A program made the position numbers and the translations under genes. DNA of 64,000 bases, taken from IMG/VR virus record IMGVR_UViG_3300044530_000636. The stretch is one strand, 5' to 3'. A model generated the notes under the pieces. It saw nothing but the letters and a program-made list of their open reading frames with translations, was not told the origin of the DNA and ran no database searches. Within the stretch, counting starts at the first letter, position 1. Each line of letters begins with the position of its first letter. Shown piece by piece: positions 1 to 64,000 of the stretch. This DNA is from an uncultured virus (IMG/VR IMGVR_UViG_3300044530_000636). Lineage: Duplodnaviria; Heunggongvirae; Uroviricota; Caudoviricetes.

Positions 1-185
1 ACCATCATCACCACAGACAATATCACCCTCTGCATTGGCTTGTTCCAATATTCGTTTTACAAGGTCATCGGTCACGGAGATTATCCTTTATTAGATAAAC
101 GAACATTGAGAGGATCCAAATCACAGCGCCCCATACCAATATACCCAATGGGAGCAAGAACAAATAGAAGAACTCTGGGCTCTGA

Positions 186-620
186 CTAAGCAGCATTTTC
201 TACCACCTCCAAATGATCCTTAACAACCTTCAACGTTACTAGCTTACCGACATTAGGATTGCATCTGGTATAATCCCGACCACCGTCGATGAAGCCATCG
301 TTCTCTTCGTCTAAGACACGGTAATCATGACGATAACGAGAGTATACTATATCTTCGCCGATTTGTAAACCAGTAAATTCTTCGAGAGCAGAGATACCAT
401 TACAGACGGTAAACTGTCCAAAATCGTTACGATATAATCCCATATAGTTCGAACCTTCCGGATGCGCTTCCTCTGTATAGAAGATCGCTACAGGAAACTC
501 CGACCAACCACCAGTTCGAGTCTTAAGACATGTCTCGAATACGTATTTGGCATTATACATGTTCTCTACCTTGGCGATACCGTCTGGCTTGAGAAACGTA
601 GATTCATTATGTATTTTCAT
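186..620 (-). CDS. Conserved-looking phage hypothetical protein
   Basis: 144-aa ORF with RBS GAGGTG; SRYRHDY..FIDGGRDY motif; ends in AA. Confidence 0.6.
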   Translation of the reverse strand: MKIHNESTFLKPDGIAKVENMYNAKYVFETCLKTRTGGWSEFPVAIFYTEEAHPEGSNYMGLYRNDFGQFTVCNGISALEEFTGLQIGEDIVYSRYRHDYRVLDEENDGFIDGGRDYTRCNPNVGKLVTLKVVKDHLEVVENAA

Positions 621-755
621 CTATCCACCTCGTGATAATTATAGGACCAAACTTATAAAGCATATAGGGACGACCAGTAATCATCCCCCTTTTTCTCTTT
701 TTAAGGACAGCCCAATATTTTAGTTGGCTAGCGATCCTAATATTCCAACCGAACA

Positions 756-869
756 TTAGTATTTCTCCCGGATAATTCGTTTACGGTCATATTTCTTCTT
801 GTTGCGAACAATACGCTGTTTATATTTGCTCGAGCGGAGCTCAAGAGCGATTGGATTTATCTTAGACAT
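756..869 (-). CDS. 37-aa basic protein, ArfA-like (not in ORF track)
   Basis: Hand translation MSKINPIALELRSSKYKQRIVRNKKKYDRKRIIREKY; SD GAGGA; first gene after a minus-strand promoter; stop overlaps next ATG (TAATG). Confidence 0.55.
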   Translation of the reverse strand: MSKINPIALELRSSKYKQRIVRNKKKYDRKRIIREKY

Positions 870-897
870 CTATTCCTCTTTCATATTCACAATGATG

Positions 898-957
898 ATT
901 ATACCGTATCTTTCGAAAAAGACAACACTTGATTTTTACCGAAGATGTATATATAAT
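898..957. promoter_or_regulatory. Back-to-back sigma70 promoters
   Basis: Plus: TTGATT(929)-17-TATAAT(952). Minus: TTGTCT(925)-16-TATAAT. Confidence 0.65.
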
Positions 958-978
958 AGAGACAAAATGGAGTGTATG

Positions 979-2352
979 ATGAAGATAGATTTTAGTAATT
1001 TTAATATCATGGATAATTGCTTTAATAAAGAAAAAGATGCTTTGAGATTTTTAGATAAAGATCATACAGATTTCTTTTCTAAGATATGCGAAGTTATATT
1101 ACTAGAAACTGGATCTCGTAAGGCTACCGAAACTTGGCAATTATGTCAATTGAACCATTTGTTAAAACATGCGGCAGAGAAATCTCCATTCTGGAAAAAC
1201 AGATTAACAAATGTTGAACTGAATTCTCTGGAAGATTTAAAACAATTACCCATTCAAACAAGACAAGATGTAAAAGAACAAGTATCAAAAGATGGATGTT
1301 TATTGCCTCCAGAAGAAGGCATATTCACACATCATACATCTGGGTCTTCTGGTGTACCGATTAAATTTTATTACGCAAAAGCTAATGAAAAATTAAATCA
1401 ATATAGAATATTTGCCCGATACATTATCGGCGATTTTGATTTGAAAAATAATTCAACCAGATTGCATGCTGCTTCATATATGGAGGATCCAGGGTTTTCT
1501 GTAAAATACGCAGAAGTGGCTACAAAATATGGTTTCATTTCTACTGGACCAAGACGAATTATTTCTTATTCTAATCCAGATCTAAAGAAATTCCGTGAAT
1601 GTATTGGTTCTGAGAAAATAGGTTATCTCATTGTCAATCCATATATGATGGATACTCTAAGAACTCAAGTTTATCCTATCGAAGACATGGTAAAGGATGG
1701 ATTAAATGCTTGGACGCCAATTGGCGGAACAGCAAGCGACGAGGCTAAGAAAGAATGTAGAGACCTAGGAGTTAGAATTACTGGAAATTATTCTTCAGAA
1801 GAAATTGGATTGATTGGATATGAGTGTAATGAATGTCCGGATCATTATCATGTTTCTATGTCTAATGTTATTGTAGAATCTATACCAGAAGACGATTTGC
1901 AAATGGGCGATTCTAAACTTGGACGACTATTAATTACAAAAATGAGTTCTCATGCTACTCCATTTATTCGTTATGATATTGGAGACATAGGAGAATTATT
2001 GCATAAATGTCCATGCGGTCATGATGGACCAACAATTCGTAATCTACACGGTAGAACTAAAAATTTAGTTAGAAAACCAGATGGATCTATTTGGCCATTT
2101 TTGGTACAAGTAAAGAATCATACATTCATTTCAAATTACAAAGAATACAGATTCATTCAAACTGATCTGAATACCATTAGAATACAGATTGGTGGCATTA
2201 ATTCCATTTCAGAAGAAGAAGTAAAACAATGGGCTGGTGTTGTTTATGATCAGGTAGGTAAAAACACGTTTAATATAGAAATAGAACTTTTAGATAATAT
2301 CGATTGGGGTGGATCTAAAAAGAAAATACCATTTAAGAGTTTGGTGATATAA
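979..2352 (+). CDS. Phenylacetate-CoA-ligase (PaaK)-like adenylate-forming enzyme
   Basis: TSGSSG loop, YSSEEIG, FIRYDIGD, CPCG..GR motifs; start moved from 799 to 979 (GGAG RBS, promoter at 929-957). Confidence 0.75.
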   Translation: MKIDFSNFNIMDNCFNKEKDALRFLDKDHTDFFSKICEVILLETGSRKATETWQLCQLNHLLKHAAEKSPFWKNRLTNVELNSLEDLKQLPIQTRQDVKEQVSKDGCLLPPEEGIFTHHTSGSSGVPIKFYYAKANEKLNQYRIFARYIIGDFDLKNNSTRLHAASYMEDPGFSVKYAEVATKYGFISTGPRRIISYSNPDLKKFRECIGSEKIGYLIVNPYMMDTLRTQVYPIEDMVKDGLNAWTPIGGTASDEAKKECRDLGVRITGNYSSEEIGLIGYECNECPDHYHVSMSNVIVESIPEDDLQMGDSKLGRLLITKMSSHATPFIRYDIGDIGELLHKCPCGHDGPTIRNLHGRTKNLVRKPDGSIWPFLVQVKNHTFISNYKEYRFIQTDLNTIRIQIGGINSISEEEVKQWAGVVYDQVGKNTFNIEIELLDNIDWGGSKKKIPFKSLVI

Positions 2353-2975
2353 TGAAACCATGGCTTACAATTATTGGTGTAGGTGGTGCTGGAGTAGACG
2401 ATTTATCCACTCGTGCTAAAAACGTAATCAAACATGCAGAAGCTGTCGCAGGAACTAAATTTCATTTAGATCAAGTTGAAATAAATGGACAAAAGATATA
2501 TTTTCCAGAACGTAAAGTGGCAGTATTCGAAGAAATAGACAAATGGAGAGGCAAACAAACAGTCTTGTTAACGCAAGGCGATCCATTTTTCTATGGAATA
2601 GGTAAAATAATCTTAGATCGTTATAATTCACAAGAAATATATTCTATTCCAGCACCATCTGCATTCTCTCTTGTTGCTTCTAGAATGAAATGGCAACAGC
2701 AGGATTGTAAACTGTTATCGTTATACGACAGACCATTTGATGTGTTTGTAACACATTTAATACCAGGAACAAAAATAATATCCCTCTGCAGAGACGAGAA
2801 TACTCCCAGAATGGTTGCAGAATACCTTTCAAATAACAACATGGGAAAGTCTATCATTTACGTATTAGAAGGAATCGATACACCGAGAGAAAGAATACGA
2901 TGGACTCTAGCCGAGGAATATAATTTTAATGATGTAATCTCCTTCCTGAACAGTCTAGCTCTAGATATAAGATAG
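2352..2975 (+). CDS. cbiE: Tetrapyrrole (precorrin-6B C5) methyltransferase-like, CobL N-terminal/CbiE domain only
   Basis: WLTIIGVG, GDPFFYGIG, PAPSAFSL..SRM.W motifs; TAATG coupling to upstream gene. Confidence 0.7.
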   Translation: MKPWLTIIGVGGAGVDDLSTRAKNVIKHAEAVAGTKFHLDQVEINGQKIYFPERKVAVFEEIDKWRGKQTVLLTQGDPFFYGIGKIILDRYNSQEIYSIPAPSAFSLVASRMKWQQQDCKLLSLYDRPFDVFVTHLIPGTKIISLCRDENTPRMVAEYLSNNNMGKSIIYVLEGIDTPRERIRWTLAEEYNFNDVISFLNSLALDIR

Positions 2976-2978
2976 GTG

Positions 2979-3037
2979 TTGACTTTTTAAAAGATCCGGG
3001 GTATACTATACGTATACTTGATGAGGAGATTGAAATG
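2979..3037 (+). promoter_or_regulatory. Repeated early promoter + RBS cassette, copy 1
   Basis: TTGACT-17-TATACT...TTGATGAGGAGATTGAAATG; similar copies at 3676 and 27921. Confidence 0.85.
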
Positions 3038-3679
3038 GTCACCCTGTCTAAAGCCTCTAAGATGCCTGCTAAATCCTGGTCTCTCCAAGCGGGTAATACC
3101 TGTCCTGGATCCATTGATCCCGTTTCGAAACAGCCGCTTCCGGTCTGTGCTGGCTGCTATGCTAAAGATGGCATGTATAATATGCCGAACTCCAAGCGAG
3201 TCCGTGATGCCAACCGTGAGGATTGGAAACGAGCCGAATGGGTCGACGAGATGGTCGAGGCTCTGAAGAAGCAGAAGTATTTCCGCTGGTTTGACTCGGG
3301 AGACGTCTATCATCCTGCTCTGGCGTTTAAGATCTTTCTGGTTATGCAGAAGACTCCGCACGTCAAACATTGGCTTCCCACCAAATCCTACAATATCCCG
3401 AAAATCCGTGCAGTTCTTGAGCGTATGAAGGCTCTCGAGAATGCCTCTGTCCGCTATTCCTCGCCGTCTATCACTGGCGAGTATACGGAAGATCACGGCG
3501 CTACGGTTATTTCCTACGCCGAGGATGAGACGACTGCTACGGTCTGTGGAGCCTATTCCCGTGGCGGTAAGTGTGGCGAGTGCCGTGCTTGCTGGGATAA
3601 GACTGTGTCTGTCGTTGCCTATCCTGCTCACGGATCTCGCATGATGGCCAAGATCCGTCGAATGAAAAAGGCTGCTTGA
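3035..3679 (+). CDS. GP88-like (radical-SAM-related) Cys-rich phage protein
   Basis: SKMPAKSWSL, C..CYA, FRWFDSGD, C..C..CW motifs. Confidence 0.7.
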   Translation: MVTLSKASKMPAKSWSLQAGNTCPGSIDPVSKQPLPVCAGCYAKDGMYNMPNSKRVRDANREDWKRAEWVDEMVEALKKQKYFRWFDSGDVYHPALAFKIFLVMQKTPHVKHWLPTKSYNIPKIRAVLERMKALENASVRYSSPSITGEYTEDHGATVISYAEDETTATVCGAYSRGGKCGECRACWDKTVSVVAYPAHGSRMMAKIRRMKKAA

Positions 3680-3734
3680 CTTTTTTAAAAGATCAGGCTA
3701 TACTATGTCTATGGTTGATGAGGAGATTGAAATG
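3676..3734 (+). promoter_or_regulatory. Repeated early promoter + RBS cassette, copy 2
   Basis: TTGACT(3676)-17-TATACT(3699); the -35 overlaps the upstream TGA. Confidence 0.85.
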
Positions 3735-4004
3735 AAGACTGCTTCCCAGATTAATGCCGCTATTCTCTCTGGTTCTTTCTCTCCGGAGGAGATCCGCTCT
3801 ATGTCCCAGGCTGTCTCTATTAAATTCAAGGAGATGCAGCGTCGTGCGACTATTCTCTTTGCGAAGGGCGATAAGGTTAAGTTCGAGACTCGCTCTGGCG
3901 AGACTATCACGGGTACTGTGGCTCGTATTAATCAGAAGACTGTTACGGTCAATACGTCTACTTCCCAGTGGAAGGTTTCTGGCTCGCTGCTCCGGAGGGC
4001 ATAA
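3732..4004 (+). CDS. Small protein with KOW/SH3-like C-terminus
   Basis: GDKVKF...GTVARINQKTVTV; strong RBS. Confidence 0.55.
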   Translation: MKTASQINAAILSGSFSPEEIRSMSQAVSIKFKEMQRRATILFAKGDKVKFETRSGETITGTVARINQKTVTVNTSTSQWKVSGSLLRRA

Positions 4005-4690
4005 TGAAAATCTGGGTTCTCGTTGGTATCTATGAAGATATGCAAACAAAAATCTTGGGATATTACAACTCCCATATGGAAGCATTCGATCATAGGTATC
4101 TTTATCAAATGTTAAATCCTACTAAATTCGAGATGGTGCATATTCATTCTCTAGATCTAACAGAGGCGACTATCTGATGAAAGAGGAATGGTCAATCACT
4201 CGAGAAGAGGCTCGAGAAGTATCCACTCTTATCTGGGAATATCTCAAAGAGGGTGGTCATAACCTAGACAACAACATGCTCGAGCGAGTCGGAGAGGCTC
4301 TTATTTGGGCTGATCGTATCCGTATTGTTGCTTCAGGAGAGGAACTTGACAATGAATACTGATTGGTGCGAAACGGGAGACTTTCTCTACGAGATCAATC
4401 GTAAGATCGAGAACCATATTCAGGATCATTTCGAACTGATATACTCAGGGCGAGACAACGTAGGACTCGACAGTCGCTGTGGCCCTATCTATATCAATCA
4501 GGAGTATATCGCCGTAGATAAGTTCCGTGCAGGAACGATCGAATACTACGGTGGCTTCGAATACGTAGACAAGGATCATCGACAGGAGATGGGCGACTTC
4601 GTATTCTATTCTCGAGAGTCGAGTCGGATCGCAGAACATATCGATCGGTTCTTCGGTGTAGAGACTCCGGAAGAGGAAGATGTTGACTAG
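4004..4690 (+). other. Three coupled small hypothetical CDS (4004-4177, 4177-4362, 4352-4690)
   Basis: Overlapping stop/start codons and RBSs. Confidence 0.55.
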
Positions 4691-4711
4691 TATCCGTATC
4701 TAGGGTATAAT
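4683..4711 (+). promoter_or_regulatory. Early sigma70 promoter
   Basis: TTGACT-17-TATAAT. Confidence 0.8.
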
Positions 4712-4736
4712 ATCTTATAGCTTGAAGGAGATAGTC

Positions 4737-5558
4737 ATGCCTCGTGGTGTTCGTGCCCATAAAGATAATGTTGACGCTATTGCCGCTCTGGCCGCTGTCG
4801 CCGAGACAGACGACGAGATCGAACAGCGTATTAGTGAACGGTTCGATATCCTCGAGGCATTGACTGACAGCTGTATCGCTGGTAACTCCCGTGCGCTTAT
4901 CGTCAGTGGTCCGGCTGGACTCGGTAAATCCTATACTGTCGAGAAGAAACTCGAGGCGTGGGATCCTTCGGGTAACAACTACGCTATTACGAAGGGATAC
5001 GTCCGTGCGACTGGTCTCGTCAAGCTGCTCTACGCCTATCGTGAGGCTGGTCAGGTTCTCGTATTCGATGACGCCGATGCCATTTTCTTTGACGACGTGT
5101 CTCTCAATCTTCTGAAGGCGGTTTGCGATACGACTGAGCGTCGTGTCGTGTCTTGGCTTTCCGAGGGTCGGCTGCTCGAAGAAGAGACTGGCGAACTTGT
5201 TCCTCGCTCGTTTGTGTTCGAGGGTACAATCGTGTTTATCTCGAACTACGACTTCGACGCTATGATCGATCGTGGCCATAAACTGGCTCCGCATTTGCAG
5301 GCGATGGTGTCTCGTGCTCATTACCTGGATCTGGCGATGAAGAGCCGTCGTGACTATCTGGTGCGTATTCGTCAGGTAGTTGCTCAGGGATTGCTCTCTG
5401 ATCTCGATCTCGACGAGCAGGTGGATGTTCTTACGTTCATCGAGGCGTATAGCGAAAATCTCCGTGAGTTGTCGCTGCGTATGGCTCTTAAAATTGCCTC
5501 TATCCGTAAGACTAACGCCAATTGGCAAACTGTTGCGAAGGTTACATGCTGCAGATAA
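4737..5558 (+). CDS. AAA-family ATPase
   Basis: Walker A GPAGLGKS, Walker B VLVFDDAD; AAGGAG RBS before ATG 4737. Confidence 0.8.
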   Translation: MPRGVRAHKDNVDAIAALAAVAETDDEIEQRISERFDILEALTDSCIAGNSRALIVSGPAGLGKSYTVEKKLEAWDPSGNNYAITKGYVRATGLVKLLYAYREAGQVLVFDDADAIFFDDVSLNLLKAVCDTTERRVVSWLSEGRLLEEETGELVPRSFVFEGTIVFISNYDFDAMIDRGHKLAPHLQAMVSRAHYLDLAMKSRRDYLVRIRQVVAQGLLSDLDLDEQVDVLTFIEAYSENLRELSLRMALKIASIRKTNANWQTVAKVTCCR

Positions 5559-5679
5559 ATGGTATAATCTATGTGTACAGAAGGGATACGTGGCTACGAC
5601 CCTATGATGAGTTTTTCGTAGGGTCGTGGTCATTCTATATCCGTAGAGTTAATAAGAATAGACGTCCGAAGAGGAACAA

Positions 5680-6363
5680 ATGGAAAAGCCCACGCAAGAA
5701 TTCTTTGCGACTCTAGGTCAATATGTATATCAGTATATTGATTCAGAGGGTAAACCATATTACACTGGCAAGGGTAATGGAGACCGTTGTTACGCTCACG
5801 TGATTGAAAAGGGTTTGAACCCAGAAGAGTGTTACATCGTCGCAAGAAATCTTGAAAAGTTTGAAAACAAGAAAGACTGGCAATCCTTTCTGTTGGAATC
5901 ATATCTGATTGCCACCCAATCTCCAGATGGCAATACTGTCTCTGGTCACTATAAGGAATGTTTTGTTATGGCTTCGCTATCGTCAATGTTCTCTAGCTTC
6001 AAGAGCGAACAGTATGATATGTTTGAATCTTTCCCGTCGTGGTATCTCGATAATTATAGCACATTCCGTGGTCGACTTCGTGAGGTTAAGCTGAATGCAA
6101 CGACTGCATTCTTCCTGTCCATTGCACGAAACAAAATGTATATGATGTGGTGGTGGAACCCAGACTCTGACGATCCTATCAAGGTTACATTCGAGATCAA
6201 TGCCTATGGTGACGAGTTGAACACGCAGAAGGCTACAATGCGAGAGTGGCTGAAGAAGAATGGTTACTCGAAAGTCCACGACGACGGCAAGGAACAGAAG
6301 TTCGCTATCTATATCCAAACGATTGAAGATGTAGTAAATCTGTTCGAAGAGTTTATGTCATAA
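5680..6363 (+). CDS. GIY-YIG-like nuclease domain protein
   Basis: YVYQY...YYTGKG...R..AH N-terminal motif. Confidence 0.6.
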   Translation: MEKPTQEFFATLGQYVYQYIDSEGKPYYTGKGNGDRCYAHVIEKGLNPEECYIVARNLEKFENKKDWQSFLLESYLIATQSPDGNTVSGHYKECFVMASLSSMFSSFKSEQYDMFESFPSWYLDNYSTFRGRLREVKLNATTAFFLSIARNKMYMMWWWNPDSDDPIKVTFEINAYGDELNTQKATMREWLKKNGYSKVHDDGKEQKFAIYIQTIEDVVNLFEEFMS

Positions 6364-6371
6364 GAGGTGAA

Positions 6372-6812
6372 ATGATGAAGTGTTATATCGTGGATATTGA
6401 TGGAACGATTGCCAACAACGAGCATCGTATTCATTACATCACTAATGGTCATAAAGACTGGGATAAATGGCACGCCAATGCGCATAAGGACGAGCCAATC
6501 GAGCAGATGGTAGAGATCCTCGATCTCGCTGCCGCCGCTGGTATTAAGATTGTTCTCTGCACTGGTCGTGACGAAAAGTGTCGAGAGGATACGCTCGAAT
6601 GGCTACACGAACACGATATTCCATACAACGCTCTCTTTATGCGTAAGCTGGGAGATCGTCGTGATGACGATATCGTAAAGTTCGAATTGCTCGAGCAGAT
6701 CTATGAAATGGGATACGAGCCTGTGCTAGTATTTGACGATCGTGATCGAGTGGTTAAGATGTGGAGAGCCGCTGGACTCCGCTGCTTCCAAGTAGCGCCA
6801 GGAGACTTCTGA
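6372..6812 (+). CDS. HAD phosphatase, PseT 3'-phosphatase-domain-like (no kinase domain)
   Basis: DIDGT, TGR, FDDR..VV.MWR, QVAPGDF. Confidence 0.85.
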   Translation: MMKCYIVDIDGTIANNEHRIHYITNGHKDWDKWHANAHKDEPIEQMVEILDLAAAAGIKIVLCTGRDEKCREDTLEWLHEHDIPYNALFMRKLGDRRDDDIVKFELLEQIYEMGYEPVLVFDDRDRVVKMWRAAGLRCFQVAPGDF

Positions 6813-7102
6813 TGAAACGATTAGTATACGCTCTATTGCTTCTGCCGTCAATAGCCTACGGCAAAGAAGATATCGAGTGTGCTAAGAAACATACAGACGG
6901 GCAGATCCACTGCAACGCCAATAAGACAATGACGATTACTCGTATCGTAGAGAATGGTGGAGAGTGTGCAGACTACACTCTCTACCGTATTATACCTGAG
7001 GGATATCACTGGGCAATCCCTCCGCAGAAATCTTGCCACTACATTTCTGGCTTGACAATATACACCAAAGAGGGTAAGATATACAAGTTCGCTCCCCTTT
7101 AG
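6812..7102 (+). CDS. Secreted Cys-containing hypothetical protein
   Basis: Signal-peptide-like MKRLVYALLLLPSIAYG. Confidence 0.5.
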   Translation: MKRLVYALLLLPSIAYGKEDIECAKKHTDGQIHCNANKTMTITRIVENGGECADYTLYRIIPEGYHWAIPPQKSCHYISGLTIYTKEGKIYKFAPL

Positions 7103-7111
7103 GAGATTGTT

Positions 7112-7492
7112 ATGCGCCTCACGGTTCGTATGAAGGATCCTCGTTATGATGTTCGACATCGTTACGCTACTAGCTGCGTTATCCCTGAATATAATGACTA
7201 TACTGGCGATATCGTCCCTCGGTTCCCATGGCTGGACGACAATTGGTTTGTTCTAACAACTGGTGATAAAGATGCTCCATTTCGTATACTTCACAAGGAT
7301 AGTATTATTTGTGGCTGGTTGGGCGTTGGCGGTATCTCTGCTGATAACAGCAATACAATGGTCAGTATCCCTCGGGGTGACAAATCCTACACTGTCACTC
7401 TTTGCGATGATGGGAGCCTCGCTTGCAACTGTACTGGTTTTGGCTATAGGCGTAGTTGTTCTCATGTTAGAGAAGTAGAGGAAGCGGCATGA
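7112..7492 (+). CDS. SWIM-type zinc finger protein
   Basis: CNCTGF.YRRSCSH; preceded by TTGACA promoter near 7052. Confidence 0.65.
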   Translation: MRLTVRMKDPRYDVRHRYATSCVIPEYNDYTGDIVPRFPWLDDNWFVLTTGDKDAPFRILHKDSIICGWLGVGGISADNSNTMVSIPRGDKSYTVTLCDDGSLACNCTGFGYRRSCSHVREVEEAA

Positions 7493-7661
7493 TTTATGTT
7501 CTAATTATGACAATACAGTCAACCCATGTAGATGGTGGCCTCGCAATACACTCTATTGATTTCGTTGATAAGAATGCAGCGAATGTTGCAGGTCGGCAAT
7601 GGAAAGATTCATTGCAAAATCAACGTATCAACGCCAATTATGTAGTAGTGGAGAAACCATA

Positions 7662-9033
7662 ATGAAATTCAAGAAAGAACTCCTACAAGAATTAGCATAT
7701 GAATGTTATGTTGATGGCTTTGAAGTCATTGAACAAAAAATGACTGGTCATACTAGATGGTCACTTAAATATAGTATGATCTTCAAGTTTGAGGATAAGT
7801 TATATAAAACTTCCTATAGCACAGGTGCTACTGAATATCAAGACGAAGACCCATATGAATATGAGCCTGACGAAATAGAATGTCCAGAGGTAATTCCTGT
7901 GGAAAAGACTATCATTGTATATGAGACAAAGAAATGAAACTCTTAAAGGTTAAAGAAGAATCATTCGACGTTACCTGGGAAAAGGGTAAGAAGTCTAAAC
8001 TATATGCTGTAGTTTATAGCCCTTGGGGTAGTCATAAGGTTGTTATCGCAGTGTTTGATAATACTTATTGGGCGGAATTCTTTGTAAATTCCAGCGCCAT
8101 TAAACACCAACTATCGGTAATGGAAGTAAAACGATGAGCGACGAAGGCAAAGGGTTTTTGATTTTTATTGGATGTTTTCTTATTGCTGCGATCGCAATTG
8201 CGGCATCAACATCATATTCCAACTATCTGTTTACGATGAGACAGAAGGATTGTATCTCTGCTGGTTACGAGTGGGTGCATCTGCCTAACTTTACAGAAAT
8301 GGAATGTAGGAAGGTTACAAAATGAAAATGATATACAAATATCCGCTGGGCGTAGATATCCATCACAACGCCATTTATGAGATTGAAATGCCGAGGGGCG
8401 CAAAGATCCTCGATATTCAGAATCAGGGCGGAATGCCTATGATCTGGGCGATTGTTAATCCTAAGAAAGAGAAGCGTAAGTATGTATTCCATGTATTTGG
8501 TACTGGCTTCGAGATGGTAGACTACGATAAGAAGCATTATGAATATGTTAAGACAGTCCAGACTGGACATCTTACTCAGCTGGTCTGGCATATCTTTGAG
8601 GTGCACGAATAATGACGCAAGAGAAACAGTGGTTTGAAGAGGCGCAACGAGCGGCGCATCTCGACGATACCTATCTCCGTAGTATTGATTATCTCCGTGA
8701 TAAGCTGGATGATATAGTCAGTAGAAATAGAACATATGAGCAGGTAGCAATATCAGTTGATATGGCGAAGCTGCTGCTCGACGCTCTGGAGAAATACTAA
8801 TGACACCGAAAGCTGAAAGTCTAATGGTCGGCAGCTTATTATTTGGATTGATTGTGTTCATTGGAATTGCTATCTATCTCGATAGTGGTCGTCAAGAACA
8901 GGTAAGTCAAGAGTCTATTCGCTGCGCAGAGGCTGGTGGCGTCTATCTCGATAGAACTTATTCCTACGGTAAGAATAACACGGGTCATCTATATACCTGC
9001 GTTGACAAGAAAATGGTAATTCAAGAGTTCTAA
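7662..9033 (+). other. Run of small early hypothetical CDS (7662-7937, 7934-8137, 8134-8325, 8322-8612, 8612-8800, 8800-9033)
   Basis: ATGA/TAATG overlaps; two have a single TM helix. Confidence 0.6.
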
Positions 9034-9039
9034 TAAATA
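9032..9039 (+). promoter_or_regulatory. T4-type late promoter
   Basis: AATAAATA in intergenic gap. Confidence 0.55.
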
Positions 9040-9074
9040 CACCATAATTGTTCTGCCAATACAAGGAGATTAAA

Positions 9075-9425
9075 ATGGCTGAGAAATATTATAGAATTCC
9101 TGTTGCAAAGGGTCTTATTAAGCTATCTGCAATTGAATATATTACGCCAGTCGTAACTTATAGCGAAAACTCTTATGGATTCCGTATCATTTATACCAAT
9201 TACACTTCTGTTCCGTTGAATCCTAAGAATCCATTGTCTAACAATTTCACTAATACAGAGAACACTGGTGGAATCAGAGTAATTCCAGATTCGCAGCTTG
9301 CAGACGGTTACAATTGTTCATTGTCTGGCTCTGATAAAGCAAAGCTAGAAGAATACAGAAACGATCTCATCAATGTTCTTACTGAGAATGGTGTCAATCT
9401 AATTGACAATTTTCCAAACGAATAA
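9075..9425 (+). CDS. Hypothetical protein, probably late
   Basis: AAGGAG RBS; lies between late promoter and terminator. Confidence 0.6.
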   Translation: MAEKYYRIPVAKGLIKLSAIEYITPVVTYSENSYGFRIIYTNYTSVPLNPKNPLSNNFTNTENTGGIRVIPDSQLADGYNCSLSGSDKAKLEEYRNDLINVLTENGVNLIDNFPNE

Positions 9426-9428
9426 TTA

Positions 9429-9450
9429 GAGGGGATTCATTCCCCTCTTT
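9429..9450 (+). terminator. Intrinsic terminator
   Basis: GAGGGGA-TTCAT-TCCCCTC-TTT. Confidence 0.7.
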
Positions 9451-9464
9451 TCCTATAGGATGAT

Positions 9465-10064
9465 ATGATGAAATATAGTTTTTTGATTACGACTACAGGA
9501 GATAAAATACGTATATTCGACGACGTATTCGATCCTCAGAAAGTCTATTTCATACACAAATTCCTCACCCAATCGTATTTCCAATTCCGTTCATCCTCTA
9601 CGACTCTTCAAGAGCATAGTGCATACATATATCCCTCTTCGTCTTTTAGTAAAGAGGATATCGTCAATCTGTCTTTCTTCGAGGGACAGAATATTATGCA
9701 TCTATTAGACGAGACTCTGACAGCCAGAGTATTAACTCGATGCTGGTGTAATGCTATTCTGGAAGGCTCGAAGTATTTCTGGCATGTCGACGCTGGAGCT
9801 CCGAGGGATACAGGCGACCAGACAATGCTCTATTACGCCAATAGTAATTGGGATAAGGATTGGCAAGGCGAGACTCTATTCTGTAATAAGAATGGCGAGT
9901 GCGAGATTGCAGTGGCAGCGAAGCCAGGAAGAATAGTAATATTTGATTCTGGCCTAATGCATAAGCCAGTTCCTATTTCCTCTATTGCTACAACGCCCAG
10001 ATATTCTATTGTATTTCAGTTTATGAAACAAGGCGAGAATTTATTACCATGCCCGCTAGAATAA
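9465..10064 (+). CDS. 2OG-Fe(II) oxygenase (prolyl-hydroxylase-like)
   Basis: HVD...W..DWQGET...H...R.S. Confidence 0.8.
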   Translation: MMKYSFLITTTGDKIRIFDDVFDPQKVYFIHKFLTQSYFQFRSSSTTLQEHSAYIYPSSSFSKEDIVNLSFFEGQNIMHLLDETLTARVLTRCWCNAILEGSKYFWHVDAGAPRDTGDQTMLYYANSNWDKDWQGETLFCNKNGECEIAVAAKPGRIVIFDSGLMHKPVPISSIATTPRYSIVFQFMKQGENLLPCPLE

Positions 10065-10276
10065 CCAAGCAATCACCAATATCTGACCAGTGGCATACCC
10101 TACTGATTGACCAATACGAACAGGACGAGTTTGAGCGCCGCTATCTGGCCTGGACTCACGGTAAACTTTATATTGAAGATGCATTCCCTGACCTATCAGC
10201 GGGACAGCGAGAGTTTATTAAGACTGGAATTACTAGTGAAGAGTGGAAGAAATATATTGGAGATGATGATGCCTAG
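10049..10276 (+). CDS. Hypothetical protein
   Basis: IEDAFPDLS..QREFIKTGIT.EEW motif typical of small phage ORFs. Confidence 0.6.
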   Translation: MPARITKQSPISDQWHTLLIDQYEQDEFERRYLAWTHGKLYIEDAFPDLSAGQREFIKTGITSEEWKKYIGDDDA

Positions 10277-10358
10277 ATTATTAGGAATGATGATTGGCCT
10301 AGTATATTGGCTATTTGTAATTACTATTGTTGATGCATTAATTAAGACGCTTAACAGC

Positions 10359-10466
10359 TGACCTAGACAACGACCAATGGGCTGACCTACACCCTGACCA
10401 ACCCGTTGACCAACTGAATGACCTACGCTGTGACCTACACGTTGACCTACTAGGCGACCAACGCCG
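10359..10466 (+). repeat. Iteron-like array: 9 x 12 bp, YGACCWA + variable tail
   Basis: YGACC starts at 10359, 10371, 10383, 10395, 10407, 10419, 10431, 10443, 10455. Confidence 0.95.
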
Positions 10467-10731
10467 CCACCCGAGCCACTACGAAGCGCTTATGACCGCC
10501 AATATGCCAGGAATAATCCTCGGTAGGCGTCTCCGGCAATTTCCAATCGTAAATAGTGGCTACATTGCCGTCGGCAAACCTAATAATCCATTCGGAGTTT
10601 ACCTTCCCGTCGCCAGAGCCGCTTAGTGGCTGACCAAACACTTCAACAAGGCGAGCGTAGGTAGTATTGACTTCGCCAAGGAAGCCAGTCATATTAGAAT
10701 CACGGTAGTTATTGGTGACACGGAACTTCAT
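10450..10731 (-). CDS. Hypothetical protein flanked by the 12-bp arrays
   Basis: 93 aa; AGGAGA RBS is part of the second array. Confidence 0.65.
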   Translation of the reverse strand: MKFRVTNNYRDSNMTGFLGEVNTTYARLVEVFGQPLSGSGDGKVNSEWIIRFADGNVATIYDWKLPETPTEDYSWHIGGHKRFVVARVAALVA

Positions 10732-10778
10732 GACCTATCTCCTGACCTATGAGTTGACCTACTGAATGACCTAGAACT
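10731..10778 (+). repeat. Second array: 4 x 12 bp TGACCTA
   Basis: Starts at 10731, 10743, 10755, 10767. Confidence 0.95.
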
Positions 10779-11492
10779 CAGCTACAAAGCGCCCATCTTT
10801 TATCGAAACGTAGACTCGACCAGTTCCAGGCTCGCCGTCAATATCGTCGTAGCCGATAGTAAACACAGCTTGGCCGTATCTATTCATATGTTTATAATCA
10901 GCGAATGTAATATCATCGCTACTATAGCCTGAATGCTCTAGTAAGTCAACAATATCCTGTAATTCCCATTCAGATAGATTATATTTCATTGATAATCCTC
11001 GCATAAATCGAGTAATTTATCGGCGTATTCCTGATTATAAGGATTGCCACGACGAATTAATTCCGCCTCGCATTCTAGCGCCTCTTTGGCTTTAGCTGCA
11101 CCGGAATAACCCCAATTCCAATAGGCCAGATATACTAACTGGTCGTCGGAGAATTCGTCTAAATTAACCTGTTTATTATCATATAAATCGGCTAATTCGT
11201 TTGTGCGAATAACCCATTCTCTATTGATATTATCCATAGTAATTCTCCTATTATATTAGAATTAGGCCAATTTGTTTAATTCAAACAATTGACCGCCATA
11301 CATATCCTCGGAATGGACTATATTAATTAAACCGCCGTCAATTACAATAGTAAAATCGCCGTAGTAACCGATAAGCGGATTTTTAGTTTCGCAGCCCGCA
11401 AAGGCGTCCCAGTCCATTTTATCAAAAGGCTTAAACGTAGTCTGAGCCATAACGGAGAACAGCTCAGTTTTAGTCGGGTAGGAATAGGTCAT
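10771..11492 (-). other. Leftward early operon: CDS 10771-10989, 10986-11237, 11262-11492
   Basis: RBSs present; leftward promoter at ~11524-11551. Confidence 0.6.
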
Positions 11493-11556
11493 TTCAGTTT
11501 CCTTCATTTCAGCTTATATTCTTATATTACCTCAATCCTCGAAAAACGCAAGCGCT

Positions 11557-11594
11557 AACTGAGCCATAACTCCATTTTTTTTAAAATAATTTTG
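11557..11594 (-). repeat. Left arm of imperfect ~38-bp inverted repeat (partner 12952-12990)
   Basis: Reverse complement CAAAATTATTTTAAAAAAAATGGAGTTATGGCTCAGTT. Confidence 0.8.
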
Positions 11595-11628
11595 ATAGTC
11601 AACTTGTCTCCTACACTCCAGTCGCCGC

Positions 11629-11656
11629 TTGTCATTTTCCCGGAATAGGGTAGAAT
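11629..11656 (+). promoter_or_regulatory. Early promoter
   Basis: TTGTCA-16-TAGAAT, GG before the -10. Confidence 0.7.
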
Positions 11657-11679
11657 GATAATATAAGAGGAGAAACGAA

Positions 11680-12452
11680 ATGGAAAAGCGAGTTACTATA
11701 GAGAAATACGGCGAATATTACCGTTTAATTGCCGCTTTATATGATAATGATTATTATCCGGTAAGGGTAGAGGAAATAGTAGAGAGTAAATCAATTAAAG
11801 AGGCGAAACGGGTATTATTCGAATTACTCCCGGATTGGAAGAATATTAAGATTGAGGGGGATTAAAATGATATTAACGCCCAAACAAATAGAATGGATTA
11901 ATAACGAAAAGCGTCATTATACTAGATTAGTTGAAGCAAAAGAAAAGAGTAAAACATATGCCGGAATAGGATATGATAGAACTCAATTACAATTGCTCCA
12001 ATTGATTATTGACCTCCATAATATAGAAATGAATAAGGATAAGCCTAAATGAAACTACTATTAAATATCGCCTCCCGTCTAATTCTATCATTCGGCTCTA
12101 TATTACTAGCAATAGGCGTATTAGTATTCGGGCCAAAATGGTTTATTGATATACTAGGGGAATTGAGAAAGGAATGGTTTAAATGAAACCAATATGGGAA
12201 GCGGAATTAGATAATCGTTACGCCTGTAAGGTTACTAGGGTACACGAATACGCTGGCCTATTAACCGTAATTGATACTACTAATGGGAATAAACTATTAG
12301 AAGAGGAAGTTACTCTATCGTTTGCCGCTATATTCGGGGCTGATTACGCTGATATTATGGAATGGGAGAATAAGATATTAGATTACTTTGAACAAATAGA
12401 TTTGGCGAATGAAATCGTAGAGGAATTAAAACGAGAGGAGGGGAGTAATTAG
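11680..12452 (+). other. Small hypothetical CDS (11680-11865, 11867-12052, 12183-12452)
   Basis: RBSs downstream of promoter at 11629. Confidence 0.55.
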
Positions 12453-12474
12453 GGGAATATTTAGGGGGAATTTA
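12439..12474 (+). repeat. 3 x 12-bp AGGGG tandem repeat
   Basis: AGGGGAGTAATT / AGGGGAATATTT / AGGGGGAATTTA. Confidence 0.6.
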
Positions 12475-12599
12475 AATCCCGTTTTAGAAATGTAATCGTT
12501 GTTTGGTCGGTGTGTTTATTAATTATTATAAAGCCCCAGTAATCACCAAGAGCCATAGTAATTAAACTATTAGCTCCGGTGAATTACTATTTTATTATA

Positions 12600-12776
12600 T
12601 TAAAGCCAGCCGCAATATTCCCGTCGGAGTTTATTATTTTCATTTAAATAAACGTAACCGACGACCGTATCATGGCCCATAAAACCCTCACTAACTATAT
12701 AAGCCACCACGTTATTAATATTATTATATTCATCATTAATATTTTCGGCTTTATTTAAACGGTGGAGTTTTAACAT
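12600..12776 (-). CDS. 58-aa hypothetical protein (not in ORF track)
   Basis: MLKLHRLNKAENIND...YCGWL; AAGGAG RBS; leftward promoter near 12800-12829. Confidence 0.5.
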   Translation of the reverse strand: MLKLHRLNKAENINDEYNNINNVVAYIVSEGFMGHDTVVGYVYLNENNKLRREYCGWL

Positions 12777-12951
12777 TTTGCTCTCCTTATTTCTATTATA
12801 ATATTACTACAATCCAATAATAAAGCAAGCTAAGACTGTGCTGTAGGGCGCAGTTTTATTTTTGCTCGTATGGTCGAGTCGTCGCTTGACATTTTGGCTG
12901 GGATCAGGTATAGTAATAGGGAAGGCGGGAGGGTGGAGGCCACCACCAGCC

Positions 12952-12990
12952 CAAAATTATTTTCAAAAAAAGTGGAGTAATGGTCCAGTT
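12952..12990 (+). repeat. Right arm of imperfect inverted repeat
   Basis: CAAAATTATTTTCAAAAAAAGTGGAGTAATGGTCCAGTT. Confidence 0.8.
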
Positions 12991-13612
12991 TCCGCTTGTC
13001 ATATATCCAGAATACGGTATACTGAGAATATAAGGAGTTTTGAAAATGATCGTATTCGTCTGTGTCTCCAATGAAGGTAAAATGCGAGTGTTCGCCAATG
13101 AAACTCTGGCTTATAATTATGCCGAGTGCATGTATGAAGAGGGCGAATACGTAGAAGTAACAGAAATGGTAGTTGAGACAAAATAAGTGTTGACTATTTC
13201 GAGAATACTGGTATAATCATTACTGTGAGGATGATAAACATGTCTAATACTGAAATGCAGAATGTCATTGGTATGATGCTGGTGATTGTTGGTCTCTCTG
13301 TGTTCGTTGTTCTTACTCAAATCCTGGATGTGATCCAATGAGAATCGAAACATATGATCTCACAGTGCAATTCGACAATGGCACTATCACCTATACTAAT
13401 ATATCTCTTGTTGCAGTCAAGCGTTATTTGCTGTGGTTTAGGGACAATCACACAGACTACGTTGATGCAGTGTGGGCTAGACATGGTTCGTTAGTAACTG
13501 CTTGATCTGGCACGATAAACAAAAAAGTTGAGGATAGGTGTTGACAAATCCTCGAAATACGGTAGAATGGTAATACGGTCGGATGAGACCTCTTATATGA
13601 TGGAGAAGTGAA

Positions 13613-14143
13613 ATGACGAAGTTGACTCGTGCTGGTCTGGTCCATAGTGTGATGGATGCTAATGCTTCGCTCCCGATGGACGAAGTCTTGGTGAAGATTG
13701 TTGCTGCCGATGCTGTGTCTGGTATTCCTGGTAAGGTTTGTGATCTGAAGCGTGCGAAGGCTTATTACAATCTGGCTATCAAGAACGGTCTTGCGAATGG
13801 CGTTGGTGCCACGAAGAGTGTTCGTGCTCCCAAGGCGAAGGCTGCTCCGAAGGCTGCGAAGCCCAAGCTGATTAAGCCGAAGCTGGATATGTCTGGTATT
13901 AAGGATCGCAAGCCCATTACGGATAAGACTGCCGAGGAAATCGCAGACATTCGTAACAAGAACCTTGCTCGCCTGAAGGCTGTCGGTCGTAAGTATGCCA
14001 AGGGCCAAGCTGCCGATGGTGCTCGTGGTTGTATCCATACGGCCGAGGAAGCTCGTGCTGAAGTTGCCAATCTCGAGGCAGAACTCGATAGCTTCAAGGC
14101 TCCGAAGTTCCTGAATATGGCCGATGTGAAGGCATTGGTCTAA
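13613..14143 (+). CDS. Ala/Lys-rich basic early protein, possibly DNA-binding
   Basis: APKAKAAPKAAKPK; own promoter; strongly biased codons. Confidence 0.65.
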   Translation: MTKLTRAGLVHSVMDANASLPMDEVLVKIVAADAVSGIPGKVCDLKRAKAYYNLAIKNGLANGVGATKSVRAPKAKAAPKAAKPKLIKPKLDMSGIKDRKPITDKTAEEIADIRNKNLARLKAVGRKYAKGQAADGARGCIHTAEEARAEVANLEAELDSFKAPKFLNMADVKALV

Positions 14144-14180
14144 TCGAACTGAGTGCAGGCTCTTGATCCTGTGGCTTGGT

Positions 14181-14331
14181 TGGGTGGATATAGCACCAGA
14201 GGGTGGGTCTTAAGACTACGTACCTATATCCACCCATTCTATTCTAATTGCGACAAAAAGTCAATATTGCTGCCGTTTACTATTACGGATCGTTGTGTGT
14301 GCGCACCTCCAGGTTCTGATAGTAAACGGCA
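14181..14331. repeat. Two adjacent perfect 13-bp inverted repeats
   Basis: TGGGTGGATATAG(14181)/CTATATCCACCCA(14224); TGCCGTTTACTAT(14271)/ATAGTAAACGGCA(14319). Confidence 0.9.
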
Positions 14332-14402
14332 TATTTTTTGAAAATAAGTGTTGACATATCCTCCGAATGTGGTATACTGAGAATACGATAAGGAGATAAG
14401 TC

Positions 14403-14880
14403 ATGGAAGTATTCGCTGTTATCTGGTCGATGGAATATGAGGGCGAGCAGCTCTTGGGTGTGTTCTCTGATTATGTGAAGGCCCGAGAGTTTCAGCTTGC
14501 TGGTGGTGATGACGGTAACGTTCACATACGCAAGGTAGAACTTAACTGTATATACGAATTCGGTGGCTGCGGGGAGGAGATCTAATGTCTAACAAACCGC
14601 AGAAGATCATATCTGGTGACCTACACTATGTGCGACGTCTGACCCGTGAGTGGGTTCATGCTGGATATTCTATTGTCAAGACCAAGCAATGGTCCGACGG
14701 GAAGTACACTGTGGTATTGGAGAAGCGCTAATGACCGAAGAAACCATTGAACGTATCGCCGACCAAGAAATGGATCGATTCGACTACCAGCTGCTCAATG
14801 GCATCATTGACCAGGCGACCTATGACCAAGAGGTGCGTGACCTAGAACTGTGGTGTAGGGAGATGTATCGTCGTGGCTGA
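14403..14880 (+). other. Small early CDS (14403-14585, a short ORF, 14731-14880)
   Basis: AAGGAG RBS after promoter at 14351; TAATG couplings. Confidence 0.5.
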
Positions 14881-15302
14881 TCATTTGTCACACTATCTGC
14901 TCTGGAAGGCATTAATGCATGGTCAAGCTCTGGGTGTGGCTACGGAGAAGAGTTTGCTTGACATCGCCAAGTTTTGGTGGTATGATGGCTATGAGGGTTT
15001 TGAAACGGACTGTTAGAGGAGAAGGATCATGGAGTTTATTGCTCTGTTCGTGCTTGGTGTGGCTTATGGAGTTTGGATCGAGTTGTATGTGGACTTGGTG
15101 CGATATCGTCGTGCCAATTTTAAGTAATACGCCAAGATAGAGGAAAAGTCAAGCCTCCCCCCCCCCTTGCAGGAGCTAGTGCTTGGCTGTCGGGGGACCC
15201 GGACTTAAACAAATATTCCGCCCACCACCAACGACCAAAAAGGTTAAGGTACTTAGATCTAAAAAAATCCGCAAAAATATTTTCACACTGGAGAAGTTCA
15301 CT

Positions 15303-17128
15303 ATGCAGACTGAGTTTAAATTAACACCACTGAAAGAGAAAGCCAAGACATACACTTGGGAGAAAGACGCCGTTGATCCAGAGCCCAAGTATGCTGTATT
15401 GTTTCATGGCAAGATTTTGGCTATCTTTAGTGGACTATATTGGGCAGAGTATTTTGCTGAGCATGCCAATATTACTCTAGAGGTCATGAAGGTAGAAGAG
15501 TGATGGCACCACAACCGATTAAGTGTAAAAACATAGAACCTTATACTACACGAGCATTGTGTGGTGAGTTTACATGGCTAGTCTATAATAAGACTCATGG
15601 CTATATCGTAGCAGCCACCTATGATGAAGATATGGCCAAGGCTCTTCTTAATGGTATTAGATTATCATCGAAATATAATGGTGACTATGGTATCACTGAG
15701 ATGTGGAAATCACCGGAACCTATGGTATAAGGAGTTGGAGATGACGACTTATGAAGTGACACTAGTGGAAGAACGCAAATACGTTTATGTAGTTACCACG
15801 GATAGTTCTCTTGAGGCGACCACCGGTGTGCTTTGGGATTTTAACCATGCCATACAATGGCAAAGAGACATGCATTGCAAGGAAAGCATCCTCGTCGATT
15901 GGCATGAGAAGGAGATCTAATATGGAAGTTAAGTTTAAAGAAAAGGTTGTCACCAAGAAGATCGTTACGCTTGAGCTTGATGAGAGCGAAGCGCTGATCC
16001 TTTGTAAGATTGTTGGTAATATTGGTGGCAATCATGATTGGCGTAAGGTGACTTCTGGTATCTATAATGGTATCAATGATGCTCTTGGCTATGATAAATG
16101 CCATAGGTTCAGTGATAAGCACGATCATGATATCGAGCGTTCTATGTTCCTAAGAGATAAAGATCGCCCGTCAATAATGGACATGCTGGATAATGTGGGG
16201 CAGCGCAATGCATAATCTTACTATTGTCATCAAGAAGGATATTACCTGCAACTTCTCTGCTGATCAGTGGGGTTTACTTACAAATTCGTTCCCTCGTGAT
16301 GAGATCGAGGAAGTTGCTAATAAGCTGAACAGTCAGCTGAATGACTATGTCAATAATGATTACTCCAAGAAAGATACCCATGATGGTATGTTCAATTATC
16401 TTTCTCAGTGGACTCGTTATGGTGCCTTCGACTCAGAAGTTCGTGGCTTTCTTGATGTTGTTCTAGAGGAGATCTATAAGTGAAACCAGAGATTAAGATT
16501 TCAATGGAATGGGAAGAATACGACAAGCTCTTCCTCGATATGCTTCTTGAAGGTTATGAAACAACCTACTGGGCGTATCTAGATGCCAAAAAAGATTATG
16601 ATAGCGATCCTAAGAGGTATGATTTTAAGATGGAGGATATGCGAGACAGCATGAACGTCATACATGCCTTCGAAATTCTTGCTGACCACTATACTGCTCG
16701 GGATGAACATGTGCGGATGCTAAAGGATATCCGTGATCGTATGGAAATTAAAGCACGTATTGCGAAAGGAATGTCACAATGATGGCTCAATTCTTCCAAC
16801 TTTTCTCAACTGCCTTTCTAGGTCTGGCATGGTATAATGAATGGTATAGGCATGATCAGGCCAGTGCGGTTGTTAATTTGCTCTGGGGTATTGTTATGCT
16901 GCTTACTGCAATCTTTAATAGACTGGATGATAAGCGATGAAAGATCTTACTGTTCTAACTAACGAAGAACTTGAAACTGAATATGATCGTCTCTGGCGTC
17001 TCCATATGTATTATATGGCCGCAGAAGGTAATTGGTCTGCCGAAGCCAAAGAACGTGGTGAGACTGAAAAGGAATACTGGGCTCTGGTTACTGAAATGAA
17101 GAATCGTAATATGGAGTTTGAATCATGA
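15303..17128 (+). other. Run of small hypothetical CDS (15303-15503, 15500-15730, 15741-15920, 15920-16215, 16208-16483, 16480-16782, 16937-17128)
   Basis: Tight packing with RBSs. Confidence 0.55.
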
Positions 17129-17397
17129 CTGATAAAGAAAAGATTGAAGCTAAAATCGCTGCTATGGAACTCTTGATGGTCCAGGGATATATCTCTCTTG
17201 CCAAATATCTTGAGTTTCTTAGGACTGTTAAGAAATGATCTATTACCATGATCTAGAAAATGGTCCCTATGGATCCCTTTCTAGGAACCATTGGTGCTGT
17301 GTCGGGGTTGTCAATTACTGCACCTTTAGTGGTGTCAGTGATTGCGAGTTGATTATAGGGTTTAAGGCGTAGACCGTCTCTAAGAGTAAGAACTGTG

Positions 17398-17405
17398 AAT
17401 AAATA
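17398..17405 (+). promoter_or_regulatory. T4-type late promoter
   Basis: AATAAATA upstream of the 17441 operon. Confidence 0.6.
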
Positions 17406-17440
17406 GTCTATAAAATAAGACTCTTCTGTATAGGGCGGTT

Positions 17441-17650
17441 ATGACTATTATTGACGAAACAGTGAAGCATCGTAAGGCTATAGCAAAAAAACGTTTGCTG
17501 ATCTGTCTAGAATGTGACAAATATAATGACACAACCACACAATGTAAAGAATGTGGTTGTGTCATGTTGTTTAAGACCTTTTTACCGAATTCGACATGTC
17601 CTTTAAATAAATGGGGTGCTGATACAGAAAACACCAATAAGGATAATTAA
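17441..17650 (+). CDS. Small Cys-rich protein (DUF6171-like)
   Basis: R..IC.EC...QCKECGC.M..KT....CPL.KW. Confidence 0.6.
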   Translation: MTIIDETVKHRKAIAKKRLLICLECDKYNDTTTQCKECGCVMLFKTFLPNSTCPLNKWGADTENTNKDN

Positions 17651-18337
17651 ATGGCATTACCATCTTCTGGCCAAATATCGTTTTCTCAAATAGCGGCTAT
17701 TGTATATGCCAATGCTGGAGCAGCGTCTGGGCTAAATGATTCTGATATCAGATATTTGTTGGAAAAGACTTCTGGACAAATAGCAATAACAGACGGTTAC
17801 TCAAAACCAGCTAATAACAGTTATTCGTATACTTCTTCAGGAGCGTATTCTCTTGTTGTACCTTCATATCAATATATGAGTGCTGACGTCAGAGGTGGCG
17901 GTGGTGGAGGAAATGGAGGTTCCGGATCCGACACTTGTACTGGATGGTGTGGGCAATTCTGTTTCTTTGCATACTGCTGTAATGGACGTGGTGGTGAAGG
18001 CGGTGGTGCCGGAGGTTCTAGTTACTATCGTGTTGGTGGTATTGATGTAACAGCTTATGGTGGCTCTGGTGGTGGTGCTGGTGGCGGTTATGGCGGAGAT
18101 GTAATTACTGGTGGTGGAGGCGGAGGTGGTTCTGGTGGAACTGCTTTCGGTTGTTCTGGAGGTAATGGAAGTGCTGGTGGCGGTGGTGGTCGTGTAACTG
18201 CTTCTTGGACAAAGGGTGTTAATGGTCCTGGATACGCTACAACAGCTAGCATCTACGTTGGTGGAGGTGGTGGCGGAGGCTATCATAATGGCGGCACAGG
18301 TGGCACTGGCGCAGTATACGTATCAGTTTGGAGTTAA
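17651..18337 (+). CDS. Glycine-rich adhesin/tail-tip-like protein (gp38-like architecture)
   Basis: MALPSSGQIS N-terminus, multiple poly-Gly tracts, Cys/aromatic loop CTGWCGQFCFFAYCC. Confidence 0.55.
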   Translation: MALPSSGQISFSQIAAIVYANAGAASGLNDSDIRYLLEKTSGQIAITDGYSKPANNSYSYTSSGAYSLVVPSYQYMSADVRGGGGGGNGGSGSDTCTGWCGQFCFFAYCCNGRGGEGGGAGGSSYYRVGGIDVTAYGGSGGGAGGGYGGDVITGGGGGGGSGGTAFGCSGGNGSAGGGGGRVTASWTKGVNGPGYATTASIYVGGGGGGGYHNGGTGGTGAVYVSVWS

Positions 18338-18339
18338 AA

Positions 18340-18915
18340 ATGTCAGAACAATCACTATTCATAAAACTGGATGAAAATGGTAGACCAGAGTCACATCCAA
18401 TTCTAGAGCAAAACCTTGCAGATTTGATCGAAGGGTTTGATCCTACTAATCCACCAAAAGGATTTGTTAAGTTCGTTAAGGTTCCTGTTCCAGAATTACA
18501 CCCATACGAAAAATATGAATATTTGGATTACGAACATAGTCCAGAACTCTCAGAGGAATATGGTCAAGAAACATGGCATGAAGTGCACCACATCCATAGA
18601 ATGAACAAAGAAGAAAGAGATGAAATAATTAAAAAATACAAACGTATTAACCCAGATCTAAGCGATTGGGTTTTTGATGAAAATACTTTATCTCTTGTTC
18701 CACCAATTCCGAAACCAGAAGATGGTAAAACTTACTACTGGAATGTTGACGTAAAAGCATGGCAGGAAAGTAAACCAAACTTGTATTTTGATGAAGTTAT
18801 GGATTTGGCCAAAGTTATCGGTATCGACCTTCATAGCGCTTCTGGTGGAAAGCCAGATGTCCCAGACGAACAATTGATGAAGAAGTTGGTTGGAATGATT
18901 ACAATAGGAAAGTAA
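18340..18915 (+). CDS. Tail-fibre-associated/chaperone-like hypothetical protein
   Basis: W.FDE....PPIPKP.DGK.Y.W motif next to the Gly-rich gene. Confidence 0.45.
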   Translation: MSEQSLFIKLDENGRPESHPILEQNLADLIEGFDPTNPPKGFVKFVKVPVPELHPYEKYEYLDYEHSPELSEEYGQETWHEVHHIHRMNKEERDEIIKKYKRINPDLSDWVFDENTLSLVPPIPKPEDGKTYYWNVDVKAWQESKPNLYFDEVMDLAKVIGIDLHSASGGKPDVPDEQLMKKLVGMITIGK

Positions 18916-18918
18916 TCT

Positions 18919-19521
18919 GTGAATTCTGCTTATAATATTTTAGGACATATTGACCCTAAATCGTTGATCGATAAAACCAATTACATATTAAATAAGGGCT
19001 GGGAAAGTTATTGCTACGATCCTGGCCCTCCTTGGAATGAGATGAATAAAATCCAATCATTGGATATGATCTTTCTGTTCACACTTCCTGAGAAACAAAA
19101 TATAATACTTCAGAATACTATTGTTAACAAACAGCTGTTAATACTTTTTGAGTATGAAATCGATAAGATTACAGAAATATTCAATCGTCATTATTCTAAT
19201 AAACAGATAAAAAGAATTACCCTCAATAATATGAAAGCTCATAGCGTTATTCCCGAGCACATAGATTATATGTATCATTATGAAAACACAATTCGTATTC
19301 ATATTCCCATTTTTACAAACGAAAATGTTATTTTTAAGTTTCCCTCTGTTAACGAATCTCTGAATATGAAAGTTGGAGATCTCGTCGAATTCAATAATAA
19401 CATACCTCACTCTGGTAGAAACGATTCCGATCAAAACCGTATTCATCTAATAATTGATTACGGAGAAAAAGACGATCTTTATTATGGAGATGTTGAGTAT
19501 GATTGGAAAAAATATATTTGA
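18919..19521 (+). CDS. Asp/Asn beta-hydroxylase-family 2OG-Fe(II) oxygenase
   Basis: IPEHID, RIHIPI.TN, G...EFNN..PH...N...RIHLIID. Confidence 0.8.
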   Translation: MNSAYNILGHIDPKSLIDKTNYILNKGWESYCYDPGPPWNEMNKIQSLDMIFLFTLPEKQNIILQNTIVNKQLLILFEYEIDKITEIFNRHYSNKQIKRITLNNMKAHSVIPEHIDYMYHYENTIRIHIPIFTNENVIFKFPSVNESLNMKVGDLVEFNNNIPHSGRNDSDQNRIHLIIDYGEKDDLYYGDVEYDWKKYI

Positions 19522-19574
19522 AATTTCTCAAAAACTATAGTATGATTGGTTATCTTTCTTGAAGGAGAAATAAT

Positions 19575-19966
19575 ATGGCTTATGTAGAAGTTAGTATGAC
19601 CGAATTCGACGATAATGATCTGGTTGATGAGCTCCAGGATCGTGGTTATACGGTCATTCGTGGTGAGCTTGGTGACGTCCATGAGTTAAAAGAACTGTAT
19701 AAAGATTACAAGGCATATGGCTTTACTGAGAAGTTCCAGGCTCTTCTTGAAGACTTTTTCGAAGATATTGACCTGTAATGGAGGAAGAATTGCTAAACGA
19801 TCCAAGGTTCCATCGTTGGATGTTCCGTATTAATGTATTCTTTCTGACAACCAATGCATTTTTCATGCTTGTGTTACCAGAATCAACTATTAACTTCGTA
19901 TGTGCAATGATTGCTCTTTGTGGAGCAATGAGTTCGCATATTATGGTCCAGCGCCTCGAGGAATAA
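19575..19966 (+). other. Two small CDS (19575-19778 acidic; 19778-19966 two-TM)
   Basis: AAGGAG RBS; TAATG coupling. Confidence 0.55.
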
Positions 19967-19969
19967 ATA
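19962..19969 (+). promoter_or_regulatory. T4-type late promoter
   Basis: AATAAATA upstream of 19994. Confidence 0.6.
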
Positions 19970-19993
19970 TGATATATTCAATGGAGGCAGTGA

Positions 19994-20809
19994 ATGGATT
20001 ATACGTATACCGTATCTGGTCGAGCTAAATTACCAAATCAACATATAAGTGATTTCCTTTCAAAAGGATTTCCAGATATTGAATTGAATAGAATCGATTC
20101 AGTATTTGCATTCTCAGATTTTCCGTGCAGAATATACGGTGGCAGACCTTATCTAGAAAATTCACCAGAATTGGTAGAACAAGATATACAGTGGATGTAT
20201 AATCAAGGAATTGGTTATCGCATTCCGCTGACTTCCTCGTTGGTTACAGAAGACCTTTATAAAGAAGCCATTCCGTTTCTTGAAAAATATCATCGTGAAG
20301 GCAATTCAATCATTTGTGTTAAAAATAATTTGGCCAAATGGATACGAAGAGATTTTCCTCTCTATAAACTAGAAGCATCAGTCATTAAAGAAATTTCAGA
20401 CGTTTACACTCTACACAAATCTCTGGAATTATATGATACTGTTGTTCCTCTACCAGCAGCATTTAATACTAATTTAGAATTGCTTTCTTCCTTAGATAAG
20501 GAAGTTAGACAGCGACTTAGATTGTTTCTAGTTACTGGATGCGCATTTACATGTCCAGCTAAATTGTGTTATGGGTTTTTCTCTAAGTTTAATAGAGGGG
20601 ACAAAGGTATTCGATACGAATGTTCACAAAAAGACCCTAAGTATGACTACAATTATGATGGGGTTAATCATACCTGGGAAAAAGAACCATTCATGGAACT
20701 AGGTATCAATAAGTTTAAATTATTAAGAGATCATAAACCTGCTGAAATTTATTTCGGTAAACAAAAAGATAATGAAACCAAACCAACAGTGAAGATAAGT
20801 GCTTACTAA
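19994..20809 (+). CDS. U32-family-like (possible Fe-S) protein
   Basis: GGR, ASVIK, GC...CP...CY pattern; weak recognition. Confidence 0.4.
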   Translation: MDYTYTVSGRAKLPNQHISDFLSKGFPDIELNRIDSVFAFSDFPCRIYGGRPYLENSPELVEQDIQWMYNQGIGYRIPLTSSLVTEDLYKEAIPFLEKYHREGNSIICVKNNLAKWIRRDFPLYKLEASVIKEISDVYTLHKSLELYDTVVPLPAAFNTNLELLSSLDKEVRQRLRLFLVTGCAFTCPAKLCYGFFSKFNRGDKGIRYECSQKDPKYDYNYDGVNHTWEKEPFMELGINKFKLLRDHKPAEIYFGKQKDNETKPTVKISAY

Positions 20810-21546
20810 TGTTTACATTTTTTCACAAAACTCCAGTAATTCATTTAGATTGTTTCACAAGCGATGGGAATGTCAACAAATATACTCCCATTGTGAATGC
20901 TTCATTAACTAAACCTGAATGGTTTAACAATATTCCAATTCCAGAAACTCCGGTCGATTTAGATTTTGATAATCTAGAATCAAGACATAGAAATTTAAGG
21001 TCTTGTTATGGATTTTTAGAATTCTATAAGAAAGGCGTTGTGATTGAATCATGGTGTGATATGGGGTTTAAGACTGACGTAAACAACTTTCAGTGTTTTT
21101 TCTCTTCACCACCTGATCCAGTTTCTCACAACCCTGAACAATACGGAAATGCATTTTCAAAATATTTCAATTTAAAGATGAGATCTCCATGGTTGTTTAA
21201 TTGTAAAGAAAACATAAATTTTCTATTTGTTGGAGCGGAATGGGCTCTTGGTGAATATGATATAAAAGTTTTACCAGGCGTTGTTAATTTTAATTTGGCT
21301 TCTTCTGGCAATTTCTTTATTATGGTTCCTAGAAAACAAGATCAGTATATAATTCCTATAGGTACGCCTATGGTGCATGTCATACCACTTAGTGAAAAGA
21401 AACTCAAACATAAAGTTCATCTATTAACTAAGGGCGAATATCAGAAAAAGGTCAACTCCCCAGCATATAGTTTCTATGGATGGAGAAAAATCAAAACCAT
21501 CTTAAAAAGAAATGAAAAACGAGGGTGTCCATTCAGCGGTGAATAA
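20809..21546 (+). CDS. Conserved phage hypothetical protein of oxygenase-rich cassettes
   Basis: SCYGF, W.D, K..SPW, PGVV, GTPMVH.IP, C-terminal CPF. Confidence 0.55.
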   Translation: MFTFFHKTPVIHLDCFTSDGNVNKYTPIVNASLTKPEWFNNIPIPETPVDLDFDNLESRHRNLRSCYGFLEFYKKGVVIESWCDMGFKTDVNNFQCFFSSPPDPVSHNPEQYGNAFSKYFNLKMRSPWLFNCKENINFLFVGAEWALGEYDIKVLPGVVNFNLASSGNFFIMVPRKQDQYIIPIGTPMVHVIPLSEKKLKHKVHLLTKGEYQKKVNSPAYSFYGWRKIKTILKRNEKRGCPFSGE

Positions 21547-21548
21547 AA

Positions 21549-22748
21549 ATGTTTAGATTTGATCAACTTCGAGCAGCGCATTTAGAGATTACTAGTAATT
21601 GTCAGGCTGCATGTCCAATGTGCGCCAGAAATATTAATGGTGAAATTGTAAATCCTGGCTTGCCTATTATTTCTTGGAAATTTGAAGATTATAGAAGAAT
21701 TCTCAATGAAGACGTTTTAAAACAGATGGAATTTCTTAGGTTCTCTGGAAATTATGGAGACCCTATGTTAAACGACGATCTAATTGATATGATCGAATAT
21801 ACTTCATTTGTCAATCCAAAGATTAATATAAGAATCCATACAAATGGTGGTGCCCGTAAACCAGAGTGGTGGGCTCAATTAGCCAAAGTTATGCCAAAGG
21901 TTAGCGACGTTTATTTCGCAATTGATGGACTAGAGGACACTCACCATCTACATCGTATCGGAACAAAATACGAAACAATTATACGTAATGCTAAATCTTT
22001 CATAGAAGCTGGCGGAAACGCTGTATGGGTGTTTCTATCGTTTAAACATAACGAACATCAAGAACAAGAATGTGAGAAAATAGCCAAAGAATTAGGATTT
22101 GCTAGATTTGTCGCCAGAAAAACTCTAAGGTTTTTTAACACCAAGAAAATGAAAGTAGTAGATAAACAAGGAAATGTTACGCATTATCTAGAACCTTCTT
22201 CCTCCGATCAAGACATGAAATATCTTGATTTTGAGTTCAGTGATAGATATAATGACTACATCGATAGATCTGTTATTAATTGTCCTGTTCTCCAGAACAA
22301 AGAAGTATATATTGATGCTTGGCAGAAAATGTTCCCATGTTGTTATATTGGAGTTGGCGCTAAATTTCCAGTAAAGAAATTACCAAATAACGATGATCGT
22401 GACTCTAGATTTATTAATATGATTAGAGAAATAGATAATCAAAAGTTAAAGTTTATTGAAAGAATTGAGAAAAATTTTGGAAATGACTTGAGGGTTAAAT
22501 CCTTAAAAGATGTTTTGGATGGCTATGAGTGGCAATCTATTGATTGGCATAAAGAATATTGGGGAGAAGAAAAATTGAAAGTTTGCGCCCGAACTTGTGG
22601 CGAGAACGTTCCTGTATCCAAACCAAACGAACAGTATTATAAAGTTTCAATTTTAAAATCAGTTAATGAAGAATACGATTCCGACACTAATGGCGTTGAA
22701 GAAACTAGACGTAGCCGTAAAAGTTCTATAGATTATAAAGGAAATTAA
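21549..22748 (+). CDS. Radical SAM protein with auxiliary Cys cluster
   Basis: CQAACPMC; GNYGDP; TNG; PCC and C..TC downstream. Confidence 0.85.
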   Translation: MFRFDQLRAAHLEITSNCQAACPMCARNINGEIVNPGLPIISWKFEDYRRILNEDVLKQMEFLRFSGNYGDPMLNDDLIDMIEYTSFVNPKINIRIHTNGGARKPEWWAQLAKVMPKVSDVYFAIDGLEDTHHLHRIGTKYETIIRNAKSFIEAGGNAVWVFLSFKHNEHQEQECEKIAKELGFARFVARKTLRFFNTKKMKVVDKQGNVTHYLEPSSSDQDMKYLDFEFSDRYNDYIDRSVINCPVLQNKEVYIDAWQKMFPCCYIGVGAKFPVKKLPNNDDRDSRFINMIREIDNQKLKFIERIEKNFGNDLRVKSLKDVLDGYEWQSIDWHKEYWGEEKLKVCARTCGENVPVSKPNEQYYKVSILKSVNEEYDSDTNGVEETRRSRKSSIDYKGN

Positions 22749-24353
22749 ATGACTAAGAAAATTGATAAGATTGTCATCGTTGGTGGTGGTTCAGCTGGAT
22801 GGATGGCTGCAGCCACTTTGATCAAAGTTTTTCCTAATAAAAATATTACTCTAATTGAATCGCCAAATATTCCAACTGTTGGTGTTGGAGAGTCAACATT
22901 AGGTTTTATTAATTCTTGGTTAAAACTTCTTGAGATCGAAGACAAAGATTTCATGAAAATTACAGATGCAACGTATAAACTTTCTATTAGATTCGAGGAC
23001 TTTTATAAAAAAGGCGCTGGAGCGTTTCATTATCCGTTTGGTTCTACCAATACTGATGGTAATGTTGCTGTATTAAATGATTGGTATTTTAAAAAGTTCC
23101 TTTACCCAGAAACGCCTAATAGTGATTATGCAGATTGTATGTGTCCAATCATGGCGTTGGTTAATGAAAATAAAATTTTTGAAAACTCAGAAGGTGTATT
23201 ACCAAACTTCAATTTCAGAAAAGACACAGCTTATCATTTTAATGCTGTCAAGTTTGCTAATTGGTTAAGAACAGAATACGCTATTCCACGTGGTGTTAAG
23301 AATATACTAGCTGAAGTAAAGATGGTTGATTTTGATGATGAGAACGGTATCAACTTTCTTCAGCTAGATAATGGCGAAAAAGTCACCGCCGATTTGTTCA
23401 TTGATTGCACTGGTTTCAAATCTATTCTTTTAGCTGGAGCTCTAAACGAACCGTTCATTTCTATGAGCGATATTCTACCAAACAATTCTGCTTGGGCTGC
23501 TCAGATTCCTTATGTTGATAAGCGTAAGGAAATGATTACATATACCAACTGCCACGCTATTAATAATGGTTGGGTGTGGACAATCCCATTGTGGAATCGT
23601 TTGGGAACAGGATATGTTTATTCAGACAAATACATCAGTGATGAAGATGCTCTAGAAGAGTTTAAACAATATCTCCGTAGCACTGGTCATTTTGATGACG
23701 AGATGGATTTTAATAACCAAGGAATTAAATTTAAGAATATCAAATCACGTGTTGGTATCCACGAGCGCATTTGGGTCAAGAACGTAGCAGCTATTGGATT
23801 GTCTGCGGGATTCATTGAGCCGCTTGAGAGTAATGGACTTCTTAGCATTCATGAATTTTTGATGAGAATGATTCGTATTCTTGGTAGAGATTCAGAAGGT
23901 TATGTGAGCCAGTGGGACATTGACGTTTATAATTATGCTTGTAGAAGATACTTCAAGGCTTTTGCAGATTTCGTTGCATTACACTACGCTTTGTCTCACA
24001 GAGACGATACTCCATATTGGAGAGATATCGGTAAAAGAGACTTTGGATCAATAACAAAGAAGGTAGACACAAGCGAAGTAAGTGGTTTTACTAGGGCTGC
24101 AGACGCTAGAATGGAAAATTATGGTTTTACTGGTTTGGGCGGTATACCATTTATTTCTTCTGGTATGAATTATTTTCCAACTGATAACAATTCTTTGTAT
24201 GCGTATAATGATATATGCAAAGAAGAGTGGAAAGAAAAATATAAATTAGCTGCTGATAACCTAGATAAGAAAAAGGCTGAGTGGAAGGAAATAGTCAAAG
24301 ATTGTCCTACAATGTATGATTATCTAAAAGAACATATCCACGGTACAGACTGA
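22749..24353 (+). CDS. Flavin-dependent (tryptophan) halogenase family
   Basis: GGGSAG, catalytic-position Lys in ATYKLSI, WVWTIP, FIEPLESNG. Confidence 0.9.
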   Translation: MTKKIDKIVIVGGGSAGWMAAATLIKVFPNKNITLIESPNIPTVGVGESTLGFINSWLKLLEIEDKDFMKITDATYKLSIRFEDFYKKGAGAFHYPFGSTNTDGNVAVLNDWYFKKFLYPETPNSDYADCMCPIMALVNENKIFENSEGVLPNFNFRKDTAYHFNAVKFANWLRTEYAIPRGVKNILAEVKMVDFDDENGINFLQLDNGEKVTADLFIDCTGFKSILLAGALNEPFISMSDILPNNSAWAAQIPYVDKRKEMITYTNCHAINNGWVWTIPLWNRLGTGYVYSDKYISDEDALEEFKQYLRSTGHFDDEMDFNNQGIKFKNIKSRVGIHERIWVKNVAAIGLSAGFIEPLESNGLLSIHEFLMRMIRILGRDSEGYVSQWDIDVYNYACRRYFKAFADFVALHYALSHRDDTPYWRDIGKRDFGSITKKVDTSEVSGFTRAADARMENYGFTGLGGIPFISSGMNYFPTDNNSLYAYNDICKEEWKEKYKLAADNLDKKKAEWKEIVKDCPTMYDYLKEHIHGTD

Positions 24354-24790
24354 TGAAAATACTTGTGACTGGACTTCCTGGAAGCGGGAAGACCACATTT
24401 GCTAACAAATTGTTTGATGTCCTTAACGATAAAAACGAATTAGTCGCTTTATACAATGGCGATGAGATGAGAGAATTCTACGATGATTGGGATTTCTCAG
24501 ACATCGGTAGATTTCGTCAGTTGTGTCGTATGACCCAGAATGCTGAGATTTGTTGTAAGAATGATATTATTGCTATTTGTGATTTTGTTTGTCCAAGAAA
24601 TCTGTATAGAAGTTTCTTCCAACCAGACATAACTATCTGGATGGATACTATCAAAGAAGGTAGATACGAAGACACCAACAAGATATTTGAAGAGCCAGAT
24701 AAATACGAGATACGTATTACGAAATTTGATCAAGACGACATTGAAAATGTATTAAGGTTGATAGATGCTAAAAGACATATATGTGATTGA
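24353..24790 (+). CDS. Short adenylylsulfate (APS) kinase-like P-loop kinase
   Basis: GLPGSGKTT, NGDEMR, DWDFS..GR.RQ, DFVCP, FEEP. Confidence 0.7.
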   Translation: MKILVTGLPGSGKTTFANKLFDVLNDKNELVALYNGDEMREFYDDWDFSDIGRFRQLCRMTQNAEICCKNDIIAICDFVCPRNLYRSFFQPDITIWMDTIKEGRYEDTNKIFEEPDKYEIRITKFDQDDIENVLRLIDAKRHICD

Positions 24791-25352
24791 TAATGTCTTT
24801 CTTTATCCTGATGAGATTGTTAAGTGGGCGAACACTTTAAAATTTTTTCAGAATGATACTCAGAAATTTAATGATGAAAGAAGAACATATTGGAAAGGTA
24901 AAAGAACATACCCTTTACACAAAACTTCTTTAGAAAATAAAGAAAAAACTGATCTTCTGGTACATGACATTTTTAATGGTTGTTTCTTAGGAGCATATGA
25001 TAAATTCTCATATAATTACAATTGGGAAGGGACTTTTTACTTCCATAGATTAGATAAAGATTGTATTTTTGAGAATTCTTGGATACACACAGACGCTAGA
25101 TGTATATATGCGGGAGTGGTATATCTTAATAAAAATCCTCCTTTGAATAGCGGAACGATGATATTTAAAGACGATAATAAAGTAGAGTATATTGAAAACA
25201 TCTATAATAGATTAGTCTTGTATAAATCTAAATTTAATCATAGTGCTATGTGTGGTTTCGGAGAAAATGAAAATTCAAGATTGACTTTTACTGCGTTTTT
25301 TAATAAAATTGATATGACGGTCAAAAGCGACGACGTGTTAATGCTGCCGTAG
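24765..25352 (+). CDS. 2OG-Fe(II) oxygenase-like (DUF6445-like)
   Basis: VIDN, WIHTD, AGVVYL, NRLVLY..H, SRLT. Confidence 0.7.
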   Translation: MLKDIYVIDNVFLYPDEIVKWANTLKFFQNDTQKFNDERRTYWKGKRTYPLHKTSLENKEKTDLLVHDIFNGCFLGAYDKFSYNYNWEGTFYFHRLDKDCIFENSWIHTDARCIYAGVVYLNKNPPLNSGTMIFKDDNKVEYIENIYNRLVLYKSKFNHSAMCGFGENENSRLTFTAFFNKIDMTVKSDDVLMLP

Positions 25353-25418
25353 CTCAGTTGGTAGAGCAGTTGATTAGTAATCATCAGGTCGGGAGTTCGA
25401 ATCTCTCCGGCAGCACCA
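25343..25418 (+). tRNA. tRNA-Thr(AGT)
   Basis: Full cloverleaf GCTGCCG/CGGCAGC, anticodon loop TT-AGT-AA (25376-25378), TTCGAAT, encoded CCA. Confidence 0.9.
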
Positions 25419-25621
25419 CTAAAAGGATATATTGTGAAGAAACCAACAAAATACAACCAATCTAATTTGTTTGAGTTTAAACCAGATGATACTATCACAG
25501 TTAAAGACATAATTGAATTGTCAGAATTGATTCGTATAGGAGTTTGTGGATCTACATTATCTAATGCTTCTCCTGAACTGAAAAAGTATTTTGTGCAAAT
25601 TAAAAATGAGGTAAAATAATT

Positions 25622-26230
25622 ATGCAAGAATATGTTGTTAATACGTTTCCTAATTACGGATTCATTCAGTCAGAGTTTTCTGATGGAGATCTAGCTCCGA
25701 TTAAGAATGAAATTTTAGAATTACCGGATGTAAAAGAAGAACTAAGATCTACTGGAAGAAGAGTAATCCAAAAAGATTACTATCTCGAAAGAACAAAGCA
25801 TCATGCAGAAAAGTTATTGCTGCCATACGTTTCCGCTTATCTTAACACGTTTGGCTACGAGAAAGAAATCAATTACCTAACGAATGGAGCGCCATTGGTT
25901 TTGGACACTTTGATGGCTAATTTTCTCGATAGACATGAATGTAATCTCCCACATAAACATGATGGTATCTTTTCGTTCATTATTTGGATGAATTTAGGTA
26001 TTAAGGCTCCTCCTTCTTTTGTCAAACCAACAGAAGAAATGACTTCTAATTTCTCGTTATATTATACAGATGTTTTGGGGCGTCCGAAGGAATATATTAT
26101 TCCTGTTAATGAAGATTGGGAAAATAATTTTATCTTATTTCCTTGTGAAATGCAACATGGCGTTAGACCTTGTTTTGCGAATGATACATATAGAACAAGT
26201 ATTACAGGAACGTTTAAGTTTCAAGTCTAA
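25622..26230 (+). CDS. Putative 2OG-Fe(II) oxygenase
   Basis: N.PHKH.G.FSF, FP...HGV.P, R.SI. Confidence 0.7.
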   Translation: MQEYVVNTFPNYGFIQSEFSDGDLAPIKNEILELPDVKEELRSTGRRVIQKDYYLERTKHHAEKLLLPYVSAYLNTFGYEKEINYLTNGAPLVLDTLMANFLDRHECNLPHKHDGIFSFIIWMNLGIKAPPSFVKPTEEMTSNFSLYYTDVLGRPKEYIIPVNEDWENNFILFPCEMQHGVRPCFANDTYRTSITGTFKFQV

Positions 26231-26757
26231 TGCGAAACATCTTCGTCGATGAGGAATTCTTTTCACAAGAAGAAATGGTTCTTCTCGACGAAGAATTCAA
26301 AAAATATAATTGGGAATTGGTGGGCTCATCAGTGCCTGAGATCCCAGAGCCTACTTACCATTGGGATAAAACCCTGCCTTCAGAAATAATAGAAAATCTA
26401 TTCAAATCAAAAATACAAAAGTTTTTAAACAAACAAATAGAAACTATTAAGATATACGCTAATGGTAACACTCATGGTCAATGTGGTCATCCTCATGTTG
26501 ATGTGTTAGAAAATGCAGAGGGCGAGTATTATACTTTGGTGTATTATTACCATAAGAACTGGAAGCCAGAATACGGTGGGCATTTAATTCTTATGGAATA
26601 TGGCGGAAAGATTATAGAAAACATCTTTCCAAAAAGCAATTCGGCAGTATTGTTTGATTCTAAAATGCCGCATTGTCCACTCGAACCCACGGTTCATTGT
26701 AAATCTATGAGGATAAGTATTGCTTACAAGTTCCGTGTATTAGGAGATTTATTATGA
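26230..26757 (+). CDS. 2OG-Fe(II) oxygenase (prolyl-hydroxylase-like)
   Basis: N...G..HVD, W..EYGG, PH, R.SIA. Confidence 0.8.
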   Translation: MRNIFVDEEFFSQEEMVLLDEEFKKYNWELVGSSVPEIPEPTYHWDKTLPSEIIENLFKSKIQKFLNKQIETIKIYANGNTHGQCGHPHVDVLENAEGEYYTLVYYYHKNWKPEYGGHLILMEYGGKIIENIFPKSNSAVLFDSKMPHCPLEPTVHCKSMRISIAYKFRVLGDLL

Positions 26758-27911
26758 AGTTAGTTGCAGCGATTGTATTCATGTGCGTTAGTGGTGTTTG
26801 CCAAGAACAACATGTAGAGATTGAACCGAAGGCTTGTCATATTGGCACCCTTCATGGTAAAGTAATGGGTGTCGAAGCTAAATTCGGCGTTAAGTGTCAA
26901 GGATGATCGAATATGTTCCAGTTATTCTTATTTGTAACTCTCTACTCTCTCCTGTGGAATGTAAAGAAGGCGGAAGAGACACGACGATTGTTATGGGAGA
27001 GATCAAAAACACGCCGATGTCATGCATCCAGGAATCTTATGAGCGAGCCGCAAAACTTGCCTTTTCGCCAAAAATAGGCGATAATTATTATATTAAAGTG
27101 AGATGTGTCGCCAAAGACACTAAGGAGTTCGGGCGATGACTGCAGAGGTTATTCCTTTTCCTAAATCTAAAAAAGAACTAGAACTACAGGCAATGAAAGA
27201 GTATGTCGATAAAGCAAAACTTGTTATTGCTAGACATATTGCAGAAGATCTTAAATTTTATTCTGGCCCCAACATTCATGGTGTGCCTGTTGAGGAACCA
27301 AAAACGAGACAAGATTTCTTAGAACTATGTAAACAGTTCTTAGATATAGACGATTATCAAGATATTCTTTGCGGTATTATGGACAAAGAGCATTATGATG
27401 CACTTGAACCCCAGTTATGCAAAGTAATAGATTCTTATTTCTCTTTTAAGAAGTAACAGGAGGGTTCATGTTTATTGATGACAAGATTAGTTATTATGCA
27501 GTCAACGAGGCTTATTGTCTTTTGAGTGCATATCTAAGAGAAGAAAGAATCGCTGCTAATTATAACAGCGAAGAAATTAAAGAAGCTGTTGAATTTCTGG
27601 CTGGTGTCTTAAAGCATCCAGAAAATTTTAAAGATGTAGATCGTAAATCCGCTAAAAAAGAAGAGCAGCCCGTAGAGGAGTAAAAGATGAACGACTGGCA
27701 ATATACTAATCAGTTCTTCGAAGAAGGTAAACTACATTACACTAACGGCGGATCTGTTGACGATTGCCCTTACGATTATCTTTCTGTCGATCAGGAGGAT
27801 GAGAAACTAGTTCAAAACGAGCTTTATAGACAAAAAGAGTGGCTAGAAGGGTTTAGATTCCAATATAAAGATACTCTTGACAAAGCTCTTATTATCTCCT
27901 CTGCGGTCTAA
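26754..27911 (+). other. Small hypothetical CDS (including 26903-27139, 27136-27456, 27468-27683, 27687-27911)
   Basis: RBSs and tight packing. Confidence 0.55.
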
Positions 27912-27920
27912 AAAAAGAGT

Positions 27921-27983
27921 TTGACTTTTTTAAAAGATAGAGCTATACTATGTTTATGGTTGATGTGAAGGAGATCTAAAATG
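27921..27983 (+). promoter_or_regulatory. Repeated early promoter + RBS cassette, copy 3
   Basis: TTGACTTTTTTAAAAGATAGAGCTATACTATG. Confidence 0.85.
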
Positions 27984-28949
27984 GCTCATATGATTGAAGA
28001 GATTGATGGCGTTGCTCAGATGGCTTATGCTGGCGACGTTCCGTGGCACGGTCTTGGTGTTAAGGTTCCTGCGGATCTTACGCCCGAACAGATGCTCGAG
28101 GCTGCTGGTCTGAATTGGGAAGTCCGCAAGTATCCTACGTTTGCTATTCTTGATGATAACGATCCGGACAGTGTGATTGAGACGAAACAGTCTGCTCTTG
28201 TTCGTAGTAAGGACAAGAAATTGCTTGACGTTGTTTCTGACGACTGGAATCCTGTCCAGAATGCCGAGGCGTTTGACTTCTTCAATGAATTCGTTATGGC
28301 TGGTGATATGGAGATGCATACTGCTGGCTCTCTGAAGGATGGTCAGATCGTTTGGGGTTTGGCTAAGGTTAAGGAGTCGTTTGAGCTCTTTAAGGGAGAT
28401 CAGATTGACTCTTATCTACTCTTTTCTAATTTTCATAAGTATGGTTTTTCTACTGACGTGCGCTTCACTCCCATTCGTGTTGTGTGCAATAATACTCTTA
28501 CACTTTCTCTCTCGTCGACTGTAGAGCGTATGGTCAAGATTTCCCACCGTAAGCAGTTTAATCCTGCTAATGTGAAGGATATGCTTGGCATTGCTACCGA
28601 CAAGTTGCAGAAGTATAAGGAGATGGCTCAGTTCCTTGGTTCTAAGAAGGCTAAGACTGAATCTATCGTTGAATACTTTGAACGTGTGTTTCCTCTTAAT
28701 ACGAAGAATCCAGAAGAAGGTAAGCGTTCGAAGAATGCTGATATTGCTCTGAGCATTATCAATACTCAGCCTGGACATGAATACGCCGAGGGAACTTGGT
28801 GGCAACCGTTCAACGCTGTTACTTTCATGACTGATCACGTGATTGGTCGTTCGGCTGATTCTCGTATCCAGTCTGCTTGGTATGGATACAACAAGAATCT
28901 GAAGACTAAGGCTCTTGAGCTCGCTGTCGAAATGGCAGAAGCAGCTTGA
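27981..28949 (+). CDS. DUF932 / TIGR03299-type phage-plasmid protein
   Basis: PWHGLG, AGLNWEV, PVQN.EAF.FF, TAGSL, TPIRVVCNNTL. Confidence 0.85.
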   Translation: MAHMIEEIDGVAQMAYAGDVPWHGLGVKVPADLTPEQMLEAAGLNWEVRKYPTFAILDDNDPDSVIETKQSALVRSKDKKLLDVVSDDWNPVQNAEAFDFFNEFVMAGDMEMHTAGSLKDGQIVWGLAKVKESFELFKGDQIDSYLLFSNFHKYGFSTDVRFTPIRVVCNNTLTLSLSSTVERMVKISHRKQFNPANVKDMLGIATDKLQKYKEMAQFLGSKKAKTESIVEYFERVFPLNTKNPEEGKRSKNADIALSIINTQPGHEYAEGTWWQPFNAVTFMTDHVIGRSADSRIQSAWYGYNKNLKTKALELAVEMAEAA

Positions 28950-28996
28950 CTTTTTATAAAAACTAGGGTACAATATATGTAACCTTGGAGGATAAT

Positions 28997-30130
28997 ATGG
29001 CTCGTCGCCCTGCTCTTGTTAAACGTAAACCAAAAACTATTCGTGTTACGAAGTCGGAGGCTTACATTGTTAATAAGAAGCATCTGGGCGACGAGCCTAA
29101 TTTTACAAAGCCTCTGTCAAAAACTGATTACATCAATGCTTTGAATTGGTATAACTACATGTGCACCAATTCAGAAGCCAAAGAGTATATTGTTACCTAT
29201 CTTAAAAATCTAGGACGTGTTAATGACGCCAAGAAAATCAAATCTGTTCCAGATAATCTTATACCTACTACTGTTGCTTGGGTTTGTCGTCTCTTATCTC
29301 GAGGGTTTACGTTACCTACTGATACACAAGATTATATAAACGATCGTATCAAAGAAACATATAAATATGTTCAGGAGACTAAGGAAGAAGATAGTAAGCC
29401 AGTAGTTTCCATTCAAGACCGTATGCGTGAGCGTACACATGACATTCTTGGCGAAATTGAGGGTATGATAGACGATTACATCTACGACAATGTAGAGTTT
29501 TCTTTGTATGAATGGCTGCAGTCGAATAACATTCCTGCCGCCTACGCTACTTCTATCATCTCTAAATTTACCCCAGTATTAGATGAATTGCTTGAGGCAT
29601 ATGAGGGTAAAGATGAACAACTCAAAGAGGGATATCGCCACCTCAAAAAAGCTGAAATCAAGAATCTTGTATCGTTCTACAACACGCTTATCGAGGATGC
29701 GGAGAGATATTCTTCGAACACAAAGAAAATTAAAAAGACTCGCAAGCCAAGAGCAGTGTCGGTCGAAAAGAAAATCAAAAATCTCAAGTACCAGAAGGAA
29801 GATGCAACTTACAAGATTGCATCAGTATCTCCGGAGAAAGTCATCGGCGCAATGGAGCTCTGGACTTTCAATACAAAGTATAAGACGATTACGAGGCTTA
29901 CAGCGATTGATCGTGGTGGGCTCCAGGTCAAGGGCACTAGCATTACGAACTATTGCGAATCTAATTCTATTACCAGGTCTGTGGGACGGAAAGATCCAAA
30001 TGAGTTTCTCAAGCGCATACTCGAGGGTGGCAAACTTGTCCTACGAAAAGTCTTTGATGAGATCAAGACGGAGAAGCCTCTTGCGTATCGTATCAACGAA
30101 AACACGATTTTGTTAAGGGTGGTGACATGA
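28997..30130 (+). CDS. Conserved T4-like hypothetical protein
   Basis: ALNWYNY, QLKEGY, RINENTILLR; own promoter TTGACT(28946)-17-TACAAT. Confidence 0.65.
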   Translation: MARRPALVKRKPKTIRVTKSEAYIVNKKHLGDEPNFTKPLSKTDYINALNWYNYMCTNSEAKEYIVTYLKNLGRVNDAKKIKSVPDNLIPTTVAWVCRLLSRGFTLPTDTQDYINDRIKETYKYVQETKEEDSKPVVSIQDRMRERTHDILGEIEGMIDDYIYDNVEFSLYEWLQSNNIPAAYATSIISKFTPVLDELLEAYEGKDEQLKEGYRHLKKAEIKNLVSFYNTLIEDAERYSSNTKKIKKTRKPRAVSVEKKIKNLKYQKEDATYKIASVSPEKVIGAMELWTFNTKYKTITRLTAIDRGGLQVKGTSITNYCESNSITRSVGRKDPNEFLKRILEGGKLVLRKVFDEIKTEKPLAYRINENTILLRVVT

Positions 30131-31310
30131 CAAAACTATTAGTATGGGGAACGTTTATTTTTATGGTTGGCATCTTTGTTAGCTATAATGATAATTTCGT
30201 AAAAAAGTGTAATGATGCTGGTGGTATGTCAGCACTGACTCTTAGTAGTGCAGTTTGTTTGCACCCATCAGCAGTTATGAGGCTAGATAAGTAGCATGAA
30301 TGAATTGAAGGATCAAAATGCGATTGACGTTAACATGCTAATTAAGTATGTTATGTGGTCTAGAGATAAGGTTGCTGGTGGTGTTAGTAAAGAAAATGCA
30401 ATCCAGTCTTTGTCTAGACTAATAGACTATGATATTAACCTGATGAAATCTATATCTGGAGTTGACAATGAGCAGAACTAAAGAAAGTTTGATTGCTATT
30501 TTTTTCTTTGCGCTAGGGTTTATGGTTGTCCATAATATGGCCAAGGCGGAAGATTTAAAATGCTATCCTAATGCAGAGATGATGAAGATGATCGACGAGA
30601 AGGCGTTGGTTACTCTTTATAATGGCGAAAAGAATGGTAAGATTAACGAAGCAATGATGTCTAAGGATCGTCATCTGTATATCGTTGAATATGATAAGGC
30701 TTCGGATGGCAATGCGCTGAAGGCAAAGCAATATTGCGTTACCGGTATTCTAAACGATGTAACATTTAATGACTCAGCTATTGAGTTTCTCTCGAATCTA
30801 CTTGAAAAGTATAAAGGACAAAAGACATGAGTATTCTAGGACCAGATGGCGCTGTCGCCGCTAGTGGACTTCCAGTGGGAGGATTAAATAAAAAGAATCC
30901 AATCGTTGATTTGCGAATGGTTGTATTTCAGAAGATGATGGTTCACCCACAGACCAAGGAAATGGTAATGGTTCCTATGCAGGATATCCAGTATCAGCGT
31001 CAAGGTTCTGATGAGTGGTTTTCAATAAACGGTGTTCAGTTGGAAAATCATGAACCTAATATAGAAGGTGGTGTAGGAGAGTAACGTGTCAGATAGATGG
31101 TCAGTTATCGGTCAAGTTTATAACGAAGAAACCGATCAATTATCTCAGTATATTATACAGAAAACAGGTATTGAACCGAAATACTTTGCTATGTATTCTA
31201 CCATGGCCGCATTCATCAGGCATGCTGGTATCGACGAAGCTCGTCCAGTAGCCTTTCGAAATGGTCATTATATCGGGACTCTAGATGATATAAAAAGGAT
31301 CTTAGGATGA
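30127..31310 (+). other. Small CDS (30127-30294 TM, 30296-30481, 30468-30830 secreted, 30827-31084, 31086-31310)
   Basis: Overlapping start/stop codons. Confidence 0.5.
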
Positions 31311-31480
31311 AGAAAGTATATCTATCAATTGCATTGGTGTTTCTTAGTTTGGGCGTCACTGGTTGTAATGAGTTGGCGACCATCGGTAAGTGCATTGTAC
31401 GGGACAGTTCTAATAGACCGTGCCACTAAAGAACCACCTGTTCCTTTAATAGAGGAATTTGAAAACGAGATACAAACTCA

Positions 31481-33046
31481 ATGAAAGTTAAAAGTATTAT
31501 GATTGTGGGCGGCGGATCATCTGGTTGGATGACTGCTGCCCTTTTGTCTAAAAATGTACCTAATGTTAACATTACTCTGATAGAGTCCACAAACGTTCCA
31601 ATTATTGGCGTTGGAGAATCAAGTTTAGTAAACATCAATAGGTTTATGAAACCATTTGGTATCCCAGAACAAATTTGGATGCCAAAGTGTGACGCTGTTT
31701 ATAAAACAACCATTAGGCTAACAGACTTTTATCAGAAGGGTAAAAGTTTTTATGATTTGACTAAGGGGATTACGCCTCCAGTCCCTATGAGAGATATTAA
31801 ATTATTCTATAACCTTTGTCATCAATATCCAGATTTATTCCAGCCTTTTGATTTTCCTGAATTTTTTGATGACAACTATCATATGGTTCTTCAAAACAAA
31901 TATACTGACAAACCAGGACCAATGAAATGGAATCCTAATATAGAAAAAGCGTATCATTTCGACGCTTATAAATTTGGATTGATGTTAAAAGACCTTGTCG
32001 CTATTCCGAACGGTGTTAAACATATCATCGATGACATTTATGCTATTCGGACTGATGACAATGGTATCACATGTTTAGAGACTAATGAGAATGGACCACT
32101 AACTGCAGATCTTTATATTGACTGTTCTGGGTTTAGATCTATTCTATTAGAACAAGGGTTGAAAATAGGATTAATAGATTTTTCAGAAGTTCTTGTAAAC
32201 GATAGAGCGATTGCGACCAATATTCCTTACGAATGTAAAAAAGAAGAAATGGTTAGTTTCACAGATTGTGTAGCGTTAGATAGTGGATGGGAGTGGAATA
32301 TTCCAATTTGGGATAGAATTGGTTCTGGCTATGTTTATAGCAGTAATCATACCAACGAAGAATCGGCTAAAGAGGAACTACGTGAAAGTATAAGAAAAAG
32401 ATATGGTTCAAGGGCGGACGGTTTAGAATTTCGTTCTATGAAATTCACTCCAGGAGTTAGAAAGGCTCCTTGGTATAAAAATGTTATTGCAGTTGGGCTT
32501 TCTTGTGCGTTCATTGGACCTCTGAGATCTACAGGGTTATTTTTGACTCAATCTATGATTGAGAATATTGCTCGTATCCTCCTTAATACGGATTGTCATG
32601 TAAAAAACTTTGATAGAGAATATTATAACCATTACGTAATTAAAGAAGCCTCAGAAGCCAAAGATTGGGTAACAGCGCAATATTTTCTCTCTCAAAGAGA
32701 AGATTCTCCTTATTGGAAGCATAGAACCAATGCTATGAATCATAACCATGAAGGGGATTATTTTAGTAAATTGTTTAGAGATCTTTATGATCAAAACCAA
32801 TCAACTGATCCAGAAAAATTGAAAATGAAAGAAGGCAACTTTAGTTATCATAGAGTTCTGGCGGCAGGTAATTACAGTTTTGTTACTAAGATGGATCATA
32901 ATATCGATATGAAACGAAACCCAAAATTAGCTAATGAGTTACATGATATCAAATATAGTTGGCTTAATCATCAAGCAGCGTTGAAACAATACATTAAAAC
33001 TCTTCCCAATCACTACGAATACCTTAGAGATAACATTTATAAATAA
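31481..33046 (+). CDS. Second flavin-dependent halogenase-family protein
   Basis: GGGSSG, AVYKTTI, WEWNIP, variant FIGPLRSTG. Confidence 0.85.
   Translation: MKVKSIMIVGGGSSGWMTAALLSKNVPNVNITLIESTNVPIIGVGESSLVNINRFMKPFGIPEQIWMPKCDAVYKTTIRLTDFYQKGKSFYDLTKGITPPVPMRDIKLFYNLCHQYPDLFQPFDFPEFFDDNYHMVLQNKYTDKPGPMKWNPNIEKAYHFDAYKFGLMLKDLVAIPNGVKHIIDDIYAIRTDDNGITCLETNENGPLTADLYIDCSGFRSILLEQGLKIGLIDFSEVLVNDRAIATNIPYECKKEEMVSFTDCVALDSGWEWNIPIWDRIGSGYVYSSNHTNEESAKEELRESIRKRYGSRADGLEFRSMKFTPGVRKAPWYKNVIAVGLSCAFIGPLRSTGLFLTQSMIENIARILLNTDCHVKNFDREYYNHYVIKEASEAKDWVTAQYFLSQREDSPYWKHRTNAMNHNHEGDYFSKLFRDLYDQNQSTDPEKLKMKEGNFSYHRVLAAGNYSFVTKMDHNIDMKRNPKLANELHDIKYSWLNHQAALKQYIKTLPNHYEYLRDNIYK
33038..33045 (+). 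promoter_or_regulatory. T4 consensus late promoter directly upstream of the tmRNA
   Basis: TATAAATA. Confidence 0.7.
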
Positions 33047-33051
33047 AGTTT

Positions 33052-33357
33052 GCCGAGGTCGTTGAGAGACGAAACATAGGTTTCTTGGACGTGGGGGCAG
33101 TTCCCACCGCCTCCACCATAGATACATCAGCCACCGAGGTCGTTTGTGTGGTCTTATATCGTGCTAGCCGATGGGATATGATAATCGGTGTATCTTTGAT
33201 GGGGGCGATTCAGGTTCGACAGGATTCAGTAAGGTCGTAAGGAGACCAAAGGCGAAACGTAGATGCAAACGATAATGATGCATCATTTGGAGCTTATGCA
33301 CTAGCTGCATGATCCATTGGGGTTCGCAAGTTGTCCCTAGAAACAGAAACAACTTGC
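33052..33357 (+). ncRNA. ssrA: Circularly permuted (two-piece) tmRNA; tag ANDNDASFGAYALAA
   Basis: Acceptor piece with T-arm GTGGG-GGCAGTT-CCCAC and CGCCTCC-A-CCA ending 33118; intervening 33119-33200; coding piece starts GGGGGCG at 33201 (G3:U70 pair); tag ORF 33265-33312; terminal hairpin 33326-33357. Outer ends approximate. Confidence 0.93.
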
Positions 33358-33391
33358 CTTTTCAATTCTGCTAGGTTATAATACTAATAAT

Positions 33392-33468
33392 GGTTCCGTA
33401 GCTCAGCTGGATAGAGCAGGGGATTTCTACTCCCAAGGTCGAGGGTTCGAATCCTTCCGGGACCGCCA
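33392..33468 (+). tRNA. tRNA-Arg(TCT)
   Basis: Cloverleaf GGTTCCG/CGGGACC, loop TT-TCT-AC, CCA; promoter TTGCCT(33354)-17-TATAAT(33377). Confidence 0.92.
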
Positions 33469-33486
33469 TTCTAACTGGAGTATATT

Positions 33487-33693
33487 ATGGCACGTCATTA
33501 TGGTCATGAAGATTATGGTATTGGCTATTATCTTACGCTAATCGCAATCTGGCTCGTTTTTGCCGTAGGTTGGGTGATGAACATTATCTCAATCTGGAAC
33601 ACAATGGATAATCCAATTACAGCTAAGTTCATTCTTCGCTGTATTGGTGTTTTCGTTGGCCCTATTGGCGCTATTCTTGGGTATCTTTCATGA
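33487..33693 (+). CDS. Small two-TM membrane protein
   Basis: GWVMNI...LRCIGVFVGPIGAILG. Confidence 0.6.
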   Translation: MARHYGHEDYGIGYYLTLIAIWLVFAVGWVMNIISIWNTMDNPITAKFILRCIGVFVGPIGAILGYLS

Positions 33694-34139
33694 TAAACGA
33701 TAGAGTTGCTAACATAGCAGGAGTTATACTTATGGTTGTTGGAGTTTTATTGGTTCTTGTATCTATGTTCTTCTCTACTCCAGTAAAAGCAGATTACGAT
33801 ATTATTGTTTCGAAACGTCATCAGACTATGACAGTTCTTCAAGATGGAGAGTTAATTGACCAATGGCCTGTCTCTACTGCCCGTAAAGGGTATTATACTC
33901 CTACGGGATCGTTTCATCCATATTCTTACCAGCTTATGCACTACAGTAAGAAATACGATAACGCTCCTATGCCAAATTCTATTTTCTTTTCTGGAGGATA
34001 TGCTATCCATGCTACTCCTCATGTTGGTGCTCTTGGGCGTCCTGCTTCTCACGGCTGCGTTCGTCTATCTCCCACTAATTCTGCTACTCTCTATAAAATG
34101 ACCAAAGGTGAATATACGACGATCACAATTAAGGACTAA
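33690..34139 (+). CDS. L,D-transpeptidase (YkuD family) with N-terminal signal/TM
   Basis: WPVSTA, TPTG, AIH...SHGCVRL catalytic His/Cys. Confidence 0.9.
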   Translation: MINDRVANIAGVILMVVGVLLVLVSMFFSTPVKADYDIIVSKRHQTMTVLQDGELIDQWPVSTARKGYYTPTGSFHPYSYQLMHYSKKYDNAPMPNSIFFSGGYAIHATPHVGALGRPASHGCVRLSPTNSATLYKMTKGEYTTITIKD

Positions 34140-34304
34140 CTCTATGGACACAATCAAAGAGAATTATTCGTATTCACATGCCAGCACTATACTCTGGTCT
34201 CTGCAGCAGGAACTGAATAGACATAAGGCTCGAAGATTTAATGATAACCATGTAGAAGAGTACCTTACTCGTCGGATCGCCGAACTGAAGGAACACGAAA
34301 AACA

Positions 34305-34523
34305 ATGCTTAAAAATTCAGGCTTCGTAGAGGAAGTAGAAAAGCTCTGTCGAGAAAAGAACATCGAATATATCGACGCCGTGGTTTTCTGGTGCGAAAAG
34401 AACAATCTGGAGATCGAGACGGCTGCATACTGGATTAAAAAGGATCCAGCTATGAGAGCTAAAATCCAGGCAGAAGCCGAGAATTTGAATATTCTTAAGC
34501 GTGGAGCACGCCTTCCGATATAA
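34305..34523 (+). CDS. gp33: Late transcription coactivator
   Basis: YIDAVV..CE.N.LEIE...K..I..EA..LN; synteny with 59-32. Confidence 0.85.
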   Translation: MLKNSGFVEEVEKLCREKNIEYIDAVVFWCEKNNLEIETAAYWIKKDPAMRAKIQAEAENLNILKRGARLPI

Positions 34524-34526
34524 ATA
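34519..34526 (+). promoter_or_regulatory. Late promoter
   Basis: TATAAATA. Confidence 0.7.
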
Positions 34527-34554
34527 CAGGGTTAAACCATTGTTGGAGGCTAAT

Positions 34555-35124
34555 ATGCACATTAAAACAATTGGTAAACCCTCGCATATATCTCTGCCTA
34601 TGGTGAAAAAAGCGGCGAATTTCTACGGAAAATATCTTATTGGAGGGGGTAAACTTTTTAATAATATAAAGTTGACACTTCAGTTCGAAAAAATGGATTC
34701 AGCCGAGGGCGATTACGCCTATTGCGACTGGACTGATGACCATCATCATACCAGAGAATTCGTAATAGGTATTGACAGAGCTCTTAATAAAAAAGAGACT
34801 TTGCTCGCCCTAGCCCATGAAATGGTCCACCTCAAGCAATACGCCAAAGGTGAAATGAAAGACATTTGGCGACCAACCAGAATGGTCAAGTGGCAAGGCG
34901 AGAGATATCTTCACGAACAAATGGATTATTGGGAACAGCCTTGGGAGATCGAGGCTTATGGACGTGAAAAAGGACTTTATTTCAAGTTCTTAAATTATTT
35001 AAGAGATGGTGAGCCAGAGTTAAAATGTCAGCCTTCGAAGCGTATCAAAATTATGTCGCCCTCAAAAACCACTTTACCAAAAGCGACTACGACTACATTA
35101 AATACAACGGCAAAACCGGATTAA
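34555..35124 (+). CDS. Zincin-like metallopeptidase
   Basis: LAHEMVHLKQ...PWEIEA. Confidence 0.75.
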   Translation: MHIKTIGKPSHISLPMVKKAANFYGKYLIGGGKLFNNIKLTLQFEKMDSAEGDYAYCDWTDDHHHTREFVIGIDRALNKKETLLALAHEMVHLKQYAKGEMKDIWRPTRMVKWQGERYLHEQMDYWEQPWEIEAYGREKGLYFKFLNYLRDGEPELKCQPSKRIKIMSPSKTTLPKATTTTLNTTAKPD

Positions 35125-35606
35125 AACCAGCTTCATTTGCCAAACGTAAAGATAAGGTGTTTTTTGAAAAACTTGCTAAGAATGAAAATGTATGCGAGTT
35201 TCTTGTTGCTAATTTTAGTGTTAATCCAAAATTATGGATACGTGATCTCGCTTATTCCGAAGTAGCCCAAGAAACGTATCTTCAATGGAAGAAGCGTAAT
35301 CAGTCTCTATCGTATGTTTTCAAACAAGAGACTAACAAACATCTCTGCAAGCCTTTCAATTACAATTTTGTATGTAAGCCAAACGAACATCCAATTCTAT
35401 TGAAGCTGTATCTTAGAAATGCATTGTGTTTAGAAACATTTTGTATATTGTTGGAGTTAACAGAAGCCCTTCCATATTTCGATAAGAAAATGGAATACGA
35501 TCTTATCTGGGACGAAATTTCTCTGAAGGTTAAAAAGTATACTCCTTTCATAAAATATGATAAAGACAAGTTCCGAAAAATCATCTTAGAATTTTACGAC
35601 GAATAA
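35025..35606 (+). CDS. gp59: Helicase loader
   Basis: Y.ALK.HFT..YDY.KYNGK, F.KRKD..FFEKLA; lies between 33 and 32. Confidence 0.85.
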   Translation: MSAFEAYQNYVALKNHFTKSDYDYIKYNGKTGLKPASFAKRKDKVFFEKLAKNENVCEFLVANFSVNPKLWIRDLAYSEVAQETYLQWKKRNQSLSYVFKQETNKHLCKPFNYNFVCKPNEHPILLKLYLRNALCLETFCILLELTEALPYFDKKMEYDLIWDEISLKVKKYTPFIKYDKDKFRKIILEFYDE

Positions 35607-35666
35607 ATAATGTTTTATGATGTTTTTCTTGTGGGATACTTAAAACACATCTTATAGGAGAAAAAG

Positions 35667-35831
35667 ATGACTAAAGAAGATCTAATCGACTCAATGGAAT
35701 TGATTGTTAAAGCTAACAAACCCAAACTAGCGGCTGAATTGATTTGGGTTCTTTGGATGGATCACAATAATTACAGAATCATTAAAGATAAAGTAGTTCA
35801 CGTAGATACAGACAAAGAAATTTCAGTTTAA
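35667..35831 (+). CDS. 54-aa hypothetical protein (not in ORF track)
   Basis: MTKEDLIDSMELIVKANKPK...; AGGAG RBS; late promoter 35602-35609. Confidence 0.55.
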   Translation: MTKEDLIDSMELIVKANKPKLAAELIWVLWMDHNNYRIIKDKVVHVDTDKEISV

Positions 35832-35834
35832 TAT

Positions 35835-35860
35835 ACAGGGACTTCGGTCCCTGTTTCTTT
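35835..35860 (+). terminator. Intrinsic terminator
   Basis: ACAGGGAC-TTCG-GTCCCTGT-TTCTTT. Confidence 0.85.
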
Positions 35861-35870
35861 GGAATGTATA

Positions 35871-36365
35871 ATGTTTTATAAAATCAATAAATTTAAAGAA
35901 CACAAATTAGTTAAAGATAAAGTTCTTGATCTTATTAAGAGTAGTGTTGGTGAATCTAGTGGCGATATTACCAGAACAGATTGGTATGTAGGTAAAGGAA
36001 TCCAGAAAGAATATTTTCGGTTTCTTTTGCCTTATATTGGCCCATATATCGAGGATGTCGTCAGAGAACTAGGGCATAAAGAGTGTCAAATAGAAACGTA
36101 TTGGTTTCAACAATACGAACATAATAGCGAGCATCCTTGGCATACACATCCTCTTTGTGGATGGTCTAATGTATATTATTTGGAATTCCCAGAAGATGGT
36201 CCTCCCATCGAAATTAAAATGCCATTCAGCGACGAAATCATTATCCCGAAATTGGAAGAAGGTGATATACTTACCTTCCCATCGAATTTCTTTCATAGAA
36301 GTCCAATCAATAATTCTATGAAAAGAAAGACTGTAGTAACTTACGATTTGACAAACCTAAAATAG
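35871..36365 (+). CDS. Putative 2OG-Fe(II) oxygenase/cupin
   Basis: WFQQY...H.WH.H, FPS..HRSP.N..RKT. Confidence 0.7.
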   Translation: MFYKINKFKEHKLVKDKVLDLIKSSVGESSGDITRTDWYVGKGIQKEYFRFLLPYIGPYIEDVVRELGHKECQIETYWFQQYEHNSEHPWHTHPLCGWSNVYYLEFPEDGPPIEIKMPFSDEIIIPKLEEGDILTFPSNFFHRSPINNSMKRKTVVTYDLTNLK

Positions 36366-36461
36366 AACTTGACAAAAATAAGCTATTGCAGTAAACTAAA
36401 TATATTGGGCGTTATACGTAGCCCATACAATTGTTATACATCGTAATACGGAGAAATATAC

Positions 36462-37358
36462 ATGGTAGATTTTAAGTCCCTCAAAGCCGCTTCAGGCAAG
36501 AAATCCCTCGAATCACTAACAGCCGAACTCAATAAGCTATCTGGCGGAGAAGGTAAGTCTTCAGACGATCGTTTCTGGTCGCCAACAGTCGATAAGGCTG
36601 GTAATGGTTATGCTGTTATTCGTTTCCTTCCTCCGCCAGAGAACGAAGATGTTCCGTTCGTTCGTATGTTTGACCATGGTTTCCAGGGTCCAGGTGGCTG
36701 GTATATCGAGAACTCACTAACAACTCTCGGTAAGAACGACCCAGTTTCAGAGTATAACTCAAAGCTGTGGAATTCTGGTATCGAAGCTAACAAGGAAATT
36801 GTTCGTAAGCAGAAGCGCCGTTTGCATTTTATCTCAAACATTTATGTTGTTAGCGATTCAGGTAATCCTGCAAACGAAGGTAAGGTTTTCCTATTCAAGT
36901 ATGGTAAGAAGATCTTTGATCGTCTAAAGGAAGCAATGGAACCACAGTTTGCTGATGAAGAAGCAGTAAACCCATTCGATCTTTGGGCTGGCGCCAACTT
37001 CAAGCTAAAGATTCGTAATCTTGAAGGATATCGTAATTACGATAAGTCTGAGTTTGAAAAGGCAGCGCCACTACTTGATGACGACAAAGAACTCGAGAAG
37101 GTTTGGAAGTCAGAGCATTCCCTACAGGAATTCCTTGCTCCATCTAACTTCAAGACCTATGAAGAGCTATCTGCTCGTCTAGCAAAGGTTCTTGCAGAGG
37201 ATTCTGCTCCAGCCAAGCGTGCTCGTGCAGAGGAAGAGGCTCCATGGCAGGAAGAGGAAGCTGCTCCAGTTGCCAAGGCAAAGACTGCTCCAAAGTTTGA
37301 ATCTTCCGATGAAGATGATGACGAGTCGTTGGAATTCTTTAAGAATCTAGCAAAGTAA
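36462..37358 (+). CDS. gp32: Single-stranded DNA-binding protein
   Basis: DDRFW, GNGYAVIRFLP, GGWYIENSLTT, NYDKSEF, acidic tail; promoter TTGACA(36369)-17-TAAACT. Confidence 0.95.
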   Translation: MVDFKSLKAASGKKSLESLTAELNKLSGGEGKSSDDRFWSPTVDKAGNGYAVIRFLPPPENEDVPFVRMFDHGFQGPGGWYIENSLTTLGKNDPVSEYNSKLWNSGIEANKEIVRKQKRRLHFISNIYVVSDSGNPANEGKVFLFKYGKKIFDRLKEAMEPQFADEEAVNPFDLWAGANFKLKIRNLEGYRNYDKSEFEKAAPLLDDDKELEKVWKSEHSLQEFLAPSNFKTYEELSARLAKVLAEDSAPAKRARAEEEAPWQEEEAAPVAKAKTAPKFESSDEDDDESLEFFKNLAK

Positions 37359-37360
37359 AG

Positions 37361-37385
37361 AAAGGGAGCTTCGGCTCCCTTTTTT
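37361..37385. terminator. Bidirectional terminator
   Basis: AAAGGGAGC-TTCG-GCTCCCTTTTTT between convergent genes. Confidence 0.9.
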
Positions 37386-37387
37386 CG

Positions 37388-39481
37388 TTAGAAGTGCATA
37401 TTCTGTTTTATCTTTTTAGTCTCTTCCCAATTCCAACCACCAATTAATGCAGCCCAATCAGGCCATCCAGTGTCAGCAGCATTATTGTAATCGAAACTAG
37501 AAGGTGTACCACTAGAATTTTGGTTTGATATAATATCAGTAGTTTGTTTTTTGGTTTGTTCTGCGAACGCAACCATTTTTTGTTTTTGTTCGTAATCTTC
37601 TATTTCATCATTAATTCTTGATTGTTCAATAGTCTGAGATGGTGTTACTGCTGGGGTTGGTACCATACTGGCAGTAGGAGATGGCGCTGGCGGAACAGCT
37701 TGAGATTTTAAGTTCTCAATAAAACTTTGCATGTTTACTGGCGCACCCATCATTCCATGTGCAGGTATACCCATTTGTAAACTCTCAAGACTTGGACCAA
37801 CAGGCGCTGAAGATTCTTCAGCCCCGATTCCTGTAACACCACCACCAAGTTTATTGATGTTTTCTTGAATAGCAGCGAGTCTCTGATCATACGATCCACC
37901 GCCCATTCCTGGAGTCACAGCAGATCCGCCACTATATGGAGTTGCACCAGAAGTTCCTTTTTCGGATTCTGGGCTTGTAGCAGAACCAAGATTAAGACCA
38001 CTTAACCATCCTGCTCCACCCCATGTTGCTGGTTTTCCAAACCCAACATGAATCTTTGAAGCTCCCATATAACCTTCGCCAGCGCCAATACCAGTAGCAC
38101 CAGCAGCTGCAGCGGCTTCAACGAATTTTCTTTTTACTTTTACATCTTCAGGATTATGATCCGTTAGGACTCTTCCGTTTTGCATAAGATCTAGATCAGC
38201 TGCACCAACGCCAATATCGTGTCTGGTAGAGCCTGTTCTTGGACCTTGTGGGTAGTTTGGTTGAGCTCCAGAAGTAATATCAACGGCAACACCAGCTTCA
38301 GACGCTGCTTTTTGCAACACACCCAATAACCTATCGTTAATTGGCATATTACGAGTGCCCGATTGCGATTGTGTTACTTTGCCTGCGTCTGCGGATCTTT
38401 CTTTAGTTTTACCAGAAATAATACCTTCATGACCGCTATGACCATTATGTTCTTTTGTGCTCTCGGCTTGTTCTGCAGAACCAGGAGTTATTGGTTCTGG
38501 TTTTGACGCTGGAGTTGCATCAGCTTTTGGTGTTGATCCAGATCCACCGCTTACTGGCGTTACATCGCCTTTTTGGTCCGATAAAGAAACAGCGTTTGCT
38601 ATTCTTTTGGCTCTATGTTCGCCGCTTGATCTCTCATAAAATTCATCTACTGCGCTTGCGGCAGAAGATGCATCCGTTTTGGATTTTAATATATCACCAG
38701 CTTTACTCTCGCTGTTTTTAAGTTCCCAGTCGACGAATGCTAATTGTTCTTTGAAAGAAGATCCAGCTATAGGTTTACCCATTACTTGTTGGAATCTTGC
38801 TTGTCTGTCTGGATGCCATTGAGCTATACCAACAGCTTGTCCGCCGTCGCCTTTTCTTCTTCCACTTATTACATCAGATGAAAAATTGTCAGACTCTACT
38901 TGCAAGTTTCCAACTATACCAGCAGATTGTTCTTTTGACCAACCTTTTGATTGGAAGAAACTCATAGCTTCACTGGAACTACCGTTATGGTCCATTGGAT
39001 TGGCTTTGCCGCCAAAAATATCAGTTCCAAAACTACCAGCCATTCCACCAGCGAGACCCAGCATGGCTGGAGCGGCAGAAGCAGCAGCCCCAAGAATTAC
39101 GTTCTGAAGCCCTTTGAAACCAGAACCCAGTCTTTCTAATAGGCTTTTATTATTGTCACCAAGGTTATTATTCATAACCTTGATGTTGCTGTTCATTGTT
39201 CTTAATTCTGCATAAGTGTTCGAAAGGAGCCCAAGAGAATCCTGTAACAGACTATTTGTTGAGTCTACCTTTGCAGCAACTTTATTAGAAGATTGTTCTA
39301 CAGATTCGGAAACTTCTGTTAAACCGTTATTTTGGACTTCGAAATGTTTTCCGATGTCTTTCAAAATAACAGAAAACATTTTTTGGTTATCGCTGGCAGT
39401 TTTTCTTATATTACCAACAACGCCGCCCATTTCGGACGAAATGTTTCTTGTTATTTCTTTAAGTTCTGGTGCTAATGCCAT
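37388..39481 (-). CDS. Tape-measure/hub-like protein with phage tail lysozyme and M15-like peptidase domains
   Basis: Coiled N-terminus; AGIVGNLQVES..GIAQW; RH..G..AAD..IHV; downstream of 26/51. Confidence 0.65.
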   Translation of the reverse strand: MALAPELKEITRNISSEMGGVVGNIRKTASDNQKMFSVILKDIGKHFEVQNNGLTEVSESVEQSSNKVAAKVDSTNSLLQDSLGLLSNTYAELRTMNSNIKVMNNNLGDNNKSLLERLGSGFKGLQNVILGAAASAAPAMLGLAGGMAGSFGTDIFGGKANPMDHNGSSSEAMSFFQSKGWSKEQSAGIVGNLQVESDNFSSDVISGRRKGDGGQAVGIAQWHPDRQARFQQVMGKPIAGSSFKEQLAFVDWELKNSESKAGDILKSKTDASSAASAVDEFYERSSGEHRAKRIANAVSLSDQKGDVTPVSGGSGSTPKADATPASKPEPITPGSAEQAESTKEHNGHSGHEGIISGKTKERSADAGKVTQSQSGTRNMPINDRLLGVLQKAASEAGVAVDITSGAQPNYPQGPRTGSTRHDIGVGAADLDLMQNGRVLTDHNPEDVKVKRKFVEAAAAAGATGIGAGEGYMGASKIHVGFGKPATWGGAGWLSGLNLGSATSPESEKGTSGATPYSGGSAVTPGMGGGSYDQRLAAIQENINKLGGGVTGIGAEESSAPVGPSLESLQMGIPAHGMMGAPVNMQSFIENLKSQAVPPAPSPTASMVPTPAVTPSQTIEQSRINDEIEDYEQKQKMVAFAEQTKKQTTDIISNQNSSGTPSSFDYNNAADTGWPDWAALIGGWNWEETKKIKQNMHF

Positions 39482-39661
39482 TTACTTGCTTCTCTGTTTA
39501 GCGTCCTCTAATTCCTTCAAATACTCCATCAACAATTCAACATAGATATCTCTCTCAAACGGAATTAAATTTTCTAATTCTGTAATAGAATATTTATGGT
39601 GCTGAGCTAACGAAAATATTGTTTTATAGTAATTCGCTAAAGAGTTATGACTCAGCGCCAC
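39482..39661 (-). CDS. gp51: Baseplate hub assembly gp51 C-terminal module (not in ORF track; probably reached by frameshift)
   Basis: SLANYYKTIFSLAQHHKYSITELENLIPFERDIYVELL; only a GTG start with no SD. Confidence 0.8.
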   Translation of the reverse strand: MALSHNSLANYYKTIFSLAQHHKYSITELENLIPFERDIYVELLMEYLKELEDAKQRSK

Positions 39662-40365
39662 GTAAAAAAATCGTTTAACGACGACAGAACGATTTCTCGA
39701 TCGTGCTCCAACGAATTCTTATAATTGATTACATATTTCATCTTAGGAACATTAACTAGAAAGTCCTGGATTTTCTGGAATGTCTTGATATCCAAATTTT
39801 CTAGGAATTCTTCTAGGTCAGCCTTTTTATATTCTTTCGCTGCATAAACTTGATCTTCGTAGTAAATATTTTCGATACAACGAATGATTAATTGAAACAG
39901 ATAATCTTTATCCAGACTCAAAAACTCTTTATCTTCGTAAAGGGCTGCTGATGGGTATTTCAGAGATATCCCAGATTTATTAGTGATCTTGATATTGTTA
40001 TCCATTTTCTCTGGAAACTCTACCTTCACATCGTCTAGGTTGATTTCGAATTCATAAACCGTTTCATCTTCATTATCTTTGTATGATGCTTTGATTATGT
40101 TGTCAACCGAAACAGCTCTTAGCTTAAGAAAGATATACTCTAAATCAAACACAGCCAACTTGCTGATATCTAACTTTGGATCAAGCGAACAATTGTTAAC
40201 GATTTGTTTGATGGCGGCTAAAACATCAACATCGCTGCCGCCTTCTTTTGCCATAAGCAACAGTTTTTCTTCTTTTACAAGAAATGGTCTAAACTTATAA
40301 TTTTTCTTCAAAGAAGGTATTTCAATATTGTGAATAGGGTGGTCAAGTTTTGGCAAAGTTGACAT
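39652..40365 (-). CDS. gp26: Baseplate hub assembly protein
   Basis: LPK, FRPFLVKEEKLLL, FDLEYIFLKLRA.S, ends DFF. Confidence 0.9.
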   Translation of the reverse strand: MSTLPKLDHPIHNIEIPSLKKNYKFRPFLVKEEKLLLMAKEGGSDVDVLAAIKQIVNNCSLDPKLDISKLAVFDLEYIFLKLRAVSVDNIIKASYKDNEDETVYEFEINLDDVKVEFPEKMDNNIKITNKSGISLKYPSAALYEDKEFLSLDKDYLFQLIIRCIENIYYEDQVYAAKEYKKADLEEFLENLDIKTFQKIQDFLVNVPKMKYVINYKNSLEHDREIVLSSLNDFFTWR

Positions 40366-40382
40366 ATTATATCTCCATTATT

Positions 40383-41075
40383 TTAATTTACGCCAGGTCT
40401 AATCGTAGTTGTATTTCTGATCGATCTGAAAGGTCTTTGTGGTTGTGGTGCTGGTTGTGGTTGGACAGAACTTCCAACCAATGCATAGCTAGTATAAGAA
40501 ATTGACAAATTCAATCTCATTAAACTACCATCGCCCCAGGAAAGAGGCATTTCTCTCATTGCTACAGGAAATGCTTCATAGAGGTTTATTTTCTGAATAG
40601 AATTACCAAAATGATCGTAGACTATAATTTGCATTACAGTTGAGTAATTATCTTTATACTCAGCTTGATAATTCGGAAAAGAATTACTTGTTGGTCCATT
40701 AGCGGATTCTAGACCGTTAAACCCAAATATTAGGTTCAACCAGTTATACCAATACTGCCATATTTCGCCATAATGATCCATCAATAACGTCATGTTTATG
40801 TCTTGAAATTGAGCGTTAATAGGCATATTTTGTACTGAGCCGATACCATATCTTTGTATTTGCGATGTCATTAAATTAATACCAGGAGCTCTGACCTGTT
40901 CAACTCTCAACTTTAAATTCTTGGCGATTCTTTGAATATCGCTATCAGTACCCTGATTGTTTAGAACTTTATTCTGAAGAATATTTGGAGTTTTGATTAT
41001 TACATCAAAACTGTTGTTATCCAAATAACCGTAGGAATTAAGGTTTTCTTTGAAGCCTTGTATATTAAATGGCAT
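40383..41075 (-). CDS. Tail-tube-fold protein (gp54/gp19-like)
   Basis: PG, W...I, L.EAFP......LSW; synteny. Confidence 0.6.
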   Translation of the reverse strand: MPFNIQGFKENLNSYGYLDNNSFDVIIKTPNILQNKVLNNQGTDSDIQRIAKNLKLRVEQVRAPGINLMTSQIQRYGIGSVQNMPINAQFQDINMTLLMDHYGEIWQYWYNWLNLIFGFNGLESANGPTSNSFPNYQAEYKDNYSTVMQIIVYDHFGNSIQKINLYEAFPVAMREMPLSWGDGSLMRLNLSISYTSYALVGSSVQPQPAPQPQRPFRSIRNTTTIRPGVN

Positions 41076-41083
41076 TTCTGATC

Positions 41084-41647
41084 CTAATATGGAGGCGAAC
41101 CTGCATATCGCCTATTTGGGTTAACATTCCATTTTTGTAGAGGCAATAATGCAGCCTTTTCCCAATCTTGCGGATCAACCTGATAAAAAGAACTTCTTAC
41201 ATGATTGAAGAGATATCTCTTTATGCAGTTCTCAACGCCTCTTAATTGGTTAGAATAGTATTTTAGTAAACTATACGTAAGAACCAATTTTTTATTTTGT
41301 ATATATTTATCGTTATCATTAATATCGACTAATCCCTTCATCATATTAACTCTGGCCAAAGGAGGCAGATAATGAAGGTTGATTCCTAGAAAACCGTCAT
41401 GATACATCTCAACAGGAAATACTAAAGGATGAGCGTCATAAAAAGGGAGAGTGTTTTTATATTTGGGATCATACAGAAATAACATCAGAGCGCCAATTTG
41501 AGGGCTGCTGCTTTTCTCGAATATCTTGTTAGGGTCTCTTTTACCCATATTCGATACAGTGTCTTGATACCACTGAGAAGAATCTTTGGACTTATTCGAT
41601 AAGTCCATAGCGGTAGATCTCAGAAGTTTACTAAATCTGTTTGACAT
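41084..41647 (-). CDS. gp2: DNA end protector
   Basis: YDPK.K.TLPFYD..PL, GFLGINLHYLP, C.KRYL..H. Confidence 0.9.
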   Translation of the reverse strand: MSNRFSKLLRSTAMDLSNKSKDSSQWYQDTVSNMGKRDPNKIFEKSSSPQIGALMLFLYDPKYKNTLPFYDAHPLVFPVEMYHDGFLGINLHYLPPLARVNMMKGLVDINDNDKYIQNKKLVLTYSLLKYYSNQLRGVENCIKRYLFNHVRSSFYQVDPQDWEKAALLPLQKWNVNPNRRYAGSPPY

Positions 41648-42093
41648 TAAAATTTGATTCCTAGTTCTTTTTCGGTCATAATAATAAACTCGTAACCCCT
41701 GTCTTTACAGTATTCACGAGCAGCTTTCCATTTAGCAGAGTTCACACCCCAACGCATTACCTCATTTATATATCGTTTTGTTTTGCGCCCTTCCATGAGC
41801 GGAGGTGGTCTGCACTGAGCAGCTGGTTTCACTTCAATCAAAACAGTTCTCGTTCCGCCGTTCGGTGTTTTTAACCTAGCGGTGAAATCAACATAATAAC
41901 GATGAATTCTATTATCCAGAGGCGAACGATATGGGACTATCGTTTCTTCGCTTTGCCACCATATAACGTTGGGATCCTTATCCAACCGAGCCATGAGAAC
42001 GGATTCCCATCTAGATCTATAGATTATGTTTGTTGGATCGCCCTTGTATTTGTTCGGGTTTCTTGGATTAAAATAACCTTTGTGAGTAGCCAT
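41647..42093 (-). CDS. gp4: Head completion nuclease
   Basis: KYKGDPTNIIYRS.WE, HRYYVDF, IEVKP, AKW.AA. Confidence 0.92.
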   Translation of the reverse strand: MATHKGYFNPRNPNKYKGDPTNIIYRSRWESVLMARLDKDPNVIWWQSEETIVPYRSPLDNRIHRYYVDFTARLKTPNGGTRTVLIEVKPAAQCRPPPLMEGRKTKRYINEVMRWGVNSAKWKAAREYCKDRGYEFIIMTEKELGIKF

Positions 42094-42105
42094 TCTCAGA
42101 TTTCT

Positions 42106-42133
42106 AATAAATAAAGATAAAACCTTATTTATT
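42106..42133. promoter_or_regulatory. Late promoters on both strands serving the divergent gp4 and gp48 genes
   Basis: AATAAATA on + (42106-42113) and on - (42126-42133). Confidence 0.65.
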
Positions 42134-42146
42134 AAAAAGGGTAAAG

Positions 42147-42845
42147 ATGGCCAACTTTAATTTTCCAACTCAACCTCAGAAACAAAATAATGGAGGTAAT
42201 GTTTTTCCTTCAGATTTGCTTCAAGGCGATAGACAATATTACACTAGTATTTCGTTCTCTGATTATTCTGCCAATCCAGGAGCTCTTTTGGGGGGAGGTT
42301 CAGGATATAATTTCAGTTTTGGTGGTCAATTTAAACTACCTTTACCAAAAAGAATAGTTGATAACAATTCTCAAATATGGAGCGAATATGACGCTTCGAC
42401 GATGGGTAGTTCTTTGCTTCAGATGGCTCAAATTGGCGGCGCTGCTGGTGGCGGAACATCTTATCTTAGTCCATTAGTGTTCATGACTTATAAAAGACCA
42501 ACTTATAAAGAACACGAGTTACAATGGACTCTTTCTGCTTCGAATAAAACTGAATCGAATAATTTGAAGAAAATGATTAAAGAGTTTAAGGCTAGTGCAG
42601 CGCCAAAATTAGCTCTCATGGGAGCTGCCTATAAATATCCTAAAATTTGTCAAGTTACATTTAACCCAAAAGATTATTTGTTCGCACTTAAACCTTGCGC
42701 CGTAATCACAGTTTCAGCAGATTATACAGCCGCTGGCGGACCATCATTTTATAAAAGCGGTGCACCCACAGTAGTAGGTCTTACACTAAGGCTGAGAGAG
42801 ATTCAGCTATGGACAGAAGATCAAATAAGAATGATGGATCCATAA
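42147..42845 (+). CDS. gp48: Baseplate tail tube cap
   Basis: FPSDL, LPLP, YP, C.I.....DY, F...GAP....L.L.E; synteny. Confidence 0.7.
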   Translation: MANFNFPTQPQKQNNGGNVFPSDLLQGDRQYYTSISFSDYSANPGALLGGGSGYNFSFGGQFKLPLPKRIVDNNSQIWSEYDASTMGSSLLQMAQIGGAAGGGTSYLSPLVFMTYKRPTYKEHELQWTLSASNKTESNNLKKMIKEFKASAAPKLALMGAAYKYPKICQVTFNPKDYLFALKPCAVITVSADYTAAGGPSFYKSGAPTVVGLTLRLREIQLWTEDQIRMMDP

Positions 42846-43823
42846 ATGCCAGAAAGATATTTCGAAAAATTTCCTGTAATAACTTACAGTAACAATCAAG
42901 TCGTTGATATCACCAAAAGAGTAACTCTATTGGATAGAGTATCTGAAAGCCCATACGTGTTTTATCCATACGATATTTCTAACGCTGAAAGGGCTGATCA
43001 TTTCTCACATCGATATTATGAGGACAGTTATAAAAGCTGGATTCTCTACATTTCCAATAAAATAATTGACCCTTATTACGAATGGTATCTAGACAACCAA
43101 CAATTTACAGATTTCATAACAAAGAAATATGGATCTATCCCAGACGCCCAACAAAAAATAAAATATTATAGAAATAATTGGGAGTCTGATAAAGGTAATA
43201 ATATTGGTACAGCTGAATATAACTCACTAACTGTTGCGCAACAATATTACTGGGAACCAATTTACAAAAACGGCGTTGTATATTCTTATAAAAGAAAAGA
43301 GTCAAATTGGAATAAAGATACGAATAAGATAGTTAGATATTCCGTATCTGCTAATGCATACCAGTTAAGCGCATTTGTCAATAACGAAATTGTTGAAGTT
43401 GTTTTTGATAATTATAATACTGGTAACGGTCAATTTGTTATGTCGAACACAGTAAATGTATATGTCAATTCTTCGCTTTTGACTAACACTAACCTTAATT
43501 TCGTTTATTTGCAACACATGAGAGGGCAATACGAAACTAATAATACAGCTGGTATTGTGGTCACTGGTAATAGTTACATTTATGGAACAGAAAGCCAAAT
43601 AAACGTAGCTATAACTATTGTTGAGAACGAATCAACAAATGATTCTGTGATAGTTGTAGCAAATAACATTGCAGCCGATGAAGAAAGATATTGGGAAAGC
43701 GTTTCATATTACGATTATGAAGAAGAAAAGAACGAATACAACAAAACCATCAGAGTGATGGAAAAGAATCTTTCAGAAGTCGCTGTTGACAATTTAATTA
43801 ACTTGATGAAGGAACCTTTCTAA
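42846..43823 (+). CDS. gp53: Baseplate wedge subunit
   Basis: YFEKFP.I.Y, ERAD...YY, N.IIDPY.EW, KKYGS, YDYE...NE.K. Confidence 0.85.
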   Translation: MPERYFEKFPVITYSNNQVVDITKRVTLLDRVSESPYVFYPYDISNAERADHFSHRYYEDSYKSWILYISNKIIDPYYEWYLDNQQFTDFITKKYGSIPDAQQKIKYYRNNWESDKGNNIGTAEYNSLTVAQQYYWEPIYKNGVVYSYKRKESNWNKDTNKIVRYSVSANAYQLSAFVNNEIVEVVFDNYNTGNGQFVMSNTVNVYVNSSLLTNTNLNFVYLQHMRGQYETNNTAGIVVTGNSYIYGTESQINVAITIVENESTNDSVIVVANNIAADEERYWESVSYYDYEEEKNEYNKTIRVMEKNLSEVAVDNLINLMKEPF

Positions 43824-43824
43824 T

Positions 43825-45072
43825 ATGCCAGCTGGTGATATTAAAATATCTTCTCTAAAAATTGGAGATTTGGATTTAACAAATTTCAAACAAGCTAGTT
43901 ATGTTGGTTTGAATATCTATGAAGACATTCTAAATCCATATGGTCCAGTTGCAGAAGTTAGAGTCCTAGATCATAGTGACGCTCTTGGTAAAAATAATAT
44001 CCAAGGAGCGTATGATAAAGACATAGAGATAACATTGTCCGGAGCCGACAGTGGTTTCAGCGGCGGTCAAAAGAAATATAAGTTGAAAATGTATCAGAAT
44101 AAAAATCTGAACGATCAGTCGATTCATAATATTTCCAACCTAAAACACAAACAATATGATATCCGTGCAGTATGTCCTGAGCTATTAAACGCTCAAGGTA
44201 ATTATATGCAGAAAAGCTATAACGACACGACTGACAATATTGTAGAAGATGTTGTGAAAAAAGGTTTCAAGACCAAATTACAAATCGACAAAAAGAGTAA
44301 GACAGACGGTAAAAGAAGAGTTATTCTTAATAATAAACATCCTCTAGATGCATTAAAACACTTAAATCGTCTACACGTTTCCCAGGAAGATAAATCTTCT
44401 TGTTATGTTTTGTTTCAGGAAACAGGCGATCAGCAAAAGTATGTATTTTCTACTTTCGAAAAACTGTTCAAAGAACAACCAGTCGTTACATTAAAACAAA
44501 CAACAACACTCGACGCTTCTAATGCAAGCGATCAAGATAGACAAAACTCTATAATGTGGTTCAAGGCTTCTGATTCGTTTTTTACCCCGACTCGAGTGTT
44601 AACTAAATCAGCGCAGAAAACGTTTAATTTGACAACACATAAAGTTTCTTCGCCAGATCCAGATCAGCCTCAACAGTTTAAACTTCCTGGACAGCCAGAA
44701 TATACTGGTCAGGCTCAACACGCTGACGCTGTCCATCATTATACAACTTTTGACAAAGCGAACGACAAAGATAAACACAAAACAGCAGATGCCAGAGATA
44801 ATAGAGCAAATTTTCTTTCTTATTTGATGCAAAATTCTGCAGAGCTGGAAACCTATTTCAACCCAAAGATTAAATTGGGTTCTATGATTAAACTTGATAT
44901 TCCTGCGAGAACTGCTGATGGTTCAGGTAAAGAAAAACAATTCAACGGTCAGGTTTGTGTTGTTGCAATTAGAACAAAAATTAAACCGCTGGGACAAACC
45001 CCAAGAGCTACTATGATTCTTAGAGTTATTAAAGGTGGTGCATTTGATCAAAGTGGTGGAGGTCAACCGTGA
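43825..45072 (+). CDS. Baseplate hub (gp27-like)
   Basis: IYEDI, lies between 53 and 5; weak motif evidence. Confidence 0.55.
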   Translation: MPAGDIKISSLKIGDLDLTNFKQASYVGLNIYEDILNPYGPVAEVRVLDHSDALGKNNIQGAYDKDIEITLSGADSGFSGGQKKYKLKMYQNKNLNDQSIHNISNLKHKQYDIRAVCPELLNAQGNYMQKSYNDTTDNIVEDVVKKGFKTKLQIDKKSKTDGKRRVILNNKHPLDALKHLNRLHVSQEDKSSCYVLFQETGDQQKYVFSTFEKLFKEQPVVTLKQTTTLDASNASDQDRQNSIMWFKASDSFFTPTRVLTKSAQKTFNLTTHKVSSPDPDQPQQFKLPGQPEYTGQAQHADAVHHYTTFDKANDKDKHKTADARDNRANFLSYLMQNSAELETYFNPKIKLGSMIKLDIPARTADGSGKEKQFNGQVCVVAIRTKIKPLGQTPRATMILRVIKGGAFDQSGGGQP

Positions 45073-45365
45073 AATTAAGAACAGGTTATGTAGTTGAATA
45101 TAAGAAAGACCCAACAAAATCTGGTCGTGTAAAAATACGTTTACATGGTCATCAAGACGACACACAGAAAGTCAAGGACGAAGACCTTCCTTGGGCTATT
45201 CTTATGCAACCAGTAACTCATGCATCTACTCATAAAATTGGTCCAACACCGTTCGGGCTGAAGGTGGGTTCTAGAGTTATTGTTGGTTATATGGAACATG
45301 ACACCGAAGAATTGTATCCAATCGTATTAGGTTCGATTGCACGTGGAGAATTGGACGACGCATAA
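45069..45365 (+). CDS. gp5: gp5 N-terminal OB-fold as a stand-alone gene
   Basis: DP...GRVKIR..G.....LPWA...P...GSRV.V...P.VLGSI. Confidence 0.8.
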   Translation: MKLRTGYVVEYKKDPTKSGRVKIRLHGHQDDTQKVKDEDLPWAILMQPVTHASTHKIGPTPFGLKVGSRVIVGYMEHDTEELYPIVLGSIARGELDDA

Positions 45366-46981
45366 TGGCAAATAAGATTAAACAAAAAGACCAAAAGACT
45401 GGTGGTAAGATCGAACCTAAAAATGCAGGTCCAGATACTCCTGGTTTTTCTAGCACAGACGAAGAAAATTTCTTTGACAAAGATTTAACTATTTTCTTTA
45501 ATCAATTTCTTGGTCAGGAAAAACCAAAAACCGAAGATCCAAAATATCCAGAGTCTCCAGGAGTTGAAAAAAACAAAGCCAAAAAGCTCGAAGATGTAAG
45601 AAAGAAAGTTGCACCGAGTGGTGACAAACCAACAACGGCTGCTGCTAAAAAGGGAACTAAAGATCTACCAAAAGCTGTTAAAGAAGTAGACCCTCAAGGT
45701 CAAGCACAGCAAATACCTCAATTATACCAAAACATGTCTATGATTATGGGCATTATGAGTATGGGCGCTGGTCTTGGTGGTGGTTCTGGTGGTGGTAATA
45801 GCGGTTTCACAGTCACAGGAACACCATCAGGAATGAGTATCGTTCTTACTGATGGTTTCGTTGGGGCGCTCGCTATTCTTATCAAGAAATTTGGATTCGA
45901 ACGAGTAATTAAAATGTTCGTTCTTATTACTCTACCTAATGGCGGATTACAACAATTAGACAGCTGGTATCAACCAATCGTCATTAAAGCGATTTCTGCT
46001 CTGTTAAAAGTAGCAATTTATTATGGACCATTGAATATTCCAGTTTCTTCTTATGACGAAACGTATTATGGAGATATCGTTCCAACTAATCTAGTTACAC
46101 TAGAAGAAGTTCCAGACTTTTACCAGAAACAATATTATGGTTCTCCTGCTAACGAACCATATCCAGGCTACGATCAATGGATCGATCCCAACGACCTAAC
46201 AGCTACAATTTATTACGTTAGAAGAGAATTGGGAACTTATACGTTTGCTTCTGCACAAGAGGAAATTTACTCAAATGTTGAACGTGGTATTGCTGCTGAT
46301 CTTGACAAATATTTCTATGTTGATCCAACCCAATATACTATTAGTCAGGGAGCAGATCCATTATTCCCACGTTATTTGAACGATGTTCTTGATAAATGGA
46401 TTAAACAGATTGAAGTTCAACAAGGAAACTTAATTATTGGTAATAATGCTGGTGGCGGAGGCGGCGGAAACAACATGGCTGCTATGATGGGTATGTTAAT
46501 CGGTCTGTTGATGCAGCTTATTCAGATGTTCCAACAAGAACAAATCGGATCAAAAAACGGAACGGTTGCGGGAAGCACAGCCAGTGTTATGGAAGATTTC
46601 CAGAAACAAATGGGAATGAACAATCAAATTCTACAAGTCGGAATGCAAGCACTCGGCGGTGGTGGGCTCGGTGGCGCACTTGGCGGATTGGGTAGTCTTG
46701 CTCAAATCGGCGGTATGGGTGGTTTTGGAACACTCGGAGGAATTTTGGGCGGAGGTGATATTGGTGGAATGATGGGCAGTCTAATGGGTGGTTTTGGTGG
46801 CCTTGGAGGAGGCTCTGGTGGTGGTGGAGGAGGAGCAGGTTCTGGCTTCCCCGACGCAACTATTGGTGGATCTGGTGCATGGTCGGAACAAACCAACAGC
46901 GGTCTTTCTAACACTGAAATATCAGATATGCAAACATTACTAACACTACTAGGAATTGAAGAGACTACAAATGGCGCATAA
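45365..46981 (+). CDS. Gly/Met-rich virion-associated protein inside the gp5 locus
   Basis: Hydrophobic helices plus GxxG/GxxxG runs; TAATG coupling. Confidence 0.55.
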   Translation: MANKIKQKDQKTGGKIEPKNAGPDTPGFSSTDEENFFDKDLTIFFNQFLGQEKPKTEDPKYPESPGVEKNKAKKLEDVRKKVAPSGDKPTTAAAKKGTKDLPKAVKEVDPQGQAQQIPQLYQNMSMIMGIMSMGAGLGGGSGGGNSGFTVTGTPSGMSIVLTDGFVGALAILIKKFGFERVIKMFVLITLPNGGLQQLDSWYQPIVIKAISALLKVAIYYGPLNIPVSSYDETYYGDIVPTNLVTLEEVPDFYQKQYYGSPANEPYPGYDQWIDPNDLTATIYYVRRELGTYTFASAQEEIYSNVERGIAADLDKYFYVDPTQYTISQGADPLFPRYLNDVLDKWIKQIEVQQGNLIIGNNAGGGGGGNNMAAMMGMLIGLLMQLIQMFQQEQIGSKNGTVAGSTASVMEDFQKQMGMNNQILQVGMQALGGGGLGGALGGLGSLAQIGGMGGFGTLGGILGGGDIGGMMGSLMGGFGGLGGGSGGGGGGAGSGFPDATIGGSGAWSEQTNSGLSNTEISDMQTLLTLLGIEETTNGA

Positions 46982-47819
46982 GGATTATAACAAAAAAGCA
47001 CCAAAGTCTAAAGTCTGTAACCAGAAAACCAAACCAAAATACGGTTTCGTTCATGGTAATTGGGACGAATGTGGTGGTCATGATTGGGTATATGTAAACG
47101 CTGAAGAAGGAAAGAAAACTTTTCGTCAGAAATTAAACCCTTCTGGTGGTTATCAAGTAACTGAAGCAGATGATGATGTCAAAGAAGGTCATTTTGAAAT
47201 AACTCCAGGAAATAAACACTCATATGCTGGAGCAGGTCATTCTGTTCACGTCGACGGTCATTACGATTTTAATACAGAGTCAACTTTTAGATTAGAGTCT
47301 GGTGGTGATGGTTCTTTTGTAGCCAAAATGAACGGCATGTTCGGTATCGGTGGTAAGAAAATCGAGCTTGTGAAAGACGGCTCTGCAAAAATTATTGCTG
47401 GTGGATCTTCAGGTACAAACGATGTTGGCGTTAATGGCGATCATAGACAAACCTTCAAAAAGAACAAATATACTAAGGTCGAAGGCGATACAGTAGATGG
47501 TCATGAGGGCAAATATGTCCAAATGAACAACAAAGACACCGCATATTATTTCAATGAAAACTGGGACGCTTTTGCCAAGCAGAAAATCAAATTAGAGTCT
47601 AAACAAGCATTCAAGGCGTTTTCTCAGGACACCATGCTGTTCCAGTCCGATCAGGACATGACTGCTAATTCTGGGGCGAAAATAAGCACCAAATCTAAAA
47701 GCGATACAAAAATAGAGAGCGATACTAAAATCGAACTCAAAGTTGGTAGTTCTACAATTACTATCGAAAGTGGTTCAATTACTATCAAGTCTCCACAGAT
47801 AAAATTCGAGCAAGGATAA
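46971..47819 (+). CDS. gp5 C-terminal beta-helix spike-like protein
   Basis: SGGY, short beta repeats, LKVGSSTITI..G.ITIK; precedes PAAR. Confidence 0.7.
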   Translation: MAHKDYNKKAPKSKVCNQKTKPKYGFVHGNWDECGGHDWVYVNAEEGKKTFRQKLNPSGGYQVTEADDDVKEGHFEITPGNKHSYAGAGHSVHVDGHYDFNTESTFRLESGGDGSFVAKMNGMFGIGGKKIELVKDGSAKIIAGGSSGTNDVGVNGDHRQTFKKNKYTKVEGDTVDGHEGKYVQMNNKDTAYYFNENWDAFAKQKIKLESKQAFKAFSQDTMLFQSDQDMTANSGAKISTKSKSDTKIESDTKIELKVGSSTITIESGSITIKSPQIKFEQG

Positions 47820-47826
47820 TAAATAT

Positions 47827-48114
47827 ATGTCATACGCTCATAAACACGGCGATCAAAGATCATGCGGAGCCACTACGGTGGTTTCCGGACAGTCGTTTGT
47901 TACGATTGGTGGGCAGTTGTGGGCGGTCGAGAACGATCAAAATACCCATGGTCATGGGGAACTGATAGCTTCTAAGACGTTTATTAAAATAGGTGGCAAA
48001 TCTATCATTATTAATAACGATAGCGCCCAGCAAGATAATTTGTGCCCCACAGCGGGCGGTGAGCATTGTAATCCTAAAGCCGTTTCTACTAGCGGTTTCG
48101 TAGAGGTAAACTAA
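47827..48114 (+). CDS. PAAR-like spike tip (gp5.4-like)
   Basis: H..GD.R.CG, V.I.G, H..G, HC.P; late promoter at 47818. Confidence 0.75.
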   Translation: MSYAHKHGDQRSCGATTVVSGQSFVTIGGQLWAVENDQNTHGHGELIASKTFIKIGGKSIIINNDSAQQDNLCPTAGGEHCNPKAVSTSGFVEVN

Positions 48115-48537
48115 ATGGTCACTAGAGCAGAAACGCTAATAGGTTCTAATAAGAAAATAGAATATTTTTCTGATGTTCCTAATGGGTTCACAAAAACTAT
48201 ATTTGGCAATGAACTTACAAAAGTTGTCAATGAACGTTCGATAACACAATCTATCAAGAACCTAGTTTACACTAACCTTGGCGAAAGATTGTTCCAACCA
48301 ACGGTTGGTTGCGATATTACTTCTATGTTATTCGAACCAAATTACAGAGATTATGCTTCAGAGATAGAATTGTTTGTTAGAAGCACAATATCAAATTTTG
48401 AGCCTCGAGCCGAAGTAATTGAAGTTCTTTTTCCTGACCCTCAAGACGAAAATTCTGTTGAGATAACATTGATTTATCAAGTAATAAATAACCCAGAACC
48501 TATTACTCTTAATTTAGTCCTAAAAAGAGTCCGATAA
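48115..48537 (+). CDS. gp25: Baseplate wedge subunit
   Basis: SIKNL..T..GER.FQP..G, LFEP, FEPR. Confidence 0.92.
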   Translation: MVTRAETLIGSNKKIEYFSDVPNGFTKTIFGNELTKVVNERSITQSIKNLVYTNLGERLFQPTVGCDITSMLFEPNYRDYASEIELFVRSTISNFEPRAEVIEVLFPDPQDENSVEITLIYQVINNPEPITLNLVLKRVR

Positions 48538-50400
48538 ATGGCAGCAAACAGCTCACTAAATCTTAGCTCTCTCGATTTCGATACGCTAAAACAGAATTTA
48601 AAAACCTTTCTAAAGTCGCAGTCAGTTCTTAAAGACTACGATTACGAAGGTTCAAACATGAACGTTCTCTTGGACGTTCTATCATATAACACATATTTGA
48701 ATTCGTTTTACCTTAATATGATCGGATCCGAAATGTTTTTGGATTCCGCTCAGAAATATGACTCTATTATTTCTCACGCCAAAGAATTAAATTACACCCC
48801 AAGATCTTATTCTGCTGCTGTTTCTAACGTTAATATTGCGTTCGAGACCACAGGTATTTCAACCACTACTGGTATTCTTTCAGTTCCAAAAGGAACTAGA
48901 TTTTTTGGGACAAACTCAAACGGTACATTCCAATTCGTTACCACAGACACTCAAACTTATGCTTCAACTAATGATACATTTTCTGTAGCTAATCTACAAA
49001 TTAAAGAAGGTTCATATAATAACGAATCATTCTTGGTAAATTACGATATCGAAAATCAAAGATTCATTTTATCAGACCCAAAAATTGACACTGACACTAT
49101 CAACGTTTATGTTGTAGAAAATTTTGGAGCTTCAAACACACTATTTACCAAAAAGCCAACATTGTTTGGTCTAGATTCTACATCTAACGTTTACTTCTTA
49201 CAATCTACTCAAAACGGTCAATACGAAATTCTTTTCGGTGATGGCAATTTCGGTAGAAAACCATTAAACGCTTCAACAGTTCTTGTGGAATACATCGTAA
49301 CAAACGGTTCTGATGGTAATGGTATTTCCGAGCTTACAATTTCAGACGACATTGGTCCTTCCAATGGTGGAACTATTGTTTCTGCTCCAGTAACAGTCTC
49401 AGCTAATTCTTCTGGTGGAGCCAATCAAGAGAGTATCGATTCTGTTCGTTTCAATGCTCCAAGATATTTTGCAACTCAGCAAAGAGCAGTTTCATCAGAC
49501 GATTACGCTTCGCTAGTTAAAAACAATTTCCAAGGTCAGATAGCTGACGTTGCTGTGTTCGGCGGAGAAACGCTTCCAGAAAAGAAATATGGTAGAGTTA
49601 TTATTTGTCTGAAACCAACAGCGGGCGAAATTGCACCAAATTATGTAAAAGAAACTATCGTAAGATATCTTCAGGATTATATTGCTCTGCCAAATAGAGT
49701 AGAAACAGCCGATCCTGACTATCTTTATGTTCGTTTGGATTCATCTGTTCAATATGACCCGTATTCAACAGATAAAACAGTTTCTGATCTTAGAAATATT
49801 GTTTTGTCGGCTATTAATGTTTACAGCGATCAACACTTAGAAATGTTTGCTGCCGATCTCAGATACAGCCGTCTTGTGGCTCATATTGACGACAGCGATA
49901 GTAGCGTCGTAAGCAATCAGACAGATTTCCGTATTATTAAGAGAATGGCTCCTCTTGTGAATAGAACTTATAATGAGACGCTCTATTTCAATAATACAAT
50001 TTACTTAGAGAATCAACCAACGTATTCTCAGAGTCATATTGCATTTCATGGATCTGATTATAATGTTCATTACGCTCATGCATCAGTGATTTCTTCACAG
50101 TTTACATATAATCATACTGACGGTGTAGCGTATCCATTTAGTTATTTTGAAGACGATTCTCATGGAAATATGGACATATATACTCTAGTCGGTAATCAGG
50201 TAACTAAATTAGCAACTATTGGCACTGTAGATTATATTTCTGGTATTGTAAAACTTAACAGCATTAATATAGCTTCTTATACTAGTCATATTTCTGTTTA
50301 CGCTAGAACAGCTGATAGGGATATTTTTGCTGGCCCAAAAAATATTCTTGTGATCGATCCAAATGATGTTACGGTTACCATAGAAGAGAAAAGAAACTAA
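48538..50400 (+). CDS. gp6: Baseplate wedge subunit
   Basis: LDFD.LK, DYDYEGS, EMFLDSA, FGDG..G, QQRAV..DDY. Confidence 0.93.
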   Translation: MAANSSLNLSSLDFDTLKQNLKTFLKSQSVLKDYDYEGSNMNVLLDVLSYNTYLNSFYLNMIGSEMFLDSAQKYDSIISHAKELNYTPRSYSAAVSNVNIAFETTGISTTTGILSVPKGTRFFGTNSNGTFQFVTTDTQTYASTNDTFSVANLQIKEGSYNNESFLVNYDIENQRFILSDPKIDTDTINVYVVENFGASNTLFTKKPTLFGLDSTSNVYFLQSTQNGQYEILFGDGNFGRKPLNASTVLVEYIVTNGSDGNGISELTISDDIGPSNGGTIVSAPVTVSANSSGGANQESIDSVRFNAPRYFATQQRAVSSDDYASLVKNNFQGQIADVAVFGGETLPEKKYGRVIICLKPTAGEIAPNYVKETIVRYLQDYIALPNRVETADPDYLYVRLDSSVQYDPYSTDKTVSDLRNIVLSAINVYSDQHLEMFAADLRYSRLVAHIDDSDSSVVSNQTDFRIIKRMAPLVNRTYNETLYFNNTIYLENQPTYSQSHIAFHGSDYNVHYAHASVISSQFTYNHTDGVAYPFSYFEDDSHGNMDIYTLVGNQVTKLATIGTVDYISGIVKLNSINIASYTSHISVYARTADRDIFAGPKNILVIDPNDVTVTIEEKRN

Positions 50401-53177
50401 TGGATTTTTCACAAGAAAAATTTATATCAAATTTTATTGAGTCTCAGCTTCCTGCGTTTTATCAGGAAGATGGTGAGAACTTTATTCTATTCATTAAAGC
50501 GTATTACGAATGGATGGAAACCGAGAGTTCAACTCACGAAGCGGCTGATGGTGGTCCAATAGTAGAAGCACGTGAGCTTATGGGTTATCGTGATATCGAT
50601 AGCACACTAGAGCGTTTTCTTATTCATTTCCAACAAAAATATCTTTACGGTATTCCATTCAAAACCATTACAAGTAAAAGATTCCTATTAAAACACATCT
50701 TGGACGTTTATCGTTCTAAGGGTACAATTCAATGTTATCGTTTGCTATTCAAACTTGTTTATGGAGAAGATGTTGAAGTATATCTTCCAGGAAAAGATAT
50801 TCTTAGAGCTTCTGATGGCATTTGGTTAGAACCAAAATATCTAGAACTTTCCGATTCACCAGCTCTTCAAAATTACGTTGGTAAAACTATTATTGGTATT
50901 ACTTCTGGCGCAACTGCTGTTGTTGAGAATTACGTAAGAGAATCATTTTCTGGTAAAATATCTAGCGTTCTTTATATAAGCAATATTTTACCAAGAGGTA
51001 TTGATTTCGTTGTAGACGAGCCTATTGTACTAAAAGGACAAGAAGCAAATGCTACTGCAGTAGCTGCAGCTTCTCATGTTTTGGGGTCGCTTGATTATTT
51101 GGAAATTACTTCTGGTGGCCAGAGTTTCAAAAATGGTGATATTCTAAAAATCGCTTCTAACGACCTTGATACGGGTGTTCGTATCTCAGAGGGCGTGGAA
51201 GGTATGGTCAAAGTTACCGAAACTGCTCTTGGATACGGTTCTTTGTATTTTGATATATTGGAAGGCGGCTGGGGCTTTACCGCCAATGCATCAACATTTA
51301 CATATAGAGGTTTAAGAGACAATTACGGGCAGGGCGCTTCTTTTGATATAGGTTCAATTATCTCTCCTCAAGAAGTTACCTATAACACTGACCTCATTTG
51401 TAATATGGTTGACGTTAATACAGCCATTAATGCAACTTCTTATGGATTCCCAAACAACCCAGGAGCCAATTTAGTTTCCGCTATAGGTTCAAATGTGAGT
51501 TTGAACGCTATTTCTTATTCCGGAACTCCATTAGGTTACAACAATAACGATGTTATTATTTTCGTGAACGACCAACCAGGTGGTGTTAACGCTGTTGTTA
51601 CCATGTTAACAAACGCTACTGGTGGAGCTTTATATTTTACAATTTCTAATGTTGGATCAGCTTTCGTTAATACTAATCCTTCAGTTGTTATTACAAACGT
51701 AGCTCATGGATCAGCTTATGGAAACACCAATACATCAATACTGACATATACGTTTAATACTACCAATGGATGTTTGTCTTTTACAAATAGCGTTTTCGGA
51801 AAAATAGCTAGTCTTTCTAATGTAAAAATTGGTAACAGCTATGTCCAGAGAGCAAACACTTTCGTAAGATCTACTCTCGCTTCAAATACCATGAGAGGAA
51901 ATGTTTCTTACAGTTCAACAAATACTAGAGTTTATACAGTTTCTGCGGTAGGAACAATGTCAGGATACAGTAACACCGATTATGTTACTGTAGTTAATCC
52001 AACAGGCACAAACGCCACTGCCACTGTTTCTACTAATTCTAGCGGTGGTATTACTAGTTTAGTTGTTTCGAATTACGGAGCAAATTTCTCTGCTCCAACT
52101 TCTAATATTATGATTTCAAATTCAACCGGAGGAAATTCTTCTGGATCTGGTGCGCAATTCGAAGCTACATTCTTACCTTATATAACTGGCGTTAACACAG
52201 CCTTTACTACAATTTTCAGTGGTAATAGTGTAATTCAAGTTCAAGCCAATTCTAGCTTATCAAGCACCAAACAGCTTCTTGTAATCAAAGAAGTTGTTAA
52301 CTCAACAAGCATGTTTTTGTATGGTAAACCTACATTAAACTCTACTGCAGCCGCAGTTTATAGAGTTATGCCAACTATCCTTCCTTCTCAGTTTGCTACT
52401 TACGAATCCTTGATGGCTAATCCTGCAGGAGAAGTATATGGTGAAAATCAGAGTATTGACGCCAACTATACAGGCGGTAATGGTGTTGTTGCGCAAGTAA
52501 GACTATACAGTTCTGGTAAAGGATATACAGAAGAAGAATATGTAAAAGCGTATCTTTATGGCGCTATTTCAAATAATGTTAACATTATTAAATCTGGGCA
52601 AGGTTACGCTAATAATGAAAAAATGATTTTTTCGGGAGGGTTTCCTAGTCTTACGGCGCAAGGTTATATCACAACCGACGCCAACGGTTCTATTGTTTCT
52701 ACAACTCTGACCACTGCTGGGTCTGGATACGATGTTATTCCAAATATATCTATTCAGACAACTAACGGTTCTGGCGCAAAACTCGAAGCCACTATTTCTT
52801 CTTTTAACGTTTCTGCAGAAATAACTGGTAGAGTGGTTTTGAGAGGTTATGGTAAAGGAAGGGGTTATTGGCTTAACACTCAAGGTTTCTTGAATTCTAA
52901 TAAATATATTCAAGATAGTCATTATTATCAAGATTATTCTTATGAAATACAAGTTGCTAGAACTTTAGATAAATATAAGAATATCTTATACGAAACTTTC
53001 CATTCTTCAGGCTCTGAATTGTTCGGAAAGTTCTTATTAATAAGCGAAGAACAGGAATTACTGGGAATCCTAGAAGAGCCTACAGAAGCAGATATTCTAC
53101 CTATTGGATATCAGTTCTTGTCTTCGAGCGGTGTATTGCTTTGCGATTCAGCGACAACAGTAGATAGAATTTCTTAA
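50400..53177 (+). CDS. gp7: Baseplate wedge initiator (gp7-like)
   Basis: F.KAYYEWME, YRSKGT, IQDSHYYQDYSY, H..G..LFG. Confidence 0.75.
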   Translation: MDFSQEKFISNFIESQLPAFYQEDGENFILFIKAYYEWMETESSTHEAADGGPIVEARELMGYRDIDSTLERFLIHFQQKYLYGIPFKTITSKRFLLKHILDVYRSKGTIQCYRLLFKLVYGEDVEVYLPGKDILRASDGIWLEPKYLELSDSPALQNYVGKTIIGITSGATAVVENYVRESFSGKISSVLYISNILPRGIDFVVDEPIVLKGQEANATAVAAASHVLGSLDYLEITSGGQSFKNGDILKIASNDLDTGVRISEGVEGMVKVTETALGYGSLYFDILEGGWGFTANASTFTYRGLRDNYGQGASFDIGSIISPQEVTYNTDLICNMVDVNTAINATSYGFPNNPGANLVSAIGSNVSLNAISYSGTPLGYNNNDVIIFVNDQPGGVNAVVTMLTNATGGALYFTISNVGSAFVNTNPSVVITNVAHGSAYGNTNTSILTYTFNTTNGCLSFTNSVFGKIASLSNVKIGNSYVQRANTFVRSTLASNTMRGNVSYSSTNTRVYTVSAVGTMSGYSNTDYVTVVNPTGTNATATVSTNSSGGITSLVVSNYGANFSAPTSNIMISNSTGGNSSGSGAQFEATFLPYITGVNTAFTTIFSGNSVIQVQANSSLSSTKQLLVIKEVVNSTSMFLYGKPTLNSTAAAVYRVMPTILPSQFATYESLMANPAGEVYGENQSIDANYTGGNGVVAQVRLYSSGKGYTEEEYVKAYLYGAISNNVNIIKSGQGYANNEKMIFSGGFPSLTAQGYITTDANGSIVSTTLTTAGSGYDVIPNISIQTTNGSGAKLEATISSFNVSAEITGRVVLRGYGKGRGYWLNTQGFLNSNKYIQDSHYYQDYSYEIQVARTLDKYKNILYETFHSSGSELFGKFLLISEEQELLGILEEPTEADILPIGYQFLSSSGVLLCDSATTVDRIS

Positions 53178-53192
53178 TTAAGGGGATAGAAA

Positions 53193-54983
53193 TTGGTACA
53201 ACAGGTTGTTAACGTAGGTTCAGCGCCAAACGATGGAACTGGTGATACCGTTCGAAACGGTATGATCAAGATCAATAATAATTTTACTGAAATATATACC
53301 ACATACACTATGACTGGTATGGTTACAGTCGGTAATTCTACTGTCAATGCTTCTGTATCTAATGCAGTTGGTTATTATTTCGGTAACTCTACCGCCACGT
53401 TCACAGCTAATAATAGTAGAATTGCTATTACGAACTTCAGCGTTAATTCTTCCCTTGTTAACGCTGCAGCAAACGTAAATATCAGTGGTCTATTAAACGT
53501 AGCCCAGTATCTATTCGTAAATTCCACAGTTCTTACTGTAAACGGTTCGGCTAATGCCTCATCTTTTACTGTAGGTTCAGACCTTGTTGGTAATGCTTCA
53601 GGCGTTTATCACACAGGAGTAATTAATGCAGCTTCTCATACAGTCGGTTCTAGTCTTGTTGGCAATAGCACTGGTATCTACCATACAGGAACGATCAATT
53701 CTGCATCGCACACTGTTGGCTCTAATTTCGTTGCTAATTCTACTGGTGCTTATCATACAGGGACAGTAAACGCTGCTTCCCATACTGTTGGAACTAGCAC
53801 AGTTGCTAATAGCACTGGCGTGTTCACTTCAGGAACAGCTAATGCTGCTATACTTCAGGTTGGCGGTAAACTCGTTGTCAACAGTTCCCAGTTCTCGTTT
53901 GGAAGCGCATTACCCGTTGAAGCCAATGGTAGTACTGGTACTGCAGGGCAGTATCTAACTTCTGATGGAAGTTCAAAGGTTTATTGGTCTTCTCCAGGCG
54001 TTGCCTCTGTTAACACTGCTGGTTATTTTGTTTGGTCGAACACTCATATCTTTAATAAAGATATCCAAGCAAACACTGTTAATGCAGTTTCGGTTACTGT
54101 CGGAAATGTTACAGTAAACTCTTCGATATTCAAAATTCCAAGCACTATCACGCTTGAAGCGAATGGTAGCGTAGGCACATCAGGTCAGCTACTTACTTCT
54201 AATGGTTCTACAGTTTATTGGTCTACTGTTCCTGGCGTTAATACAAACGCAACTTATACTTGGAGCAATTCTGCTACATTTAATGGAAATGTTGTTTTTG
54301 CCGCCAACGTTGTCACAAACACTAATTTATACACCCTTGGCCCAGTTTATATATCAAACATAACTTCTTTCGCTGCAAACGTATTGATAGAAAACACAGC
54401 TTCTGCTAACATTGTTGGAACGGCGGCGTTCAATAACACTGCTACATTTAATGGAAACGTTTCTTTTACATCAAACGCTTCATTTACCAAAGCAACATAT
54501 TTTAGTAATACTATTTCGGTAGTTGGGGCTGCTATCCTTTCTAACACAGCTAATGTTGCTGGTAATTTAAATGTTACTGGTAATTCCACTTTTACTGGTG
54601 TGGTTAATTGCAATGGTGTATCTAATTTCAACGCCAATACTATTTTTAAGGGAACAGTTAGTGTCGCCCAAGCCAATGTTCTCTCTCAAACCCTAACAGA
54701 TGCATCTACTATTAATTGGGATACATCTTCGGGGCAAGTAGCCACTGTAACTCTTGGCGGGAACAGAGCCATGGCGGCGCCAACCAATCTTAAGATTGGA
54801 ACTTATATACTTCATGTCATCCAAGATGGTACTGGAAACAAATCATTGACATGGAATTCTGTGTTCAAATGGACGGCTGGAGTGGCTCCAGTGTTAACTA
54901 CCGATGCTAACGCTAGAGATATTATAATGTTTATAAGCGATGGAACAAATATGTATGGTTCATACCTAACGGACGTTAAATAA
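53193..54983 (+). CDS. gp9/gp10-type baseplate-attached fibre protein
   Basis: NVGSAPNDGTGD..R....KIN.NF N-terminus; TTG start with AGGGGA SD. Confidence 0.7.
   Translation: MVQQVVNVGSAPNDGTGDTVRNGMIKINNNFTEIYTTYTMTGMVTVGNSTVNASVSNAVGYYFGNSTATFTANNSRIAITNFSVNSSLVNAAANVNISGLLNVAQYLFVNSTVLTVNGSANASSFTVGSDLVGNASGVYHTGVINAASHTVGSSLVGNSTGIYHTGTINSASHTVGSNFVANSTGAYHTGTVNAASHTVGTSTVANSTGVFTSGTANAAILQVGGKLVVNSSQFSFGSALPVEANGSTGTAGQYLTSDGSSKVYWSSPGVASVNTAGYFVWSNTHIFNKDIQANTVNAVSVTVGNVTVNSSIFKIPSTITLEANGSVGTSGQLLTSNGSTVYWSTVPGVNTNATYTWSNSATFNGNVVFAANVVTNTNLYTLGPVYISNITSFAANVLIENTASANIVGTAAFNNTATFNGNVSFTSNASFTKATYFSNTISVVGAAILSNTANVAGNLNVTGNSTFTGVVNCNGVSNFNANTIFKGTVSVAQANVLSQTLTDASTINWDTSSGQVATVTLGGNRAMAAPTNLKIGTYILHVIQDGTGNKSLTWNSVFKWTAGVAPVLTTDANARDIIMFISDGTNMYGSYLTDVK
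53560..53850 (+). repeat. About four 24-aa repeats (TVG...N.TG.YHTG.INAASH); ends approximate
   Basis: Visible in the translation of 53193-54983. Confidence 0.75.
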
Positions 54984-56539
54984 TGGGTAAACTTACATCA
55001 TCATTCAGAAAATCTATTTTTGACGAAATTGTTGATAATATTTCATCAAATACTTCTCATTATTATGCATTTGCTGCTGGCGCAGAACCATGGCCAGGAG
55101 ATACACCAACTTTAGCTAATACAGATTATGATGTGTATTTTGAAAACGATTGGCAAATGCATTTTGGAAAAAGATTATTAGCTAATAATTTTTCATCTAT
55201 TGTTAAAAAATATGTTTGGACATCAAACACCGTTTACGATAGATACGACAATACTAAAGATATGGCCAATAGTATGTTTTATGTTATTGCTCCGCCTACA
55301 GCTATCGGCGGGGCTTATCATGTGTATAAGTGCATAGATAACGCTAACGGTGCAGCTTCTATTAAAAACCCTTCTTCGATTGGAACACCAACTCAATCAA
55401 CTACATTCGAAACAACAGAAGATGGTTATAAATGGCGTTATTTGACTTCTGTTTCTACAGAAGATTTTGATAGGTTCTCTACAACCCACTACGCTCCTGT
55501 ATATCCAAACACCACAATCCAAGCTGCGTCTTTAACGTATTCAGGAATCGAAACTGTGGTTGTTTCTAACGTTGGTGCAGGTTACGAAACTTACCATAAT
55601 GGGACTTTACAAGGCATCACCAATTCAACAGCTCTCGTTATTGAATCTAATGCATCTATCAGTCCAGGTCATTATGTAAATAACAGCATTTATCTATACA
55701 GTTCTTCTAATAATGCATACCAGATTTTTAACATTACTGGCTATACAGTAAACGGTCCCGTTAGAACTGTAATTCTTGATTCTGCAGCTAACACTACTGC
55801 TCTTACCGCAGGAGCTTCTCTGTATAAAATTTCTCCTAGAATTTTATTTACGAGCGACACTGCTTCTGGTAATAACCCTACGGCTTACACTACAGTAAAC
55901 ACTGTTACCAATTCTATTTCTGGCGTTGTTGTTCTTGATAAAGGCTCTTCGATTACTTGGGCTAATGCAGTTGTTGTAAGTAATTCTTCTTATGGTTCCG
56001 GGGCCACGGTTTATCCGATCGTTCCTCCTCCTGGTGGTCATGGAAGAGATCCAGCAACAGAATTAGGCATGCAAGGGATTTCTATCTCTTTTACTTTTGC
56101 TAATACTGAGTCTAATACTATTTCTTCGAATGTTGTTTACAACAAAATTGGTTTGATAAAGAATCCTTACTCGTTGATCGCAAACAATCAATCTAAAGGT
56201 TCTAGATATAGCTCAAATACGTTCAGTCAGATCCAAATATCTACCTGTACTCCAGCATATACTTTCAGTAATGCAGACGTAATTATTGGAGCAAACAGCA
56301 AAGCTAGAGCAACTGTCGTCTGGTCTAACGGTTCGACAGTTCATTATGTCGGTGATAAATATTTTATCGATGGTGAAAATATATTAAATACAAATAATCA
56401 GATTGTGACTTCTATAGCCATCGAAAGTAGAGGCGATATTTTCGTAGAAGATTTATATCCCCTTTACGTGCAGAACATAAATAACACAGAACGTTCAAAT
56501 ACGCAGTCAGAAACATTTAGACTGGTAATCAAATTATAA
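54983..56539 (+). CDS. gp8: Baseplate wedge subunit
   Basis: W.S.T.YDRYD, VYKCIDN, DGYKWRYL, PPGGHG.D...EL, R...Q.E. Confidence 0.88.
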   Translation: MGKLTSSFRKSIFDEIVDNISSNTSHYYAFAAGAEPWPGDTPTLANTDYDVYFENDWQMHFGKRLLANNFSSIVKKYVWTSNTVYDRYDNTKDMANSMFYVIAPPTAIGGAYHVYKCIDNANGAASIKNPSSIGTPTQSTTFETTEDGYKWRYLTSVSTEDFDRFSTTHYAPVYPNTTIQAASLTYSGIETVVVSNVGAGYETYHNGTLQGITNSTALVIESNASISPGHYVNNSIYLYSSSNNAYQIFNITGYTVNGPVRTVILDSAANTTALTAGASLYKISPRILFTSDTASGNNPTAYTTVNTVTNSISGVVVLDKGSSITWANAVVVSNSSYGSGATVYPIVPPPGGHGRDPATELGMQGISISFTFANTESNTISSNVVYNKIGLIKNPYSLIANNQSKGSRYSSNTFSQIQISTCTPAYTFSNADVIIGANSKARATVVWSNGSTVHYVGDKYFIDGENILNTNNQIVTSIAIESRGDIFVEDLYPLYVQNINNTERSNTQSETFRLVIKL

Positions 56540-56556
56540 GATAGGGTTAGCCGAAT

Positions 56557-59500
56557 ATGCCTTTAGAAACTGATTTCAATACTTCCCCTTATTTCGACGA
56601 TTATAACGAAAATAAGCAGTATTATAGAATTCTTTTCCGCCCAACTGTAGCGGTTCAGGCTCGTGAGCTAACACAAGTTCAGACCATGCTCCAAAACCAA
56701 ATTGACAAATTTGGTAATAGAATTCTTAGCGACGGTAGCGTGGTAGACGGGTGTGCGCCAACCACAATTAAGAGTTTCGATTTCGTTCGTGTAGCTGACA
56801 ATTTCACTGCTAACGCTAACGCTGTATTTACTTCTGTAAACAATCAGTGCCTTCTTGTAGGTCAGTCTTCAAACGTTAGAGCTGTGGCTATGGTTACCAC
56901 AGCTGGCCTAGAAGTTAATTATCCAGACACTAATCGTTTTCATTTAAAATACTTAAACACTGGTATTAACGGAAACACTACATTCGCTAATGGCGAATTG
57001 ATTAATATTTACGACGAAAATCAATCTAAACTCGGTGTTATTGACGCTAACAATTTAATCAATTCAATTTACGTTATTTCAACAAACACCTCTGTTAACG
57101 CTGTTGGTAAGGGATATGGATTAACAATCGAAGATGGTTGGGTGTTCCAAAAAGGTTTCTTCCAAAAGGTTAACCAACAGACAGTAGTCGTAAGTGATTA
57201 TAGTACAAACGTTTCTGGATATGTTGTAGGGTTCGAGACAGCTGAATCAATTGTAACAGAAAACGAAGACACATCACTATTAGATAACGCCCTTGGTTAT
57301 TCTAACGAAAACGCTCCCGGAGCGCATCGTCTAAAGTTGACACCAACGTTGGTTTCAAGACTAAGAACAGAAGTAGCAAATAACGAATCATTCTTTATTG
57401 CTTTCGAATTTTCAAATATCACCAATGAAATCGTTCTAAACAGAGAATCAGATCCATATTCTGTTCTTGGTGATTTTCTTAACACCAGAACTTTCGAAGA
57501 ATCTGGTGATTATGTAACCAAACCATTCCAGGTGGAAGCAACTTATGCAGCCAACACCTCAAACACAGACGCTTTTGCCTATGAAGTTTCAACAGGCACA
57601 GGCTACGTTCATGGTAAACGAGTAGATTTTATTTCTTCTCTTAAAGTTGACACCGATAAGGCTATCACTACAAGAGAAGCAAACTCTCAGGTAATCACTA
57701 CAAACTATGGCAACTTCGTATATGCAAATGAAGTTATGGGTGCGCTTGACTTTTCTAACTTCATTACTGTAGATCTTTATGACACTCAGCAGTCAACTAT
57801 CTCTGTTGGTGTAGCAGATTACACTTTGAATGGTTCTAAGATCGGCACCGCCAAGGTAAAACAGGTCGTTCATGATGAAGGCGATCCAGGTCTTCCAGGA
57901 ACAACTTACCGTATTTACTTGACTGATATTGCAATGAATAGCGGCAAGAGCTTCATGAACGACGCCAAAGCTATTATCGCCAATTCGTCAATTAATACAT
58001 ATGGCGAATTCCGTGCTGATATTGCTAACTCTTCTACAACTGCGTTTCTAAATCAAAGCGGTAGAACTAATCTAGTATTCCCATTTGGTAAAAAGGCATT
58101 AAGAACTCTTAGAAGTTCAAATGGCGCTGTTAATGCTTCTGAGTTCTATTTCAGAGCAACATCAACTGCCAATCTATCAAATCTTGGTATTCTTTCTGTA
58201 ACATCAAATTCTTCTTATGCTGGTGGAACAGACACTCTTGGCTATCAAGGGTCTTATCCATTCCAACTTGGTGATACGCTAGAAAATGAATTTATTGTAA
58301 CATTCAAAGCAAACGCTACTACTATCAACATTGGTGGTTCTTTTGGTGTAAGTAGCACAACTACTACTCTTACTGGCACAAATCTAACAACTTATTTTGC
58401 TAACGGCGAATATATTAAGATTTTCTCTGGTGGTTCCGGAACAGTGGATTATCGTAGAATTGTTTCTACAAATAGCACTGTTATGACCTTAAATGCAAAT
58501 TGTACCGTAACTAATGCTTCTGCAAATGTTGCTAAGTTCTATCCAGTTGGATATGAAGTTCCTCTAGATGCAACTTATCCAGGTAGTCGTTACGTAAATA
58601 TCACTAGCTCTACAACTTTCGATATTAGCACTGGTTCTGCTAATTCTTCTCTTCCATTGACTACATCTACAACTGCTATGACAGTTCAGTATAAGATGAG
58701 AAGAAGTCAAGCAACACAGGCTAAAAAAGACGTCAATAAAAATAGATATGTTAAGCTAAACCTAGCAAATAACGCTTCTGGGTTTACAGGGCCATGGATT
58801 CTTGGTCTTCCTGATGTTATCAAGTTAAGAAATGTTTGGGGTTCAACGAATTCTTCTTACTCAAATACAACAGCCGAAAATATTACAAGATATTTCGTGT
58901 TGTCTTCTGGTCAAAAAGATGATTACTATGATCACGGAACTCTTATATTAAGACCAGAATATACTGGATATCTTGCTTCAACTCCATATCTAACAGTCGA
59001 AGTCGATCACTTCACTGCTAATCTAAACAACGGTATTGGATTCTTCTCTGTAGATTCTTATCCAACTACAAATTCAGCAGTAAACAATACAACTATTTCT
59101 TGGGCTGAAATACCAACTTATAAAACTGGAAGCTCTACTTACGATCTAAGAGATTCAGTAGATTTCCGTGCGTATAAAGCCAATACTGCTAACAGTTCAA
59201 CCACTATGGCTGGGGCCACTGTAAATCCAGCCACAACTAACTCATTCATTAGCGGAACATTCTCATATCTATCAGAGCCTGATTCTAATTTCCAGGCTGA
59301 TATCGAATACTTCCTAGGGCGTATGGATCTTATCACTATCAGCCAGTCTGGTCAGCTTGGTGTTATTCAAGGCGTTCCTTCAGAAGATCCAAAGAATCCA
59401 AATCCTGAAATTGATTCTATGGTTATCGCAGCAGCTAACGTTGCTCCGTTCCCAACTCTAAATGCTCGTGAACTTGAAACTTACAAGAGAAAAGATCTAG

Positions 59501-62500
59501 CTGTAAGAACCACTATCACTTCAAATAGAGTTTATACTATGAAGGATATTGGACAGCTTGATCAGAGAATTAAGAGACTAGAATATTATACAACTCTAAA
59601 CCAGTTGGAACAGAAAACACAGAATATCCAGGTTCCAGACGCTGCTGGTCTAAATCGTTTCAAGAACGGTATATTTGCTGATCCTATGACTTCTCACCTG
59701 TTCGCTCAGGCAGACGATCCTGGATACAGATGGTCGATTGATGTTCGTTACGGTCACGGTCGTCCAACATATTCTCAATACGATATTGATCTAGCATATA
59801 ACAATACCACAAGCACTGGTGTAACATTAACTGGTAAACTTGTTACTAGACCATACACTCACGAAGCATATATTCTACAGCCATATGCTACGAAATTTAG
59901 AAACAACAACCAAGATATTTGGTCTTGGAATGGAACTCTAAATCTTTATCCAAATTATGATATGAATAAAGATGAAACTCAGATTCCGAACGCTGATGCT
60001 GTTTTAGATTTGATGCAGCCATTCGTAGAATTGGGCGAAGCTGGTAACATCTGGGGTTCACATTACGGACCATGGCAAGTTTACGCTCAGACTGGTAATA
60101 TCTATTCAGGTCAAACAACTTATTGGCAACAGCTAGTAACAACTCATTGGTATGTTCCAATGACTAATACTGTGGAGCTAGGCAAGTTCCTAACTGATAT
60201 TGCTGTTCAGCCATATATTAAGTCTAAGACAATCGCATTTATTGCTACTGGCGTTAAGCCTTCGTCAAGAATGTATTGTTATTTTGACGAGACCCCTGTT
60301 GACGCCTATTGTGCAGCAGGAACTCTTAATGTTGGTCTAGGAATTACTACTTCAGCTATAGTATCTGCAGCAGCGCAGACAACAAATCCAGCCGCTGTTG
60401 TTAAAAGAACTGCAAACTTTGGCGATCCAATTTACTCAGACCAATTTGGTAACGTATTCGGCGTCTTCAATATTCCTGCCAACCAGTTCCGTGTTGGTGA
60501 GAGAAGATTCATGGTTATGGACACTGATAGCTTGGTTTACGGCGACGATGCTGCTCTTTCTAAGGCATCAGGGACTTATGTTGCAAGTAATATTACAACA
60601 ACAAGTCAAGAAGCAACAATCACAACTATTACTCCTGATGTAAGAACTTGCTATGCCTATAACTACACAACAACTTATTTCCGTGATCCTATCGCTCAGT
60701 CATTCAAGGTAGAATCACCACAACAAGAAAGCGGCGTTTTCGCAACTAAGGTTGATCTGTTCTTCAAGTCTAAAGATCAGAACGACGGTATTCGTGTCGT
60801 TGTCTGTGGAATGAACGCTGGGCTACCAGACAACAATAAGATTTATGGTTGGGGTCGTCTCGATGCTAATAATGTTAATGTTTCTGATACAGCTAACGTA
60901 GCTACAACCTTTACGTTCAACGAGCCAATTTATCTATCTGGTAACACTGATTACGCCTTCTGGGTAGAACCAGAATCAAGCAGCCCAGATTATAGAATGT
61001 GGGTTGCAGAGCTTGGCGATTTCGACGTAACAACTAAATCGCAGATTGGTCTAAATCCATATACTGGCGAATCATTCCGTTCATCAAACGCCAGAACTTG
61101 GACAGCTCTACCAAGAGAGGACGTAAAGTTCAACCTTTACGTTGCTAACTTTACTGTTGGTACAGGTCAGGCATATTTTAACAACGAAAACGACGAGTAT
61201 ATTACATATACTGGTGTCGCTTTGGCTAACTCTTTGGTTATTCCATCTTCCGCTGGTGGCGATGAAGTTTATGTAATTAATGCTTCTTCAAACGCTATTA
61301 TTAATAGCCCAGCATTAATTCATGGTTCGCTTCAGTCAATTGATATCGCAAATAATCAGATGATACTTGATAGTTCTACTGGAACTTTTGCGGCTGGTCA
61401 GAAGATTGGTTTCTTCAGATTCAGAACTGCTGGAAATACTGCAGAAGCATCAGCAAATTCAAATACATTGATTGCTACTGCTACTATTTCGACCATTGAT
61501 AATAAAGCGTATCATGCAATTGTTCCAAGATTCTCAACTATTACTCCTCTTGGCACAGCAATAACAACTTCGTTCAAAGGCTCTTCTAATTCAGGAGTCG
61601 TTGATACAGATTACAACGCTCTAGATTTCGATGTTGAAAGAGAAATGCTAGACTACGAAAGAGTTGTTTACAGCCGTTCAAACGAGCCTGGAATTCTAGG
61701 AACAGATAAATCTGTAACTATTAAGAACGAACTAACTTGTGTTCAGAAGTATGTTTCGCCAGCTATTGATATTTCAAGAAAAGGCGTAAAGATTCTTAAT
61801 AACACAATCAACTTCAGCAGCTATGGCGAAGACACTGGAAACGGTAACGCTGTATGTCGTTACATCAGCCAGCCAATTGTTCTAGCTGATGGTCAGGATT
61901 CTGAAGATATGAAACTATATCTATCAGCATATCGTCCATATAACACTGACGTTGAAGTTTATGTCAAATACCTATCTTCTTCAGATCCAGAAGGTCTACA
62001 AGATAAGGCATGGACAAAAATGACAAACGATAGCGCCGAGCTATATTGCAGCCCGATCGATCGTTTTGATTTCAAGGAATTTGTTTATACTCTTCCAACA
62101 TCTGTAGGTTATTCTTCGTATAACATTACAGCTAATACAACTGGTGTAAGCAATACAAACGAAACAATTGCTCTTGAAGCTGCTAATTCTACATTTACTG
62201 TGGGCGATAAGGTATACTACGCTGTACCAGCATCAAACACTGCAATTGGTGGACTAACAGCAAATAGTTATTATTATATCTCTTTTGCTAATTCTTCGGC
62301 AATTGCTCTGGCAAACACTCCAGGCGGCGCTAACGTTAATTTGACTGAGTCAAGAACTGGCGCAGGAGAAGTTCATACTATTTCTGGTCCTCGTGTTAAC
62401 AGAGCATTTGCTAACGCTGCTAATTTTGGTCAGATTGAGTATTACAATGACTCTGGCGCTAGATATATTGATTATAAAACTTTCGCCATCAAAATCGTTC

Positions 62501-62568
62501 TACTAAGTACAAGCGGAGTCTTTGTACCTAAGATTGACGATCTTCGTGGCATAGCCCTAATGGTGTAA
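56557..62568 (+). CDS. Large VrlC/DUF4815-like virion structural protein
   Basis: PYFDDY, VQARELTQ.Q, APGAHRLK, RTFEESGDY, YTMKDIG, RFKNG, DPIAQSF. Confidence 0.85.
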   Translation: MPLETDFNTSPYFDDYNENKQYYRILFRPTVAVQARELTQVQTMLQNQIDKFGNRILSDGSVVDGCAPTTIKSFDFVRVADNFTANANAVFTSVNNQCLLVGQSSNVRAVAMVTTAGLEVNYPDTNRFHLKYLNTGINGNTTFANGELINIYDENQSKLGVIDANNLINSIYVISTNTSVNAVGKGYGLTIEDGWVFQKGFFQKVNQQTVVVSDYSTNVSGYVVGFETAESIVTENEDTSLLDNALGYSNENAPGAHRLKLTPTLVSRLRTEVANNESFFIAFEFSNITNEIVLNRESDPYSVLGDFLNTRTFEESGDYVTKPFQVEATYAANTSNTDAFAYEVSTGTGYVHGKRVDFISSLKVDTDKAITTREANSQVITTNYGNFVYANEVMGALDFSNFITVDLYDTQQSTISVGVADYTLNGSKIGTAKVKQVVHDEGDPGLPGTTYRIYLTDIAMNSGKSFMNDAKAIIANSSINTYGEFRADIANSSTTAFLNQSGRTNLVFPFGKKALRTLRSSNGAVNASEFYFRATSTANLSNLGILSVTSNSSYAGGTDTLGYQGSYPFQLGDTLENEFIVTFKANATTINIGGSFGVSSTTTTLTGTNLTTYFANGEYIKIFSGGSGTVDYRRIVSTNSTVMTLNANCTVTNASANVAKFYPVGYEVPLDATYPGSRYVNITSSTTFDISTGSANSSLPLTTSTTAMTVQYKMRRSQATQAKKDVNKNRYVKLNLANNASGFTGPWILGLPDVIKLRNVWGSTNSSYSNTTAENITRYFVLSSGQKDDYYDHGTLILRPEYTGYLASTPYLTVEVDHFTANLNNGIGFFSVDSYPTTNSAVNNTTISWAEIPTYKTGSSTYDLRDSVDFRAYKANTANSSTTMAGATVNPATTNSFISGTFSYLSEPDSNFQADIEYFLGRMDLITISQSGQLGVIQGVPSEDPKNPNPEIDSMVIAAANVAPFPTLNARELETYKRKDLAVRTTITSNRVYTMKDIGQLDQRIKRLEYYTTLNQLEQKTQNIQVPDAAGLNRFKNGIFADPMTSHLFAQADDPGYRWSIDVRYGHGRPTYSQYDIDLAYNNTTSTGVTLTGKLVTRPYTHEAYILQPYATKFRNNNQDIWSWNGTLNLYPNYDMNKDETQIPNADAVLDLMQPFVELGEAGNIWGSHYGPWQVYAQTGNIYSGQTTYWQQLVTTHWYVPMTNTVELGKFLTDIAVQPYIKSKTIAFIATGVKPSSRMYCYFDETPVDAYCAAGTLNVGLGITTSAIVSAAAQTTNPAAVVKRTANFGDPIYSDQFGNVFGVFNIPANQFRVGERRFMVMDTDSLVYGDDAALSKASGTYVASNITTTSQEATITTITPDVRTCYAYNYTTTYFRDPIAQSFKVESPQQESGVFATKVDLFFKSKDQNDGIRVVVCGMNAGLPDNNKIYGWGRLDANNVNVSDTANVATTFTFNEPIYLSGNTDYAFWVEPESSSPDYRMWVAELGDFDVTTKSQIGLNPYTGESFRSSNARTWTALPREDVKFNLYVANFTVGTGQAYFNNENDEYITYTGVALANSLVIPSSAGGDEVYVINASSNAIINSPALIHGSLQSIDIANNQMILDSSTGTFAAGQKIGFFRFRTAGNTAEASANSNTLIATATISTIDNKAYHAIVPRFSTITPLGTAITTSFKGSSNSGVVDTDYNALDFDVEREMLDYERVVYSRSNEPGILGTDKSVTIKNELTCVQKYVSPAIDISRKGVKILNNTINFSSYGEDTGNGNAVCRYISQPIVLADGQDSEDMKLYLSAYRPYNTDVEVYVKYLSSSDPEGLQDKAWTKMTNDSAELYCSPIDRFDFKEFVYTLPTSVGYSSYNITANTTGVSNTNETIALEAANSTFTVGDKVYYAVPASNTAIGGLTANSYYYISFANSSAIALANTPGGANVNLTESRTGAGEVHTISGPRVNRAFANAANFGQIEYYNDSGARYIDYKTFAIKIVLLSTSGVFVPKIDDLRGIALMV

Positions 62569-62571
62569 TAA

Positions 62572-62772
62572 ATGGAAACTAAAGAGTACATTAGACAGAA
62601 AAACAATCCAGGCGCTCTGATAAATGTGGATAATACTGGATTGGCTGCTTATAAACGTCAAAGGGAAATCATGAGAAATGTAACCACTCATGAAGATAGA
62701 ATTAAGAAAATTGAGTCTAGCATAGACGAAGTTAAGAATCTTTTACTGCAGCTGGTAGAAAACGGAAAATAA
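62572..62772 (+). CDS. Small coiled-coil protein
   Basis: GALIN.D...Y, I.EVK.LL. Confidence 0.6.
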   Translation: METKEYIRQKNNPGALINVDNTGLAAYKRQREIMRNVTTHEDRIKKIESSIDEVKNLLLQLVENGK

Positions 62773-62775
62773 TAC

Positions 62776-63366
62776 ATGTCAATTACAGTAGCTAATACCG
62801 CCAATACGAATACTTGGGAATACTTTATTAATAGAGTAAACGAATTAGCGTATCATACTTCTGGCGCTGTATTAACTTCTGATAGCACCGGAAATAATAA
62901 CGTTACTTCTGGTAACGCTGTTCTTAGCGGCACATTTACTGCTAACGTTGTTTCTGTTGGTAACTCTTCTGTCAACGTAGCTATTATTCCTGCCAACTCA
63001 ACTATTCAGAATGCTGGAAAATATTACCTAAACGCTAACGGAAGTTGGGTGGAAACTGGCGGATCCAAAATAACTACAGCTGTTTCTTCTACAGGTTGGA
63101 CTCTTATTGACTCATTTTCTGCAGCTGATTATTCCGCTGCCGACTACGTTATCGCTGTAAACGATTCTTCTAACAGCAAAGTTATGGCAACCAAAATAAC
63201 TTTGGTACAGGATGGATCTGGCGTTTATTCTACAGAATATGCTACGATAGGTTCTAACACCACATTCGTTGTATTTAATGCTAATATTAGCGCTGGTACT
63301 GTAAGACTATATGTTAATACAGCTGTGACACCATTAACAGTCAAGACAACAAGGTTAACAGTGTAA
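62776..63366 (+). CDS. Structural/fibre-associated protein
   Basis: NT.E....R.N N-terminus; C-terminal EYA beta module. Confidence 0.6.
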   Translation: MSITVANTANTNTWEYFINRVNELAYHTSGAVLTSDSTGNNNVTSGNAVLSGTFTANVVSVGNSSVNVAIIPANSTIQNAGKYYLNANGSWVETGGSKITTAVSSTGWTLIDSFSAADYSAADYVIAVNDSSNSKVMATKITLVQDGSGVYSTEYATIGSNTTFVVFNANISAGTVRLYVNTAVTPLTVKTTRLTV

Positions 63367-63698
63367 TGGCAACAAAAGCTAATCTAGTAATAGACCAAGG
63401 CGCTACATACGAAGTTACTCTAGATTTGACCGACGAGAACGGCGATATTTTAAATCTAGCAGGATACACTGCTAATTCTCAAATGAGAAAATGGTATACT
63501 TCTTCTAATTCAATATCTTTTTCTTCTTCTGTTAACACAGTGGCAGGAACTATAACTCTTTCTTTAACAGCCGGACAGACTGCAAACCTAACCGCTGGAA
63601 GATATGTCTACGATGTAGAAGTCACCGAAGCTGCGGGAAATACAACTTCTAGAATTATTGAAGGTATCGTAACTGTAACGCCTAATGTAACGAGATAA
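63366..63698 (+). CDS. Ig-like virion protein
   Basis: IDQGA, GRYVYDV, RIIEG..TV.P.VT. Confidence 0.65.
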   Translation: MATKANLVIDQGATYEVTLDLTDENGDILNLAGYTANSQMRKWYTSSNSISFSSSVNTVAGTITLSLTAGQTANLTAGRYVYDVEVTEAAGNTTSRIIEGIVTVTPNVTR

Positions 63699-63700
63699 AG

Positions 63701-63961
63701 ATGTCAATAAACAAAACCATAAACGTCTCTATTTCTAGAAAATCTTCTACTGGGGTGATTAACCCCACAAACCCAGTTACGTTAAAAAGCGTCCCTACTA
63801 TTAATTCTGGAGTCGATAGACTAGATGCGCTTAAAGACGTATCTCCTAGCGGAGAAACATCTGGAGCGGTTCCAGTATACGATTCTGTCACCGACAAATA
63901 TATAGTCCAGAAATTGAATATGACCGATATCGTGGGCGACCTGGACGGTGGGACTTTTTAA
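63701..63961 (+). CDS. Small structural protein
   Basis: L..LKDV...G...YD, ends LDGGTF; late promoter follows at 63964. Confidence 0.55.
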   Translation: MSINKTINVSISRKSSTGVINPTNPVTLKSVPTINSGVDRLDALKDVSPSGETSGAVPVYDSVTDKYIVQKLNMTDIVGDLDGGTF

Positions 63962-64000
63962 ATAATAAATAGATAAAAATAACAAAAGGACCATCTAATG

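Follow-up and report, generated by a model that had tools for sequence, protein, structure and literature searches.

Two-piece tmRNAs of the alphaproteobacteria (Rfam RF01849, Caulobacter type) share with the locus described here the gene order, the acceptor stem, the G3:U70 pair, the ANDN...AA tag and an AACAGAA-containing 3' element. The Caulobacter tmRNA is under cell-cycle control. Among phages, 402 with a tmRNA have been counted, with two-piece forms in 53 of 133 (PMC9004378). The phage two-piece class itself is already published; earlier cases were compiled in PMC4131195. The ssrA genes of Melnitz, a Methylophilales phage, and Mosig, a Pelagibacter phage, resemble the present one in being alpha-type, permuted, borne by a T4-like genome and located upstream of gp33 (PMC9004378), and these phages likewise have no SmpB. 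Our literature search, judged mostly from listings and covering few subscription papers, found no report of late control, loss of pseudoknot 1 (PK1) or spacer-borne HNH genes in a phage tmRNA, and no function for a full-length phage tmRNA. The loss of PK1, the late promoter and the spacer as a cargo site for HNH genes go further than the published class; PK1-less or HNH-bearing alleles may lie unremarked in published datasets (the Nawrocki supplement, Melnitz Table S1).

The sequence analysed, called the window below, is a stretch of 64,000 nucleotides from an uncultured virus (IMGVR_UViG_3300044530_000636). The source record is linear, 146,587 bp long and 86% complete, and carries the T4-type genes gp23, gp55, gp45, gp33, gp59 and gp32. 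By capsid protein, the nearest isolates were Stenotrophomonas phage DLP6 (70.8%), Sinorhizobium phages phiN3/phiM12 (64.9%) and Melnitz (62.7%). An L,D-transpeptidase gene at 33690–34139 (+) had its best plasmid matches in Shinella, Ensifer, Rhizobium and Microvirga (43–54%), which points weakly to a Hyphomicrobiales host. Outside the window lie a DNA base hypermodification cluster (L557:2299–6503, −; Tet/JBP oxygenase, glutamine amidotransferase, amino acid:DNA transferase and P-loop kinase), a peptide deformylase (L557:7570–8064, −) and a RegA-type translational regulator (L558:17731–18129, −). The features of the tmRNA locus are the following.

33038–33045 (+): T4-type late promoter TATAAATA, predicted start about 33051
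33049–33060 (+): helix 2 5' strand joining both pieces, from cofolding
33049–33118 (+): acceptor piece (3' part of the tmRNA), 5' end predicted at about 33049–33052
33091–33107 (+): T arm, loop GGCAGTT
33108–33118 (+): 3' strand of the acceptor stem, carrying U70, the discriminator A and an encoded CCA
33119–33200 (+): intervening sequence of 82 nt, no ORF, empty allele, from the fold, a covariation control and relatives
33134–33144 (+): second copy of an 11-mer (first copy 33053–33063), predicted to pair within a spacer hairpin
33201–33357 (+): coding piece, G1 at 33201, PK1 absent
33260–33261 (+): equivalents of the frame-setting bases U85/A86, by comparison with the E. coli positions in PMC2481249
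33265–33312 (+): tag reading frame ANDNDASFGAYALAA and stop
33317–33357 (+): 3' terminal hairpin, 33326–33333 paired with 33350–33357, a short T run after it, from folds across relatives
33354–33382 (+): sigma70-like promoter (10 of 12) for the tRNA-Arg unit, the best site in 31300–34600
33392–33468 (+): tRNA-Arg(TCT), conserved downstream neighbour
34305–34523 (+): gp33 late-transcription coactivator, a synteny anchor common to Melnitz and Mosig (PMC9004378)

A permuted tmRNA with the tag ANDNDASFGAYALAA was called by ARAGORN at 33026–33403, and the locus scored above the cut-off of both Rfam models (91.5 bits for RF04321 tmRNA_permuted, cut-off 47; 81.6 bits for RF01849 alpha_tmRNA, cut-off 50). 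These searches, which the initial annotation had proposed as a check, bear out its claim of a permuted two-piece tmRNA. Those of its motifs and coordinates that were checked agree with the present ones, among them the 82-nt spacer with the arms AGATACA (here at 33120–33126) and TGTATCT (33189–33195), the T-loop, G3:U70 and the cut before G1 at 33201. The acceptor piece comes first, then the spacer, then the coding piece. The acceptor domain has a 7-bp acceptor stem, G3:U70, the discriminator A, a CCA encoded at 33116–33118 and the T arm, and the coding piece has the resume signal U85/A86, the main frame signals of tmRNA (PMC2481249), and an open tag frame ending in hydrophobic residues. The T-loop departs from the bacterial one, which was GGCRGTA in 77 of 80 cases and GGCAGTT in none. 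At the 3' end a likely pseudoknot (33317–33322 with 33335–33340, the pairing judged by eye) accompanies the terminal hairpin, which was not called by the terminator scan. The window thus encodes a functional-looking alpha-type two-piece tmRNA. We consider it probable that the T4-like phage has here a streamlined tmRNA that works and would serve late trans-translation with the SmpB of the host.

Relatives were gathered at gp33 loci (the best 80 of 163) and with a T-arm pattern (at least 120 loci). In a separate search for the host, an exact T-arm pattern had no match in the genome collection; a looser 5' pattern gave at least 120 loci of its own, the 80 titled ones being mostly Hyphomicrobiales with some Planctomycetota and others, in a set biased by the pattern itself. 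A structure-based finder recovered the gene at 46 of the 80 gp33 loci, giving 26 distinct alleles (the close alleles), and at 102 of the 120 listed T-arm loci, giving 96 (the broader alleles); the alleles are related, and such counts are not independent. Because the finder required a paired acceptor stem, acceptor pairing cannot count as independent support; the finder made no use of the spacer-closing stem or of helix 2. Many of its misses correspond to contig edges, and variants (L130, L138–L143, L187 and L190) were found by ARAGORN or by inspection. The typical gene order in relatives is tmRNA, tRNA-Arg, gp33. In close relatives the acceptor stems vary by paired changes with G3:U70 kept, and the tags retain their AND...(A/V)A termini, the variation being synonymous. 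In some close relatives (L131 and L164) the roughly 6 kb before gp33 contained no tmRNA motif, and the gene therefore appears to be accessory. A Blastn search with the region including tRNA-Arg gave only tRNA matches among the best 40 of 853 records. Two-piece tmRNAs unannotated in their own records were seen in Mesorhizobium phage Cp1R7A-A1 and Erythrobacter phage L02 (L203 and L204). Phage-like alleles were also present in bacterial genome bins, possibly misbinned phage contigs (L506, with a late motif, and L547, with a 260-nt spacer).

The initial annotation had placed the gene under a T4 late promoter. The record encodes the late machinery gp55, gp45 and gp33 and holds 15 copies of TATAAATA, one of them before gp23. 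ATAAATA lies just upstream of 19 ORFs, about 12 of which look like virion genes. At 33038–33045, TATAAATA shares bases with the stop codon of the tryptophan-halogenase-like gene upstream; it is a TATA box of 8 bp lying about one turn before the predicted start, an arrangement that needs no −35 box. Since the T4 box begins at −13 (PMC2988020), the +1 position would be near 33051, which coincides with the start of the helix 2 5' strand. The best sigma70-type match before the window tmRNA reached only 7 of 12. A late motif was located 44–55 nt before the T stem in 25 of the 26 close alleles and in 70 of 94 broader alleles (two of the 96 had too little flank), against 235 of 29,992 background windows (0.8%). 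TATAAATA is probably a true late promoter. With a scoring that allows TATAAA to double as a −10 box, the close alleles comprised 17 with the late motif only (the window allele included), 8 with late and early motifs and 1 with an early motif, and the broader alleles 18 late, 52 both, 2 early and 22 neither. The late promoter, and the wider claim that the phage provides its own trans-translation late in infection, are retained as probable for this locus, where the T4-type motif is credible, a sigma70-type site is lacking and the RNA looks functional, with host SmpB needed; late-only control is not general, as 52 of the 94 broader alleles combine both types. The sampled bacterial genes have a TATATT-like −10 box at a place similar to that of the phage late motif.

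Melnitz also has a late motif, 48 nt before the T stem, and, unlike the window with its late motif alone, an overlapping sigma70-type promoter (11 of 12). Its ssrA was published as an early-promoter gene (PMC9004378), which can be reconciled with a late reading because Melnitz has both promoter types. Just downstream of the gene Melnitz has a glutamine riboswitch, where the window has tRNA-Arg. The candidate promoter of the latter (33354–33382) has similar sites in several relatives, as judged by eye, and sigma70-like sites in 31300–34600 occur at chance level. Glutamine aptamers were seen downstream of the tmRNA, outside the spacer, in L046 and L201, and a manA RNA motif lies near the Mosig tmRNA region (L202:7382–7589).

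No terminator was called beside the TATAAATA promoter, and transcription may run in from the upstream gene. The RNA could then be functional and made early or throughout infection, TATAAATA being secondary; this alternative concerns timing only and overlaps the others considered below. The overlap of the promoter with the upstream stop codon, the early description of Melnitz (PMC9004378) and the early-type promoter found beside the late one in the broader set all speak for it. Against it, 17 of the 26 close alleles, including that of the window, keep the late motif alone at a fixed spacing, whatever lies upstream, and we regard early read-through as unlikely.

The absence of smpB noted in the window extends to the whole 146,587-bp record at its 86% completeness, and SmpB was not found in 24 other records picked from tmRNA-type matches. 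The tmRNA had been grouped with an ArfA-like ORF and tRNAs into a ribosome-rescue kit, which is not supported. The best candidate for the ORF, at 756–869 (−), encodes a basic protein of 37 aa about 32 kb from the tmRNA. It had no match to the Pfam ArfA profile (PF03889) and no ArfA chain among its PDB matches, the only match being an SmpB tail at chance level (E 9.7); the ArfA motif KGKGSY was not found in the genome. In Atlas a cluster with 23% ArfA members came at rank 12 (score 0.91), after DUF7230 at rank 11, which makes a weak lead, and PHROG 20887 (function unknown) matched at E 2e-6. The record has 27 tRNAs, 25 of them outside the window and 24 in one distant cluster. Because its parts are scattered, a dedicated kit was not accepted. 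The tRNA cluster (L558, about 7780–14670) includes an HNH gene that has a late promoter of its own, and a DUF2828/DUF7788 protein is encoded near it (L558:5581–7002, −). The tRNA loci also include positions 25343–25418 of the window, and the anticodon of the tRNA-Thr is AGT.

A ClpP-family protease (E 7e-31), with apparent Ser, His and Asp motifs, is encoded outside the window at L559:9691–10266 (+). Together with the peptide deformylase of the same genome, the presence of ClpP in four close relatives and a recycling role proposed for Melnitz (PMC9004378), it would be compatible with another function, in which the tmRNA and the phage ClpP-like protease would degrade truncated, mostly host, proteins so that their amino acids are recycled, and the freeing of ribosomes would not be the main role. 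This we judge quite unlikely. The protease gene lies about 100 kb from the tmRNA, of 24 records searched for ClpP it was found in just 4 (and in 2 of the 6 whose completeness reaches 90%), and not in Melnitz or Mosig; moreover, we know of no selection of host over phage mRNA by trans-translation.

The main structural departure of the window tmRNA, overlooked in the initial annotation, is in the coding piece. Canonical alpha-type tmRNAs have PK1 between helix 2 and the resume codon. In the sampled bacterial genes G1 and the resume codon are 80–87 nt apart with PK1 between them, whereas in the window the distance is 64 nt, PK1 is absent and the alignments to both Rfam models have a gap at its position. 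The claim of absence rests on length and alignment because the pseudoknot finder is insensitive (33 of 68 bacterial alleles). The spacing was 62–67 nt in 23 of 24 close alleles and at most 70 nt in 19 of 84 broader viral alleles, four of the 19 having 43–48 nt with possibly mis-assigned resume codons. All 68 bacterial alleles had 80–87 nt and none was short. Among 401 alphaproteobacterial genomes, an even sample from the class of G021 (Methylocystis), the short pattern occurred in none, the long one in 313 (the unpublished G063 and G263 giving 2 of these) and neither in 88. The Caulobacter resume codon is at position 82 (PMC1168896), and Melnitz, unlike the window, keeps PK1 (82 nt). PK1 is typical and not universal, with exceptions in Oenococcus oeni and a Pavlova chloroplast (PMC1168896). 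In E. coli it has been described as required for tagging, and also as replaceable by hairpins, some of which retain no more than part of the activity (PMC3968760, PMC13692277).

Since a hairpin can replace PK1 in E. coli, helix 2 is a candidate substitute. In the cofold, 33049–33054 pairs with 33251–33256 and 33057–33060 with 33244–33247, and the outer segment stops 8 nt before the resume codon. In a comparison made without L197, whose promoter spacing differs, all 25 alleles paired better with their own partner than with the foreign mean (−12.1 vs −10.1 kcal/mol), a weaker contrast than that of the spacer-closing stem, and in only 4 of the 25 was the own partner best or tied. Compensatory changes across alleles were seen by eye. 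In place of PK1, it is probably the outer part of this helix that provides a stable structure. The missing PK1 could also mean that the RNA is a decoy, binding SmpB, tagging poorly and dampening trans-translation of the host, in the manner of the TLD-only form from phage DS6A, for which inhibition of endogenous tmRNA was demonstrated in E. coli (PMC11915505); SmpB titration has been suggested as well (PMC4131195). This is very unlikely, as the whole clade conserves the tag frame, the stop, the hydrophobic C-terminus and U85/A86, none of which a decoy would need.

We return to a working tmRNA, for which the following course is proposed. Late in infection, the host RNA polymerase with phage gp55 and gp33 would start near 33051, so that the 5' end of the acceptor piece would be made directly. 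Host RNase P would cut at 33200/33201, 3'-processing enzymes would trim to the CCA at 33118, and the stem-closed spacer would be removed without ligation, as in the known pathway (PMC11915505, PMC3968760, PMC3978253). The two pieces would be held together by the acceptor stem and helix 2. The host AlaRS would charge the tmRNA through G3:U70 and, with host SmpB and EF-Tu, it would enter stalled ribosomes and add a tag ending in ALAA, directing the products to proteolysis by Clp-type proteases. The likely benefit would be that ribosome recycling is kept up during late protein synthesis. The initial annotation had conjectured that host tmRNA lost to RNases or defence toxins is replaced.

The spacer of the window is closed by a 9-bp stem (33120–33128 with 33187–33195) and folds into two inner hairpins. 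Its interior matched identical copies only. The closing stem was more stable with its own ends than with foreign ones (−12.9 vs −6.1 kcal/mol; better in 25 of 26 alleles). Since the spacer would be cut out, its interior would be free to vary. Lengths were mostly 24–51 nt in the sampled bacteria and 4–266 nt in viruses, the 124 distinct spacers of at least 40 nt (bacterial ones included) fell into 88 clusters, and no known RNA family (ribozyme or riboswitch) was found inside the spacers of 40 loci. The initial annotation had also pointed to an 11-mer duplicated at 33053 and 33134. This duplication is real; repeats of this type arose in 16 of 2000 shuffles and in 35 of 458 genome windows of 320 nt. 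Among 90 distinct alleles whose spacers reach at least 40 nt, that of the window alone had 9 or more bases of its leader repeated inside the spacer. As it is not conserved, a functional role was rejected, and the repeat is treated as a local accident. Small ORFs occupy the tmRNA spacers of other phages (L014:3033–3233, +; L031:3037–3207, +; L183, L184, L007 and L040), and two of the ten tested encode DUF6356.

Relatives L154–L160, with gp33 at 88% identity, have a spacer of 520 nt that contains an HNH gene for 154 aa, and the closing stem is formed by the final codons of this gene. The HNH domain scored 21 bits, just under the cut-off of 21.4, and PHROG 655 "homing endonuclease" matched at E 7e-14; the spacer gene thus combines an HNH domain with present and absent alleles at one site, as expected of a homing endonuclease. 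Among the best 80 of 452 relatives of this protein in a profile search, the structure-based finder located 23 in a spacer, and inspection added five further lineages. A tree of 65 rows united 21 proteins encoded in spacers and one encoded adjacently in a single clade, whose support of 93/93 falls slightly short of the strict threshold; of the remaining 43, none had been assigned to a spacer. Of the 21 spacer HNH genes, 19 have a late motif within a hairpin that spans or adjoins the ribosome-binding site, an arrangement described for T4 I-TevI and SegB (PMC2988022). A search for a late promoter within a spacer returned 122 loci, one of them a tmRNA, and yields no frequency. In L237 (same contig as L211), an HNH gene of the spacer clade is located just upstream of a tmRNA whose spacer is of the ordinary, short kind and whose acceptor stem is altered. 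In L268 and L309, HNH genes outside the clade have a tmRNA-like call close upstream on the opposite strand, with non-canonical acceptor stems.

The acceptor stem was canonical in 2 of 22 HNH-linked alleles vs 19 of 25 empty ones (Fisher p 5e-6, or 3e-5 with three missed variants added, for lineages that are not independent). The acceptor/T-arm region also varies among bacteria. The contrast fits a target in the acceptor/T-arm DNA to which carriers are immune. The window carries an empty, canonical allele, and the HNH gene is present in 1 of the 26 close alleles. That the tmRNA gene owes its persistence chiefly to homing endonucleases, which would spread it among co-infecting phages while the phage gains little, is highly improbable, for in spite of the dedicated HNH clade in or beside it, its apparent absence from some close relatives and segments that look mosaic between alleles, the close alleles, nearly all empty of HNH, keep compensated stems, tag and promoter.

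The spacer of these tmRNAs is a hypervariable cargo site, which in relatives holds unrelated hairpins, small genes or an HNH gene. The spacer HNH genes share the late-promoter hairpin with the T4 homing endonucleases I-TevI/II/III and SegB and with Aeh1 MobE (PMC2988022). These putative homing endonuclease genes differ in lying in a spacer that would be excised without ligation, neither in an intron nor free-standing. As in genes fractured by split inteins (PMC2677866) and in tmRNA group I introns with LAGLIDADG genes (PMC11915505), the endonuclease is tolerated because the host product reassembles around it; in the phage tmRNA, tolerance would come from tRNA-type processing of a permuted RNA, with no splicing. 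In 79 phage sequences, endonuclease genes were reported only in group I introns in the available part of PMC11915505. As a tentative joint reading, a phage-restricted tmRNA lineage would have deleted PK1, would use instead an intermolecular helix whose 5' strand comes from the late-promoter start, and would still tag. Its spacer would act as an intron without splicing, removed by host processing; a dedicated HNH clade would home into it by cutting the conserved acceptor/T-arm DNA, carriers would escape through compensated acceptor-stem changes, and the canonical allele of the window would be an empty target.

The role of PK1 in trans-translation is still debated, as a purely structural element or a ribosome anchor, and a natural, widespread PK1-less tmRNA with a conserved tag, which brings its own compensatory variants, lends itself to testing this. 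Timing can be predicted from the promoter classes (late only, or late together with early). Gene finders miss phage tmRNAs, as exemplified by ARAGORN, which made no call on the HNH-bearing alleles. The spacer would be a way for selfish nucleases to inhabit an RNA gene without an intron.
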